A DNA stretch of 63,793 nucleotides, the filler included, from Dimorphilus gyrociliatus (lineage: Eukaryota > Animalia > Annelida), in NCBI GenBank assembly GCA_904063045.1. It is 4 parts of 4 records of this genome, joined end to end, with 100 filler letters (N's around TTAATTAATTAA, not from the genome) between each part and the next. Parts side by side here need not be neighbours in the genome. Positions count along the whole stretch, not along the records: positions 52,041 to 63,793 come from CAJFCJ010000228.1; 3 more parts are not named here. One strand, written 5' to 3'. Numbering within the stretch: position 1 is the stretch's first letter; each line of letters begins with the position of its first letter. Below, one piece after another: positions 1-63,793 of the stretch. The notes under the pieces are model-generated. The model was not told the origin of the DNA. It saw only the letters and a list, made by a program, of their open reading frames with translations, and did no database searches. The position numbers and the translations under genes are program-made.

Positions 1-275
1 TCTTTTTATTAAACAAGGAAGTAAATTCAGAAAATTCTCTATTGTATAATTTTGTAAAAGTCTTCTGTTCATCTGAGTTTGAATTCTATTGCATTCAATT
101 TATATATCTGTAGAAAATATTAATAGAAGAATAAGAAAACAAGTTTTGTAATATTGAGCACTTATTATCAAGTGAGCAGAAAGGCCACAGAATGATCACC
201 ACCAGACTGATTGTTGACAGGCTTGTGAGTCAACCAACAAAACTATTGAAATTTCAAACTGCTCCGATGTTAATG

Positions 276-326
276 AAATTTTGTACAGAGTTAGTCCCAA
301 TATGAGCGAATCTCTGTACAAAATTT
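276..326. repeat. 15-bp perfect inverted repeat with 21-nt loop, inside a probable non-autonomous element that interrupts the LRR relic
   Basis: AAATTTTGTACAGAG (276-290) and CTCTGTACAAAATTT (312-326); the LRR translation turns unrelated after ...LWEIFDGL. Confidence 0.6.
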
Positions 327-349
327 GACCCAAATCGGCCAAGCCAATC

Positions 350-910
350 GGGAAAGACCGTCAAAAATTTCCCATAATCCATTTTCCATTCTATTATTTT
401 TATGTAAAATAATAGTTTCAATTTTTGGGCAAATTTTAAGAATATTTCCAAGTTTTATTCCATGTTGCTCAGTTAAACAACAATAACTACAATCTATATA
501 TTTCAGGGTATTTGAAAATTGAATGAAACTATTAAAAATATTCAAAATTCCATTTTGAATATTTAAATTACCGTATAAATTAATTAATTCAATTTTTGAA
601 CAATTTTCATCAAATTTCCAATGGTTATACACTGATCTTTGTCAGGGAACAACACCTAAAATCAAAGATTTTAATGTAGTCAATGATTTAGCAAGTCCAT
701 TACAAATTGTTGTTAAACCATTTACCATACTTGTGTTTCCACTTAGGGATAATTAATTCAATTTTTGAACATTTTTAACAACATTTCCAATAATTTCAAA
801 TTGATTTTCAGTTAGATGACAAAAAGCAAAATTGAATTTTTTTCAAACTGTTAGATAATTGAACTAGTCCATTACAATCTTTAATAAACCATTTTCAATT
901 ACTTGAATCT
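350..910 (-). pseudogene. frameshifted RNI-like leucine-rich repeat gene fragment, same family as 41831-44125
   Basis: Pieces CNGLVQLSNSLKK, CSKIELIILSGN, ICNGLAKSLTTLK and NCSKIELINLYGN...CPKIETIIL match the ~57-aa repeat of the TRIM-LRR ORF but need several frame changes. Confidence 0.8.
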
Positions 911-2934
911 TATAACCATATTATGACTTCCCAGCGTGGTTATATGTCATTATCTTAACCACTTTGATAGTGTAGGCCTATTTCATTGGAACAGTCATAT
1001 TCAGCAAATTGACAAAATGTATCTACACAAAAATCAATGGGATTCTCTAAATCCGATTATTATAAGTTATTCAAATTCAAAAAAAATTGTATTCTATAAT
1101 TCTTTAAATGATGAGGCTTGAAAAATGCCTATTGTGATTTTATTAGTGAAAATGTAACTAGAACCAGTCTAAAGCCAGGGAAAGTACTGGTCCAAATAGA
1201 ACCTTTCAAGTTCGTCCCACAGGTAGTCTCAATGAACACAATTCTGGCAAAAATTAATCAATGAACCACCAGTATTTCATGCACAGAGTTTGTATTGAGT
1301 ATAATGAGTTTTAGTTCTAAAGAAGCAAGTTTAAACAACTAGCTAACAGTTAAAACTGAACTGACGAACTGAGGAAATGCATTTCCTTTTATACATTTAC
1401 CAAAGCTTGGGTTCAATTGTTCAAAGGAATGAAAAGTTGAAATGTAACGATCTTACAATGAACATACAACAAAGGTAAGAAAAACAGTTATATCATATAG
1501 GTTATGCATGTGGTACTTGGAAAACAAGCCTTAGTTTTCAGCATCTGTTATTGAATAAGATGTAACAATTTTGACATGAATTTTTTCTTGTTCTTTGTTC
1601 CATTGTTTATACCACTGTGGTAGGTCAAGCCTGTTGTAGAATAGAACTGCTAAATGTATGTGTACAAGTGGTTTTCCTTTTTGGCTCCCATTCTTGAAAA
1701 TTCTAAATGCTTCATAATCATCCAAGTTAACTCCATCCAATATATCTTCAAAAAAACTGCCTGTTTTTCATTTTGGGCATCAACTATATTAATACTATCT
1801 TCTTCCAATTGAAATGTAGTAACAACAGCTTCTGTCATGCTCTCCCCAAACAACTTACATCTATTTCTCTCAAAGTATCAGACAATTACCCTAATCCATT
1901 GAAGACAAGCTTAAATGAATCATCCCAACACTTGTAATTTTCTGACAAATCAATTGCACAAAGTTTTCGGCAATGTCAGCCTTTTTGCTTGAAATTTGGT
2001 ACAGGATCAGATACAGGACGCATGAATCACTGTACAAAGTTTAAGCTGAATCAACACAGCTTTTTAGGAGCTATAGCTGTTTGAAAACAAGTGTACGCCA
2101 CAAGTAGTTGTCACATGTGTGACTGACTGCCTTTGACTATAAATAATTGAATCTCCAAATGGAAAACTTATCAAAATTGCTAATTTAGTCTTTTGGAGTA
2201 GTTTCATCAGAGTACAACAACTTCTGCCATTGTCATACTGCTCTTCAATATGAGAACTAAAGCAATTCAAAACTCATTAACTTCTCTAAACACTGCTAGT
2301 TTTCAAGGTTGTAGTTCAAATGAAGCTTTGTGAAAGACTTTTCTCTTGGAGCACAGATGAGACAAGGATAGATTTGTATCCAAAACACAGGAAGTTTGTT
2401 TGAAAGCATCCATTTCATAAGACATAGGGCAAAATATTCATTTGGTGCTCTAAGCGTACCTTAAAATATCTTAAGGAAGATAAGGGAAAGTAATTTGAAG
2501 ACTGGCTAGGTGGCTAATCCTAACCTTGTTGTTTGTCACAACAGTAATTGTCCTTTTAAATCATTTACCAATTCACTGAAGTCCATGCATAAAATGAACC
2601 TTTCAAATTCAATCACAAATAGTCTTAATAAAATTGCATTTGTAGAATAAACAGAGTTCATTAAACATTCTCCTAAATACCATAATGAGCCAGTCTCTAG
2701 AATACAACAATATATAGTGTTTGACATTGTAAAAGGAAAATATATACCTATCCAAAACACAGGAAAATAGTAAAGTCATGATTTGTAAAAAGGTGAAAGC
2801 AACTAACAGATTTTGTAGGATGATAATTTAATAAATAGAATATCTATTCTTTTGCCATCTCCAGTTGCATAAAATTATAGAGTTCAAGCATTTTAAATAT
2901 AACCAAAGTTATATATTATAAGAAGCGAATTGAC

Positions 2935-3425
2935 AAGGTGGGGAAATGTAATTTGATTGTTGATAAATTATTTGTTTCATTGTCAAGGAATTCTTTTCAC
3001 CAGTCCTATCTTGTCAATGAAAATTTCCATCACATTTCAAGATGATACTAATACATATCATATCAATTTCACACAGAAGGGAATATTCATTACACAATGC
3101 TGCTGTATCAACACTAATACATTCTTCAATTTTGGATGGTTTGTATAAAAGATCTTGAATAATTCAAATTTATTTATTACATCATTTTTTAATAGTCTAT
3201 TAAAAGGTGGCCTACTAGCCAATGTGAAGATTACAAAATACATAGAAAGTTGGAAAAATTTCACATTTCAACCATTGAATTTTGAAACTTTTCAAGCCAA
3301 CATCAATAAAAAGGCAGGTATCATTTCTATCAAATTTTTCTATTCTATTTCACATCTTTGTGTTTAAAAATACTATAAGATGAAAAAGTAAATTTGAAGA
3401 GAAGGATAAATATTTGAAAAAATTA
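2935..3425 (-). pseudogene. internally deleted paralog fragment of the GRL101-like gene (signal peptide + C-type lectin end + first LDLa repeat)
   Basis: Reverse complement aligns to 21400-21473 and then 24637-25030; in-frame TGA inside the LDLa repeat (CDGNFH*QD); splice sites of the short intron are degraded. Confidence 0.8.
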
Positions 3426-4419
3426 GAGAGAGAGAGAGAGAGGGAGAATGTCTTTCTCACCAATCATATTTGAATGTTAGTCAATGTATTTAACCTTGCA
3501 TGCAAAACAATTTGAATGACTATTGCCAAGAGATACATGTAGGTTGTGAAATATATTCAATATGCTTATGGCTCTTTTAAAAAACATAAAAATATGTAGA
3601 ATACTCTTCATCTCTTTCATTCTGATTTTGTTTAAATTATCCTCTTTATTTATCTCATCAAAATTCAAAAAATATGATTCATTGCTCTTTACATAGTCCT
3701 ACTATTATTCTTAGTAATTGTATTATATTTTTAATTGGTTCAGGCAGAAAAATGTCCACAAGAGACAGAAATCTTCTAAGATGAAGATAGGAAACATCAA
3801 TTTCAACCTTATCCTCTATGGGTGAACCACAGAGAGGGAAGGGGGCGCAGACCTCAGCCCAGCCCCAATCCCAAACCTAATTTATTTGTAAAACACTAAA
3901 CTCCATTAATGAACAATAGATGGCATTGTTGTGGACACAATGAACAATTAATTGGCATGAAAATTGTATACTGTTATAGTATTATCTAAAAGTTTAGAAG
4001 TGAGATAAGAGCTATCACAAGTTCAGTCACATAAAAACTGTCAATTACATAGAAGTTTTTTTTATCTTCTTAATCTTTGAACATATTTAAAATTCTAATT
4101 AATGAAATGTTTTATTAAATATTCAAAACTGAGTACTGTATATTAATAAAGGTTTGTTTTTCTCTCTTAATTTATGATAAGCATTTAAGATGATAGAATA
4201 AACTTAACTATTCATAACATTTTAATTTTTCCTTTTATTTTATTAGAAATTCATCAATTTATAAGCTAAAATCGTGAATTACATAATTTTAGATTCAGTA
4301 TATTATGTGTTAATGGAAAAGATTGAGCCTATGCTTGTAACTTGATAAATATTCAGTTGATTTTGACAATTTTTTTTTATTTTAGCTTGTAGTGTAGGCT
4401 GTAGGAAAAAAAATATTTT

Positions 4420-5000
4420 CAATACTCCCTCCCCCATTGTCAATACATTGCTGACATTTCTTTGGAAGAAGACTGATGTGGTGCAAAGTCTGCACTCTTT
4501 CCCCTCAAAAATTGGGTCACAGATTTTTTCAATTCATTCAGCCTATTGTAATCTGTCACCCAAATCAGGACTGTAAGGAGGATGAGGACAGAGTGTCCAA
4601 TTTTGTCTCTGTATAAAAGTCATTCAGTGGAAGCTTATATGGGGTTGTGTATTGTCATGCTAGAGAATGACATTCTTTCCTGGGCAAATTCAGTTTATTG
4701 TTCTCTTTAGGTTTTTGGAGGATCTCTATGTAGTGAGCCGAATTCATAATTTCCTCATAATACACAAAATCAATATGGATTATACTTGACCTGTCCTGAA
4801 AATGCTACACTTTAGTTTCTCTGCAGACTTTGACATTCTTACCTTTGTCTGAGGGGGTAAAGAGGAATGTTTACATGTTCTTTGGGACATGGCCCTATCT
4901 TCCCTTATCAAGCTATTGAATTTTTGTTTTGTTTGAGTCAACACTAACTGTTCTTGGACATCCAAACTTTGGTAAACCTGCTAAATTTTATCTTCCTTTT
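4420..5000 (-). mobile_element. degenerate mariner-family transposase relic
   Basis: Minus-strand pieces KNVIL*HDNTQPH, PHPPYSPDLGD and C-terminal QQCIDNGG match mariner HDNARPH / PHPPYSPDL / KCI..GG motifs; stops and frameshifts; ends not located. Confidence 0.7.
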
Positions 5001-7129
5001 CTGATATTAGCAGCCCACCTCTTTGTGGAGGAATAGCTCATAGCAATATTTTTACTAACCCCTTTAGCATGAATCTTCCCCCACCTGGGTAGGTTTACTA
5101 TACTAAAGAACAAAGAACATGGAAATTTCAGTTGGAGAATAAATGTAAGATGTCTTCAAGAATAAATGAATGGAGGTCAACTTGAAGCTATCTCACCAAT
5201 CTTTATAAAGGATAATTTTTTATGCCATTCCTTGTGTGAAAATTGCTTCACCAAACAAACAGAAATGATGTAATAGCATAGATATTCTTGTTCAGAGTAT
5301 CATATTTCTTCACCAATAATCTTCAAGTTCTCACATTTCCATGACAAAGTTAACTAACTTAATAAAAAAGGTTCATTTGGATGGCAGCCTTTGATGAGAC
5401 CACATATATGCTATTGGTATGTCAATCTTATATTTGTTTTTTTGTATGTAGAATTTTTGAATTGTATATAATCACACCTGAAGAAGGAATATTACTAATG
5501 AATATCTTCAATCTCTGTATAGTGTAGGTATTAGTAGACTCTGGTGAGTCCTTGGTAATAAATAAAGAGGGGCGGACAAAACTGTGGTAGATCTTGTAGG
5601 TAAGAAAAAGAAAAAAAGTGTTTACTTTGAGAATTTTAAAATCAGTAATGGGCGACTTCTGTTGATCTCTGGTATTGGATATTTATAGAGAGTTGGGGTT
5701 TATTTTATTCAAGTCAACAAAATTTTCTAACTAGAGTACTATTTTGCTTAAAAACAAAAGAAAAACAATGTAGACATGTTTTGTTCAACTGGATACAGAA
5801 AATATTTAATAGAAACTATTACCATCAACTTTGGCTCCACTACTTTTAATTCTCAACATTAATTCATTAATTTTTGAAAGATACTCATCTACTTCTTTGG
5901 CTCTGGCTTTGTCATTTTCATAAACCAAAATAACATTCATTGAAGTAGCATTGTGGGCTGTCAACTGCACCATATTTGTACTTTATTCTATTGCAATTGT
6001 AGGAAGTTCTGGTTTGTCACAACTGTAATTGTTCTTTTCAATCATTTACCAATTTGCCAAAGTACTGGTCCAAATAGAACCTTTAAAGTTCCTCCACAAG
6101 TAGTTTAACAAATGTAATTTTGGTAGAAATGAATCAACAAAACACAAGCATTTCGTCCAAAGAATATGTATTGAGTAAAATGAGTTTCTAGTTCTAAACA
6201 AGCTAGTTTAAGCAGCTAGCTGATGGTTAGAAAACTGAACTATCAACTGTTAATTTCATAGGGTTTATATACTCTTTTGAAGGTTGATAGTTCACAAATT
6301 TCAATGTTCACAAAAACAAAAGTAACATTTTAAGACAAGAGAGTTGTAAATATGGTCATGTTTTTATTGTTTTCCTCTTCTAAATAATAATTGAATTTCA
6401 AAGGTTGGAGAGTTGCATAAGATGTAACAATTTTAATAGGACAAGTCCAACAATCAAGAAAACATGTAGATTGTATATTTGACGGTTTTTATATTCTACA
6501 TTAACAATGATATTCAATTGATTGAGTTAGTATTTTTAGCATCTTCATATTCAGAGGAAGTATGTTTGATTGATGCATGTTAAGTAGAACAGTATTGTGT
6601 TCACAATACTGTTGGATAGTGAATATAATCTAAACTTAGAATTTAATCATAATTGATAATTAATTCAACTAGTTTTAGTTGAAAATCCTAAATGTATGGA
6701 TTAATAAATTGTAATATTAATGCTAGGTTGCAAATAGCAATATTCTTTATATAATTTAATAGGTTTTATATAATGTGTATGCACTGCCCTACGTGAAACT
6801 AGGTCACTACTGCTTATCAGTGCTACCTGCATAGTGCAATACTGGTTCAATACTACTTCTCTATTGTAGAGTATAGCTGACAAATATATGTGTTCAATAT
6901 AATTCAAAAGTTGAATATAAAAATGGAAGTGTCTGGGTTAGCCAAGTTTTTTCATATTGGTCTTGATGTCTGCTTAAATATTAGTTTATAGAAATAATTT
7001 GCAATATTTTCAATAGAGAAAACTTGGAACACAAAAAAAAATAACTCCAACCTCTAAAATCAGTAAAAAAACCTAAAGAGAATTGTATTAAGGCAAATAA
7101 TAACACTAAGCTGGGAAGTATTATTAAAA

Positions 7130-7341
7130 GGGGTCAGGTGCAAATGTACCTGTTTTCAAATATAGCCAAAACACTGATAAAATTTTAGGGGAGGGTTAAT
7201 TTGGAAACTTGGGTGGATTTATGGTTAGAGGTGCTTCCAATTTAGGATTAGGTAATGTAAATATAGTTCAGGTATTATGCTCAACTCCTAAAATAATTAG
7301 GTATGCTTCAACCCCCAGAGGGTACATTTGCACCCTGTCCC
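7130..7341. mobile_element. 212-bp MITE with 9-bp target site duplication (Mutator-type)
   Basis: Imperfect ~21-bp TIRs GGGGTCAGGTGCAAATGTACC / GGTACATTTGCACCCTGTCCC, flanked on both sides by TTATTAAAA (7121-7129 and 7342-7350). Confidence 0.85.
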
Positions 7342-7636
7342 TTATTAAAAATATGTCATTTTTGATGGGAATTATTTGGTTGTTTTTATCTTTCTAGTTT
7401 CTTTTTCTGAGAATTCATTTTTATACTTTCTGCTTTATAACCACAGTATAGAAATCATAGCGTTTGGTTAAGGAAGTAAAATTAGTAAAAAAATACTCAA
7501 ATTACGTATCACATAGAAAATTTTTGCTATTTGGTGAATAATAGCTAGGAAATTCTTGCCATTGTGGTTGGCTTATATAAATAGTTGTAATGTGTAACTG
7601 CTGAATTTTCTAAGCTAGAGAGCAAGTAATAGAGAA

Positions 7637-10358
7637 ATGGCTATTTTTGGAAAAGCAGCTGTATTGTTCAGCTCAGTTTTGATATTGTACTTTAAGAAAT
7701 CTCATCAAAATTTGGAATTTTATCCATACGGCAATGGTACTACAGATCAGGTAGTCCCAAGCAATGATGATGACAGTTCTGGGCAGGTCTCCCTTTCGAT
7801 ACCCATAAAGTTCTTTGATGACATTTTCAACACTGTATTTGTCAATACTAATGGCGCCATTTCGTTTACTGTAGAAGTTAGCCAATACACACCGGATGCC
7901 TTTCCTCTTGCAGATGGTCGCCAGCTAATTGCTCCTTTCTGGGCCGATGTGGACACAACAAAGGGAGGAACTGTCTTCTATCGTGAGACGACGGATGTGA
8001 ACATTCTCAATCTGGTCAATAGTGACATCAGACAGGCTTTTATCAAGTTCCAATCATACAAGGCAATCTGGGCTTTTGTGGCCACCTGGCACAAAGTTGC
8101 ATATTTTGGCAGAGCTCTCGAAAAATCTCACATTCACAACACATTCCAGGCAGTGCTCACAACAGATGGACACAGGTCATTTACCATCTTTAATTACGGG
8201 AACATCAGCTGGACAACAGGAACATCCAGTGATGGTGACAAAAATGGCCTTGGTGGCACGCAGGCACAGGCAGGCTTCAATGCAGGGGATGGGCGACGAT
8301 ATTTCAACCTACCCCACTCAAGGACTCACAACATTATCGATGTTGAGTCCACCTCCAATGTTGGAATTCCTGGGAAGTGGATCTTTCGTATTGATCTCTC
8401 GTCAATTCAAGCAGGAGGCTGCAATGAGGCAGGTCAACTGACACTGTCCCCATTTTTTGGACACCCGCTAGGAGGAACTCTAGTGACTCTGTCTGGCCCC
8501 TGCTTTAACAGTTCCTCTCAAATTGTGTGCCGATTTGGTGGACATAAAGTCAATGGAACTGCAGTTGACAATGTAAGGGCCACCTGTATTACTCCATGGC
8601 AGTTGGCCTACAGTGGCCAATCACGCATCTTAGCGGAGGTTAGCTCTGATGGTGGAATTACATACACTCACAAAACATTCTTCACACTGATACAGTTGTC
8701 ATCTGACACAGTTGAACGTATCAGAGCAGATGAATGGAGCAAACTAAATTCACCTATGATCCTCCGCTGGGATGCCAATAAACTGAATTCCTCTTTCATT
8801 CATGTTGAGTGTGTGCTAGGACTGGAGCCCAAAATTGATTCCTCTCAGGACCCTCAAGTTGTATTCCTACAAATAATGCAAAACATCACCAATACTGGAG
8901 AAGTTTGGCTCCCCAATGCTTTGCATATAACAACATGGTTTAGAAGCTGGAGCAATCAGGTTACGGCCATCAGAGTCCTCTGTCAGCAACCCTGTGTCCC
9001 TGTGGTCTGATATCCACACCCTGACTGGCTATTGAAAGCAATGTTCAAGAATCTCCTAGCAAAAACCACAATCCCACATACAACGCCGAGAGGTTGGAGA
9101 TTCAGGACTGTTAAAATCTTTTGTTCGTGGAGCCTTAACAGCTATTGAAAGCATAAATGCTGGATAAAATCAGCTATCAATGCATACATGAACTTAAGGC
9201 ATCACGTGATAGTGCAAGGTGCCGTCAATGGTATGAAAAAATTCACCACCACCAGCGACATTACAAGAGCTCATCTCTTGCCCATGTACCTTTGATTACA
9301 ACATTGAATTTGAAAATGACCGCCGAATTCAATGACGATTTAGCATGTAACCGTGGGAGTGCTGTCGTTATCATGTTGGGGCTCATCACTGTATAAGATC
9401 CATTAGTCCCAGTCAGTCGGGCCACAGACAACAATGCTGCTATGACCAAGCAGGCAACATCCTACCATTTGAAAACGGAGGAGGAACAGTGGATTTGGGT
9501 TCTAATTTATTATCTCACTATTTTAAAGATGTACGCCCCTACAACTTCTGTTGTAAGTCTGGAAATAAGGACTTGTGTTCATTGTACAGTGAACTCAGGC
9601 CCACAGATGACTGCTCTGGATACCAACCTGAGCGTCCCACTAATACATTCGGAGATCCTCATTTCATCACCATAGATGGTTTCAAGTATACATTTAATGG
9701 ACTTGGTGAATTTTACTTGATAACTTATGAGGAAAGTAACAATTTGCTGATGGTTCAAGGTCGCACAAAAGTTTTTAACAGCCCAAACAACATTACTTTA
9801 ACAGCAACGTCTTGGGAGGCTTTCGTGACTGCTGTTGATGTCAGTGACACAGTTGAAGTGAGCATATCGCCTGTGAGAGGAATGGTCCTAGTTATCCATG
9901 GTGAAGATGTGACTGAAACCTTCCAGGATTTGTCGTACCAAGAGTACAATGGTGTGACAATTGAGGCTAACTTTAGCATTCCTCAAATTAAAGTAAAGTA
10001 CCCTGGAGGCCTTCATTCAAATATGAAGCTGTGGGAAATAACCTAATGGTTAGCATCCAAATGCCAAAGCTGTATCAAGGTAAGCTGAAAGGCCTTCTGG
10101 GTAATTTCAATGGTAACAAATCAGATGACCTAATATCATCACTTGGTGATCATGTGGCTCCGACTCTGATTTGAAAACAATACACAACTCTTTTGGTCTA
10201 TCCTGGATGGTGCCTGAAGGCAAAAGCTTATTTTTGCGTGAGAATAACTCAATGCCAGCAAACAATGCTAACTTTGTCCCTTCATTTGACATAGCTCATG
10301 ACAGCGTGAATTCCTCCATTTCAGAGACATTGTGCAATGGAGATAGTGCCTGTATCTT
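7637..10358 (+). CDS. SUSD2: SUSD2/mesh-like extracellular protein (signal peptide, NIDO, IPT/TIG, AMOP, VWD); intronless, frameshifted after ~8990, cut by the contig end
   Basis: NIDO (APFWADVD, NTFQAVLTTDG, AQAGFNAGDG, PGKWIFRID); GGTLVTLSGPCF; LWSDIH; AMOP (CPCT, QQCCYD in shifted frames); VWD (FGDPHFITIDG, GLLGNFNG). Confidence 0.88.
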
Positions 10359-10458
10359 NNNNNNNNNNNNNNNNNNNNNNNNNNNNNNNNNNNNNNNNNN
10401 NNTTAATTAATTAANNNNNNNNNNNNNNNNNNNNNNNNNNNNNNNNNNNNNNNNNNNN
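10359..10458. other. artificial contig spacer
   Basis: 44 N + TTAATTAATTAA (stops in all six frames) + 44 N; identical to the other two spacers. Confidence 0.98.
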
Positions 10459-11092
10459 ACTTAGTTTTTTTGTTTAAATATCGTAAGATTGAGATAGACT
10501 ACAATACTTAGTTTCTTTCATAAATTCATAGCAGCTTTGTGTTGCACAAAACGCCGAACCAAACAGCAGTGTATTGATAAAAGTATAGCGACCTTTCCAT
10601 TGTTTTGCAGTATCATTAGATTTTAGTACAGATTTACATTGATCATATTCTCCAAACCATTGATTTCTTCCTAATCTATTGCCAGAAGATACAACACCAT
10701 GCGAATCTTCCACTGTTTATTGAAAATTTATTAAGCATTGTTAGGCTTCCGTTGTATTAAAATACTAATATTATACTTTCTAAAGCCCATTCTTCAAGAT
10801 TATCAGCAGCAGTTTTAACATAATTTCTCTCCTCTTCACATTTTTTAGCTAATTTTCTTAGCTCGTCGTCTTTCGAGCAATCAAGAAAATTCTGTACTAT
10901 TAATTCTAATAGAGTGGACGTTGTTATTCCATCGATTACGAAACGATCACCTTCTTGTCTATTTATCATTCGTGAACGATATTGTTTCGTTGCAGATTCA
11001 TAATAACGAACATTGTAGTTTGATTGAGCACATTTAATTGAGAAACTAAAGAGTATGTATATAATTACAAAGATATAAAATTTTAACTCCAT
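10459..11092 (-). CDS. nrf-6: NRF-6-like protein, 5' exons only (cut by contig end)
   Basis: Signal peptide, then EDSHGVVSSGNRLGRNQWFGEYDQC and FCATQSC, paralogous to the two complete copies. Confidence 0.8.
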
Positions 11093-11597
11093 TTCAAAGA
11101 TTTAACACATTCGTCGAGGTAATCAGATAATGCTAAACAACAAACAAAGTCGCTATTGAATTGAAGAGTAAAAATTAACTTTATATTCTGTATTTTTTAA
11201 TATAAAAACTTTTAAAGTGTTTAATATGATTTGATAAGAAAGTTAATGAAACGTGAATAAGTAATCTTACATTTATCTTATCTACTAGTGTTTCCTTAAA
11301 ATGGAACATTACCCCAGCTAGTCTTTTTCTAGACTTTAATAGTTAAAATTTCTATATCACGTTATAGTTCATCTATTATTAACGCTCTTCTTCGAAAGGT
11401 TTATTATAAAATAAAAGAAAGAGAATGAGATTCAAACGAGTAGACAATCATTTAAAGTGCTTTGATAAATTGCATTAATGATTAAGAGATTAAATGATTC
11501 ATTAGTAATAAAGTTTTTATAATATTGATTATACTATTTTATGATAAGATAGTCTAAAATTGTATTTTTTAAATAAACAAAGTTAAATATAGTTCAG

Positions 11598-14478
11598 TTA
11601 CAGCTGATGATTTATGCATTTTTCGTTATATTTTAAATCTATATGAGCTAAATCTATGTTAGGATATTGATTAATCACAGATACTTCGTGCTGGGGAAAC
11701 ACTTTATTTTCTTTATCAATTTCTGTATTATCCACCTTGTTTACCGTGGATGGTTTTCGTTCGGTTGTCATACTTCCAAATAAAATTTTTTCGAGTCTAA
11801 CAAATGATGACTCGAATGCCAAAGAAAATATTAGAGACATTCCCAATGAAAATGTCATAAATGCCACAAAATTAAAGGCCTATGAACAGAAATTTAGCCA
11901 TTCAATTACAGTTTAAGAAAATATTAATTATTTACCTGATCATACTGAGAAAAGTATTGGATATATCTAGTTGATTTGGCCCTAATGCTCATAGGTATCC
12001 AATGAAGTAAATAAACTCCATAGCCAAGTCGGCTAAGTGGAATAAAATATCTAAGAGACAGAAATTTATTGATTATTCCTCCATAACCGTTATGACAAGC
12101 CCATAGAACCCAACAAACGCACAGACCCCATACTGGTTGCTTTAACGTCATATATGCAATTCTCTGTGCTTTGGTCCACGGTTTATTATTAGACGTATCT
12201 CTATCCAACCATTTAATATATACAATTGTAAATCCTCCTCCGATGGCGACAATCCATAGAAAAAGTGCTAAAATCGGAGGAACTCTAGGTTTCTTAAACT
12301 TGAGCATAATTAAGGCAAGAAATGCTCCTAGCATATATGGTCCAACTCTAGTCCATGGTTTTGTGTACAACTTTTCAAATTCTGTCTCTATACCAAGAGT
12401 ACCATCAGGTTTTCTATAAGATTCATTACATCTTCTTTTTAGCTGTCTATTATTTTAAATTATATACTTACATGTTTTTATTAATAACTATTGGATTTGT
12501 TATAAAATGTACGCAGAATGCTGCAATCATTAGGCCTATAGATAAAATAGGCGTTCTGGAATAAATTAAAAAGTTATGATATATTATTAAAGATGAAAAT
12601 ATATTCTTTAATAAATACATTGCGTAAGTGAAAAGGATTATACCAAGGACAATATATAATTGCATATCGATACATAAATACCATGTATAAGTCATACACT
12701 GGAAAATTTATAAAATTCAATTAAAAATCTCTAATTACAAGTATAAATTATATTAATTAACTATCTATTACCGATTCGAATTCTTTAAAGTAGTTATGTA
12801 TGTATAAAATGTTTCTCCACCAATACTTTCTACATAATTCAATATCTGAGAGTTTAGATACTCCTTCATCCATTGTCATTACTTCGCCTGGTCCACTTCT
12901 TATTCTTGGTAATATAGTTGCATAAAATGCAACAGTAGCCGCTAAAAGTGGAGTTAATCTCCATATTCTATGGAAGAAGTACATAAAAATTATCTTTAAT
13001 GAGATTCTGCGCCTTCTTTTATTTAGTTGTTTAACGAATAGATATGTTGTAAGGAATCCACTTAGAACAAAGAAAGTATCAACAGCCAAAAATGAATTTA
13101 CAATAACAGTAAAAGCGAATTCCTTATCGAAAGCATCGCCAAAATCGGAAAGATTTCCTGTTCAATTTGTAAACATTTATTACATTATCCTCTTATAGAA
13201 CCATTTATCTATTTAATATAAAAAATACCTATATATTCTGAAATCAGTATGTAACTATGACCCAATAGTACCCATGTAACGGTTATAGCTCTGATTCCAT
13301 GCATTGCAGTAAAGCTACCGGGTACATGTTCCGCGTGGAAAATTTTTGGAATATTAGTATAACACGAGAAGCAAATAAGTATTTTAACAATGATATCTAT
13401 ATTTTAAGTAACGAATATAAACAAAAATGTTATTTTCAATTGATAGATAAAATAAAGAAATACTTACTCTGCCTTAAACGATTGCTAATATACTGTTCGT
13501 TAGATTTTTTCATATAATTCTCATGAAATTCTGTAATATAATCAATTGTTGTCCCCAGAATCAATAGGAGAAGAAATATGGAAAAGAAAACTCTGTAAAA
13601 ATTTAAAGTTTTTTAATTCATTTTCTCTTTTGTTTTTCTTAAAATTTACATTCCACCAATAGCTGATTTATCATCCTTTAATTTAGGCAATTCTTTTTCA
13701 ACAAAGTAACTGCCAACAGCTGGTCTTGGTAGACAAAATATATCAAACAGTAGAACTAAGATGAAAGGGATATTATTAGACATCTGAATGTATTTAAGAT
13801 AAGCTTTTATTGTATTAAAATACAAACAATCTTTAGATTCCTCCAGGAATCTGTTACATTTTGGTGTTGCACAAAATGCTGTTTTAAAATATTCCCCTCT
13901 AATGTTATTTCTACGGCCAGCAAATTCTATGACGGTATAATGACCTTTGATATTTGTCATAGTCTCATTTATGTTCACTCTAGCAGATATTTGTTTACAT
14001 TGATCGTACTCTCCGTAAAATTTATAGTTTGCTAATCTTCTTCCTGATCTTTCCATACCGTGCGAATCTTCCACTATAAATGTTGTTATTAGATGTCAAT
14101 ATATACTGTATGTACAGTATGTACTATTAAAATAATTAACTTACTTGCAAGCGCCCAGCTTGATCTATTCCTGACCGATTCCTCTACTTTATTTCTTTCC
14201 AATTGGCATTCTTTAGCCAAAGCCACAACGCTTTCGTTCTTAAATGAGCAGTCAATGGTACTTCTAAGTATTTCACCAAACAAATTTGACGAAATGCTCT
14301 TTGATTCAAAGATATCTTCCAGTGAATCTGTCTTTAAACTGGCTATATTAATATCATAATTTTTCATTAGCCTTTGAAATAGCTCATTTTTATGGTTTAT
14401 ATCCAAAGTTTTCGTGTTAAATTGAGTCAAACCTACGAGGCAGAGACTCATTATAATAGAAACTTGAAACATAGACAT
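11598..14478 (-). CDS. nrf-6: NRF-6 / acyltransferase-3 family membrane protein, multi-exon
   Basis: NRF domain (EDSHG..SG..YGEYDQC); HGIRAITVTWVLLGH; AVDTFFVLSGFL; RIWRLTP; TWYLCIDMQLY; YTKPWTR; PLSRLGYGVYLLH; FESSFVRLEK; short GT-AG introns. Confidence 0.92.
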
Positions 14479-15535
14479 TCTGGTCGATTTTTTACAGTTT
14501 AAAGAAAACAATCACAGCTTTAAATATACCATCTAATCAACTATACAGGTGATAAGATTATAAAAATGTAGTGGGAGAGCTTCTCTTTCTTTTCTTTTAT
14601 TATGGCTAAATAAGCTATTTAGACGAAACAGTTAAAAGAGTATGTAAACTTTAATTATAAAATTTAATTAATATTAGAATTAAACTGATCAATAATAATA
14701 ACAAAAGTACAGTTAGTGAGGGATTTGTATCATATTTGTAATACTTAAAGATAACAAACAGCTTTTTACAATTAAGATAATTTTAAATTTTTAGTACACT
14801 ATGTTAAATATTAATGAGCTAAGAAGATAACACTAAAACTGAAGCATGTTTTGAGAGTATACGAAGCGGAAGTGTATCAATTTCCTAGAATCTTGTAGAT
14901 AAGCTATTTCAAGAGTTTTAAGTACTTTTTCAGGATCGATGAGTACTATAATCTTGTGGTTCCTTGAATTGCCAGAAGCCGGGATTTGCAATAAGGCGAT
15001 TTATCTTAGCTTCCATCGTGCTGATCTGCGTGTTCAATTCTTCGTACTTTTTTTCGAATCTTTTTCTTTGCTCCTCCAGTTTCTCATCAAGTACCAATAT
15101 GGTCGACTGAGTTGCGGTCTCCGACTGATTTAGAGTGTTGGTACATTTAGCAACTGTTTGAGTTGGGATTTGTCTCTTCCTTGGCATTTCAAATTTATTA
15201 TACCTTTAATTATTGTAGTCGTTGAATGAGTCACGATCGTAGATTATCGTTATATACCATGTATATATATATATATAGTCGTTTAGCGGGTTGCAAACAG
15301 AGTCGTCACTATGTCATTGACTTATCGGTATAGAGCGTTTGAGATTTAAAGTCTATACTAATAATATAACGGTAATTATAAGTAACACACGTACACAAAG
15401 AAAAGATGATGGGGTAATGAAAATATGGTTGAGTTTTAAAACATATAGACGTAACGAATTATAAAGTAACGTAAAGGTAATTTGGCAAGAGAGGTTCATC
15501 TGGTAGAAATGGAATAATATCTCTCACATCTCTCT

Positions 15536-16586
15536 CTATAATACTGTGTCCAGTGTAAATTTCAAACGTCCATTCTCCTCCAGCATATCTCTTGTTACAC
15601 TGGCAGTGTGTGGGGGTGCATTGTCCTGCTGCCAGATGAAGTCTTCACCAAATTTTTTCCTTAACATTGGAAAAACTGTCCCCTGAATAAATTCAGAGTA
15701 AATTTCTCCGTTGATGTTACAGGGAAGTCTTTGGATGAAGACTTCACCATCTGAGGATATACACCCCCACACCATCACTCCTCCTCCACCAACAGGGAGT
15801 TTATCCCTATAGAGTCTTGGACGATCATCCAATTGCCAAGTTAGCAGATGGTCTGGGCCATCCAGAGAAAACCTAGATTCATCAGTAAAGATGACTTTAC
15901 TAAAATTGAGTTGTTGTTTAACCCATCCACCTACTACTTCGAACCTAGTTCTTTTAGCTTTTGCTGATAAAGGGCAAATTATGGGGATAGGCATGTAGCT
16001 TGCTCCATTCTCTTTCAGAATCCTTTGAATGGTCCTTTTTGAGATATCCAACCTAAATTTCTCTTTTTTTTTCTTGTAGTCTTCCACATTCTCTTTTTAT
16101 AAGATTGTTTGTTCTTTCGCTTACCTTTGAAGGTCTACCCATTCTTTTAGGTTGTTCTTCCCTTCTATCCTGGCAAATGTATTGCAGAGACTAGGGATAT
16201 TCATGTCAACTGAAAGTCTGTTATATGTCATCTCTGTTTTTTTTTGTCTTGCCAGCTCTCTGATTTGTGGATGATACTTCACCTTAACAAATAATGTTAA
16301 GGAATTGTCTTCTAAAACGTAATTGTTCGAAATTCGAATGTTTTATAAGTTTTTTAGACAAAAAACATCCTTATGCAGATACTTACGGCGCATTTTAAAT
16401 TATATAGGATTATTTCGAAAAAATACTTGTTGTCTAAAATAAAAAAAAAATATGTTCTAGGAAGCTGAAAAAAAGAAATATTGTATGAAATTACATAAAA
16501 TAACTTTTAAACAACATAATTCTATTCCTCAAAATTACAGAAAAACAATTTTTTTTTCTATATATGAAAACTTCTGTCGCGGACTG
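15536..16586 (-). mobile_element. Tc1-family transposon, 3'-truncated and frameshifted
   Basis: GRPSK linker, VIFTDESRF (D1), VMVWGCIS and WQQDNAPPHT (D2); SPDLNPIE region absent; 5' end reads CAGTCCGCGACAGAAG next to TA at 16586. Confidence 0.88.
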
Positions 16587-17291
16587 TATATATATATATA
16601 TATATATATATCTTTACTATATATACAGAATACGTTTGAACATAATACATTTCTAGAGATATTACTTCTTCAGTAAGAACTTTCTTACACATAAAGTGGA
16701 ATGAAAGACATCACTGATAGAACATGTAATAGAAAGGGTAGTAAGATGAGTCTGTAAGATAACGGAAGAAAGAACTAACTAAATCAAAGTTAGATTGGAA
16801 GACTTGGAGAACACGTCTCACGATTGGGCAATAACAAGTGAACGAGGTATTAACGGACAAGGAAATGGACAGACAAAGAAAGGAGCGAGTGAGCACGCAA
16901 AGGTAATGGTATAGGAAGCCACCAACTGGCTGGAAGAGTAGCCAGCTCCTATCTGACTGCTTTGGAACTAGCAACAAAGAATAGTAAGCTAGTAACGATT
17001 CATGATAGCAAGGTGGACATGATGATAATCATTCATGAAACCTAGCCATGACAAATCGTGACTATGGAAATTGACTTAATGATAATGGAGAGGATGGAGG
17101 GGCATAGAGACCAGAAATACAGATTCGAAGCGAGCGAAAGGCGATACCGATAGAAAGCCTCTGACAGATATCGGTTTATCTCTGAATAAATTGAACAAAG
17201 TTGTTAAGGCATATTTCGTAATTCAAAGTAGTGCTTTCTAAGGCTTAAGCAAGAATAAAGGAATTATTTTGTACGATTTCTTTCAATTTCT

Positions 17292-20115
17292 TTAGAATTT
17301 ACAAACATCTGTATTATTATTCACAAACCCATCATTTTCATAAGCATTGTAAATAGAAATCATTTTATGATTCAAATTTCCATTTTCAGAGTTGTTGTTA
17401 ATTTTATGAGATTTTTCTGAATTCTCATTTTTCTTACTTGAATTATTGAACATAACTTTTTCTAACTTTATAAAAGGAGCTTCGAATGCTAATGAAAATA
17501 CAAGAGACAATCCAATTGCTATAGTTGTATGGCTTAGAAAATCGTAGACCTTGAAAAGAGAAAGTAGTACAACATAACTTTAAAAGAGTTAAGTTCTAAA
17601 TTATATTTAATTACTTACAGCATTAACATGTTCAAAGTGTCTTTTATACTTTTGGCTAAACACATAATAGGTCATGAGAAGCCAATGTAAAATATATATA
17701 CCATAACTAAGCCGACTCAATGGTAAAAAATATCTAATAGAAAGAAATTTATTTATCAACCCTCCGTATCCATAGTGACATGCCCAGATTACCCAACAAA
17801 TACATACTCCCCACGCCGGTGTACTAAATGTCGTATACATTATCTTTTCTATTCGATTCCATCCTTTTTTGCCTTTTCCTATATCAAACCACGATGCGTA
17901 AATCGTTACAAAACCACCAGCAATCGCAATACACCAACCAAATAGAACTACCATATAAGGAACTTTTGGTTTTGGGAACTTTATCATTAAGAATCCGAGA
18001 AGACAACCAATCATATAAGGACCACTTCGACACCAAGTTCTTGTATAGACTAAGTTATAAACATCATTGTCATCTCCATTACCATCCTTATCTCTGAGAA
18101 GTTAAGAGAAATTAAATCAAATACCAATATTTATACTATAATTTTGTATAGTATAATATACTAACAAAATTTGATTTAAAATTACAGGATTACTTATGAA
18201 ATGAGAAGCCAGCATTCCAATTAGCATGATGAATGTAAGAATAGAATTTCTATAGGAAAATTCTTATTAATAAACAGTGCGAATAACTGTGAATATTACT
18301 CTACATAATAAATTAATTATTATAATTAGTCACATTGAATATAAAAATAGGCCTATGCCAAGGACAATATACAATTGCATATCGACGCTCAAGTACCAGG
18401 TGAATGGAGCACACTGATTAAGAAAAAAAGGGCAAAATAGGATCTTAGTAAAGTTACTTTATTAATAAATTATTAAAAATATATTACCGCTTCACGTGAT
18501 CTAAATATATTATTAATATATAGAAGGGTTCTCCACCAATATTTTTTACATAGTTCAATATCAGGAATGGTTGATAATCTAAAAATATTTCCTTTTAGTT
18601 CACCTGGACCCCGTCTTATTCTTGGTAAAATTGAAATGTAGAGAATAATAGTTGCGACAAGATACGGTGTTAATCTCCAAATTCTATGAAAATAATACAT
18701 AAATATCATTTTCCCATTTAATTTTCTTCTTCTCTTTTCCGACAATTTCAAGAAGAGATATGTAACTAAAAATCCACTCAATGTAAGAAAAGTATCAACA
18801 GCAAAAAATGCCCCAATAACTCCATGAAATGCGAATTGTTCACTGGGAACTTTAGCAAAATCGACTATATTATCTGTAAAAATAATACGCAGTAATTATT
18901 GTTTTGATAAAAAAATATTAGTTAAATGCTCTAATACCAGCTACTAATGGCCATAGAACGTATGTATGACCCAAAGTAATCCAAGTAACAGTTATTGCTC
19001 TTATACCGTGAATCGAAGTGATACTACCCGGTGTATGCTTAGTGGAAAATAACTTTGGAAGATTCTCACAAGCGGAAAATGCTAGCAAACCCTTTATAAA
19101 TCTATCTATAAATAGTTTAGGATTGGGTATATATTATATAGAATTAATTGAACTAACTTTTTGGAATTATATGTTTCTTTCTTACTATAATATCGCTTAT
19201 CGTTGAAATGAGTACCAGAATAGTAAAAAATGAGAAAAATGCTCTATAATATAAAAAGCTAAATAGTAATGTAAAGAATAAATAACAAAATAGATTACAT
19301 TCCACCAAAAAAAGCTTTATCCTTCTTTAATTCAACTAGGTCATCCTCAACAGAAAATCCCAATTTCAACTTTATATTTTCAGTTTCGATAGTTACTAAA
19401 TAAGATTTTATATAAGCTTAATACAATATACCTTGTTTTGACAATTCACTTACAATTCTTTATCTCTTGCATAAAATTTCTACATCTGTTAGTTGCACAA
19501 TAAGCAGATAAGATTACTAATGTCCAGGCAGTGCCGGTAACTTGTACGTTAATAAACGAATAATATCCCCTCCATTCTTCAACATTTCCATTGAAATTTA
19601 CTTTTGATTTGATATTTATGCACTGAGTATATTCACCATACCATTCAAGTCTTCCTAAAGTTATTCCTGAACTTTCTCTACCGTGGGAGTCTTCTACTGC
19701 AATAATAAAAATAGCACAAAAAATATACATTAGTATGGCAAATACAATTAAGCTCATAATTACATCGAATAGCCCAACTAGAACCTTTTCCAAATTCTTC
19801 GTATATCTTTTCTCTTTCTTTATAACATTCTAGCGCAGAATTCATTAAACTTTGATCATAACGATTAGTACTGGTAGTAATATTTTGTATAGCTAAATCC
19901 AAAAGTGATGCCGATATTCCATTTGAAGTTCTTTCTCTATATTGATTTATCCATTTTTTAAAATTGTCCAAATCTTTATACATTTGCAAATAAGTAGTTT
20001 CTGAAGTGTTTAGTAAAATATTCCGCTGTTGTTCAAAATTATTATATTGACTCTTAACAACGAATTGAAAAGACAAATAAAGAAATACGTTCAACGTTAG
20101 TCTTGAATTGAACAT
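17292..20115 (-). CDS. nrf-6: NRF-6 / acyltransferase-3 family membrane protein, multi-exon
   Basis: EDSHGRESSGITLGRLEWYGEYTQC; HGIRAITVTWITLGH; SGFLVTY; RIWRLTP; PLSRLSYGIYILH; FEAPFIKLEK. Confidence 0.92.
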
Positions 20116-21042
20116 ATTTAAGTTGATTTTTTTTAACACAATATACTAAAGTAATGAAGGAACAAAGGGTTTTTAAATGATAAAATTCTAAATATAAACA
20201 GTATAAGCGACTGTATAGGTTTGAAGTGAAATATAAATAATGTGAAATGGAAATGTACATTAATATATATTACTTAGTTCTTATCTTTTAGCTTAATTGA
20301 GAGGATAAGATACAAAATTGATAAAAGAGGAAAAATAATTCTCATTTATAATGTTAAATTGAGAGGGCAGTGTGATTGGCAATTAAAAAAAAATTATCAT
20401 TTTGTACAACTATATCTTTGTTAATTTATTCAGTTATTCTAATCTCTTTATAATATATTCTTATAGTATTCTATTTAATTGATAAAAGCAAAATTTATGT
20501 TTTTGTGAGCTAAAAATAAAATAGGTAATTTCAATGTTCATATTAAGCTCTATACTTACTTAATGTAAAAATCTATAAATTAATTTGAACTCTTCATTTG
20601 TACAAGTCTTCTCCATTAAATTGTTATCCTCGTTTTCTTCTTCTTCTTCCTCCTCTCATTTTTTAGATTGCGTCAAATTTTCAAATGTCAGTTCAATGAT
20701 ATTGAGTTCTACGTTTAAGATGATGGAATTATCTTATAAATTTATCTTTAGATAAAAGGCTAAGTGCCATTGTTTTATCTTATTCTTTTTTATAATATAT
20801 ATAAAAGATATATTTGGAACAAATTTTTTTTTCTATTCACTATTCAATATAAAGAAATAGCTAATTAATCTCTTAAAATCATGTGATAAGGAATATAATA
20901 CGCTATTTTAGTGACTCATATGTGCAACAAGTAGTCTTAGTGAAATAATTGATATAGATAAATTTCATAGATAGTGTTGAAAATGCTATATAAACACTTA
21001 ATTCATTAAATTGATTTTAGAAGAGTTCACTCGTGTCAAGAA

Positions 21043-21142
21043 NNNNNNNNNNNNNNNNNNNNNNNNNNNNNNNNNNNNNNNNNNNNTTAATTAATTAANN
21101 NNNNNNNNNNNNNNNNNNNNNNNNNNNNNNNNNNNNNNNNNN
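21043..21142. other. artificial contig spacer
   Basis: Same 100-bp N/TTAATTAATTAA/N structure. Confidence 0.98.
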
Positions 21143-21390
21143 ATTACATTTGTGATAAAATAAACTAAAAATTAGGGAGAGTCTTCTTTTTTTTTCATTC
21201 CAATCATATTTATTGTTAGCCAATCTGTTTAAAATTTTAAATAATGAAATTTTTAAGATGATTGTAAAAAAAACAAAAAATAATTAGATTAACTGCCATC
21301 TGATGCAATTTTGATTTCATTACAAAATTTTAAAAATGATTAAAGATAAACACTAAACACTTTTCTTAATCATTTTAGATAAAAGACGCG

Positions 21391-21935
21391 ATGAAGATAT
21401 TTCTAAATTTTATCTTTCTCTTCAAATTTACTCTTTCATTCTATAATGTTTTCATACAGTATGGTGTGAAATATCATTTCCTATCTAAAACTACAGTATG
21501 TGATGAGTATTCTTGTAGGGGAAAAGTTAAAATGACAGTAAAAGGGATAGATTATATACCAATGTTTAACAAGAAGGAATCAGCTAGGCTTAATTTTGAA
21601 GATATCTGTTTAGATTTGGGTTTTGATTATTTCAATACTTTTCTTTACGAATGCAATTTTGAAGGTTTTATGTTAATTTTTATGAAAAGAAAATAAAAAA
21701 GTTTTTCAAAATGTTTTCATGTTTGTGCATTATTTTTTTCTTTAAAGATTATGATAGTTATCAAAGAATTTATGCCAGTTGCATCTATCCTCCTCTACCC
21801 TGCTCTTATGTTACATATCGTCCTTATAGGTGGAAATATTTCGAACCTTGTATTCAATGCTTTAAGACTAATAGAACTTGTAAGCATACTTTTCAATAAC
21901 CAATGCCAAAATATGATGAATGTCATCATTCATTG

Positions 21936-21969
<34 letters not shown>

Positions 21970-24900
21970 TCTCTGTCAGTCCTCTACACATTTCTAATTG
22001 ATGGAGATAGACTTCATAAGAAAGATATAATTTATGCAAGATTTAATAAAACATCTTACAATTTCTATTTTGCAAAGAATGAAAGTTTAACAGAATTATG
22101 CCTTGATGGATTCTTTTTTGAAAAAACTGGATTTTTCCGTAGAAATGAAATTATTCATAAAGAATACATTTATACTTTTGAAGAGAATACATTTAAAAGA
22201 ATTTCATTTAACAAAACTTTCAAATTCAATGTCACTTGTCCAGTTTCTACACAATTCAATATGAAATTTGAACTTTTTGATGCTAGTAAATTTTTTGGAA
22301 GACATTTAAAAAAGAAAGTTCTTGTAACCTGGTTAAATCATTCTCCAGTTGTAATTCAAATTCGAAAAAGAATCAAAAAACACGATCAGTATGATATAAT
22401 AAGAACAGCGTGCAATCATTTCTCTCTTGTACCTGTAATCACTGAAAATCAAAACAACTCCATAGTTGTTGATACAAGTGATTTTTATTTGAAACAAACA
22501 CTAATTAAATGTAATGAAGGTTCACTGACACTTTTTGAATGTTACTTTCCATTGAACAAGAAAAGAGACAAAATAAAATATACTCTACACTTTGTTTGCA
22601 TTGAGGAATCTATTGCAAACTTTCCAAAAATATTTACTCAAGGTTTTATTCATCATATCAGTGTTTTTTCTTTTTGTTTACTAAAGCAGAATGTATATAT
22701 ACCAGTTTTGTTTCTCCATAGGTTTTGAAATATTATTAAAGGTTCAAGAGACAAAAATTAGCCAAGATGTAGAAATTTCAGGACCGTTGCTTGTAAAATA
22801 CTATAATGTTTGGTTCAATGTACAAACATCATATATGCAGAGGCATACTGCAAATGTTAGTAAATCCAAAGAGATATTCTTTAAGAGCAAATAAAATATG
22901 CCTATTTATACAGGTAATATGTTCCAGTTTTGGTTATAATTCTGGATATTTATTTTCAACTAATTCTCAAGAAGAGATAATACTAAGAGGAACACTTTTC
23001 TCAATTTATTGTTCAAGAATTGTGTCGTCTATTGATGATTGTGAATTTGATAATTTTTTGGATGTAAATCATTATTATTATGAAGTTAATTCTTTCTTAA
23101 GATGTTCAATGGAAAAACAACTTGGTAAATCTTTTTCAGATTTGGCCATTTGGCCTAACACTTTTGTAATTTTTTCAGATTGTCCTCAAATAAATGATGC
23201 TCAAGAATTTTCAATTGAATATAACTGCTATTATGTTTTCTCGATTAGAACTGCAAAACACCCTAAAGCAATTAATGGGTTTTGTGAAAATTATGGATTA
23301 AAAGGACTTTCATTGCATTCAAATAATGAAGCCATCCATTTTTTAAAGTTAACAAAAAAATTTAATAAGAAAATATCAGTTCTAACTGGTGCAATACAAT
23401 AATTGTATTATTAATTGAAAAATTAATTAGGATGGTTTTATATTTCAGTATTAAGTTCCAAGGAAGTTGAAGATGTTAGTGGCAATATTATAACTATAAA
23501 TAGTTTTAATATATCATATGATATAATTGGTAATACTTGGACTGAAACAAAGTTAATAATTCATTCATAGCTTTTGGAGAAGAAAGAGCAGGAGTGTACA
23601 GCCGCCCGACAAAAATATCCATATAAGAAAAATACTTGGGGTTTACTTTAATCAAACTTCAACTCATTTGTCAATATGAAGTATAACAAACAGATAACAG
23701 AGCTGGTGAGGTGGTAAAATAGACGAATGATCTATGATGAACTCCAAGAGGATTTGAATATCCCTAAGTTTTCATTGCAATATATTTGTGAAAATAAAAG
23801 AGATGAAAGAGCCGATATGAGGGGGAGGCCATCAAGACTAGCTAAAAAAAACATAGTCTCTAATCAAGAGAGAATGTACATGACTGCAAGGTAGAAAGGT
23901 GTTTGTTAATGCCAACATACTAAAAAAAATTCTCAGTCTGGAGGTCTCAATAAAGAGAGTTCTGCATGAACCAGGCGAGCAGCTATCTTGCTATTCCCAA
24001 ACTTTATCCTCTCTCAGCAAGTGCTAAAAGTAACATATTGGCAATACCAGGTGGATGGGTCCAGCAACAAATAAATTATGATAATGAGTCATCTTTACAG
24101 GTGAGATTTTCCTTGACAATCCAGATGTGGCAGTTAGGTGATACACTGAGACTGTCAAAGGACGAGCTTCTTATTGATGGATGAGGAGTGATAGTGTGGG
24201 GTTGTATATCCTCAGCTGGAGAAGTTTTCATACAAAGATTTCATTCATTCAGGGAACAATTTTCTAGTATTTAGGGGGAAAATTGGAGAAAACTTGATCT
24301 GGCAGAAGGACAATGCACCACCACACACTTCTAGTGTAACTTTAGAGACACTAAATGGAAGAAAGAGTGTGGCAAGTTATTGTATTGTAAAAATAAGGAA
24401 ATGGAATTGACAATTAACTCTGTAGCAAACATAAAACATAGAAATTAAAAAAAAAACAATGACAAACTAAGTAACCAACCTTATATGATATATACTTTGA
24501 TTTTTCATATATGAATATTTTTGTCTGGGGCTGTATTTCCTGCCTTATTTTCTCTTGATAATATATCCTCGCTTGTCTTAAATTAATCATAGATTGCATT
24601 TACATTTCAGTAATAAGAATAGACAGTTAATTATGGGAAATAGAATGGAAGAATTTGATAGAAATGATACCTGTCTTTTTATTGATGTTGGCTTGAGAAG
24701 TTTCAAAATTCAATGGCTGAAATGTGAAGTTTTTCCAGCTTTCTATGCATTTTGTAATATTCACATTGGTTAGTTGGCCACCTTTTAATAAACTATTAAA
24801 GACAATGTAATAAAAAATTTGAATTATCAAGATCCTCTACATAAACCACCCAAAATTGAAGAATGTAATAGTGTTGACACGCCATCATTGTGTAATGAAT

Positions 24901-25644
24901 ATTCTATTCTGTGTGAAATTGATATGATATGTATAAGTATTATCTTGAAATGTGATGGAAATTTTGATTGTCAAGATAAGACTGATGAAAAGAATTGCTC
25001 AACTATAAAACAAATAATTTATCCACAATCAAATCAGTTAATTAATCCATTTTACATGTGTAATTATTTTCAAGACTACTCTTCAGCTGAGGATGAAAAG
25101 TTTTGTTGTAAGTTATTGATTTATTCATTTGTCTATTCACTAATTAAATAATTAGTGTAACAAAATATTTCATGTTTCTTTCATTCTTTTTAACAGTTTT
25201 TCCAAATTGTAAAGAAAATGAAAGGTAAATTATATAAAGAATAAACCTTTATCATTTAACTTTATACAATAAAACAAATGTAAAATAGAAAATGCTTAAA
25301 TCATGAATGCATCTCTATTGAAAAGTTTTGCGACAATGAACGGGATTGTATTGATTTTAGTGATGAAAAATGCTATGATAGTTTGTAAAATATATTCTCT
25401 GTTGTATATATATATATATATATATATATATTTGAGTCATATTAAAAGGGACAAAGGATATTTGACTCCATCATGCAATTACAGTTGGGTGAATTGCCAT
25501 AATCTGTGATAAAAACATTGAATATTAAATTTTTAACCAGCTCCACACTGACACTTCTTCCCCAATAAATCTACATGTTGGTCTTACTTTAAAAAGTCAG
25601 GTCCAAATGTTACAAAATCCTAGAGACTTTTGATATGACCCTGG

Positions 25645-25678
<34 letters not shown>

Positions 25679-28021
25679 ATCTAGACAGACACTGAATTGT
25701 TTCATTTAAATATGAAGAAGGTTGTAGCAAACACCAATACAAATGTCCAAATGAGAAATGTATTCCAAATTTTTATGAATGTGATTTTAAAATTGATTGT
25801 AAAATGAACACTGATGAACAGTTCTGTCCATTATATGATTTGGCAACTAATTTACTGAATGAAAAAAGACTTAATGACAGTTTGATGTATAATTCAAAGA
25901 TTGGTAAAAATCACTCCTGTTTAGTCAGCTACAATTCAGCCGGATATCTTCTAACAAAAACTAATGCTCCTTTCAATGAACTAAAATTTTGTGACCAAGG
26001 TCATAATTGCCAATGTGGACAGCTGAAATGTAGAAAGCATAATTATTGTGTTAAAATTGATCAAATTTGTGATGGAATAAGCCATTGTTTAGAAGGAGAT
26101 GATGAAATTTCATGTGGTAATAAAAATAAAATAACAAAGTAAAAATTAATAAAAATTTATTCATTTTTTAAAAGATCTATTCAAACCAAAAGGATTTTTC
26201 AAATGTAATCATAAAAGAAAATTTATTAAAATATCTCAAGTTTGTGATGGAATACTTGATTGTTCTACTGCAATTGATGAACAAATTTGCGATAGTTTTT
26301 TATGCCCATTTTCTTGCAGTTGTAAAAGTCCCCTTCAAGCAATCTGTACCAATATCATGCCATCATCTATTCCAGTTGGAATGAAATATTTAACAATAGT
26401 TAATCCAACTAGAATAAAAGAAAACAACAATAATAGAATACATTATGCAATGACATTTTTGAATGTATCGTATGGAAAATTATATTACAAAGATATATCA
26501 TTGAAATATTTCCCAAATTTAAAAATCATTGATCTAGCTGGAAACAAATTAAGTAATTTCTCTAGAAAACTATTTGCCAATTCATTAAATTTACATATTT
26601 TGGACTTGAGTTGGAATTCTTTTCAAGAGATAACAAAATTTACATTTAAGGGCTTTAATTCAATTTTCCATCTAATTCTCTCTGGCAATAGAATAAAGTT
26701 GTTAAAGAATGATTGTTTTAGAGATCTTGAACATTTAGTATCTTTGGAATTGAATGGAAATAAACTTGAATCAATAGATAAACATATATTTCCAATTTCA
26801 AACAATATAAAAGAACTATCAATCTATTTGAAAGATAATTTTCTACATTCAATGAATAGTGAATTATTTCAAAATCTAAATAAATTAGAAAATTTGAAAA
26901 CAAGCCATAAACACATTTGCTCCTATGCAAATATTTATAGAAAATTGGAAAAGTGTACTTGGATTATTTCAATTAGGCAATTTCAAAGACATTTCCTACT
27001 TATAACTGTTGTAAAGTTGTTACTATTGGTGATAAGTTGTATATCACTAATTTGTATATTTTTTCAAATTTTCTCAATGTATTATTTAATGAAAAGCAAT
27101 AATTCTAAAGTATTTATTATGATTAATGATGTTATTCTAATATTTCATCTGACATTGTTAACATTTTCAATTGATTTTCAAAATGGCAACTTTAGTAAAC
27201 ATTACAATTTATTTATAAAAACAAAGTTATGTGCCATTTCTCATTTTACAATCAATTATTCAATATTGTTTCAATATCTTGTTCATATGTCATTTTATGC
27301 TTATAAATTAATATCATTGAATTTTAACTATAAAAGAATAGTCAGAATACAGATATTCATTCAGCCTATATGCAGCCTTACATCAATAATCATTAATATT
27401 CCTATATTAATAATTTTTGAGGTAAAGTTTAATATCAGATTATTTACAAAATATTTGAAATAAAAAATTTAAAAAACAGAAGAATTTACAGCAAAATTAC
27501 ATTCATGAATGTTCAATTCTACTTTTGACATTTAGGAAAAATTCATCTATATTTATCTTTATTAACTTGTCAATACTTTGCATATTTTTTCCACTTTTTA
27601 GTTTAAGCATTATACTAATTAGAAATGTGGTTTTTGAAAAATTATTAAAGCCTACAAATGAAAAAATTATAATAATTTATTCACTTTTACATTTAATAAA
27701 TTTTCTCTCATCTCAAATTTATGGTAGGCAACATAAATACAAGAATACTATTTTCTAATCACTATTTTCTCTCTCTCTCAAACTCTAGATATTGTTTTAA
27801 AAGGAGATGAAAAACACATTGAATTTAAATTTATAAAAGTTGTATTTTTTCTACCTGGATTTTTTGCTTCTTTTTATATGTTGAAATTTCATGAAATTAA
27901 AGAAACATTTCACAAATATATTAAATTAAGAAAGTTTCAAAGTGAACAAAAAATCTATAAACAAAGAGTTTTTCCTGGTAAGATTAATCCATTGTTTTCT
28001 AAAAAGAAATTTCACTTTTTA
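21391..28021 (+). CDS. GRL101/LGR-like receptor: signal peptide, SRCR-like and C-type-lectin-like modules, several LDLa repeats, LRRs, divergent 7TM; exon structure and 3' end approximate
   Basis: LDLa repeats (CDGNFDCQDKTDEKNC, CDGISHCLEGDDEISC); LRRs (LKIIDLAGNKL, LHILDLSWNSF, LILSGNRI, LELNGNKL); hydrophobic helices at 26970-27900; spliced tail may run to ~28430. Confidence 0.8.
23600..24365 (+). mobile_element. degenerate Tc1 copy, same family as 15536-16586, nested in the GRL101-like gene
   Basis: 5' end TA-CAGCCGCCCGACAAAAAT resembles the TIR at 16586; pieces GRPSR, GVIVWGCISSAGEVFIQR and IWQKDNAPPHT. Confidence 0.8.
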
Positions 28022-28473
28022 ATCTCATTTCAAAAAACACCAAATCAGTTATAGAGATTTGTGTATATTTTATTTCCAGAAGGAAAAATTTGCAATTCTC
28101 ATTTAATAAATTACCATCAAAAATCTTTTTAGTCAAAAAAAAATTACAAGAAATTATTAAAGTAATAGTGTTTGTGCACAAAAGGAATGTCTACTTTCAA
28201 GGCAAAATTGAGCATATTCTTGAAATTGAAACAGTAAGGAGAAGAGATTGCATGATGTTCTTTCCTCTTCTTTCATTTGGTTTCTCTCTTTTATTAGGAT
28301 AATGGAAATTTTACAGACGTATTAAAAAAGTTGGCGTCCATTGAAAATAAGAAAGAAAATATCAATGATTTTGGATTGCTGGTAAAAACAATATTGCAAA
28401 AATTTCATTTACAAAAACTTTCTCGTTGAATACAATTTTCTCAAAATACTATATTGCTAATGTGTTTAACACT

Positions 28474-28672
28474 GGGGCCGACAGAAAACGTCCCCAAGTG
28501 AGATTTTTGAAAGCAACATTTCGGATTGAAAAATGGTTAGGGTGAGTGAAGTAGCCATTGATTTGTAGTTAGGGGGGGGGTTCCTTCTAATGGTCAGGGG
28601 TAATCAAAAAGGTTAGGGAGTGACAAGGGCTAGGGTTAAATCATGCATTTGGGGACGTTTTCTGTCATAACC
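28474..28672. mobile_element. 199-bp MITE sharing its TIR core with the MULE at 46206-48796
   Basis: GACAGAAAACGTCCCCAA at the left, TTGGGGACGTTTTCTGTC at the right; flanks GTTTAACACT / GTTTACACT look like a degraded ~9-bp TSD. Confidence 0.75.
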
Positions 28673-28699
28673 GTTTACACTAGATAATTAATTTATACA

Positions 28700-30400
28700 G
28701 TATATTAAAAACTAATTCTACTCGGTAAAGAAACTTTTGAATGTTTAAATTCTCTCTATCAACCAGTTAGAATAGTCTTGAAAAAGGTATCTGAAAAAGG
28801 GGGTTGATGGAAAATGTCTACAAATTAAATTTTTGGATATTGGAGTTTTGACTGAAAAATGATTAGCAGGAATAAGATAGCTATTGATTTTTGGTTTACA
28901 AAATCAACATTTTAACAACATGTTTATTGTTTGAAGATGGTGATGGGTCTAGTTCAACTAAAGCAAAATTTGAAGCAGAATCCTATATGTCTGAAAATAC
29001 AAGAAATATAGGATTTAATGAGATTTCTATCTTTGCATTTGAATATGAAAATGGTAGGAGAATATTGTAAAAACAAAAAAATGTTTCTAAAATGTCTTAT
29101 CCTATTGATTTACAATTATTATTAAACTTTTTCAGTTGTGGACAGAGAGGAAAAACTTTTAAACACAGCTTTCAAACATGAAGGAGCTAGCTGTAGTGCA
29201 TCAAGTTCAAGGTCAACTTTTGAATGTATCAATGCACTAGACCGAGACAATAAGAAAGCCTGGAGTCCAAATTGTGATGTGTCTGACTCTTTAAAAGGGT
29301 CATGCATAAATCATTACATTGACATAGCATTAGCATTTCCTGCAGTACCAAAACTACTATGCCTATCAAATGGGTATTTAATCATTATTATTAACATAAT
29401 TGTACATTTTTGGCTGTTATATCCACCATATTTATATATTTTTGACAACAGATACAAATTTATTAATGGAATAAAAATCATTAAAGTTGAATGGAGTTCA
29501 GGATTTATTCAGACTGTAAATCTTCCTGATGTTAATGCTGGTGAGAGATACTGCTTTAATTATACAAATTCTTTTGAAATAGAGCATGGACTAAAACTTA
29601 CCATTATGGATGTTTACATTGACAAAAATGTTGGATTTCAATATGTGAATGTTTTTGTAAAAGGTAAAAAAAATATTCAGATTAGGGTCAAGGTTAGGGT
29701 TAATATTTATTAAAATAATCTCTCTATATAGATTCTACCAGTTGGATATATTTAATTCAATCTGAAAACTTTGTTGCTTATCACCTATCAGCTGACATTT
29801 ACCAGAATTTTAGGGCTATAAAATTTCAGATTTTAGGTGTAGATCTAGGTCAATCAGATGACTGTTCATCATTTGTAATTGCCTTCAAAAGTGAAACATC
29901 AATCCAATAACAAGAAAATTTCATCAATGGAAGTAACTAATCAACCTTCAGTACAAATAAGTTCATTACCATTGTTTAGTTGTGATAATTGGAAAAATTT
30001 CTGGCTAGAAATTTCAGAAAATCATATAACATTTGGTTTGGGTTTGGAATATGGTATTTCTAGATTAGCAACTATCTCATCAGCCATATCTATCAATCCA
30101 AGACAAATCCTGTTTAAAAATGGTTTGTCAAATATGATGAATGGAGTGTAGTTTTGAGACTAAGCCTTCATTTTACCATTATTCTACAGATGGAATAAGA
30201 CTGGAAAGCTTGTATCATGACTGCACTGAAAAAGAATATTATAAAGCAATTGATCCATTTACTCATACATGCATGCCATTAAAGAACAGAAACCATTTAT
30301 TTTCTTACAAACAGTCAAATGGAAATGGTTTTAGAAGCAATAATACTTATTCTACAATTGTATTTAAAAAAATGATACACTTTTGGGGGATTTTAATGTG
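28700..30400 (+). CDS. tandem discoidin/galactose-binding-like domains plus farnesoic-acid-O-methyltransferase-like (Methyltransf_FA) domain; multi-exon, partly frameshifted
   Basis: EGASCSASS...FECINALD...AWSPNC...KVEWSSG...NVGFQYVNVF; SCDNWKNFWLEISENHITFGLG; clear paralogy to 37399-39420. Confidence 0.55.
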
Positions 30401-30920
30401 AATGTCTTCTTAAAGTTGGATAATATTAAAGGAAAATTATGTAAGAAGCAGCAGAAAATGATTAAAAAAAATTCTTTTTTCTATTTTCCATTTAAATGTA
30501 AAGCAAGTAGTAATAAAGAATTAAATTTGGAATGTCTCTTTGTGATGTTATAGTAACCTTTTAATCAGCTTTTTCCACAATCTCTCTACATTGCTATTCT
30601 TTAAAAAAAGATAAAAAATATCAATCTTCTGCTAGTGTGCTGTTTTTGCTCTCATCTTCTTTTTCCTATTCATCTGTGTTTTTATCTTGGTTGATGTATT
30701 ATTGAACAACAACAGAAACATATTGCTTTAATTATTCATTTAGTATAGACTTATTTAAATGAAGAAGAAACTTGAACACCAATTCCTCTCAAGTAATTAT
30801 TTATTGTATTTGTAAAAACGATTTTTAGAACATTTTGATAATGTTTTGCATAGATTTTATTATTTTTCACAATCATTTATATAATATCTTGAGAAAATTT
30901 TTATCACTTTTGATGATATT

Positions 30921-31346
30921 TCAAAATTTGTCACTGTTTTCATTCTCCAAATCAGCAATACCTGAATTCATGCCAAAAGTTTTTAAATAAAATTTATCAT
31001 ACTCATCATACCAGTTTTTCTTGTGATTTGTATGTTTTTCTTTCAAATTTATCTTCTGCTTTTTATCTTCTAAAGAATTGTTGGAAATTTTACAGGATAT
31101 GGAATTTTTTTGAGGAAAAGGCTTCCATCCATCTTTGACAGTTTTCAAGGAAACTTTTTCAGCTGTTGATGGAAAATTTTTACTATGCAATATCAGTCGT
31201 CTTAGACGCATTAACATGTTTAAATATCCAAGATTTTTGGCATTGAGAATCATTTTTAGATATCTTTTCTCAGTTGTATATTTACAATTGATACAAGTAT
31301 TTGCCGCTAAGTTTTCTTTAACCTTTTTGCTTGTAACAAAGCTCAA
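30921..31346 (-). CDS. 141-aa ORF of unknown function, possibly the last exon of a decayed gene running to ~32500
   Basis: Open frame only; no recognisable motif. Confidence 0.25.
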   Translation of the reverse strand: MSFVTSKKVKENLAANTCINCKYTTEKRYLKMILNAKNLGYLNMLMRLRRLILHSKNFPSTAEKVSLKTVKDGWKPFPQKNSISCKISNNSLEDKKQKINLKEKHTNHKKNWYDEYDKFYLKTFGMNSGIADLENENSDKF

Positions 31347-33423
31347 TAACTGCCTTAAAAGTCTTCCAAACAGTTAAATAAATACACATTTTTTTATCCA
31401 TATATTGATTATGGTTAATGTAGGCCTATGAGAAATTAGCATTTGTAAAAATTTTATAGAATATCCACTAACCATTTTCATACGTAATCATTACATAAGA
31501 CTGTAATATTTTTTTTGGCAGTATTCCAAATTATGTTGAAATTTATATAATTTGCAAAATTATTCTTCTATGACTCATAAATTATAAAAAAATTCCTGTT
31601 CTTATTTTCGAGTTGAGTTGTTGTTGACAAATCTAATCAAGGTGAATTACATTCACCTACTTTGTAATCCAATGCAATGAGATTGAACTTTTGACCTCTC
31701 ACTCTGGAGCAGTTTTCTTCCATGTCCTTCCAACTCTTGTTAGCAATCTAAAGGTCATTAGTTAAAAAAAGCTGAATCAATCAACTTGAAGAAACTGTTT
31801 TACCAGCAATTCTGTGGATTGCATATAATTGATTTCCAATATCCAATCACTGCTCTCTCTCTGTCTGTCTCTTTCTCTCTCTTCCTACGCTAATTTAATC
31901 TTAGATAAGTGTACCTTGGGATTTATTGTAAAAAAAGGATTTTAAAATAGATAACAGTATCTTTACTAAACATCCTTTAATTATACTATGCTTTAACATT
32001 GCATACATACAGTAATTATCTAAAAATCTTTTGGCTCTTTGCCAATATAGTAACATCTTCATTTTCTTTACGGAGGTTATTTGCGTAATACAACTAGTGC
32101 CATCTGCTTTGTATATTCTGTATAAACTAAGACTAAAGTATTTTTTCTGACTTGCTGTTCTTTGAGAAATGATGAGTGTTATTTCCTGCCATGAGGTTGT
32201 AGTTAAGTACTGGTCCAAATAGAACAAAATTACGAGTAAGCCATTTAGAAGAGGTGTAGAATGGATGGAAGATGAATATAGAACCAATTCATAAGAATAT
32301 TATAACTGTACTCGGGAGTAATATTATAGCTGTTCACTAAGAGCCTTCATTCAGGACTTAATTCCTGTTAATACCTACACCCTGCCTTTTATACAATTCC
32401 TTAATATTGGCTTATGCCTTAGGTGTCAACAACAAGGGTCTACTTCCCAGGTAAGGACTGGTCACAACAAACAGGGTCAAAGGTTATCATATTATGCAAT
32501 AGAGATCTGAACAATAACAGGTTTGTGTACTTAACAGTTAATTTTTACATCATATTTATTTAAATAAACAATTGTTGTTGTTGTTGTCAACATGTTTAGT
32601 TAAGTAACATCTTATCTTTTGCCTGTAAAACAGTTTGGATTCTGGCATTTGGGTAACATCTACCTTAGATTTTCTTCAACACTTTTATCATACAGTCAGT
32701 ATCATTTATATAATGTCTATTAAAAATAGTTCCAAAGTGTACAATGAGATTGTCAACATTTTAAAGTTAGTTCCCATAAAAAGACAATGGATATTGTTCA
32801 AAATGCCTATTGGGTTTTTAGTGATGCCTAATGTTATGTAAAACTTGGAAAGAAAATCTGATATCAAATGGAAGAAGAATTAGAAAAAGTAATACCCTGC
32901 GTACAAGTTCTTATTCATCACGTGACTTTCAATATTTATAGAAGATTTTTAGAATGCTCATTTCTACACTTAGAAATAGCCATTGTACATTTAGATATGA
33001 TGACATATCAATATTATGTAGATTTTAGTAATAGAGCAACTTTAGAATAACTTCTATTACCTAGGAATTAGAATTATAGAACTTCAGAAAGGCTTTTTAA
33101 ATTTTTCAACACATTTTTATAAACATTATAATAATTATAATTGTATGTAACAGAATGGTCTAGTTCATCTCTAGTAGATCATATATACTGGTTTTACAAG
33201 ATTTTGCCTTGTATCAAGTCTGCAGTTTGACTTGAGTTTGACACAATCTCAAGTGAGACTCAAGATCAGCCACCTCGATGTAGTATAAACATTCACTCCT
33301 TCTCTTTCTCACACAGTCATACTGACCTGTTGATATTGTCAACTTGTATTATTTGATGTCACCTCATATTGATTAATATGACCACACAGTTAGTTAGTTA
33401 ATATATTTTAGTCATAAGGAAAA

Positions 33424-36400
33424 TGTCTATAAACAGAACGTTATATACTAACGTTCCGTTCACATTACATGATATGAGTGAATGTGTGTTAGTGTGCGAG
33501 TGTCAGTGTCTGAGCGTCACTTAAGAACGGAGTTTGACTTAGCCCAGAGTCGGGACAGTCCAACTTGATGTTATGCCACATCGTTGATAACGACGTGGCA
33601 TGAATGTGGCATGAATGTGGCAATACAGATGAGCACAGTCAAACACCCAATTAAGTGACACTAACAAAGTATAAAAGGGAGTGAATGTAATAGAACGGTG
33701 TGAGAGACCAAAAGAATATCAAATAAAATTTATATGAAATTCTTAGGAATTTCGTGCTATAAGCCAAAAACAAAATCTTATAAAGTATAAATTTTATTTG
33801 GTTCTGGAACAACTAGTGATGGCAAGGAACCCACAAAAGATGAATGTGGCACAGAAGCTGGAAACAGTGAACAGGTGTATGGGACACACCAAGAGAGGTC
33901 TGGAAGATGGACGCTACACAAGAGGTCTGATTAAGATGAGATGCTTCACAGCAGAGAAGTTGCTGGATGAGTGGCAAGAGTCATTCACTGAAGAAATGGA
34001 AGACCGAGTAGCAGAAACCAGAAGAAAAATAAAGAAATATCTTAAGACAGTTGAACAGGGTTACTCACCCAAAGTCGAATACCCACAAGGAATGAATGTG
34101 AGGGATGATATTGAGAAAGAAGATGTCGAAGCTGACATCAAAAATATATATATAGGAGCAGCTGGAAGCGTGTTTGAAAAGAATAGTTCAAGAAGTAGCA
34201 GTTGCTCTAGTGAGAGAAACACTTCCTCAGGAAAGAGAAAGAGAGAGATGTATGGAAGCATAAATGATGAAGACGGTATAGAAATGGCAGCTGAGCAGGC
34301 AAAGGATGGAAAAAAGAAACCCATTAGGCCAGACACACAAAGCCAGGCAGAAAGGCAAAGCATAAGCATTTTTGATAAAATGGTAGAGGACAGTGACGAT
34401 GACGAAGTTGATACTACCGCGAGAGGGGATGATACTCTCCCATATGACATGAATAGAGAAGGATGGTGGATGGGAGAAAAGGAGAATGTATTGGCTGAGT
34501 TAGGCGAAATGATAGAAATGGAAAGAAGAGTGAGAAAAGATGAGACAGCTCGATTCAAAGCCAGACAAAATGAGAAAGAGAACAGGCTAAAGGAAGAGCT
34601 GGAAGAAAGAGATCATCAGTTGTCTGTGTTGGTGAAAGCTACTATAAGCAGTAGAGTAGAAAGCATGGAAGCAGAGACAAGAAAGGAAAATAACAAATTA
34701 CATGAAAAATTGGAGATGGTCCAGGAAAAAATGGAAAGGCTAGAGGCCCAAATGGCAAAGATGACAAGCGAGCAAAGAATGGGTACGCCAGCAAAAACAG
34801 AAAGAAGAGAAAGTATAATCCCGAATACCACAATTCTGTTCGAAGGAGAGCCCGAAATGTTTGAAGGTTTTATAGTAAGGCACGAAAGCATTCTGGCTAG
34901 GTATGGCGAGGTTGAGGAATGGGAGAAATTTGACTGTTCTCTTGGTCTACTTTACTGGCCCCCTGGAAAGCCAAAGTCAAGAGGCAATATAGTAGAGTAT
35001 CTCATGACAAGACATGTATTTGGGGCAAAAGATAGTCCTTACGTAGTATCAGCAACCCTGAGAAAGGTGTTGAAGGCCTCTCGCTTGTCAAGAGAGGAGA
35101 GGGAAGAGATAACAAGAAGTTTTTATGTGGACGACCTTATATTGGCATCCAATGACGAAGATTACCTAAGGGAAGTGTTAGGGAAGGTGTTGAAGGCTCT
35201 CGATAGCTACTTCACGCTTACAAAGCTGGCGATGAACTCGATAGAAATTAGAAAGACCATCCCACCTGAAAGGAGAATTTATGATTACCCAGAAAAGGTG
35301 TTGGGCATTAAATATGAAGGAAAAGAGGATAAACTGTATTGGATAATACAAAAGAAGACATTAGAGCTCAAGGCTACTTGGAGAGACATGTTAGGGGCAG
35401 TGGCAAGCATTTATGATCCCCTTGGATTAATAAACATTGTGACCAGCAAATTAAGGCTCACATTTTCACAACTCAGCAAAGGCATGAGCCATTGGAAAGA
35501 GGAAATACCAGAAGAGAAGAGAAGAGACTGGAACACAATCGTAGCCAGGTTGCCTAGACAATTAAATATAGCTCGCTACGCCGGGAGCTCCAAAGGGTAC
35601 CACATCTACACTGACGCCTCAGATACAATGTTGGGAGTTGCAATCTACTCATATGCTAATGGAACCGAAATGATAATGAGGTCAAAGGCCTTGATGGTTA
35701 GACCAGCCATGAAAACAATGCCAAGGCATGAGCTGGCTGCACCATTACAAGGGGTGAGATTGGCACTGGAGGTGAGCAAAGGGGTGGCGAGAAGGCCTGC
35801 CCTATTTATGACAGACTCGGAAGTGGTATTGAGGTACATCAAGAATGACGAAATCCCAATGGAAAAGTATGCACGAACAAGGGTGCTGGAGATACGGCAG
35901 TACACAGACCCAGATCAGTGGTACCATGTGAAGAGCGAAAATAACCCAGCAGATTGGTTAACTAAAATACCAGTAAAATTCAACCAGGAAAGGTATGACA
36001 AATGGGCAAAGAGAGAAATAACAATGACACAACAAGGACAGCCATGCAAGGTACTGTTGCTGAAAAAACCAGCCAATAATGAGCAGGACTTTGCAAAGTT
36101 CCTATCCCAGAGAGAGGGGAAGGAGCTGACCAATGTAAATGACATCAACCTGGAAGTAGAGAAAGCCATATGTGAAGCTCAAATGGAGATAGACCCAAAA
36201 AGACTGGCAAAATATGCGATAACAAGGGGACAGGACAGAATGAGAATCCAACTCAGACGACTGGGGAAGAAGGAGAGCTACCTTGAGAACCCTAGGATCT
36301 TGGATGGAAAGTCGACGATTGGAAAATTGATGGTGAAAAGGATTCATGAGGAAAACTGCCACGCCCCCCTGGCTAGAATGAGAGTAATCTTAAGAGAGAC

Positions 36401-37359
36401 TTATTGGGTACTGAATGAGGTAGCTACCATAAGACGAGTCATTGCGGAATGTGATCAGTGCAGGAGGTATAGATCTATAATCCGTTATGAGAAAAGAGGC
36501 AACAAGCCGTACTCCTTTCAAATTGAAAATGACCTAGAAATATTTAAATATATTGGCATTGACCATTTTGGCCCCTTTAAGCTCAAACAAGGCGGCAAGC
36601 TCTATGTATTGCTACTTATATGTCTGCAGAGTAAAACTGTACAGCTGGAGGTAACAGAGGGTCTAGACACAAACTCCACCAAGCTGGCATTGGAAAGAGC
36701 ATGGGCAAGGGAGAGGAGACCATCCTTAATAATATCTGACAATTATAGGACCTTTAAGGCTATGGCTCAGGAAAAAAACCAAATCGATTGGCAATTCACG
36801 GCACCAAAGGCGCCCTACCAAGGAGGCGTGTGGGAGGTAGCAGTTAAGGCAGCTAAATATTTGGCCAAACCATATCTACACAATTGCTGGTCTCACCAGA
36901 AATGGCAGACACTGTGGTCGCTAGTAGAGAAGGTAATAAACGATAAGCCATTACAGCAGCCGCTAGATGACCCTGACCAGATATTGGTAACACCCAATTT
37001 ACTAAAGAAGAGACAACGGGAGCTACGTTGGAATGAAAGCAAATGGAGTCAGAAGAGTTGGAACGAGATACAGCGACAATGGAAAAGGATCTACCTGCAA
37101 GAGCTGGTCAGACAACAGTGGAGAACAAAGGGAGGAAGAAAGCTGCAAGTCGGAGACAAGGTCCTAGTCACTGACAAACAAAAGGCTAGGCATAGATGGG
37201 TGACTGGAGTATTAACAGAAATCATACCTAGTCATGATGGAGCCATGAGAAAGTGCAAGTTGAATACAGCAAGGGGCCCGCTTATCAGGGCTGCAGGAGA
37301 ACTACTGTTCGTGGGAGAGGAATTTCGTGCTATAAGCGAAAAACAAAATCTTATAAAGT
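33424..37359 (+). mobile_element. BEL/Pao LTR retrotransposon with internal deletion and a truncated 3' LTR; 5' boundary approximate
   Basis: LTR-like region with TATAAAAG (~33670) and AATAAA (~33722); TGGT putative PBS at ~33799; polypurine tract GGGAGAGGA at ~37313; 42-bp direct repeat 33745-33786 / 37318-37359 with one mismatch. Confidence 0.85.
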
Positions 37360-37424
37360 CTATATACAGCATTTACAATCAATTAAATAATAAAAAAATT
37401 ATGGACTTATGTGACAAACTTTAA
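33819..37424 (+). CDS. BEL/Pao polyprotein: gag N-terminus fused in frame to partial RT, RNase H and integrase
   Basis: RHVFGAKDSPY; YVDDL; YTDASD / RHELAA / TDSEV / NPADWLT; H-x-H..C-x2-C zinc knuckle; IGIDHFGP / ISDNYRTF / GGVWE; ATG at 33819. Confidence 0.9.
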   Translation: MARNPQKMNVAQKLETVNRCMGHTKRGLEDGRYTRGLIKMRCFTAEKLLDEWQESFTEEMEDRVAETRRKIKKYLKTVEQGYSPKVEYPQGMNVRDDIEKEDVEADIKNIYIGAAGSVFEKNSSRSSSCSSERNTSSGKRKREMYGSINDEDGIEMAAEQAKDGKKKPIRPDTQSQAERQSISIFDKMVEDSDDDEVDTTARGDDTLPYDMNREGWWMGEKENVLAELGEMIEMERRVRKDETARFKARQNEKENRLKEELEERDHQLSVLVKATISSRVESMEAETRKENNKLHEKLEMVQEKMERLEAQMAKMTSEQRMGTPAKTERRESIIPNTTILFEGEPEMFEGFIVRHESILARYGEVEEWEKFDCSLGLLYWPPGKPKSRGNIVEYLMTRHVFGAKDSPYVVSATLRKVLKASRLSREEREEITRSFYVDDLILASNDEDYLREVLGKVLKALDSYFTLTKLAMNSIEIRKTIPPERRIYDYPEKVLGIKYEGKEDKLYWIIQKKTLELKATWRDMLGAVASIYDPLGLINIVTSKLRLTFSQLSKGMSHWKEEIPEEKRRDWNTIVARLPRQLNIARYAGSSKGYHIYTDASDTMLGVAIYSYANGTEMIMRSKALMVRPAMKTMPRHELAAPLQGVRLALEVSKGVARRPALFMTDSEVVLRYIKNDEIPMEKYARTRVLEIRQYTDPDQWYHVKSENNPADWLTKIPVKFNQERYDKWAKREITMTQQGQPCKVLLLKKPANNEQDFAKFLSQREGKELTNVNDINLEVEKAICEAQMEIDPKRLAKYAITRGQDRMRIQLRRLGKKESYLENPRILDGKSTIGKLMVKRIHEENCHAPLARMRVILRETYWVLNEVATIRRVIAECDQCRRYRSIIRYEKRGNKPYSFQIENDLEIFKYIGIDHFGPFKLKQGGKLYVLLLICLQSKTVQLEVTEGLDTNSTKLALERAWARERRPSLIISDNYRTFKAMAQEKNQIDWQFTAPKAPYQGGVWEVAVKAAKYLAKPYLHNCWSHQKWQTLWSLVEKVINDKPLQQPLDDPDQILVTPNLLKKRQRELRWNESKWSQKSWNEIQRQWKRIYLQELVRQQWRTKGGRKLQVGDKVLVTDKQKARHRWVTGVLTEIIPSHDGAMRKCKLNTARGPLIRAAGELLFVGEEFRAISEKQNLIKSIYSIYNQLNNKKIMDLCDKL

Positions 37425-39420
37425 CATTGTTAATTAATGAATTATTGAATGCAATTTTATAATAAAATGTTGATATAGTAGACATTTGCTCCAAATTGCA
37501 TGAGAAAATATATCTTTGATAGAAATTATTGCTAAAAAATGCTTTTTCCAGTTGACAAGGACCTTTAAATTCGTCTCTTTTAAACTCTTTGTAAAATACA
37601 TCAACATTCAGTAAATTTCTGGATTGTTTGTCAAAATGTAAAGTAATTTCTGGATTGATTGTTTCAGCACTAAATGTTAAATTACTAAATCTGTAATTCT
37701 CAATGATTGTTGAAGTAGATGATAGAATTTTACAAGTAGAATACAAATTATCTTGAAGGTAGGTATTGGTTTCTTCATAACATTTTAAACTTTCATGCAA
37801 TACGATTATTTTTCCTTCTGTTTAATTTTAATGGAGAAATTGAACAAAAAAAAATATGTTTTATAAATAAGATCATGATAAAAAATTCACCTAAATCATT
37901 AATTTTCAGTATATGATTGTGTTGTGAAAGAGTATTCCTTACTTCTATTTTCTTTGACAAACCATTGATTTCAGGTGGTTGATGAGTAGTTATTAGTGTA
38001 TTTTTATTATATAGCAATCCTTTACCCAATTTGATAGCATCATTTGAAGCAGTTATCCAGAAATGATTCCATTCATCACAAATGATATATTCTTGAATTG
38101 TGTCTTTATCATAAAGATCAGTTTCTTGGGAAAACATTACAATATAGCTTTCAATTAAATTTGATAAGAAAACTTGAAAAGTTGTTCTATTGTTGTAAGA
38201 GAAAGCTAAAAGAAAATCACCACAATTATTATCTACAGAGCTTCTATGCGCAAATAAACTGAATGAAATTGCATTAAAACTGTTTTGAACATAAGGCGGA
38301 AGTGTGTACTGTTGAAATTCAGTACCTTGAATAACATATTCTTTCTTTTCCAGACCTAAAAGTTTATATATGTTGGGAAAAAATTATTTTTCATAAAAAC
38401 TACTACAAAACAAACCTTTGGCAAACACTTGAACAAGACTAAGCCCAATATTTTGAGTTGCATATTTTTCAACAACTTCAACATATAATTCAGTTTCAAT
38501 AAACATATTTGAATATTTGAAACATTTCTGATGTTTATTTGTTTTTAAAGCAGCATATTCCTCAATACCAGAACTCCATTTTACTTTCAATTTTGTAATA
38601 TACTTATTAGAAGTTTGTCTATTGGCGAAACAATAAACAATAGGAATTCCAAAGATTTTAAAGGTAACTTTAAGATATTGACCAATGCAAGTAGTACCCT
38701 GACAATTACCAACCCATTCTTCATAGCCACCAAAAGCTCCACTAACAAAATCTATTGCATTTTTACAAAGGTATTTACTACTGTATACGGATTTGGCCAA
38801 ACAAGTTGCCCCGTTATTTGCTGCGGCTATATCTGTATAAAAGTCGCTATCAACTATACCTTCTGCAACATCTACAAACAAAAACAAAATGGCATTACCA
38901 AACTTTTTAAAAGGATAAAATTATTTGTGTACCTTCATAGGCAAAAATCATAATTGAACTAAAACCAGTATTGTGAGTACTTGCTGATCTTTTTGGTATG
39001 AAACTCATTTTTTCAACATTTATACCGTAATTGTTTTGAGGTAGAAAGCATTCAATATTTTTTATAAATTTTTCAAGTTTCAATATCAAATGCTTATTGG
39101 TGTTGAAAAAAACTTTAACACTTAGAGCTTTATGTTGAACAGACATAAAAGTTTGAGATATACAAAATTCAGAAATATTATATAATTTTTGAAATGAAAT
39201 TGTAAGTTTTGCAGTGTTACAATCTGCGCTGCACAGGTTTAGCCATGAAAACATGTTTATCCAATGAGGATACATAACATGAGTTGGCTGAAATGAGAAA
39301 TTTGAAACTGGTGATCTAAAATAATCAGCAGTGCAAATAGAATTCGATGTAAAATCAGCCAGATTAATTAACTTTTGATTTTCTGTAACAATGATGAAAT
39401 TAATGATAGAGGATTAGAAA
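37399..39420 (-). CDS. paralog of the discoidin-like + Methyltransf_FA-like gene; multi-exon
   Basis: NLADFTSNSICTA...NTGFSSIMIFAYE; AANNGATCLAKS...KVKWSSG...NIGLSLVQVF; ICDEWNHFWITASNDAIKLGKG. Confidence 0.6.
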
Positions 39421-40324
39421 GAGAATCTATGAACATAACACTTGCTTGTATTGCTGTAAACAGTGAAGAAACTGAGTAATAGATACATTTGAATATTAAA
39501 CTTTCTTAACATTCTGCTGAAATAAAGCATTCTCTCTTCTCTGACAGAACTCACTACTTTACTAGTAGTGTTTTTAATCATAACATTTACAGTAACTATG
39601 CATTTGGTCCTATGAAATTTGAATTATTTATTTCATGAATTTTTTAAATATTTTTTAATCTTCTTGTTTGCATTCAAGATTTATTCCAGTTTGTTAAAAA
39701 TTCACTAGCAATTGTAGTGATCTTCTACATGGCAATCATAGAATTCTGTGAAATAGTTGTAATGAAGACCAATACATAGGCCTAGTTTCTACATATTAAT
39801 CATTATTATTACCAATTCAAAGAAGTTATTCTGTATAGCTTAATATCTAAACTAAAAATTTGGGGAATACGAAGATAATTAGACATACGTAAGATATTGA
39901 TAAATATGTATGAATAAGCATATTATGTAATTTTTGTTTTAGCTGTAAGGCACAAAGGATTAAAACTTTCAGTGAAAGGAAAGTGGGGGATACAAAATTG
40001 GAAAAAATATTTTTATCTGATGATTACAGATTGAGCTGCACCCTAGGAGGAGGAAGTTTAGCTGTCATCTATGAAAAACTTATTTCTATTCCATAAATTC
40101 TCTAGATTGTCTTTCAAAGTATCATGTGACTCTTCAAGTCAGTAAAATAATAACATGTCGAAAATTGAAAGAGGAGATTAAAAGTCTGCAATACTAATTC
40201 TTTGGATGCTGGTTAAAAAACCAAATTGGATTGTTATAAATTGCTATTTAAATAACAATTACATTTTTCACTTGACTACCAGTTTTAAATACCAAGTTTC
40301 CAATCAATAAACACACAATAACTG

Positions 40325-40505
40325 AGGTCTGGTGCAAACATACCATAGAACATTTTAGGAAAGTGTTAGTTTGAAAATTTGGATGGATTTATTGTTAGCC
40401 CGGTTCCAATGTAGGGTTAAGGAATATAAATAACACAGATATTATACTCAACTTTAAAGATATTAAGGCAAGCTTCAACCCTCCAAGGGTACATTCTCAC
40501 CCCCA
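40325..40505. repeat. degenerate second copy of the 7130-7341 MITE
   Basis: Collinear matches, e.g. TTATACTCAACT / TTATGCTCAACT and GCTTCAACCC..AGGGTACATT..CACCC. Confidence 0.6.
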
Positions 40506-41830
40506 ATCAACCTATTTTTTTCAATGCTTAGATCTTTTAAAATAATATATATAAATTGTATTTTTTTTTTTTTTACTTTTAGGTTCAAATCTAGTAACTA
40601 AAACTTACTTTGAATGTTCAATATTTTTCATGCTATATGGAATAATGAAAATGTTCATTTTTTAACAAGAAAAAAAATATTCTTTTTCTTAAGAATGTTA
40701 GAAAATAGACACTTTAATTTCTTTAAAAAAACCTCTTTTAAAGATGTCATTCTTTGCAAACTACATTTAAAATATCTTTACAACTAAGTGAATGTAAGAT
40801 TGATTCATTAAGAGTGTTTGTTTGAGAAATATTTCATGAATGACAATACTGTTGTTAAGTGCAAATCTTTATTGGAGGATTGTTGAAAACAACAAATGAA
40901 AATATAGAAAATTTATGCAAACATTCTATTATTTTTCAATCATTTCCATGATTTGAGAGATTTAGCAGAGACATTGCTAAACATAGAAGAAACAATAGGC
41001 ACCATATTTATTGAGCCTTTCTTCTTAAATTTCATTCTTTAAGCATCTGTATCAAAGTATGAATTTTGAGTTCCACTTAAAATCCATTAAATTTGTAAAT
41101 CTTTGGATTATCAATAATCTCCAATTTGTTGTAAAAGTGATCCAATTTAAAGCAAAATAGGTGTCTTTTGGCAAAATTCAAAAAAATGAAACTATTCACA
41201 ACTGTCAGTGTTTTTACTCCATCACACAATAAGTAGATGATAGATCTTAATTGTCTTTGAAAATAGTTCCAAAATGAAGAAATGCCCACAGTTCAATAAA
41301 AAGCTGGGCCAAATTGTCTAAAAATATAGAATTACCTGAAAAAAATTTAAATCAAATAGTTTGAAGAGTTGAATGACACAAGACACATTCTTAAAAGATA
41401 ATGCACAATCTTTTTATAATTTTAATAAAATTAATTGCAAACAATTTATGTTGAGATTGCGAATTCTGGATCAAGTTCTGAAGATTTAACTCCTATTTAC
41501 TTACATCAGACTTTAATGGTAAAAGCAAATGAATTTTTGATAATTCATTAAACTGATGTTAATGTTGAAACTAATAATCAATATAAAGTGCACAATATTT
41601 TGGTGCTGCCCTCTCTTATCTGATTTACAAACCCATTTAGTGATCAACACAAATTAGATAATTTCAGTTTATAAAAAATATTATTAACCAACCCCAGTGC
41701 CTTTTTTAACAGTTGAAACTATTTTTTTACTTTAATTCATCTGAATAACCAACTAATGAGCTACATTAAGAGATAGCCGGACAAAACATCCCCTTTTTTT
41801 GCAATTTTGCAAATCATAAATAATTCTTCT

Positions 41831-44125
41831 TTATTTTGTTATTACATTTGAATTGGGAAGTTTTAATGACCATTGTTCAAGTTTAAAATATATTTTTGGT
41901 GTTAAGTTACATTGTTGAAAATTTAAATTCTTTAATGTAGCCAATGAGCGAGTGAGACCATTACAAATATCAAACACTCCATTTCCTACATTTGAATTTT
42001 CTCCAATATCAATACTTTCCAATTTACGACAATTCTGAAAAAGATTTCCAATTTGTTTACATTCTTCCATAGTTATGTCACAATTGCAAAAATTTACAAC
42101 TCTCAAACTATTGGCTGAATGCAAAAGTCCTTGACAAATATATAGTAATCCATCTACCATACTGTTATTGTCTGCTAGGATAAACTCTTCAATATTTGAA
42201 CAATTTTTCAAAAGTGATCCAATCTTTTTGCTCTGTTCTTCATTTAAATCACAATTTTCGAAATCAAGATGTTGTAAAGCATTTGTAGATGGAAGTAATT
42301 TATTACAAATATTTAACAATCCATTTTTCATCTCTCTATTACTGTTCAGGTGAACTGAGTTTAAATTTGAACAATTTTTAAACAGGTTTGCAATACTGTC
42401 ACAATCTTTCTGATTTAAAAAACAATTCCCAAAATAGACATTCTTTAAGCTGTTGGATGATTGCAACAGTCCTTCGCAGATGATTTGTATATTAGCATCC
42501 TGCATAAAATTATTATCAAAATCAACTGTTTCAAGTTTTGAACAACTTTTAAATAAATTTGATAATTGTATAGATTGCATTCCATTTAGGTCACATGAGC
42601 CTAAATAGAGATCCTCTAAAGTATTAGATGAAAATTTCAATCCTTCACAAATTCTATAAAATTCATTTTCCAAATTACTATTGCTGCTTAAATCAATTAC
42701 CTTCAAATTAGGACATTTTGAAAGTAGGTCAGCTAGATTTTGACATTCTGTACTATTTATATTACAATCATTAAAATATATATGTTTTAAAGTATTTGAT
42801 GAATGAGAAAGACTTGAGCAAATAGCATTCAATTCTTGACCAATTTTTCTATTTTCTTCAAAGTTTACTGTTTCCATTTGAGTACAATTGTTGAATAGTT
42901 TTTCAAGACTTTTTAATTGGTATTTTAGCAAATTACAATTTCCAAAATTCACATCTTTTAAAGTATTTGATGAAGAACAGAGTCCTTTAGAAATGTCTAA
43001 GAAGCCATATTGCATATTTTTATTTCCACTAAGGTCAATGAGTTCAATATTTGAACAATTTTTCAACATATTCCCAATTATTTTACCTTTATCATTATCT
43101 ATGTTACAATTAGTGAAAAAAAGGTTTTTCAATGTATTTGCAGAAGGAGAAAGTCCATTGCAAAGATTTAACAATTTCAATTTCTTTTGTGAATTTCCAG
43201 TTAGATTAAAAGTTTCTATTTTAGGACAATTGGTCAGAATAGATTCTATTCTGCAACACTGATTTGCATTTAATGAACAATCAGCAAAATTAACTATTAT
43301 TGATTTTGCAGTAGATCGCGGAATATTATCAATATTTTCCAATGTAAATTCTTCAGCTGTTGGATTACATTTTTCTACCAGTTTAGTTTCTTGTTTTGTT
43401 TGATTTTCAGTAGAATTATTTGCTTTAAGGCTACTTTTTACATTTGAATAATCTCCTTCAAAAATATCCCAAGTAATTGATATATTTTGATGAATATTCA
43501 CATCAATCATCTTGATATCTTCTAGCAAATTTTTAACATCATTTTCCTGTTCAAAGATATCATTAAAAAACATCTCTCTTTCTTTTATTGTATTTTTCAA
43601 CTTTTCCTTAATTGATTGAAATTTTTTAAGTAAATCATTTATCACTTTTGTTTCAGTTTCTTCAATTTGTTTTAAAACACTATCATTATTTTTTGATTCT
43701 TTTTCGACAAAATTTCTTATTACCAGTTTTCTTTGGTTATGTTTCTCCATTGAATAAACAATACATGTTGAATGATTCTCTTCCCAACAGAGAACACACA
43801 TATCTTCTGTATTATGAGTTTTACAATAGAGGGATGACTCTTTTTTATGATTTCTGCAAAAATTATTACTTAAATTTTGTGATACTTGTAATGATTTGCT
43901 AAGTCGATTTCTTGGTAATTTTTGAACTTGACCTTCAGGAAGTTGATGATTTACTCTACATTCTGGGCAAATAACTTTGCAATTAACAACCATTAATCGA
44001 TTTAAACAATTAAAACAGAACGTATGTTGACAAGGCAGAATTCTAGGATCATTTTCTAGCCAACTTTCCAAGCAAATGGCACATGTAAATTCTTCTTTAT
44101 CGATAAAGTATCCTCTGGCAGCCAT
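41831..44125 (-). CDS. intronless TRIM-like protein: RING-HC, B-box, coiled coil and eight ~57-aa RNI-like LRR double units (764 aa)
   Basis: CAIC..LPCQHTFCFNC..CPECR; CRNH..YCKTH..CVLC..NH; repeated NCxxLExIDLSGN...ICxGLxxSxNTLK. Confidence 0.92.
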   Translation of the reverse strand: MAARGYFIDKEEFTCAICLESWLENDPRILPCQHTFCFNCLNRLMVVNCKVICPECRVNHQLPEGQVQKLPRNRLSKSLQVSQNLSNNFCRNHKKESSLYCKTHNTEDMCVLCWEENHSTCIVYSMEKHNQRKLVIRNFVEKESKNNDSVLKQIEETETKVINDLLKKFQSIKEKLKNTIKEREMFFNDIFEQENDVKNLLEDIKMIDVNIHQNISITWDIFEGDYSNVKSSLKANNSTENQTKQETKLVEKCNPTAEEFTLENIDNIPRSTAKSIIVNFADCSLNANQCCRIESILTNCPKIETFNLTGNSQKKLKLLNLCNGLSPSANTLKNLFFTNCNIDNDKGKIIGNMLKNCSNIELIDLSGNKNMQYGFLDISKGLCSSSNTLKDVNFGNCNLLKYQLKSLEKLFNNCTQMETVNFEENRKIGQELNAICSSLSHSSNTLKHIYFNDCNINSTECQNLADLLSKCPNLKVIDLSSNSNLENEFYRICEGLKFSSNTLEDLYLGSCDLNGMQSIQLSNLFKSCSKLETVDFDNNFMQDANIQIICEGLLQSSNSLKNVYFGNCFLNQKDCDSIANLFKNCSNLNSVHLNSNREMKNGLLNICNKLLPSTNALQHLDFENCDLNEEQSKKIGSLLKNCSNIEEFILADNNSMVDGLLYICQGLLHSANSLRVVNFCNCDITMEECKQIGNLFQNCRKLESIDIGENSNVGNGVFDICNGLTRSLATLKNLNFQQCNLTPKIYFKLEQWSLKLPNSNVITK

Positions 44126-44750
44126 TTTTAATAATTCCCCCTAAAATAGAAAGTAAAAATAGAACAGTACTAAAAATTTCAAAGAATAAAATGGCAAAAG
44201 TGGGTTGGGACTTTTCATCCTGGACATTTTTTATGAGTTTTTTGTTGAACCATATACTTTTTTGATCATTCTTGTTCACTTAGATATAATGATATATTAA
44301 TATTTAGATTTTAGATATAAAGGTACATTAGAAAGACTTCCATTTCCTAGGAATTAGAATGGTGGAACTTTAGAGAGACCTTTATTATGTAGAGGGAGCT
44401 TTTAGTACTTTAGAAAGAACTCTATTTTGTAGGAAACTGACTCTTTGACCATAACAGGTTGTGGGTGAACTTTGGTAAGTTGATAAATGTTTGGAAAAGA
44501 TGAATACTGTTTTGAAGAAGCAGAAATTCCTACAATTAATATAAAAAATATTTCTGATTATAAGTATCAATAATTATGCCAAGTATATCTTTTGCCAGGC
44601 ATAGGACGTTTTTTCCCAACCCCTTAAACGCGTATGAAGATTTTTTTTAAGCAGTTTACTAAACTATTGAACTCTCATATTACTACCTGCTTAACCATTA
44701 TTGTTTTGAATAAACTGTCTTAATTGAAACATTTGTTATAACTTGCAAAT

Positions 44751-45571
44751 GCATAAATTTGCTAGCAAGAGCAGTACACTGTGTATATCCCAAATCAATG
44801 CAAATGATCCTTGTAGATGGGTTACTGAACCTGCAGAGAGCCTCACTACTGAAAATCCATGTTCTGGAGGTAATCTTAGATTAATGATTGATTTTTTTAT
44901 TAAAAAATTTTAACACAGTAAGTCCTCGTACATTTGGAGATCCTCACTTTGAGCAAAAAGTATTTGATAGTGTAACTGGAGAAAGTTTAGACATTTGCTA
45001 TGATGTGACTGGCTCAAGTGGACAAATAATTAATGTACTAGATGACAAATACTCCAGAACAAAGGTTGAAGGAATCCTTAAAGATGACTACTATTTTCAC
45101 AAGGCTATAATTACTCATCAAGGAAAAAGGTTTGTTGTTGATGTTGATTACATAACTCTACCTGAACAAGAAACATATAAGTGGGAACCTACAACAAAAG
45201 CTGTTTACAAATCGTTGTTTTTTTCAATCTCAAGGAATGAAGTAGTAATTGACACTTCACTTGGAATATATAGTATTAGAATTATTATTCAGAAGGCAAA
45301 CAAATCTTTAACAGGAACTTATCTGAACATAAATTTTAGGGGTTTGAGATCTGACCTGAAGAGATATGGTGGAATTATTGGAACAGCCAACAGAAAGAAT
45401 ATCATATTATTGGATTTCGTTCAGAGGAATGAGAAAACTACATTCAAAATTGACAACAAAATTGTAACAGCTAGACTTTCAAACAGATTCTCACACAGCT
45501 GTTATCTTTTTAATTTGGAAGATATTTTCACACAAAATGAACTTTATAATTTAATGTATTTTAGAAACTAA
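44751..45571 (+). CDS. inter-alpha-trypsin-inhibitor heavy chain C-terminal-like domain; final exon 44920-45571, 5' part uncertain
   Basis: FGDPHF..ICYDVTGSSGQIINVLDD pattern; GT-AG intron at ~44870-44919 keeps frame with the upstream exon. Confidence 0.6.
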
Positions 45572-46205
45572 TCTGCAATTTTTATGATATTTTATGGTGA
45601 ACACCTGTACAAATAACAAATAGAACAAATTTTAACAGTTGTATTTACTCTAAAGATTATGGGCATTATATCTTGTAATGAAAGTAGGACCACCAGTTGA
45701 ATATCTTATTTTCTATTCAAAATCTGTAAACTATATTTTCTGAAGAGATATTTTGAACTAAATATAGACCACCTATTATGTTATTTTTTTTTCAATGCTT
45801 AGATCTTAACTTGAATAAAATATATTTGAAAATAAAACTTTTCTACTTTTGTTATTCATATTTATAAATTTTCTATCAGTATTTACAATCCTCATTTTAG
45901 GTGTGGAAACTCATCTGTTAAATACAACCAAACATTATTAGTTTGAATAAAATAAATAGGTCTATATGTTAAACTTGCGCTTATTATAATCTACATTTTG
46001 TGAACAAGGCATATTTCTGCACTTTTCATACATTCTTTCTTATTGTTAGTGAAATGGTTGCTGACTTCTAGTTTAGATTCATACAGATAATAGGACAACA
46101 ACAGCTGCAAATATTTCTTCTTTAGAATAATTTTGAACTAAAAACAGATCATAATTGTAAGCATTTTTTATGTTAAATAGTATTGAGTTTAGTTGACTGT
46201 TTTAT

Positions 46206-48796
46206 GGGGGTGACAGAAAACATCCACAAATGAAGAGTAAATGTGCACATGGTATTAAAAAAATAATTAAATAAGAAAAGAGACGATGAAATGAATTAAT
46301 ATATTTTTCTTAATTGATTAAATACTAATGATCTGAGAAAATGAAAACTATGAAATTGCAAGTAAAAAAGTTTATTTAAGAACATAATTTTTCAAATGAC
46401 TTGAACATTTTTCATATTTTTAATACTTTTGAATTAATACTGCACATATTTAATAATATAAAGCAGAACACATCTCAACAAGTTGACTTGCTGTGATGTC
46501 ACCAACTTTAAAGTTTTCCCAAATGGAAAACAGTTCCTTTTGAATTTCTGTGTAGACTTTTTTTTGCATTCTCAATATCTTCTTCTCACTTAATAATTTT
46601 TCATATACAGAAATTAACTCAGCCTCTCTCTCTTTAGGATTGATTGGTTAAACACAGACCAAGTTTCTGGAGGCCAAAAGCTATTTTTTATCCAATTATC
46701 CTCCACATATTCTAAGTTTATTTCTTTCAGCCAGCTCACTTTTTATTTTGTAGAATTGGTTTGCAATCAAAGAATGAGGGAGGTAGGGCAAAGCCATAAT
46801 CATTTTCATTGATTGCCATTCTCCTACTCTCTTTTTAAATTCTGGGCTGTAACCCAGATCCTAAAAGTAGAATAATATACTTGGATTAAATTTTTACATT
46901 TATTAGTATTATTTCTAACCTGAATTTTTCTAAAAATGGCTTGTGACCAATGAAAAGAACAACCAACCATTGTAACATCTGGCCATGTATCTCTGATACT
47001 TTTCCAAATGGCCTTCTCATAGTCCAAAACAATTTTTGAACAGAGATGTCACCAGTTAATTCATTTACAGCCTAAATACACAAACTATCATTGATTTAAG
47101 TATTTAAAAGTATAACTTACCTTGAAAAGTAATTTATAAGCTTTTTTCTTTTTTGAAGTTAAGAATGAAAAAAGCAATGGCACCTGCTTCAACTCTTCAT
47201 TTTTCCTTAAGAATCCATGGAATGAGAACATTTGGAGAAATGGATCCTTGGCAATTTTAAAAGTACCATCCACATACCATATTTTAGCCTTACACAAAAG
47301 ATTTAACTGATGGTCAGTTGCAAATACTAATATTCTTTGATTGTTTAAATAAATATTTTTCTTTAGAAATCCCAATTGTATAAAAGTCAAATCAAGTTGA
47401 AAGTTGACATCATCAGGCTCAGCTGGTTTATTTTTGGCTACTTCTTTGCAGTTGTGTAAATTCCCATATGGATATTTTAAAAGAGTGTCTTCTGCAATCC
47501 TTTTTCCAGATGATTTATTATCACTAAGGCACTTCTCTTTGATATCTTTTCTAATTATAATCTGCTTTTCTGCATTTTTCAAAGGTGAATGATTGTGTTT
47601 TATTTTACCAATTACAAAATCACTTCCTTTTTGGTTAATACTTGCAGAACACTTTCTATTTTTGTTACGAACTGAGCAAGTCCAAATTGTAGCTGTTTTT
47701 CTTTTCATTTTTATGTTAAAAGTATATCCTTTGTGGATGAGAAGATCTTTTCCTTTTTGATTGCCATTTGGTAAAATTTTGAAATGTAAATCATCAGTGC
47801 AATAATCTCTTTGACTAGTATGACTTTCAAATGAATTCTCTTGAAAATCTTGAACTTCTGTAGTTGATGTATCCATTGTGGTTACTTCAATTTCATTGTT
47901 GTATGTAATTTCATTGTCATTAATCACATTTCCAGTTTCCAATGGACAGTCAACAAAACTCTCTGAACTAGTAAAAGAGAAAGACAACCTCAGTTCTTCT
48001 GTAGGTTCAATGAATTTCTTTTCTTTTTCATTATCAATTCTTGTTAGCAACACAATACAGTTTCTGTTTGATATTTGATAACACATCAAACATAATGGCG
48101 AAGTGCTGGTTGCATCTGAAAAAAAATTAATAACAGACAAAATCAAACTTTGGATATTTCATACCTTGAAAACACTTAATATGACAGTTTTTAAAGCAAA
48201 GACAACATATGCCTTTGATTTGGTTTTCAATGAATTCATCTTGACAAATATAACATGTATTATCCATGTTTTTAAACTTGGGATAGTTTTCTAGAAAACT
48301 TGGAAAATAATTTATATTAACAAAATACCAGAAATTAGCAATTATCTATAGTATATACATTATTCAATAAGAGAAATCAAACAGTCAACTTTATTGACAA
48401 ACCATGCCTTGTAATTAAAGGTTTGTACAATACTCAAAAAAGAAAATTTAAATACACCACATTAGGCAAAAAAGGTAGTATAAATTTATGTTAAATAAAT
48501 CATTGACTGCTTTTGAACATATACTCCATTTTAACCTTAAAAAAACACTTTTTATTACTAAATCTTTTTGTCACTTTGTAAATATTTTGTTTTTTTGTGG
48601 GCGTTTTCTGTCTCTTTGTGGATGTTTTCTGTCCCTTAAGTTTAACTATCAAAGTCACCTTTTTTTGAAAATATAATTAATTATGCATATAAAATTAACA
48701 CTTTTCTATAAAGTTTTCAAAAGAAAATGGTTTTTTTTTGATTTTTTCACCTATTTTTTCATTGTTTTAATTTTGTGGACGTTTTCTGTCTCAACC
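46206..48796 (-). mobile_element. Mutator-like (MULE) element with FLYWCH + MULE transposase, decayed at the C-terminus
   Basis: LIHKGYTF..WTC..KC..HNH; WYVDGTF; VPLLF; 49-nt intron 47072-47120; LDYEKA..GCSFHWSQAI; YVEDNWI..PPETWSVF in a shifted frame with no RTNN..E; GACAGAAAAC TIR cores at both ends; no TSD found. Confidence 0.85.
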
Positions 48797-49099
48797 GAAT
48801 GATACAAATTTTTCTTCTATTGTTGGACTGGTTAACTGGTGACATGCAGCTAAAATGGCGTCTTTTCAAATAATAGAAAAGATGGAGTAAAAATATTTGA
48901 ACCTTTTTCAAAAATAATCACTTTCAAGAAATTTTCTAATAATAATAAATCTTAAACCAGTAAATTTCTTATTATCCAAAAAAAAGAACTGAGCGATATT
49001 CGTAGGCCGACGAGTAGTATTAATTTTTTTACTGGCCTACAGAAAATCAATAAAGCGTGCAGAGTGTACTTCTACCGGAAATATTAAGCATTGTACAAA

Positions 49100-49978
49100 A
49101 TGTGGTTGTTTAGATTATTTCTTAAGCTGGTAAAATTGGATATCGATAAGAATTATGAAGTAAAATCACCTGAAGATATTATAGATAATCCTAATATAAC
49201 GATAAGACAAGCAAATGACAGCGATCACGAGAGAATTGTTGATTTATTTCTACAAGGTTTCAGTGGTAAATGGAAATATACATTTAGAGAAGACGAAATG
49301 GATGAAGTTAAAAAATTATTCCTTCACGAATTTAGAGCTGATACAACAATAATTCCAAATACATTAGTTGCAGAAGAAAAAGGCAAAGTAGTTGGAATTT
49401 GTCAAATGAAATATCCAAAGTATTTTTATTTAATTTTACATTTATTTTCATGGATTTAAAATTTTTTCTATTACAAAAATAAAATCTAGCATTACACCAA
49501 TGAATTATGACAAATACTATGCTAAATTGTCAATTAGATCTTTATTTATTGCTTTACTCTCAAGTGGAATGTTGGAATATTTGTCTAAAATGAAAGAGAA
49601 TGAATGCCTGCTTAATATTTTATCAGTTGATCCAGAATGTAGAGGTAAAGGAATTGGTAAAATTCTCTTAAATTCTGCTGATAAAGAAGCAAAGAGAAGA
49701 GGATTTAATGTTAGCTTTTCTTCTTATGTTTTAGTTTACTATTTCAATTTAATTTCTTTGCTTTTTGTTTATAGAATATCTTTTTAATTGTTGCTCGTGA
49801 AAATGAGGGAGCTAAAAGGTTGTATGAAAATTGGGGTTACATTGCAACTACAGCCTATTATAGTAGAAAAATATTCATATTTGGAGAAACAGTTAGTTGT
49901 TATATATATTCAAATATATTTTCTATAGATACATTTGTTTTTTAGGGATATTATAAAATGGAAAAAAAATTGGTTTAA
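49100..49978 (+). CDS. GNAT N-acetyltransferase, 229 aa, four exons
   Basis: Exons 49100-49419, 49490-49709, 49775-49891 and 49946-49978 sum to 690 nt in frame; introns 70, 65 and 54 nt, all GT-AG; LSVDPECRGKGIGKILL; LIVARENEGAKRLYENWGY. Confidence 0.92.
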
Positions 49979-50329
49979 TTTAAAACTCTTCTATTGAGAA
50001 GGAATGAAAATTCAATGATTTTATCTTTTTCTTATATCTTATTTTGTTCTGTGGTAAGCATGACGAAGTATTTGAATCAATTGACTCCGTTTGCCGATAT
50101 TTATTCTGTTCATTCCTTGACCAATGTTTTCATTTCTTATGTTTACCCAATCACCAATTTTGTATGTTTAAAGTCAACTTGTTAATATATTATCCCATAA
50201 TTCTCAGGTAAAAAGTGGTTATATAGATTTTTGTAACCACATGACAGTAGTGTTTACAATTCTCTCATCTAGATTTTTGCATTGAAATCATTATTGCGAT
50301 TTCTTAATACTTAACACAGCAACCTAAAT

Positions 50330-51263
50330 ATGAATAGAAAATCAACTGAACGTTCCTTAATTGTAAGGTCCAGTTATGGAAATAACAAAATGGCTATTCC
50401 CAACCAGTATGCTTTTGGTTTAAAATATTTTTTCCTTCTGTTTACCTGTTCCTTAAAAATATTCGCTTCACTAACAGACAAAAGATCATTTCAGTGAATT
50501 TGCTTAAAGAAAGCATTTTCAATAATGGAATAAAACTTGATTATAGGAGAGAAAACTCTGTTTGTCGTGAAACGGAAAATAGGGAAAGCAATTCTTTATC
50601 CAATGTGCAACAGCACCTATTGAACTGTCAGATTGGACCACTACAAATACAACTTGAAACAATAGAAAAGATTGAAAATGTTTCTCAAGGTATAATTTAT
50701 TAATATTGTTAGAAAATTTATCTTTTTCAACTACTTCTGAGTATACATTTTCTCTTTTTTATTATTATACAGGTATCCAAAAGAATGTTAATTATCAACC
50801 TAATCCTTATCATAATGGTTGTCCTGCTCTTCCATCTATTTCTTATCCTAATGGTTATCCTCCTCCTCAAGCTAGTCCTCGTCCCATTGGCTTTCCTGTT
50901 CCTCAACCTAATCCTCATCCTATTGGTTTTTCTGTTCCTCAAGCTAATCCTTATCCCAATAATTGGCTTGTTCCTCAACCTATTTCTTATCCTAATGGTT
51001 ATCCTCCTCCTCAAGCTAGTCCTCATCCCATTGGCTTTCCTGTTCCTCAACCTAATCCTCATCCCATTGGTTTTTCAGTCCCTCAAGCTAATCCTTATCC
51101 CAATAATTGGCTTGTTCCTCAACCAAACCCTTATCCCAATGGTTGTCCTGCTCATCCACCTAATCCTAATGGTTATCCTGCTCTTCAACCTAATCCTTTC
51201 TCCACCAGTTATCCCGCCCCTCAACCTAGGCTTTGTCCAAGTGCTCCTTATCCTAACTCTTAA
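50330..51263 (+). CDS. protein with proline-rich repeat C-terminus; three predicted exons
   Basis: Two GT-AG introns join ATG 50330 in frame to the PNPYPNG-type repeat exon; 144-nt higher-order duplication (50838 / 50982). Confidence 0.55.
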
Positions 51264-51940
51264 TATGGCTCATAATGTCATTAATGACCTTTTATGGATG
51301 AAACAGAAATTATGCACACATGTATGTTTTACCCTAACCCTTAACTCAGCACTTGTCTCTGCCTAACCATTTTTGCTACTCTTAACCCTTTGATCAAACT
51401 TCTCTAGAAGTACAAATCAATGGCAGTTTGAAATCCAAATTCTGTCCTTGAAATATCTTATTTTTGGCAATAAGAATTGCGTTGGCATCAGTTTTCTGGT
51501 TTTTTGTTAAGCCAACGTCTTTATTTTAAATCTCAATCCGAAAATAATATTTAAAGATTGAACAACTTGAAGTGGCAGTATGAACAATGGCTGCTCTTAC
51601 ATTATTCAAACAAGTACTCACCTTTCAATCCAAAAAGTGGAAGTCTTAAAAATGAAATAGATAGTAAAAAAAAAACTTAAAATTAAAGTGAAAATCAGAA
51701 AAAAAAGGAAAGAAAACTTTTCAAGGAAAGTCTTTTTATTTCTCTAAGCCTAACCCCTAATGTTATAAAATTAAACACTTAATGCTTTTAAGGCATATGT
51801 TGTATTTTTGAATTTAAAAACATTCCTACAGATTTTATATCTTGATAAATATAGTTATTACACGTATTAAAGTTAATATTTCTTCTTTCTATTTTCATAC
51901 CAATATCCGTTGTAGATTTGTAGTTGTTGTCCCGGTTTTT

Positions 51941-52040
51941 NNNNNNNNNNNNNNNNNNNNNNNNNNNNNNNNNNNNNNNNNNNNTTAATTAATTAANNNN
52001 NNNNNNNNNNNNNNNNNNNNNNNNNNNNNNNNNNNNNNNN
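51941..52040. other. artificial contig spacer
   Basis: Same 100-bp N/TTAATTAATTAA/N structure. Confidence 0.98.
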
Positions 52041-52579
52041 TTGTTGTTTGATCTATTTTTAATGTTTTTAATTTTTATCATAGATTTTAATATTGTGTTT
52101 TTCTTATGTGAAGCTAGCTTCTCATGTTGAAAGTGTTTGAGTTCAGGATCTTTATTCTCTTCATTAACAAAAGTTGTGCTGTATTCCGTTTCTGTATCGA
52201 TGTACAGTGAAGGTTCATCATCTTCAATTGTGTTTTCATCAAAACTTTGTAAACACTCCATAGGAGTAGGTTCATATTCTATTCCTTGTTCATCATCATT
52301 TTGTTTGATTACTGAAAAAGGCATATTTTCTTCTTTATCATATTTAAGATCTCCAAAACCTTCAGAAGATACGTCTTCTCTTATTATATCATCTGAGTTA
52401 CTCTCTAAAAGTTGATTTTGAACTTTTGTAATCCCATTTGTGCCTCTTAGGGAATTTATTCCCTCATTATCGATTTCTAATTGATTGTTATATAATGTTT
52501 CATGGTTTTGAGAATTAATTAAGATTTTTTTGTTTCTAGTTTCACACTTGTTGTCATAGTCATTATCATCTCCTTTCAT
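52041..52579 (-). CDS. acidic low-complexity hypothetical protein, cut by the contig end
   Basis: ATG 11 nt after the stop of the 987-aa ORF; frame open to the contig edge. Confidence 0.55.
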
Positions 52580-52590
52580 TAAATATTTAA

Positions 52591-55554
52591 TTATTTTATA
52601 GTCTTCTGGTTTTTTAAAAGTTGAAAACTATTTGCTGATATATTGTGTAATCTTAAAAGATGCCCTTCTATCTTATCAGTATATTCAATTCCTAGCTTGA
52701 TATGAAGACTTTTAATATCATAAAAACTTGGGGGGGAATTTATAGATACATTTTCTTTTTTAAGTTTTAGTAAATTAATTCTATTCTCTAATCGTTTAGA
52801 TAGATCTCTTGCTTGTTTTAAAGTTATTAAACCAGAAATTCCAAACCTTACGTCTCTATAGATTTCACCTGTAGTAAAAAATTTAGGAAAAGAATTACTA
52901 ACTGCACAGTAGTAATAGTTATATAATAAAAAAAAGTCTGTCTTCCAATGCCTTCTGTTATCTTTATATATTTTCTGACGCTTAGTTTTAAAAAACTCTG
53001 TTACTTCTTGATTAATTTTTAACACTTTGATATTTTTTTGTATACAGCTCCTTCCAACATATTGTAATTCGAAAACCTTTTTGTTTTTTGCTATTGAATT
53101 TCTATGAAGTAATGATGGATTATAAACATATAATATTTGATCTTTTTCAAAAAGTTCTTTTACCATTTTCACTACTTTGTTGTGGTTTCCATTAAAATTT
53201 TCTTGTAGAGTTGTTTCATAAATGATCTGAACAGAGTACCATCTTTTTGAAAGTTTTTTAGATTTTAAGATATTATTAATAAAAATGCTAAAATCTATTT
53301 TCAGAATGTTTCTACACTTATTTTCATTGTTCTCGTTATTTAATTCGTGTAAATTTTTATTGATTTTTTTGTAAATATCCAATATTTCATTATATAATGC
53401 TCCAATCCTTTCCTTTGGAGATTTTAAATTCATTAATTCGAGATATACTTTCAGATATCTAGTCTCTAAGGTTGTATAATTATAAGAATATTCTAATAAC
53501 TTATTTACTTTGACTTTTTTATCATTGTCAGTTAAATCTTTTACATATTCTGCCCACGTCTTTTCTATGCTATTAAACAATTGATACGGGTCTAAATTAT
53601 TATTATATGTTTCATACAGTTTGTTTATTTTACTCTTGTCGAATACATGGCTATTTTTGGATCCTTTTAGGATATTTTCAAAAAAAATTAGCTCATAAAA
53701 GGCAACCTTTAAAATACTATCTAGATTTTTATATTCTAAGTTTACTATTTCATAATACTTTTCCATAAGTTTTTGTAAAAAATTTAGAATCTTATTAGTT
53801 GGGATTTCCATGAAGTTATCTGCATCATTATGTTTATAAAAGAGATTAGGTATATCAGTTGCAGTTATGTAGCCAGTACGACATTCAAATCTTAATGGAA
53901 AAGTAGTGTTTTTTTTTATTTTTATATTTTGATTTATTTGTTTTATAAATTTTTCAAATTTGATTTGTATATTAATAGATGATTTAGTTGGAATTATTTT
54001 TCTGATTAAGGTAAGGAAAGAAAATGGAAAGTTTATTTTCTTTTTTATAAACATCACTGTAAAAATGCTCGATTGGATCTGATTATATATATTTAGCTTT
54101 ATTAGTACATTAGGCATAACTAATCTATTTTTTTTATTGTTTGTTTTTAAATTATAATAAATGTTATAAGCTGTGCTTGTTCCAAGCTGTTTAATAAAAA
54201 AATCTTTGTCTTTATCTTTTTGCTCGCTTATAAAATAGGTTTTGCCTATTGCATTTTTCACTATAGCATTAATTGTATAATCTACTACTAATGTAGATGA
54301 TGCTGCTTTGCTTAATTTTTTATTTACTATTTCGTAAAAATCTTCTATTTTTATACTATCATTAAGGTTAGTTTTTGTACCTAGAGCTTCATAAAATATA
54401 AAAGAGTCTTTCAGAATTTCATTTTCTAAAAATACCTTTTTTAGGTTGACAAAGTTATCTTCACTTACCACCATATCTATAGTATTATTTGATGTTTTTG
54501 AACAGTTAATATTGTTATTTCGATCATAAGAATATGTTTTCTTTTGAAATACTGGTCTTTCAAGTATTAAAGAAAACATATCTTCTAAATAATGTTTCTC
54601 ATAAAAAGTTTTTAGCACATGGTAAAGCTCATTAAAAAAAACTTCTTCGCTGATATAAGTAAATGGAAGGCATATATAAATATTGATTTTCATTCCATAT
54701 AAACAAAAAAAACCAATTAGTATATTTTGTGTTTTTTTTACAGAAAATATTTTGTTTTCGTAAGAAAAAAACCCTGTTTTCGTCCAAATTTTATTTTTAT
54801 TATACTTAGTTTCACTTAGGTTTATATATATAACTTCATTGTTCAAAAAATTTTCACTACTTTTTATATCATAAAAACCGTAGATAGCGTCTATATCGCT
54901 ACGAAATTCATTAAAATGTTTATTTTTTGATTTTGTGTTTATCAGTGGAAGGTTTTTATTACTTTTTATAACAAAAGTTTTATAAAGTAGATTAGTATTG
55001 GACAAATCAAAGAAAAGTGGTTTTTGATAATATTCTGGATTTTCAACCATTAAATATAGAAATCGAAGCATTTTATTATTAATAATCTCCTGTTGTTTAT
55101 TAAAAAATTGGTATAGTCTAAGAATGTTAGGAAGACGAAAGTATATTAATTTTCCATTTCTGCTCCTTCTTACATTTAAATAATAGTTAAATTTATTATT
55201 TTGCAGATAAATATTATCAATTTCAATATTTATTTCAAAAAAATGATGTATCAAATATAAAACTAAACACGACATTCGATTTGATGATGATAATAGAGGA
55301 GGTTCTGTAATTGAGAAACTGGGAAAAATAGACCTTAAAAATGTGATTTTTCTCTTTTCATTTTTTGTTTGTAGTTTATTTAGAAAATTGTGAAAAACCT
55401 GATATATTTCATTAAAAAGATAGATTTTATCAGTTTCACTGAATTTTTTTAGAATTTCTACTAAAGTGTTACTTAGTTTTTCGGAATCTGAAAATCTTTC
55501 TATTTTAAAAAAACCTTCATATGAATTATTATTATTATTATCTTTTGTTGTCAT
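52591..55554 (-). CDS. 987-aa hypothetical protein, unassigned
   Basis: Uninterrupted 2964-nt frame in very AT-rich DNA; GGG motif 4 nt before the ATG; non-random motifs DIDAIYGF, FYEALGTK and PLRFECR. Confidence 0.85.
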   Translation of the reverse strand: MTTKDNNNNNSYEGFFKIERFSDSEKLSNTLVEILKKFSETDKIYLFNEIYQVFHNFLNKLQTKNEKRKITFLRSIFPSFSITEPPLLSSSNRMSCLVLYLIHHFFEINIEIDNIYLQNNKFNYYLNVRRSRNGKLIYFRLPNILRLYQFFNKQQEIINNKMLRFLYLMVENPEYYQKPLFFDLSNTNLLYKTFVIKSNKNLPLINTKSKNKHFNEFRSDIDAIYGFYDIKSSENFLNNEVIYINLSETKYNKNKIWTKTGFFSYENKIFSVKKTQNILIGFFCLYGMKINIYICLPFTYISEEVFFNELYHVLKTFYEKHYLEDMFSLILERPVFQKKTYSYDRNNNINCSKTSNNTIDMVVSEDNFVNLKKVFLENEILKDSFIFYEALGTKTNLNDSIKIEDFYEIVNKKLSKAASSTLVVDYTINAIVKNAIGKTYFISEQKDKDKDFFIKQLGTSTAYNIYYNLKTNNKKNRLVMPNVLIKLNIYNQIQSSIFTVMFIKKKINFPFSFLTLIRKIIPTKSSINIQIKFEKFIKQINQNIKIKKNTTFPLRFECRTGYITATDIPNLFYKHNDADNFMEIPTNKILNFLQKLMEKYYEIVNLEYKNLDSILKVAFYELIFFENILKGSKNSHVFDKSKINKLYETYNNNLDPYQLFNSIEKTWAEYVKDLTDNDKKVKVNKLLEYSYNYTTLETRYLKVYLELMNLKSPKERIGALYNEILDIYKKINKNLHELNNENNENKCRNILKIDFSIFINNILKSKKLSKRWYSVQIIYETTLQENFNGNHNKVVKMVKELFEKDQILYVYNPSLLHRNSIAKNKKVFELQYVGRSCIQKNIKVLKINQEVTEFFKTKRQKIYKDNRRHWKTDFFLLYNYYYCAVSNSFPKFFTTGEIYRDVRFGISGLITLKQARDLSKRLENRINLLKLKKENVSINSPPSFYDIKSLHIKLGIEYTDKIEGHLLRLHNISANSFQLLKNQKTIK

Positions 55555-55720
55555 TATGCCCTTTCGTAAGGAAAATGTTTATATACTTTTAATTGATTTA
55601 GATCAAAAATTTGGAGGTAATAATAATTAATAACATACCATTATTTTCGGGTTTAGTTAGCGTTAAGTATTGTTTATTTTATTTATTTATTTGGATATAA
55701 AAAAGATTCGATAAATAAAT

Positions 55721-56905
55721 GGTTAATGGGAATTATAAGGGTTTTTTGGAATTATAAGGGTTTTTTGAAAATTTTTAAAAATTACTAAAAAATAAAAATT
55801 TTTGTTAAAATGAGGAATTATTAAAATAACTATAAATTAGAGTTTATTAATTCGTTGAACTCTGCCTCATATGAATTACTAGAGAAGAGAACTATTATTT
55901 CATTAAATCTTTTAAATTTATCTACTTTTCTAAACCAAATTGATTGTAATAAATAAAGAAATTGTAAGTCCTTGCAATTGACATGCTTTCTGATCTCTCT
56001 TTTACTCGTACTCCAAAAACATTCGATGTTTTGAGTATGCACATCAGGATTATGTGGGTTTACAAAATTGTATGTATGATTTACGGTCTCATGTCCAAAA
56101 TCATCAGTCTCTGCCAGAGCAGCTTTATAAGCACTCCACTCATCTGTAATAATTGTGGTGCCTATCTCTACATTATCTAATATAACTCTTTTAAGAGTTT
56201 CTTTCTTTTTATCAGGTACCTGTACAACAAAAATATTTGATGTACCTCTTTCGATTCCACCAACATACCAGCATTGCTCTAATAGCCTTCCTCGATTATA
56301 CTTTCTTTTAAAAAATAAACTTTCATCAATTTCAACGATTTTAGGTAGACACTCTTCATTAATTCCACCTATACGTGTTCTAGTAATATTTAAATTTAAG
56401 GCAATAGCCTCTAAAATAATTTTATCCCATTTAGAAACAGTTTTTCTACATATACTAAAACTGTGTCCTATCACACATTTGTTGATTCCAAAAAGTAGTT
56501 TCCTTATGATTTTTAATAAAATTTTTAATGGCATTCTTGATTTATAAAAAAAACTTCCATATCTTACGGATTGTTTTTTCTTGCACTGTCTACAAATAAA
56601 TTTGAAACCATCTGTTATTTTTCTATCCTCGTGTAAATACATCTTTATGTCACATGGTTGACATATTTGATTGTTGTTTAATAATCTCCATCTAGCCATA
56701 AACATAATTATATCCTTTTTCCTAGATAAGGATTCTATATAATCAGCAGTTAAATTATATGATTTTATTTCAGAAAAAGATAATATTTCTGACTCAGGAA
56801 CAATAAAATTAAAATTTTTAATATTAACCATTTTTTAAGGGAGGGTCCTTGAAAATTTTCAAAAAACCCTTATAATTCCAAAAAACCCTTATAATTCCCA
56901 TAACC
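55721..56905 (-). mobile_element. Merlin (IS1016/IS1595-like) DNA transposon, 1185 bp
   Basis: ~55-bp TIRs starting GG, each containing a tandem GGAATTATAAGGGTTTTTT unit; no TSD seen. Confidence 0.9.
55830..56831 (-). CDS. Merlin/ISXO2-type DDE transposase, 333 aa
   Basis: N-terminal CxxC..CxxC; VEIDES; KYNRGR; WYVGGIER; IITDEW; VNH; HTQNIE. Confidence 0.95.
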   Translation of the reverse strand: MVNIKNFNFIVPESEILSFSEIKSYNLTADYIESLSRKKDIIMFMARWRLLNNNQICQPCDIKMYLHEDRKITDGFKFICRQCKKKQSVRYGSFFYKSRMPLKILLKIIRKLLFGINKCVIGHSFSICRKTVSKWDKIILEAIALNLNITRTRIGGINEECLPKIVEIDESLFFKRKYNRGRLLEQCWYVGGIERGTSNIFVVQVPDKKKETLKRVILDNVEIGTTIITDEWSAYKAALAETDDFGHETVNHTYNFVNPHNPDVHTQNIECFWSTSKREIRKHVNCKDLQFLYLLQSIWFRKVDKFKRFNEIIVLFSSNSYEAEFNELINSNL

Positions 56906-57007
56906 TCTTAGTATACTAAATGAATAGAATATCAATAGTATTATTGATATATCATGTAAAATAACTAGTCTCTGACGTATTATATATGCTTCTAAATTAA
57001 AAATAAT

Positions 57008-57451
57008 TCACTTACTTATCAAATATTGACTTGTTCCTATCAACTTATTATAAAAATTTATACAATAAGCTAAGAACTGTCTCATTATATACCATGTATA
57101 TATAAATTCTACTAATCTTATTATAACTTCTAACGATAGAATTATATATATAAAAATATTATTACCAAACTCCTTAATTAATCTTAGATTCATTGTTATC
57201 ATAAGCAGAGTATTAAAAATCATTTGTATGAAATAAGATTGTAGATGTGAAATATTCTTGGTTAATATACTTATGACTATCCAAATAGGATGAACTACTA
57301 ATGATGTCAGAAATAGTGTTATTTCATGTTTTAATAAAAATGTTGTATTTTTGTCAACATTAGCTACAAATAAAGAAATAACCGTAAGTACAAAAACCAA
57401 CATATTTATAATAATATAATTTTTAATAATTACTTCATCTGTTCTGATCAT
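57008..57451 (-). CDS. small multi-pass membrane protein, 147 aa
   Basis: About four hydrophobic segments separated by short polar loops. Confidence 0.6.
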   Translation of the reverse strand: MIRTDEVIIKNYIIINMLVFVLTVISLFVANVDKNTTFLLKHEITLFLTSLVVHPIWIVISILTKNISHLQSYFIQMIFNTLLMITMNLRLIKEFGNNIFIYIILSLEVIIRLVEFIYTWYIMRQFLAYCINFYNKLIGTSQYLISK

Positions 57452-57691
57452 ATCTTTGATTGTAAAATTTAATTAAAACCAGAAATCAAACAATTTTGTT
57501 TTAAAAAAATATACAAATTTTTTATTAATTTTATAATTATTTTTATTGAATGAATTATTTTTATAAATGAATTTATAAAATTATTTTTATTAATTGAATT
57601 ACATTTGATACAATTGAATTTATAATAATTTAAAAATTCTATTATGAAAATTATTTTTACTAATTTCATATTTTTACTAATTAAACCCTTA

Positions 57692-59272
57692 ATGGATCCC
57701 TCGTTTTCTATTGCTTTTAATCCTGTAGATAAAATGAATAGTGTCAAGAATCAAGAAAAGGAGATTCAAGACCTTAAAAAAGAGAACTTCGAGTTAAAGC
57801 ATCAAATATCACATTTAAAGTCTGCTTCAAGCAACAATGAAGTTGAAAAAGTTTTACAAAACGCTCAAAAAAGTATTCAAATTCTAGAAAATGAAAAAGA
57901 AAGAATAAATCAAGAATTCAAAAATTTTAAAGATAGAGAAACTATAAACATACAAAATTTATCAGAAGAAAACCAAAGACTTATAACTTATATAGAAACT
58001 ATGAATTCTAAAAACAAAGATACTTCATCAGAAAAGAATAAACTAGTAAATCAATTATCATTGAAAGATGCTCAGATTGATCATTTAAAAAAAGATTTAT
58101 CTAATAAAAATTATAGTTTAGAGAACCTGAAACATGAATTAAATAGTAAAACAGAAAAATTAGAATGCATAAATACAGAAAAAATAAACTTAGAACAAAA
58201 ATTTTTAGAAATCAACAGAAATAATGAAATATTGAACTCTAATTTACTAAATACAAATAAAGAACTTGAAAATATGAAAAAAACACAAAACTATACAATT
58301 TTTGAAGGAAGGAAAATTAAACTAGAAAATAAAAATTATGAACAAAAATGCATAAACATGGAAAAAATAATAAACAATTGCAAATTAGAAATTGAAAATA
58401 AAAACAATCAAATAGCGGAAGAAAAGAGACACTACGATAAAGAGATAGAGAAAATAATGAATATAAATTTTGATCTCTCTAGAAAAATTGAAAGTGTAGA
58501 AAAATTACTTCCAAATTACAAAAAAGAAGTTGAAGAAAAAAAACTTGAAATTCTAAATTTACAGAATAAATTATCAAATTATAAAGATTCTTATGAAAAC
58601 AACAAAAAAGAAATCATAGAACAAAGTAATTCATATAATAAGAAATTAGAATTAAAGTTTAAATCAATTCTAGAAGAAAAAAATGAAAATATTTATAAAT
58701 TAGATAACATTAGAAAAGAAATGAAAAAACAAATTGAAGAGAAGAAACAATCGTGTAAAGAAATTGCAAAAAAATATAATTTAGAAGTAGAAAATAGAAT
58801 TTTAATTGAAAAAAGGTTTTTAAATTTTGTAAAAAAAACTAAACATTTCAGTTCTATTGCCTTTTCTAAAATAGACCAAATTTCTAAGAATATGAATAAA
58901 TTTAAAATTAGTAAAAGCAATGAAATTGAACTGAAAAAACAAAATTGTTACCATAAAAATATTAACAAAATGATTTCAAATTTATTAAATAAAAATAAAA
59001 AAAATAATTCAACTGATAAGAATAGAATACTTTTAGAATTTAATAATGAATTTAAAAATGCTAAAAATGAATTATTAGAGGTTCAAGAATATATTTTAAA
59101 GAAAGCAAAACAAAATAAAATTTTAGAAAATGAATTAAAAAAGTTCAAATTGGCTTTTGAAAAGGTTAAAAAAAAATATGAAAACAACAAATTACAAAGT
59201 ATAAAATTATTGGATGAAATAAAGAGAAAAGATAAAATTTTGTATAAAATAAATGGTATAAAACAGTTTTAA
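57692..59272 (+). CDS. coiled-coil protein with centrosomin N-terminal (CM1/Cnn_1N) motif; Mto1/Spc110-like gamma-tubulin complex receptor
   Basis: VKNQEKEIQDLKKENFELKHQISHL matches CM1 (KEqe..i..LkKENF.LKlri..L); rest is heptad-rich; CCC motif 3 nt before ATG 57692. Confidence 0.78.
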   Translation: MDPSFSIAFNPVDKMNSVKNQEKEIQDLKKENFELKHQISHLKSASSNNEVEKVLQNAQKSIQILENEKERINQEFKNFKDRETINIQNLSEENQRLITYIETMNSKNKDTSSEKNKLVNQLSLKDAQIDHLKKDLSNKNYSLENLKHELNSKTEKLECINTEKINLEQKFLEINRNNEILNSNLLNTNKELENMKKTQNYTIFEGRKIKLENKNYEQKCINMEKIINNCKLEIENKNNQIAEEKRHYDKEIEKIMNINFDLSRKIESVEKLLPNYKKEVEEKKLEILNLQNKLSNYKDSYENNKKEIIEQSNSYNKKLELKFKSILEEKNENIYKLDNIRKEMKKQIEEKKQSCKEIAKKYNLEVENRILIEKRFLNFVKKTKHFSSIAFSKIDQISKNMNKFKISKSNEIELKKQNCYHKNINKMISNLLNKNKKNNSTDKNRILLEFNNEFKNAKNELLEVQEYILKKAKQNKILENELKKFKLAFEKVKKKYENNKLQSIKLLDEIKRKDKILYKINGIKQF

Positions 59273-59304
59273 TAATTTAATATAAATATTTAGAATGTTC
59301 TAAA

Positions 59305-59445
59305 ATAATTTATGTTTGCATTAGAATGTAAGTTATATAATTTATGTTTGTATTAGATATAATAAGTTATATAATTTATGTTTGTATTAGAATATAAGTT
59401 ATATAAATTATATGATTAGATATGAATATAAATTATATGTTTTGT
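59305..59445. repeat. AT-rich ~33-35-bp tandem repeat between convergent genes
   Basis: TATAATTTATGTTTGTATTAGA..TAAGTTA repeated about 3-4 times. Confidence 0.75.
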
Positions 59446-59483
59446 AAATTATTAATAAATATCATTTAAATATTTTCTTTTAA

Positions 59484-60991
59484 TTAACAGCCTTCATTAG
59501 AAGTTGGTTCTACACCTAAGGCTTTTGCAACTGCTTGATAACACGAATATCTTTTTTCAGATGCTGACGAATCTCCACCCCCGCATTCAATTGGTCCATT
59601 TATTGCTTTAGTAGTTTGTCCAAATGTAGGATTATCTCCTGTTTGTTTAATTACCATAGAATTCAAATACCAAATTGCAGTTTGCATGGCCAAGTCGGGG
59701 TCTTCTGCCACCTGTTCAGGATTCTGTACTAATTGATCTCCTAACCCCAAAGCTTCACCTGCTTTTCTGTAATTTTCTGCCCAGCTCAGTTGAATAAACC
59801 CTCTCCCGTGGTAACTTTTACCTTCAACGCCTGTGTTATCATTATAATCATTTGCACATGCATCTGGATTTTCTTTACATTTAATTTCCTCTAAATGAAC
59901 CAAACCACCTGTTTCATGAATTATCTGAGCTAAAAACATTGCTGCTAAATCTTTACTTTCAAAATTTTGGTTTATTCCTTCTGCTACAGGACTTAAATAT
60001 TGTGGATTAGGATCATAGCTACAGCCAGTTAAGGCTTGTGATATTTCTTCTTCAGATACTATACTTCCACCACCTCCGCCTGAACTACTTTTTCCTCCGC
60101 TGGATCCACCTTTACCACCCCGCTTCCAGTACCTGATTGACCACTAGATTGCTTATTAGAAGTGGATTGTTGGCTGGTTTGTTGAGTACCACCACTTTGT
60201 ACCTGTTGTTGTGGCTGTTGAAGAGAATTTGATTTGTTGTTTTTTGTATTCAAGTTAGAAGAACCTGAGGGTGTTTTTTGGCTTCCACTCTGTCCTTGTT
60301 CTGGCTGTTGAAGAGAACCTTGCTTGTTAGTGCTTTGTGTTAAATTAGAACTTAGACCTGTTTTGTTTAAGCTTTGTTTATTGCTATTACCGTTTTTAGA
60401 CTTAGAATTAAGGTTACTAGAGGATTGTCCTCTAGAAATCAAATTAGAGCCTTGATTGATTTTGTTTACCCCCATTTTAGGTTTTAATAAACTCTTATTA
60501 TTTAAATTTCCACTTTTATGTAATTGAATATTCCTTAGTTTAACAAAATTTCCTTCCTTATTATTTTTAACTTTTCTCACTAAAAGATATTCTCCATTAC
60601 CACCTTCTTTACTTTCATTTTCTTCAGAAATAATTTTTTTAAGTTTTTCTATCAATTTTTCACGTTTACTTCCTTTTTTATTTGTTGAAGTAACTTTTGG
60701 TTTATTCTTAATAACTGGACTTTGACTTACAACTTTATTCTTTTCTGTTTTGGTGTTAAAGGCACCGTTTATTACCTTATCAATAACATCACTTCCTTTT
60801 TTTGCCATTAAACAAGATAACGCACCACCTGTTATATTACAATTTGTATGCTCTGGACAGTTTATAGCAGTCCACTTTCCATTTAAATTACAGCTTCTCA
60901 AAATATTATTTTTACACTCTCCTGATCCTGCCAAACAAATATCTTGAGTATTGATTAATTGTAAGAATAACATAAAATATGAAATAATCAA
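59484..60991 (-). CDS. secreted GH19 endochitinase with N-terminal Cys-rich chitin-binding-like module and long K/N/S/Q/G linker; one-base frameshift at 60118-60121
   Basis: CLAGSGEC..SC..GKWTAINC..TNC; adding one G gives GSGGGKGGSSGG..IVSEEEISQAL leading into MFLAQIIHETGG, YHGRGFIQLSW and INGPIEC. Confidence 0.88.
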
Positions 60992-61189
60992 CCTTTTTTT
61001 AAATTATATTGAAACGAATATTATTTTCATACTAGAATTGTTTCAGCAGAATAAATTTTAATTGGATAGTAAAAATACCTAATTAGAAACTTTAATATCA
61101 TTTGTCAATAATGAAAGGTTCTTTTGTCTTCTACCAATTGTATTATTATTTCTTATTTTTATTAGTATTATTATTATATATATTTTAAT

Positions 61190-61350
61190 ACTTTTTACTA
61201 GAATTGATTTTTTTTATGTTTTTTAATATTTTTTACTAGAATTGATTTTTTAATATTTTTTAATACTTTTTACTAGAGTTGATTTTTTTTATGTTTTTTA
61301 ATACTTTTTACTAGAATTGATTTTTTAATATTTTTTAATATTTTTTAATA
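61190..61350. repeat. AT-rich ~35-40-bp tandem repeat upstream of the Utp11-like gene
   Basis: TACTTTTTACTAGAATTGATTTTTT repeated four times with poly-T/A spacers. Confidence 0.75.
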
Positions 61351-61385
61351 TTTTAATTTTTTAATGTGTTTTCTTAAAACCGCCC

Positions 61386-61824
61386 ATGAAAGTTATAAAA
61401 AAAAAATATGAAAAAGAAATACAAAAAACACAGAATCAAAAGATGAAGCTCTTGAGAGATTAAAAAAATACAAAGAAAATAAAAAAAAGTTGAAAGAATT
61501 GAAATCAGAAGTTTATTTTCAAACAGGAAATGAATTTTCATTTAAAATGGTATCTTGTAAAAATGTCAATGGAAGAATAATTTCTACTAAAAAAATTAAC
61601 ATTGATAAATTAAATAAGGAATTAAAAAGTATAGAATATGAATTAAGTAAAATTAGAAAAAAAATCAAAAAAGAAAATTTTAGAACAAAATTAAATTTGA
61701 TTCAAATGGAAGAAAAAAAGAATATAAAATTGAAATTGAAACAGATAAAAAAATTAAACAAAAATACGAAGAATTGTTAAAAATAAAAGATAGAATTCAA
61801 AGATATATTGAAAAACAACAATAA
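61386..61824 (+). CDS. UTP11: Utp11-like SSU processome protein; two apparent homopolymer frameshifts
   Basis: ERLKKYKENKKKLKELK....TGNEFSFKMVSCKNVNG resembles Utp11 R..dy..K...Lk.L....NPDEFYFkM..k..dG; CCC directly before ATG 61386. Confidence 0.6.
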
Positions 61825-62436
61825 ATTATTATTTTGTATAAAATTATCTTATCTAATAAATTCTTATACTTCCTAGAATTTTATATTTAATAAAAATTTA
61901 AGTCTTTCTCAATTCTTTAACAATAATTATAATTCAATAAAAATTTCAGTAGCTTTAATTTTTATTATACGATTTCTAAAGCTATTTTAACAATTACTGA
62001 TAATATTTTTTAAATTCTATTTAAATTGTTTATTATTATTCTTTTGTATTTATATATATAATTGTATATTCTTATTTTTATAATAATCTATATTATATAA
62101 TTTATTTATTTAGTAATTTTTTTATATAAAACGAATTACAAAAATATAAGTTTAAAATAATTTAATTAACACATGTCTTTACAAATTAACTATACTATTA
62201 CCTCTACAATATAGGTGTATTTTATACAGCATATTTAATCTTTATAGAATATTATTTGTATTTTTCATATATAGTTAATTACTAAATAACCTATTTTTAG
62301 TTTCTTTAATAGTTACTACATATTAAAAATATCTGTTTTTTGATTTTCTGTTACTATCAAATATTAGTTGATACAATTGAAAAAATTATTTAAAGCTTAA
62401 TTCATACTTGCTATGAAATAATTAATATTTTGATAT

Positions 62437-62520
62437 TATAGAAAAATTTATTACCTCCTTGATGTATATTTTATTTACCAAATCAAGTATAATAAATTTC
62501 TTATATTTAAAATAAAAATA
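62437..62520. repeat. 84-bp unit duplicated in tandem; the second copy is split by Merlin 2
   Basis: TATAGAAAAATTTATTACCTCCTTGATGTATATTTTATTT.. recurs as 62521-62532 plus 63647 onward. Confidence 0.9.
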
Positions 62521-62532
62521 TATAGAAAAATT

Positions 62533-63638
62533 GGGGCTGGTTTGAAATTCTGCCTACCCATAAGGTAGTACCCTTGTGTACTTTTCGACCTAAGGTAGGT
62601 ACCTATGTACCTACCTATGTTTTAAATTTTTTTTTTAAAAAATTATTTATTAAAAATTATTTATTAAAAAATTTCTTACATATTTCAATAAAAATAGAAT
62701 TAAATTCCTCATTTGTTGCATTAAATAAATATCTTTTTTTGAAAGTGTAAGTCTTTATCCAATGTTCTAGATTACTTCTCATAACTCCATTTTCATTCCT
62801 AAGACATCTTTTTAAGTTTGACCAAAGAGCCTCAATGTTGTTCGTGTGTACTCCATCAATAGACTTAAATCCATTGTCATGATCAACCTTCTGGTGTATA
62901 AGCCCCAAGTTTCTAGCAACACCAGGATAAGATGGATGACCATCACTTCTTAATATACTTCCTACCCTTATCTTTCCTTCTAAAATGCTCGAAAGTGTAT
63001 TGATTTTCCTATTTGGAATATTACATAGTATAAAATTTTGATGGCCAGATTCTTCCATGGCTCCTATTACCCAAACAGTGTCCTTTATATCATCAGGAGT
63101 ACTTGTTGGTAGTAAAATCTTTTTCTTTCTACATATACATGTCTCATCTATTTGAACAATAACACCAGGTCCACCAATAGCTTTAGGATACTGTTCAAGG
63201 TGATTGTGATATACACCTTCTAGGGCTTTTTTGATAGCCCAAACAGTACTTTTAGAAACATCATATTCCCTTTGTACATCTCTATATGTAGATGACGACA
63301 TAAGGCGATATAATATTCGAAGCATCTTACTAAAGTCAATATTAAAAGATATTAAACCTTTTCTTTTTTGACAACCTTTCTTTTTACATCTAAAGATTAA
63401 TTTTGTACCAGTAACAGAAGAAACTGGGATAAGCTTCATATCATTACCACATATGCAATCTTTAGAGATCGACAAAATATGATTATCAACAAAAAAGTCA
63501 ATTAGTTCACTATTATTTCTAAAATATAAATCATCCATATTAAAATTATTCATTAAGGGGCAATAAAATAAAAATAAAAAAGTGCTTTGGTTTGAAATTC
63601 TGCCTACCCTAAGGTAGGCAGAATTTCAAACCAGCCCC
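62533..63638 (-). mobile_element. Merlin DNA transposon, 1106 bp, complete with 8-bp TSD
   Basis: 26-bp perfect TIRs GGGGCTGGTTTGAAATTCTGCCTACC; TSD GAAAAATT at 62525-62532 and 63639-63646. Confidence 0.96.
62657..63553 (-). CDS. Merlin/ISXO2-type DDE transposase, 298 aa
   Basis: IGGPGVIVQIDET; VWVIG; LRSDGHPSY; HQKVDH; VHTNNIEALW; CCCC motif 3 nt before the ATG. Confidence 0.95.
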   Translation of the reverse strand: MNNFNMDDLYFRNNSELIDFFVDNHILSISKDCICGNDMKLIPVSSVTGTKLIFRCKKKGCQKRKGLISFNIDFSKMLRILYRLMSSSTYRDVQREYDVSKSTVWAIKKALEGVYHNHLEQYPKAIGGPGVIVQIDETCICRKKKILLPTSTPDDIKDTVWVIGAMEESGHQNFILCNIPNRKINTLSSILEGKIRVGSILRSDGHPSYPGVARNLGLIHQKVDHDNGFKSIDGVHTNNIEALWSNLKRCLRNENGVMRSNLEHWIKTYTFKKRYLFNATNEEFNSIFIEICKKFFNK

Positions 63639-63793
63639 GAAAAATTTATTACCTCCTTGATGTATATTTTATTTCCAAATCAAGTATAATAAATTTCTTT
63701 ATATTTAATTAAAAATAGATCATATTTTATAAAGATAATTTGAATAATTTTTATTTATAAAATATTTGAATTATTGAGCTATAAGCGTATTTT

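Follow-up and report, generated by a model that had tools for sequence, protein, structure and literature searches.

A compact, AT-rich genome fragment of probable microsporidian origin with genes for a GH19 chitinase and a short Utp11-like protein and two Merlin transposons

The last piece (52,041-63,793) of the window, that is, of the whole 63,793-nt stretch of DNA, is 11.7 kb long with a G+C content of 24%, and it holds eight genes at a density of 0.68 genes/kb, a coding fraction of 79.5% and intergenic spacers of 11-838 nt. Neither introns nor flanking animal sequence were seen on it, and the standard genetic code yields long open reading frames (ORFs). A first-pass annotation of this DNA had described tightly packed, intronless ORFs, and they are indeed continuous; the 11-nt gap that it placed at 52580-52590 is exact, with the stop of a 987-aa gene at 52591 and the ATG of its neighbour at 52579. 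Searches for RNA families (Rfam) and tRNAs across the 11.7 kb found none, and the piece lacks genes for SSU rRNA, polar tube and spore wall proteins, the markers that define Microsporidia, a phylum of fungus-like intracellular parasites of animals. For the 987-aa gene, which is the largest, and for three others, no relatives are recognisable in microsporidia or elsewhere.

The 5' part (178 codons) of a gene for an acidic, probably disordered protein lies on the minus strand at 52044-52579, where it is truncated by the left edge of the piece; its ATG falls 11 nt beyond the stop of the upstream 987-aa gene and a Pfam search of its product gave zero matches. The 987-aa gene itself (52591-55554, minus strand) has GGG at -7 to -5 of its ATG (CCC at 55559-55561 on the plus strand), and its 2964-nt ORF is unbroken despite 29 A/T runs of at least six. 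Its protein matched no Pfam family, a word search found zero relatives among 8000 candidates, phmmer against 1.84 billion representatives returned 0 hits, a scan of JGI metagenomes found no relatives and the ESM Atlas held no usable match; the single-sequence AF2 model has a pLDDT of 30.7. The least certain gene of the piece is a hydrophobic ORF of 147 aa (57008-57451, minus strand), the product of which looks by eye like a multi-pass membrane protein and found no family in Pfam. In a control for the length of ATG-initiated ORFs the longest was 161 aa, a length reached once in 200 shuffles.

On the plus strand at 57692-59272 there is an intact 1.6-kb ORF for a coiled-coil protein of 526 aa, counted from M17 of a frame that opens at 57644, with CCC at -6 to -4 of the ATG at 57692 and a CM1-like motif, EKEIQDLKKENFELKHQISHLK, close to the N-terminus. 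The first-pass annotation had called this a CM1 coiled-coil gene, and whilst the coiled-coil ORF stands, its CM1 identity is weakly supported. The protein gave no match at E up to 5 in Pfam, including the CM1 profile PF07989 (Centrosomin motif 1), and its alignment to the CM1 core of CDK5RAP2 (ITELKKENFNLKLRIYFL) has an E of 0.34; feature matches in the ESM Atlas led to Cnn_1N clusters with scores of 0.91-0.92, and six of the ten best family-bearing hits were Cnn_1N. Such a CM1-like protein would probably serve as an anchor for the gamma-tubulin complex at the spindle pole body.

Two transposons of the Merlin (IS1595-like) type had also been reported, and both are borne out; the hallmarks of that type are a DDE_Tnp_IS1595 transposase, terminal inverted repeats (TIRs) and an 8-9-bp target-site duplication. 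The first (55726-56901, minus strand) is bounded by TIRs of 53 nt that are 98% identical (55726-55778 and 56849-56901) and encodes at 55830-56831 a 333-aa transposase with a zinc-finger N-terminus and a DDE domain; no clean target-site duplication was found at its ends. The second (62533-63638, minus strand) has perfect TIRs of 26 nt (100%; 62533-62558 and 63613-63638), a 298-aa transposase (62657-63553) and an 8-bp target-site duplication, GAAAAATT, at 62525-62532 and 63639-63646; as an exact pattern its TIR was unmatched in JGI metagenomes. In both transposases PF12762 (DDE_Tnp_IS1595) exceeds the Pfam cut-off and both ORFs are intact, and since they share just 23% identity they represent two distinct families. 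Merlin elements with DDE_Tnp_IS1595 are abundant in microsporidia, and those of Anncaliia algerae and other species likewise combine TIRs with a single intronless coding sequence for a transposase of about 300 aa in an element of about 1.1-1.2 kb (PMC4202319). The best named relatives of the first transposase are from Dictyocoela muelleri, at 37-46% identity. Two different, apparently autonomous cut-and-paste elements have inserted between the genes.

A further feature shared by genes across the piece is a CCC or GGG triplet within 12 nt upstream of the ATG, which was found at 5/8 gene starts, the number first reported, as against 8/337 (2.4%) of the other ATGs (Fisher p = 1.7e-6). A CCC/GGG-like signal in this position has been described for microsporidia (PMC2803860). 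Transcripts would be expected to start a few bases 5' of the ATGs, at these signals, and the two genes separated by the 11-nt spacer probably have shared or overlapping transcripts.

The chitinase gene (59484-60973, minus strand) proved to be larger than the ORF in which a GH19 chitinase had first been reported, as the ORFs at 60059-60991 and 59484-59939 are a single gene divided by a 1-nt frame break, one G being short in a G5 run (C4 on the plus strand, 60118-60121) upstream of the GH19 domain. In order, the protein consists of a short hydrophobic N-terminus, a domain with six cysteines (6-Cys), a long linker that is first K/E-rich and then S/Q/G-rich, and the GH19 domain, which matches PF00182 at 78.7 bits (cut-off 25.5). 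Against the Streptomyces chitinase 2CJL this domain gave an E of 6e-27, with HETGG and LEE aligned to HETGG and VVE; we take the glutamates in these aligned motifs to be the catalytic residues of the family, and judged by this alignment the domain is a GH19 member that carries both. The 6-Cys domain gave zero matches in Pfam and nothing significant in Foldseek when its AF2 model (built from three sequences, pLDDT 73) was used as query, but a structural comparison of that model produced 18 chains at Z of at least 2, of which seven were CBM14-type chitin binders: the CBM14 domain of chitotriosidase (Z 4.1), Der p 23 (3.8), two Avr4 structures (3.5 and 3.1), Blo t 12 (3.3), tachycitin (2.5) and Der f 23 (2.4), all low values. 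The predicted fold looks CBM14-like (peritrophin-A type). As a working mechanism, the chitinase would be secreted, may be tethered to chitin through the N-terminal 6-Cys domain and would cut chitin of the spore wall (endospore) or of the host with a two-glutamate GH19 active site.

The best named matches to the GH19 domain are all from microsporidia, namely Dictyocoela roeselum (54%), Tubulinosema (51%), Nosema granulosis, Hamiltosporidium and Cucumispora, and a search for relatives of the domain in IMG/VR viral contigs found none. GH19 was the only gene usable for trees. In the maximum-likelihood phylogeny, an analysis that the first-pass annotation had proposed, the window sequence groups with the microsporidia, within a clade (support 91/86) that contains every named microsporidian sequence and in which insect GH19 copies are also nested; for placement within the Microsporidia, including the relation to Dictyocoela, the tree is a polytomy. 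Dictyocoela, a genus of amphipod microsporidia, provides in D. roeselum the closest named sequence, and identities of this order are between-genus or deeper.

The sole near-identical sequence is a JGI contig (Ga0193037_10066220, sample 3300019033), a 1-kb fragment that over the linker and GH19 domain is 96% identical in nucleotides and 97% in protein, and in which the chitinase frame is intact at the point where the window is one G short. At its 5' end there are 8 nt unmatched by the window, which resemble the terminal bases of an oligo for template-switch cDNA synthesis, and the contig looks like cDNA. With 4% divergence it represents another strain or a closely related species, and the cDNA-like character of a sequence 96% identical to the window suggests that a close relative expresses the chitinase gene. 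The chitinase of N. granulosis has the same build, in which a short signal peptide precedes the 6-Cys domain, the long disordered linker and the GH19 domain, and so does a chitinase of 614 aa encoded by one ORF on L006, a compact contig that looks microsporidian.

Beside the chitinase lies a short gene for the SSU-processome protein Utp11 (61386-61824, plus strand), with CCC immediately 5' of its ATG; it encodes about 145 aa, compared with about 250 aa in yeast. A short Utp11-like gene had been claimed here, and that identity is supported by way of orthologues. Taken alone, the sequence from the window reaches 17 bits against Pfam Utp11 (PF03998), under the cut-off of 25, whereas the orthologue on L006 passes at 35.1 bits, and a profile of the window sequence with its two orthologues had as its top four PDB matches the yeast, human and Chaetomium Utp11 (E 6e-5 to 9e-4). 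Membership of the family therefore rests on transitive homology, the window sequence being below the Pfam threshold and the match coming by way of its orthologues. A role in assembly of the small ribosomal subunit would be expected. Relative to its orthologues the frame is broken twice, within about 61407-61420 and about 61684-61714, both times at A runs. The frame breaks of the piece thus number three, all at homopolymer runs and all in two adjoining genes (one in the chitinase, two in Utp11). They may be either errors or real mutations, and their concentration in adjacent genes might indicate DNA that is decaying rather than living.

The arrangement of these two genes is repeated in N. granulosis (SBJO01000050.1, assembly GCA_015832245.1), where a Utp11-like gene of 160 aa stands head-to-head beside the chitinase, as in the window. 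The two Utp11 sequences align colinearly (33% and 36% identity), and the chitinases are 40% identical in the 6-Cys domain (E 2e-14) and 44% in the GH19 domain; in the N. granulosis assembly, too, there is a frame break, at the junction of the linker and the GH19 domain. Beyond the pair the neighbourhoods differ, with MOZ_SAS and eIF5A genes in N. granulosis and the CM1-like coiled-coil gene and Merlin elements in the window, and the G+C content of the N. granulosis region is 32% compared with 24%. On these sequence identities, which are far too low, N. granulosis and the window organism would not belong in one genus. The neighbours of the chitinase genes in Tubulinosema, Hamiltosporidium and Cucumispora gave zero matches to the window proteins.

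Neither a GH19 gene nor a Merlin element would by itself be proof of a microsporidian, because GH19 genes of this type and Merlin elements alike have been transferred into animals, insects among them. The microsporidian identity proposed in the first-pass annotation is, however, strongly supported by the GH19 tree, the build of the chitinase and the microsynteny of Utp11 and chitinase with N. granulosis, and further by the CCC/GGG signal, the Dictyocoela relatives of the Merlin transposase and the compact, intronless, AT-rich layout. With a high degree of confidence we therefore regard the piece as part of a microsporidian nuclear genome, the organism most probably parasitising a marine animal, and as such it would carry ordinary microsporidian genes in a layout typical of the phylum.

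Parasite DNA commonly turns up in sequencing data, and the earlier suggestion was of an infection hidden in an animal sample. A microsporidian that was not hidden at all is an unlikely but serious alternative, in which the sample was a microsporidian preparation or assembly and the animal-like contigs are carry-over from the host. The runs with the largest part of the stretch are very small, at 31-99 million letters, and yet assemble 28-69% of its 31-mers; for this the small genome must have contributed much of the sequence read, as it would in a spore preparation or a very heavily infected host. However, seven studies with three different organism labels contain the DNA, as do runs from marine metagenomes, metatranscriptomes and sediment (of the words of the stretch 52591-58590, small shares were found in the marine metatranscriptome and sediment runs), a pattern more like that of a passenger than of a target, and the source appears unannotated in the collections searched, where none of three window proteins had an exact match. 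The table of runs suits a parasite and a sample sequenced as microsporidian from the outset equally.

That microsporidian DNA was transferred into a chromosome of an animal host and is now decaying there is highly improbable. Insect genomes do hold GH19 genes of microsporidian type, and frame breaks in the adjacent chitinase and Utp11 genes are what such a copy might show, but every break is at a homopolymer run, as expected of sequencing errors, the 2964-nt and 1.6-kb ORFs and both transposases are intact, the start signals are retained, no introns or bordering animal sequence were seen and the cDNA-like JGI contig suggests expression in a close relative. Another AT-rich compact genome, such as that of a giant virus, an apicomplexan, a nucleomorph or some other protist, would fit the AT richness, the tightly packed ORFs without introns and the presence of several orphans but is scarcely credible given the GH19 tree, an N-terminal domain specific to microsporidia, the adjacency shared with N. 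granulosis, the CCC/GGG signal, the lack of a GH19-domain relative in IMG/VR viral contigs and, for ciliates, the long ORFs under the standard code.

If the piece is microsporidian, the species may, as first suggested, be an undescribed one, and this accords with the findings that no named species exceeds 54% identity in the GH19 domain and that the one near-identical sequence is the JGI contig. We put forward tentatively, with confidence somewhat short of even, that the piece represents an undescribed marine lineage with no sequenced close relative, widespread (three host labels, ocean metatranscriptomes and marine sediment) and possessing active Merlin elements and large lineage-specific genes such as the 987-aa orphan. 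The GH19 chitinases of at least three microsporidian lineages have in common an N-terminal 6-Cys domain, the predicted fold of which is CBM14-like, together with a long disordered linker, and automatic gene calls split or overlook the whole build. If the source assembly is labelled as animal, this contig and those that accompany it ought to be marked as parasite sequence and not taken for host genes or horizontal transfer, and the data could provide, for a marine microsporidian without a close sequenced relative, both a draft genome and the range of its hosts.

The last part of the window (52041-63793), ascribed to a microsporidian by the first-pass annotation, is very probably a genuine fragment of a microsporidian genome, from a lineage that is seen in marine samples and has no close named relative among the collections searched. 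Its G+C content is 24% overall (25.9% within genes, 17.0% in intergenic sequence) and its 8 genes, at 0.68 genes per kb, give a coding share of 79.5% with intergenic gaps of 11 to 838 nt. An ORF scan under the standard code recovered every gene as a single continuous ORF, save for frame breaks in the chitinase and Utp11 genes, and neither a tRNA search nor an Rfam search of the piece gave a match. At the left edge a truncated gene start (52044-52579, minus) is separated from a 987-aa orphan (52591-55554, minus) by the 11-nt gap already described, which proved exact, with TTAAATATTTA between TAA and ATG. The orphan had no relative by any search method used, and its single-sequence structure model was useless. 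Merlin transposon 1 (55726-56901) and a hydrophobic ORF of 147 aa (57008-57451, minus) follow, and then a coiled-coil gene (57692-59272, plus) that had been read as carrying Centrosomin motif 1 (CM1). Its protein contains EKEIQDLKKENFELKHQISHLK, which aligns to the CM1 core of CDK5RAP2 (E 0.34) and has Cnn_1N clusters as its top ESM feature matches (0.91-0.92), but there is no match in Pfam, and from its sequence the CM1 identity is likely but unproven.

The microsporidian origin is borne out by the GH19 chitinase gene (59484-60973, minus) and by its neighbour. Among named sequences the GH19 domain is closest to those of five microsporidia, Dictyocoela roeselum (54%), Tubulinosema ratisbonensis (51%), Nosema granulosis (44%), Cucumispora (41%) and Hamiltosporidium (40%), with hymenopteran and other insect copies next. 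A maximum-likelihood tree (LG+C20, 42 rows) placed the window sequence, together with its closest sequence, a JGI contig fragment (L001), in a clade with 91/86 support that includes all named microsporidian GH19 sequences, and gave it no resolved position inside that clade. Insect-labelled proteins (P0004, P0017-P0021, P0025, P0028) are nested in the same clade, and a transfer of GH19 from microsporidia to wasps has reportedly been published. The GH19 of the louse Menopon gallinae, marked UNVERIFIED_CONTAM, is sister to Tubulinosema (98/88), a placement more in keeping with contamination of that assembly by a microsporidian than with a gene of the insect.

The GH19 call itself stands (PF00182, 78.7 bits), but the ORF on which it was based represents no more than the 3' end of a longer gene. 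ORF 59484-59939 encodes the GH19 domain, which aligns with bacterial and class IV chitinases of known structure (E 6e-27 to 2CJL) and retains HETGG and the conserved Glu that follows. In the protein of ORF 60059-60991 a short hydrophobic N-terminus is followed by a 6-Cys domain and then by a long linker, K/E-rich at first and S/Q/G-rich after that. L001 runs across both ORFs without a change of frame, with identities of 96% in nucleotides and 97% in protein; where it has GGGGG, the window has GGGG (plus-strand C4, 60118-60121). The upstream ORF opens with TTG at 60991, six codons ahead of the first ATG (60973), from which the hydrophobic leader is very short (MLFLQLINTQ before D-I-C); that of N. 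granulosis is likewise very short (MLQVLLK before D-A-C), whereas that of L006, a very compact microsporidian-like contig (Logan SRR21023582 contig 12584, 53% G+C), is longer (MIILLLGLVFSK). Where the coiled-coil and chitinase genes converge, tandem repeats of 32-34 nt (59305-59411) lie between their ends.

The same build recurs in both relatives. The N. granulosis gene that immediately precedes GH19 begins with a match to the 6-Cys domain (40%, E 2e-14); the public annotation divides this chitinase (SBJO01000050.1, 6586-8753) between a hypothetical protein of 431 aa and an endochitinase marked 'partial'. Since its two ORFs (6586-8238 and 8199-8753) overlap but differ in frame, that assembly too has a frame break at the linker/GH19 junction, close to the site of the break in the window. 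In L006 a signal peptide, 6-Cys domain, long disordered linker and GH19 lie in one 614-aa ORF (6738-8582), which crosses three automatic gene calls; those at 6863-7372 (minus) and 7495-8004 (plus), inside the G+C-rich linker, look spurious. All six cysteines and the pattern G-S-x-E-C, L-R-x-C, W, C-P-x-x-T-x-C are common to all three 6-Cys domains. A Foldseek search with the AF2 model of the domain (pLDDT 73) gave no significant match, and among the 18 chains that reached a Z of at least 2 in a full VIA-align search, 7 were CBM14-type chitin binders: chitotriosidase CBM14 (Z 4.1), Der p 23 (3.8), two Avr4 entries, Blo t 12, tachycitin and Der f 23. As these Z values are low, it is only by inference from the model that the domain may bind chitin.

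Across a divergent spacer of 412 nt, with tandem repeats of about 37-38 nt (TTTTTACTAGAATTGATTTTTT...) at 61170-61326 and running past 61326, lies the short Utp11 gene (61386-61824, plus). N. granulosis encodes, head-to-head with its chitinase, a protein of 160 aa that matches Utp11 weakly and is colinear with the window region (residues 8-115 against 61397-61714, 33%; residues 109-158 against 61684-61815 in a different frame, 36%), the L006 orthologue exceeds the Pfam Utp11 threshold (35.1 bits), and the four best PDB matches of a three-sequence profile were Utp11 of the yeast, human and Chaetomium SSU processomes (E 6e-5 to 9e-4); by way of these orthologues the short Utp11 is thus probably real, as had been proposed. 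By sequence comparison its adjacency to the chitinase is common to the window and a named microsporidian. L006 and N. granulosis also share RPS3, RIO2, an IRE1-like kinase (Pkinase + Ribonuc_2-5A), Utp11 and MOZ_SAS in rearranged order. The three frame breaks, one in the chitinase and two in Utp11, each fall at a homopolymer run, but the 987-aa and coiled-coil genes are intact despite 47 A/T runs of 6 or more in total, and an assembly that is error-prone throughout is therefore no obvious explanation; the breaks are either local errors or real mutations.

Both proposed Merlin elements were upheld, each having a PF12762 transposase above the Pfam cut-off and terminal inverted repeats (TIRs), of 53 nt at 98% in Merlin 1 and 26 nt at 100% in Merlin 2 (62533-63638). 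The latter is flanked by an 8-bp target-site duplication, GAAAAATT; no clean one was found for Merlin 1. Their transposases are only 23% identical and they therefore belong to different families. Among named sequences the Merlin 1 transposase is closest to those of Dictyocoela muelleri (37-46%), with molluscs and insects further down, and Merlin elements that match it in domain and size abound in several microsporidia (PMC4202319). An 84-bp stretch left of Merlin 2 (62441-62524) recurs to its right (63639-63720) at 81-95% identity, both copies starting with GAAAAATT, and from this arrangement the likely insertion site of the element was the second unit of a short tandem duplication. Just inside its right end a partial left-TIR copy faces the right TIR, giving a perfect 20-nt palindrome with a 4-nt loop (63589-63632; GGTTTGAAATTCTGCCTACC CTAA GGTAGGCAGAATTTCAAACC).

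The signal previously noted before start codons is also present, CCC or GGG occurring within 12 nt upstream of the ATG at 5/8 gene starts against 8/337 other ATGs on both strands (Fisher p = 1.7e-6). The coiled-coil start was taken as the second ATG (57692), which is preceded by CCCTTA, the same context as at the Merlin 2 start; with the first ATG the count falls to 4/8. This agrees with the motif, CCC-like or more rarely GGG-like, that was described by Peyretaillade et al. from the positions immediately before start codons in five species of microsporidia (PMC2803860).

When sequencing runs were searched with 52591-58590, 69% of the words sampled were in the best run (organism label A, 60 million letters), 28-46% in four runs from a single study (label B), 17% in two runs of label C, and 5-11% in marine metatranscriptome and marine sediment runs. 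The spread over several organism labels fits a microsporidian carried as a passenger parasite; samples themselves dominated by the microsporidian would also fit, the runs that hold the piece being small. L001 begins, at about window position 60478, with 8 nt unmatched in the window (ACATGGGG), which resemble the end of a template-switch cDNA oligo, and ends 9 nt past the chitinase stop codon. If it is cDNA, its 5' end lies inside the chitinase ORF just ahead of an in-frame ATG (MGVNK...), perhaps because the cDNA is truncated or because transcription starts internally, and the chitinase is expressed in a close relative, with a 3' end that is very short. The piece is useful for both decontamination and parasite discovery.
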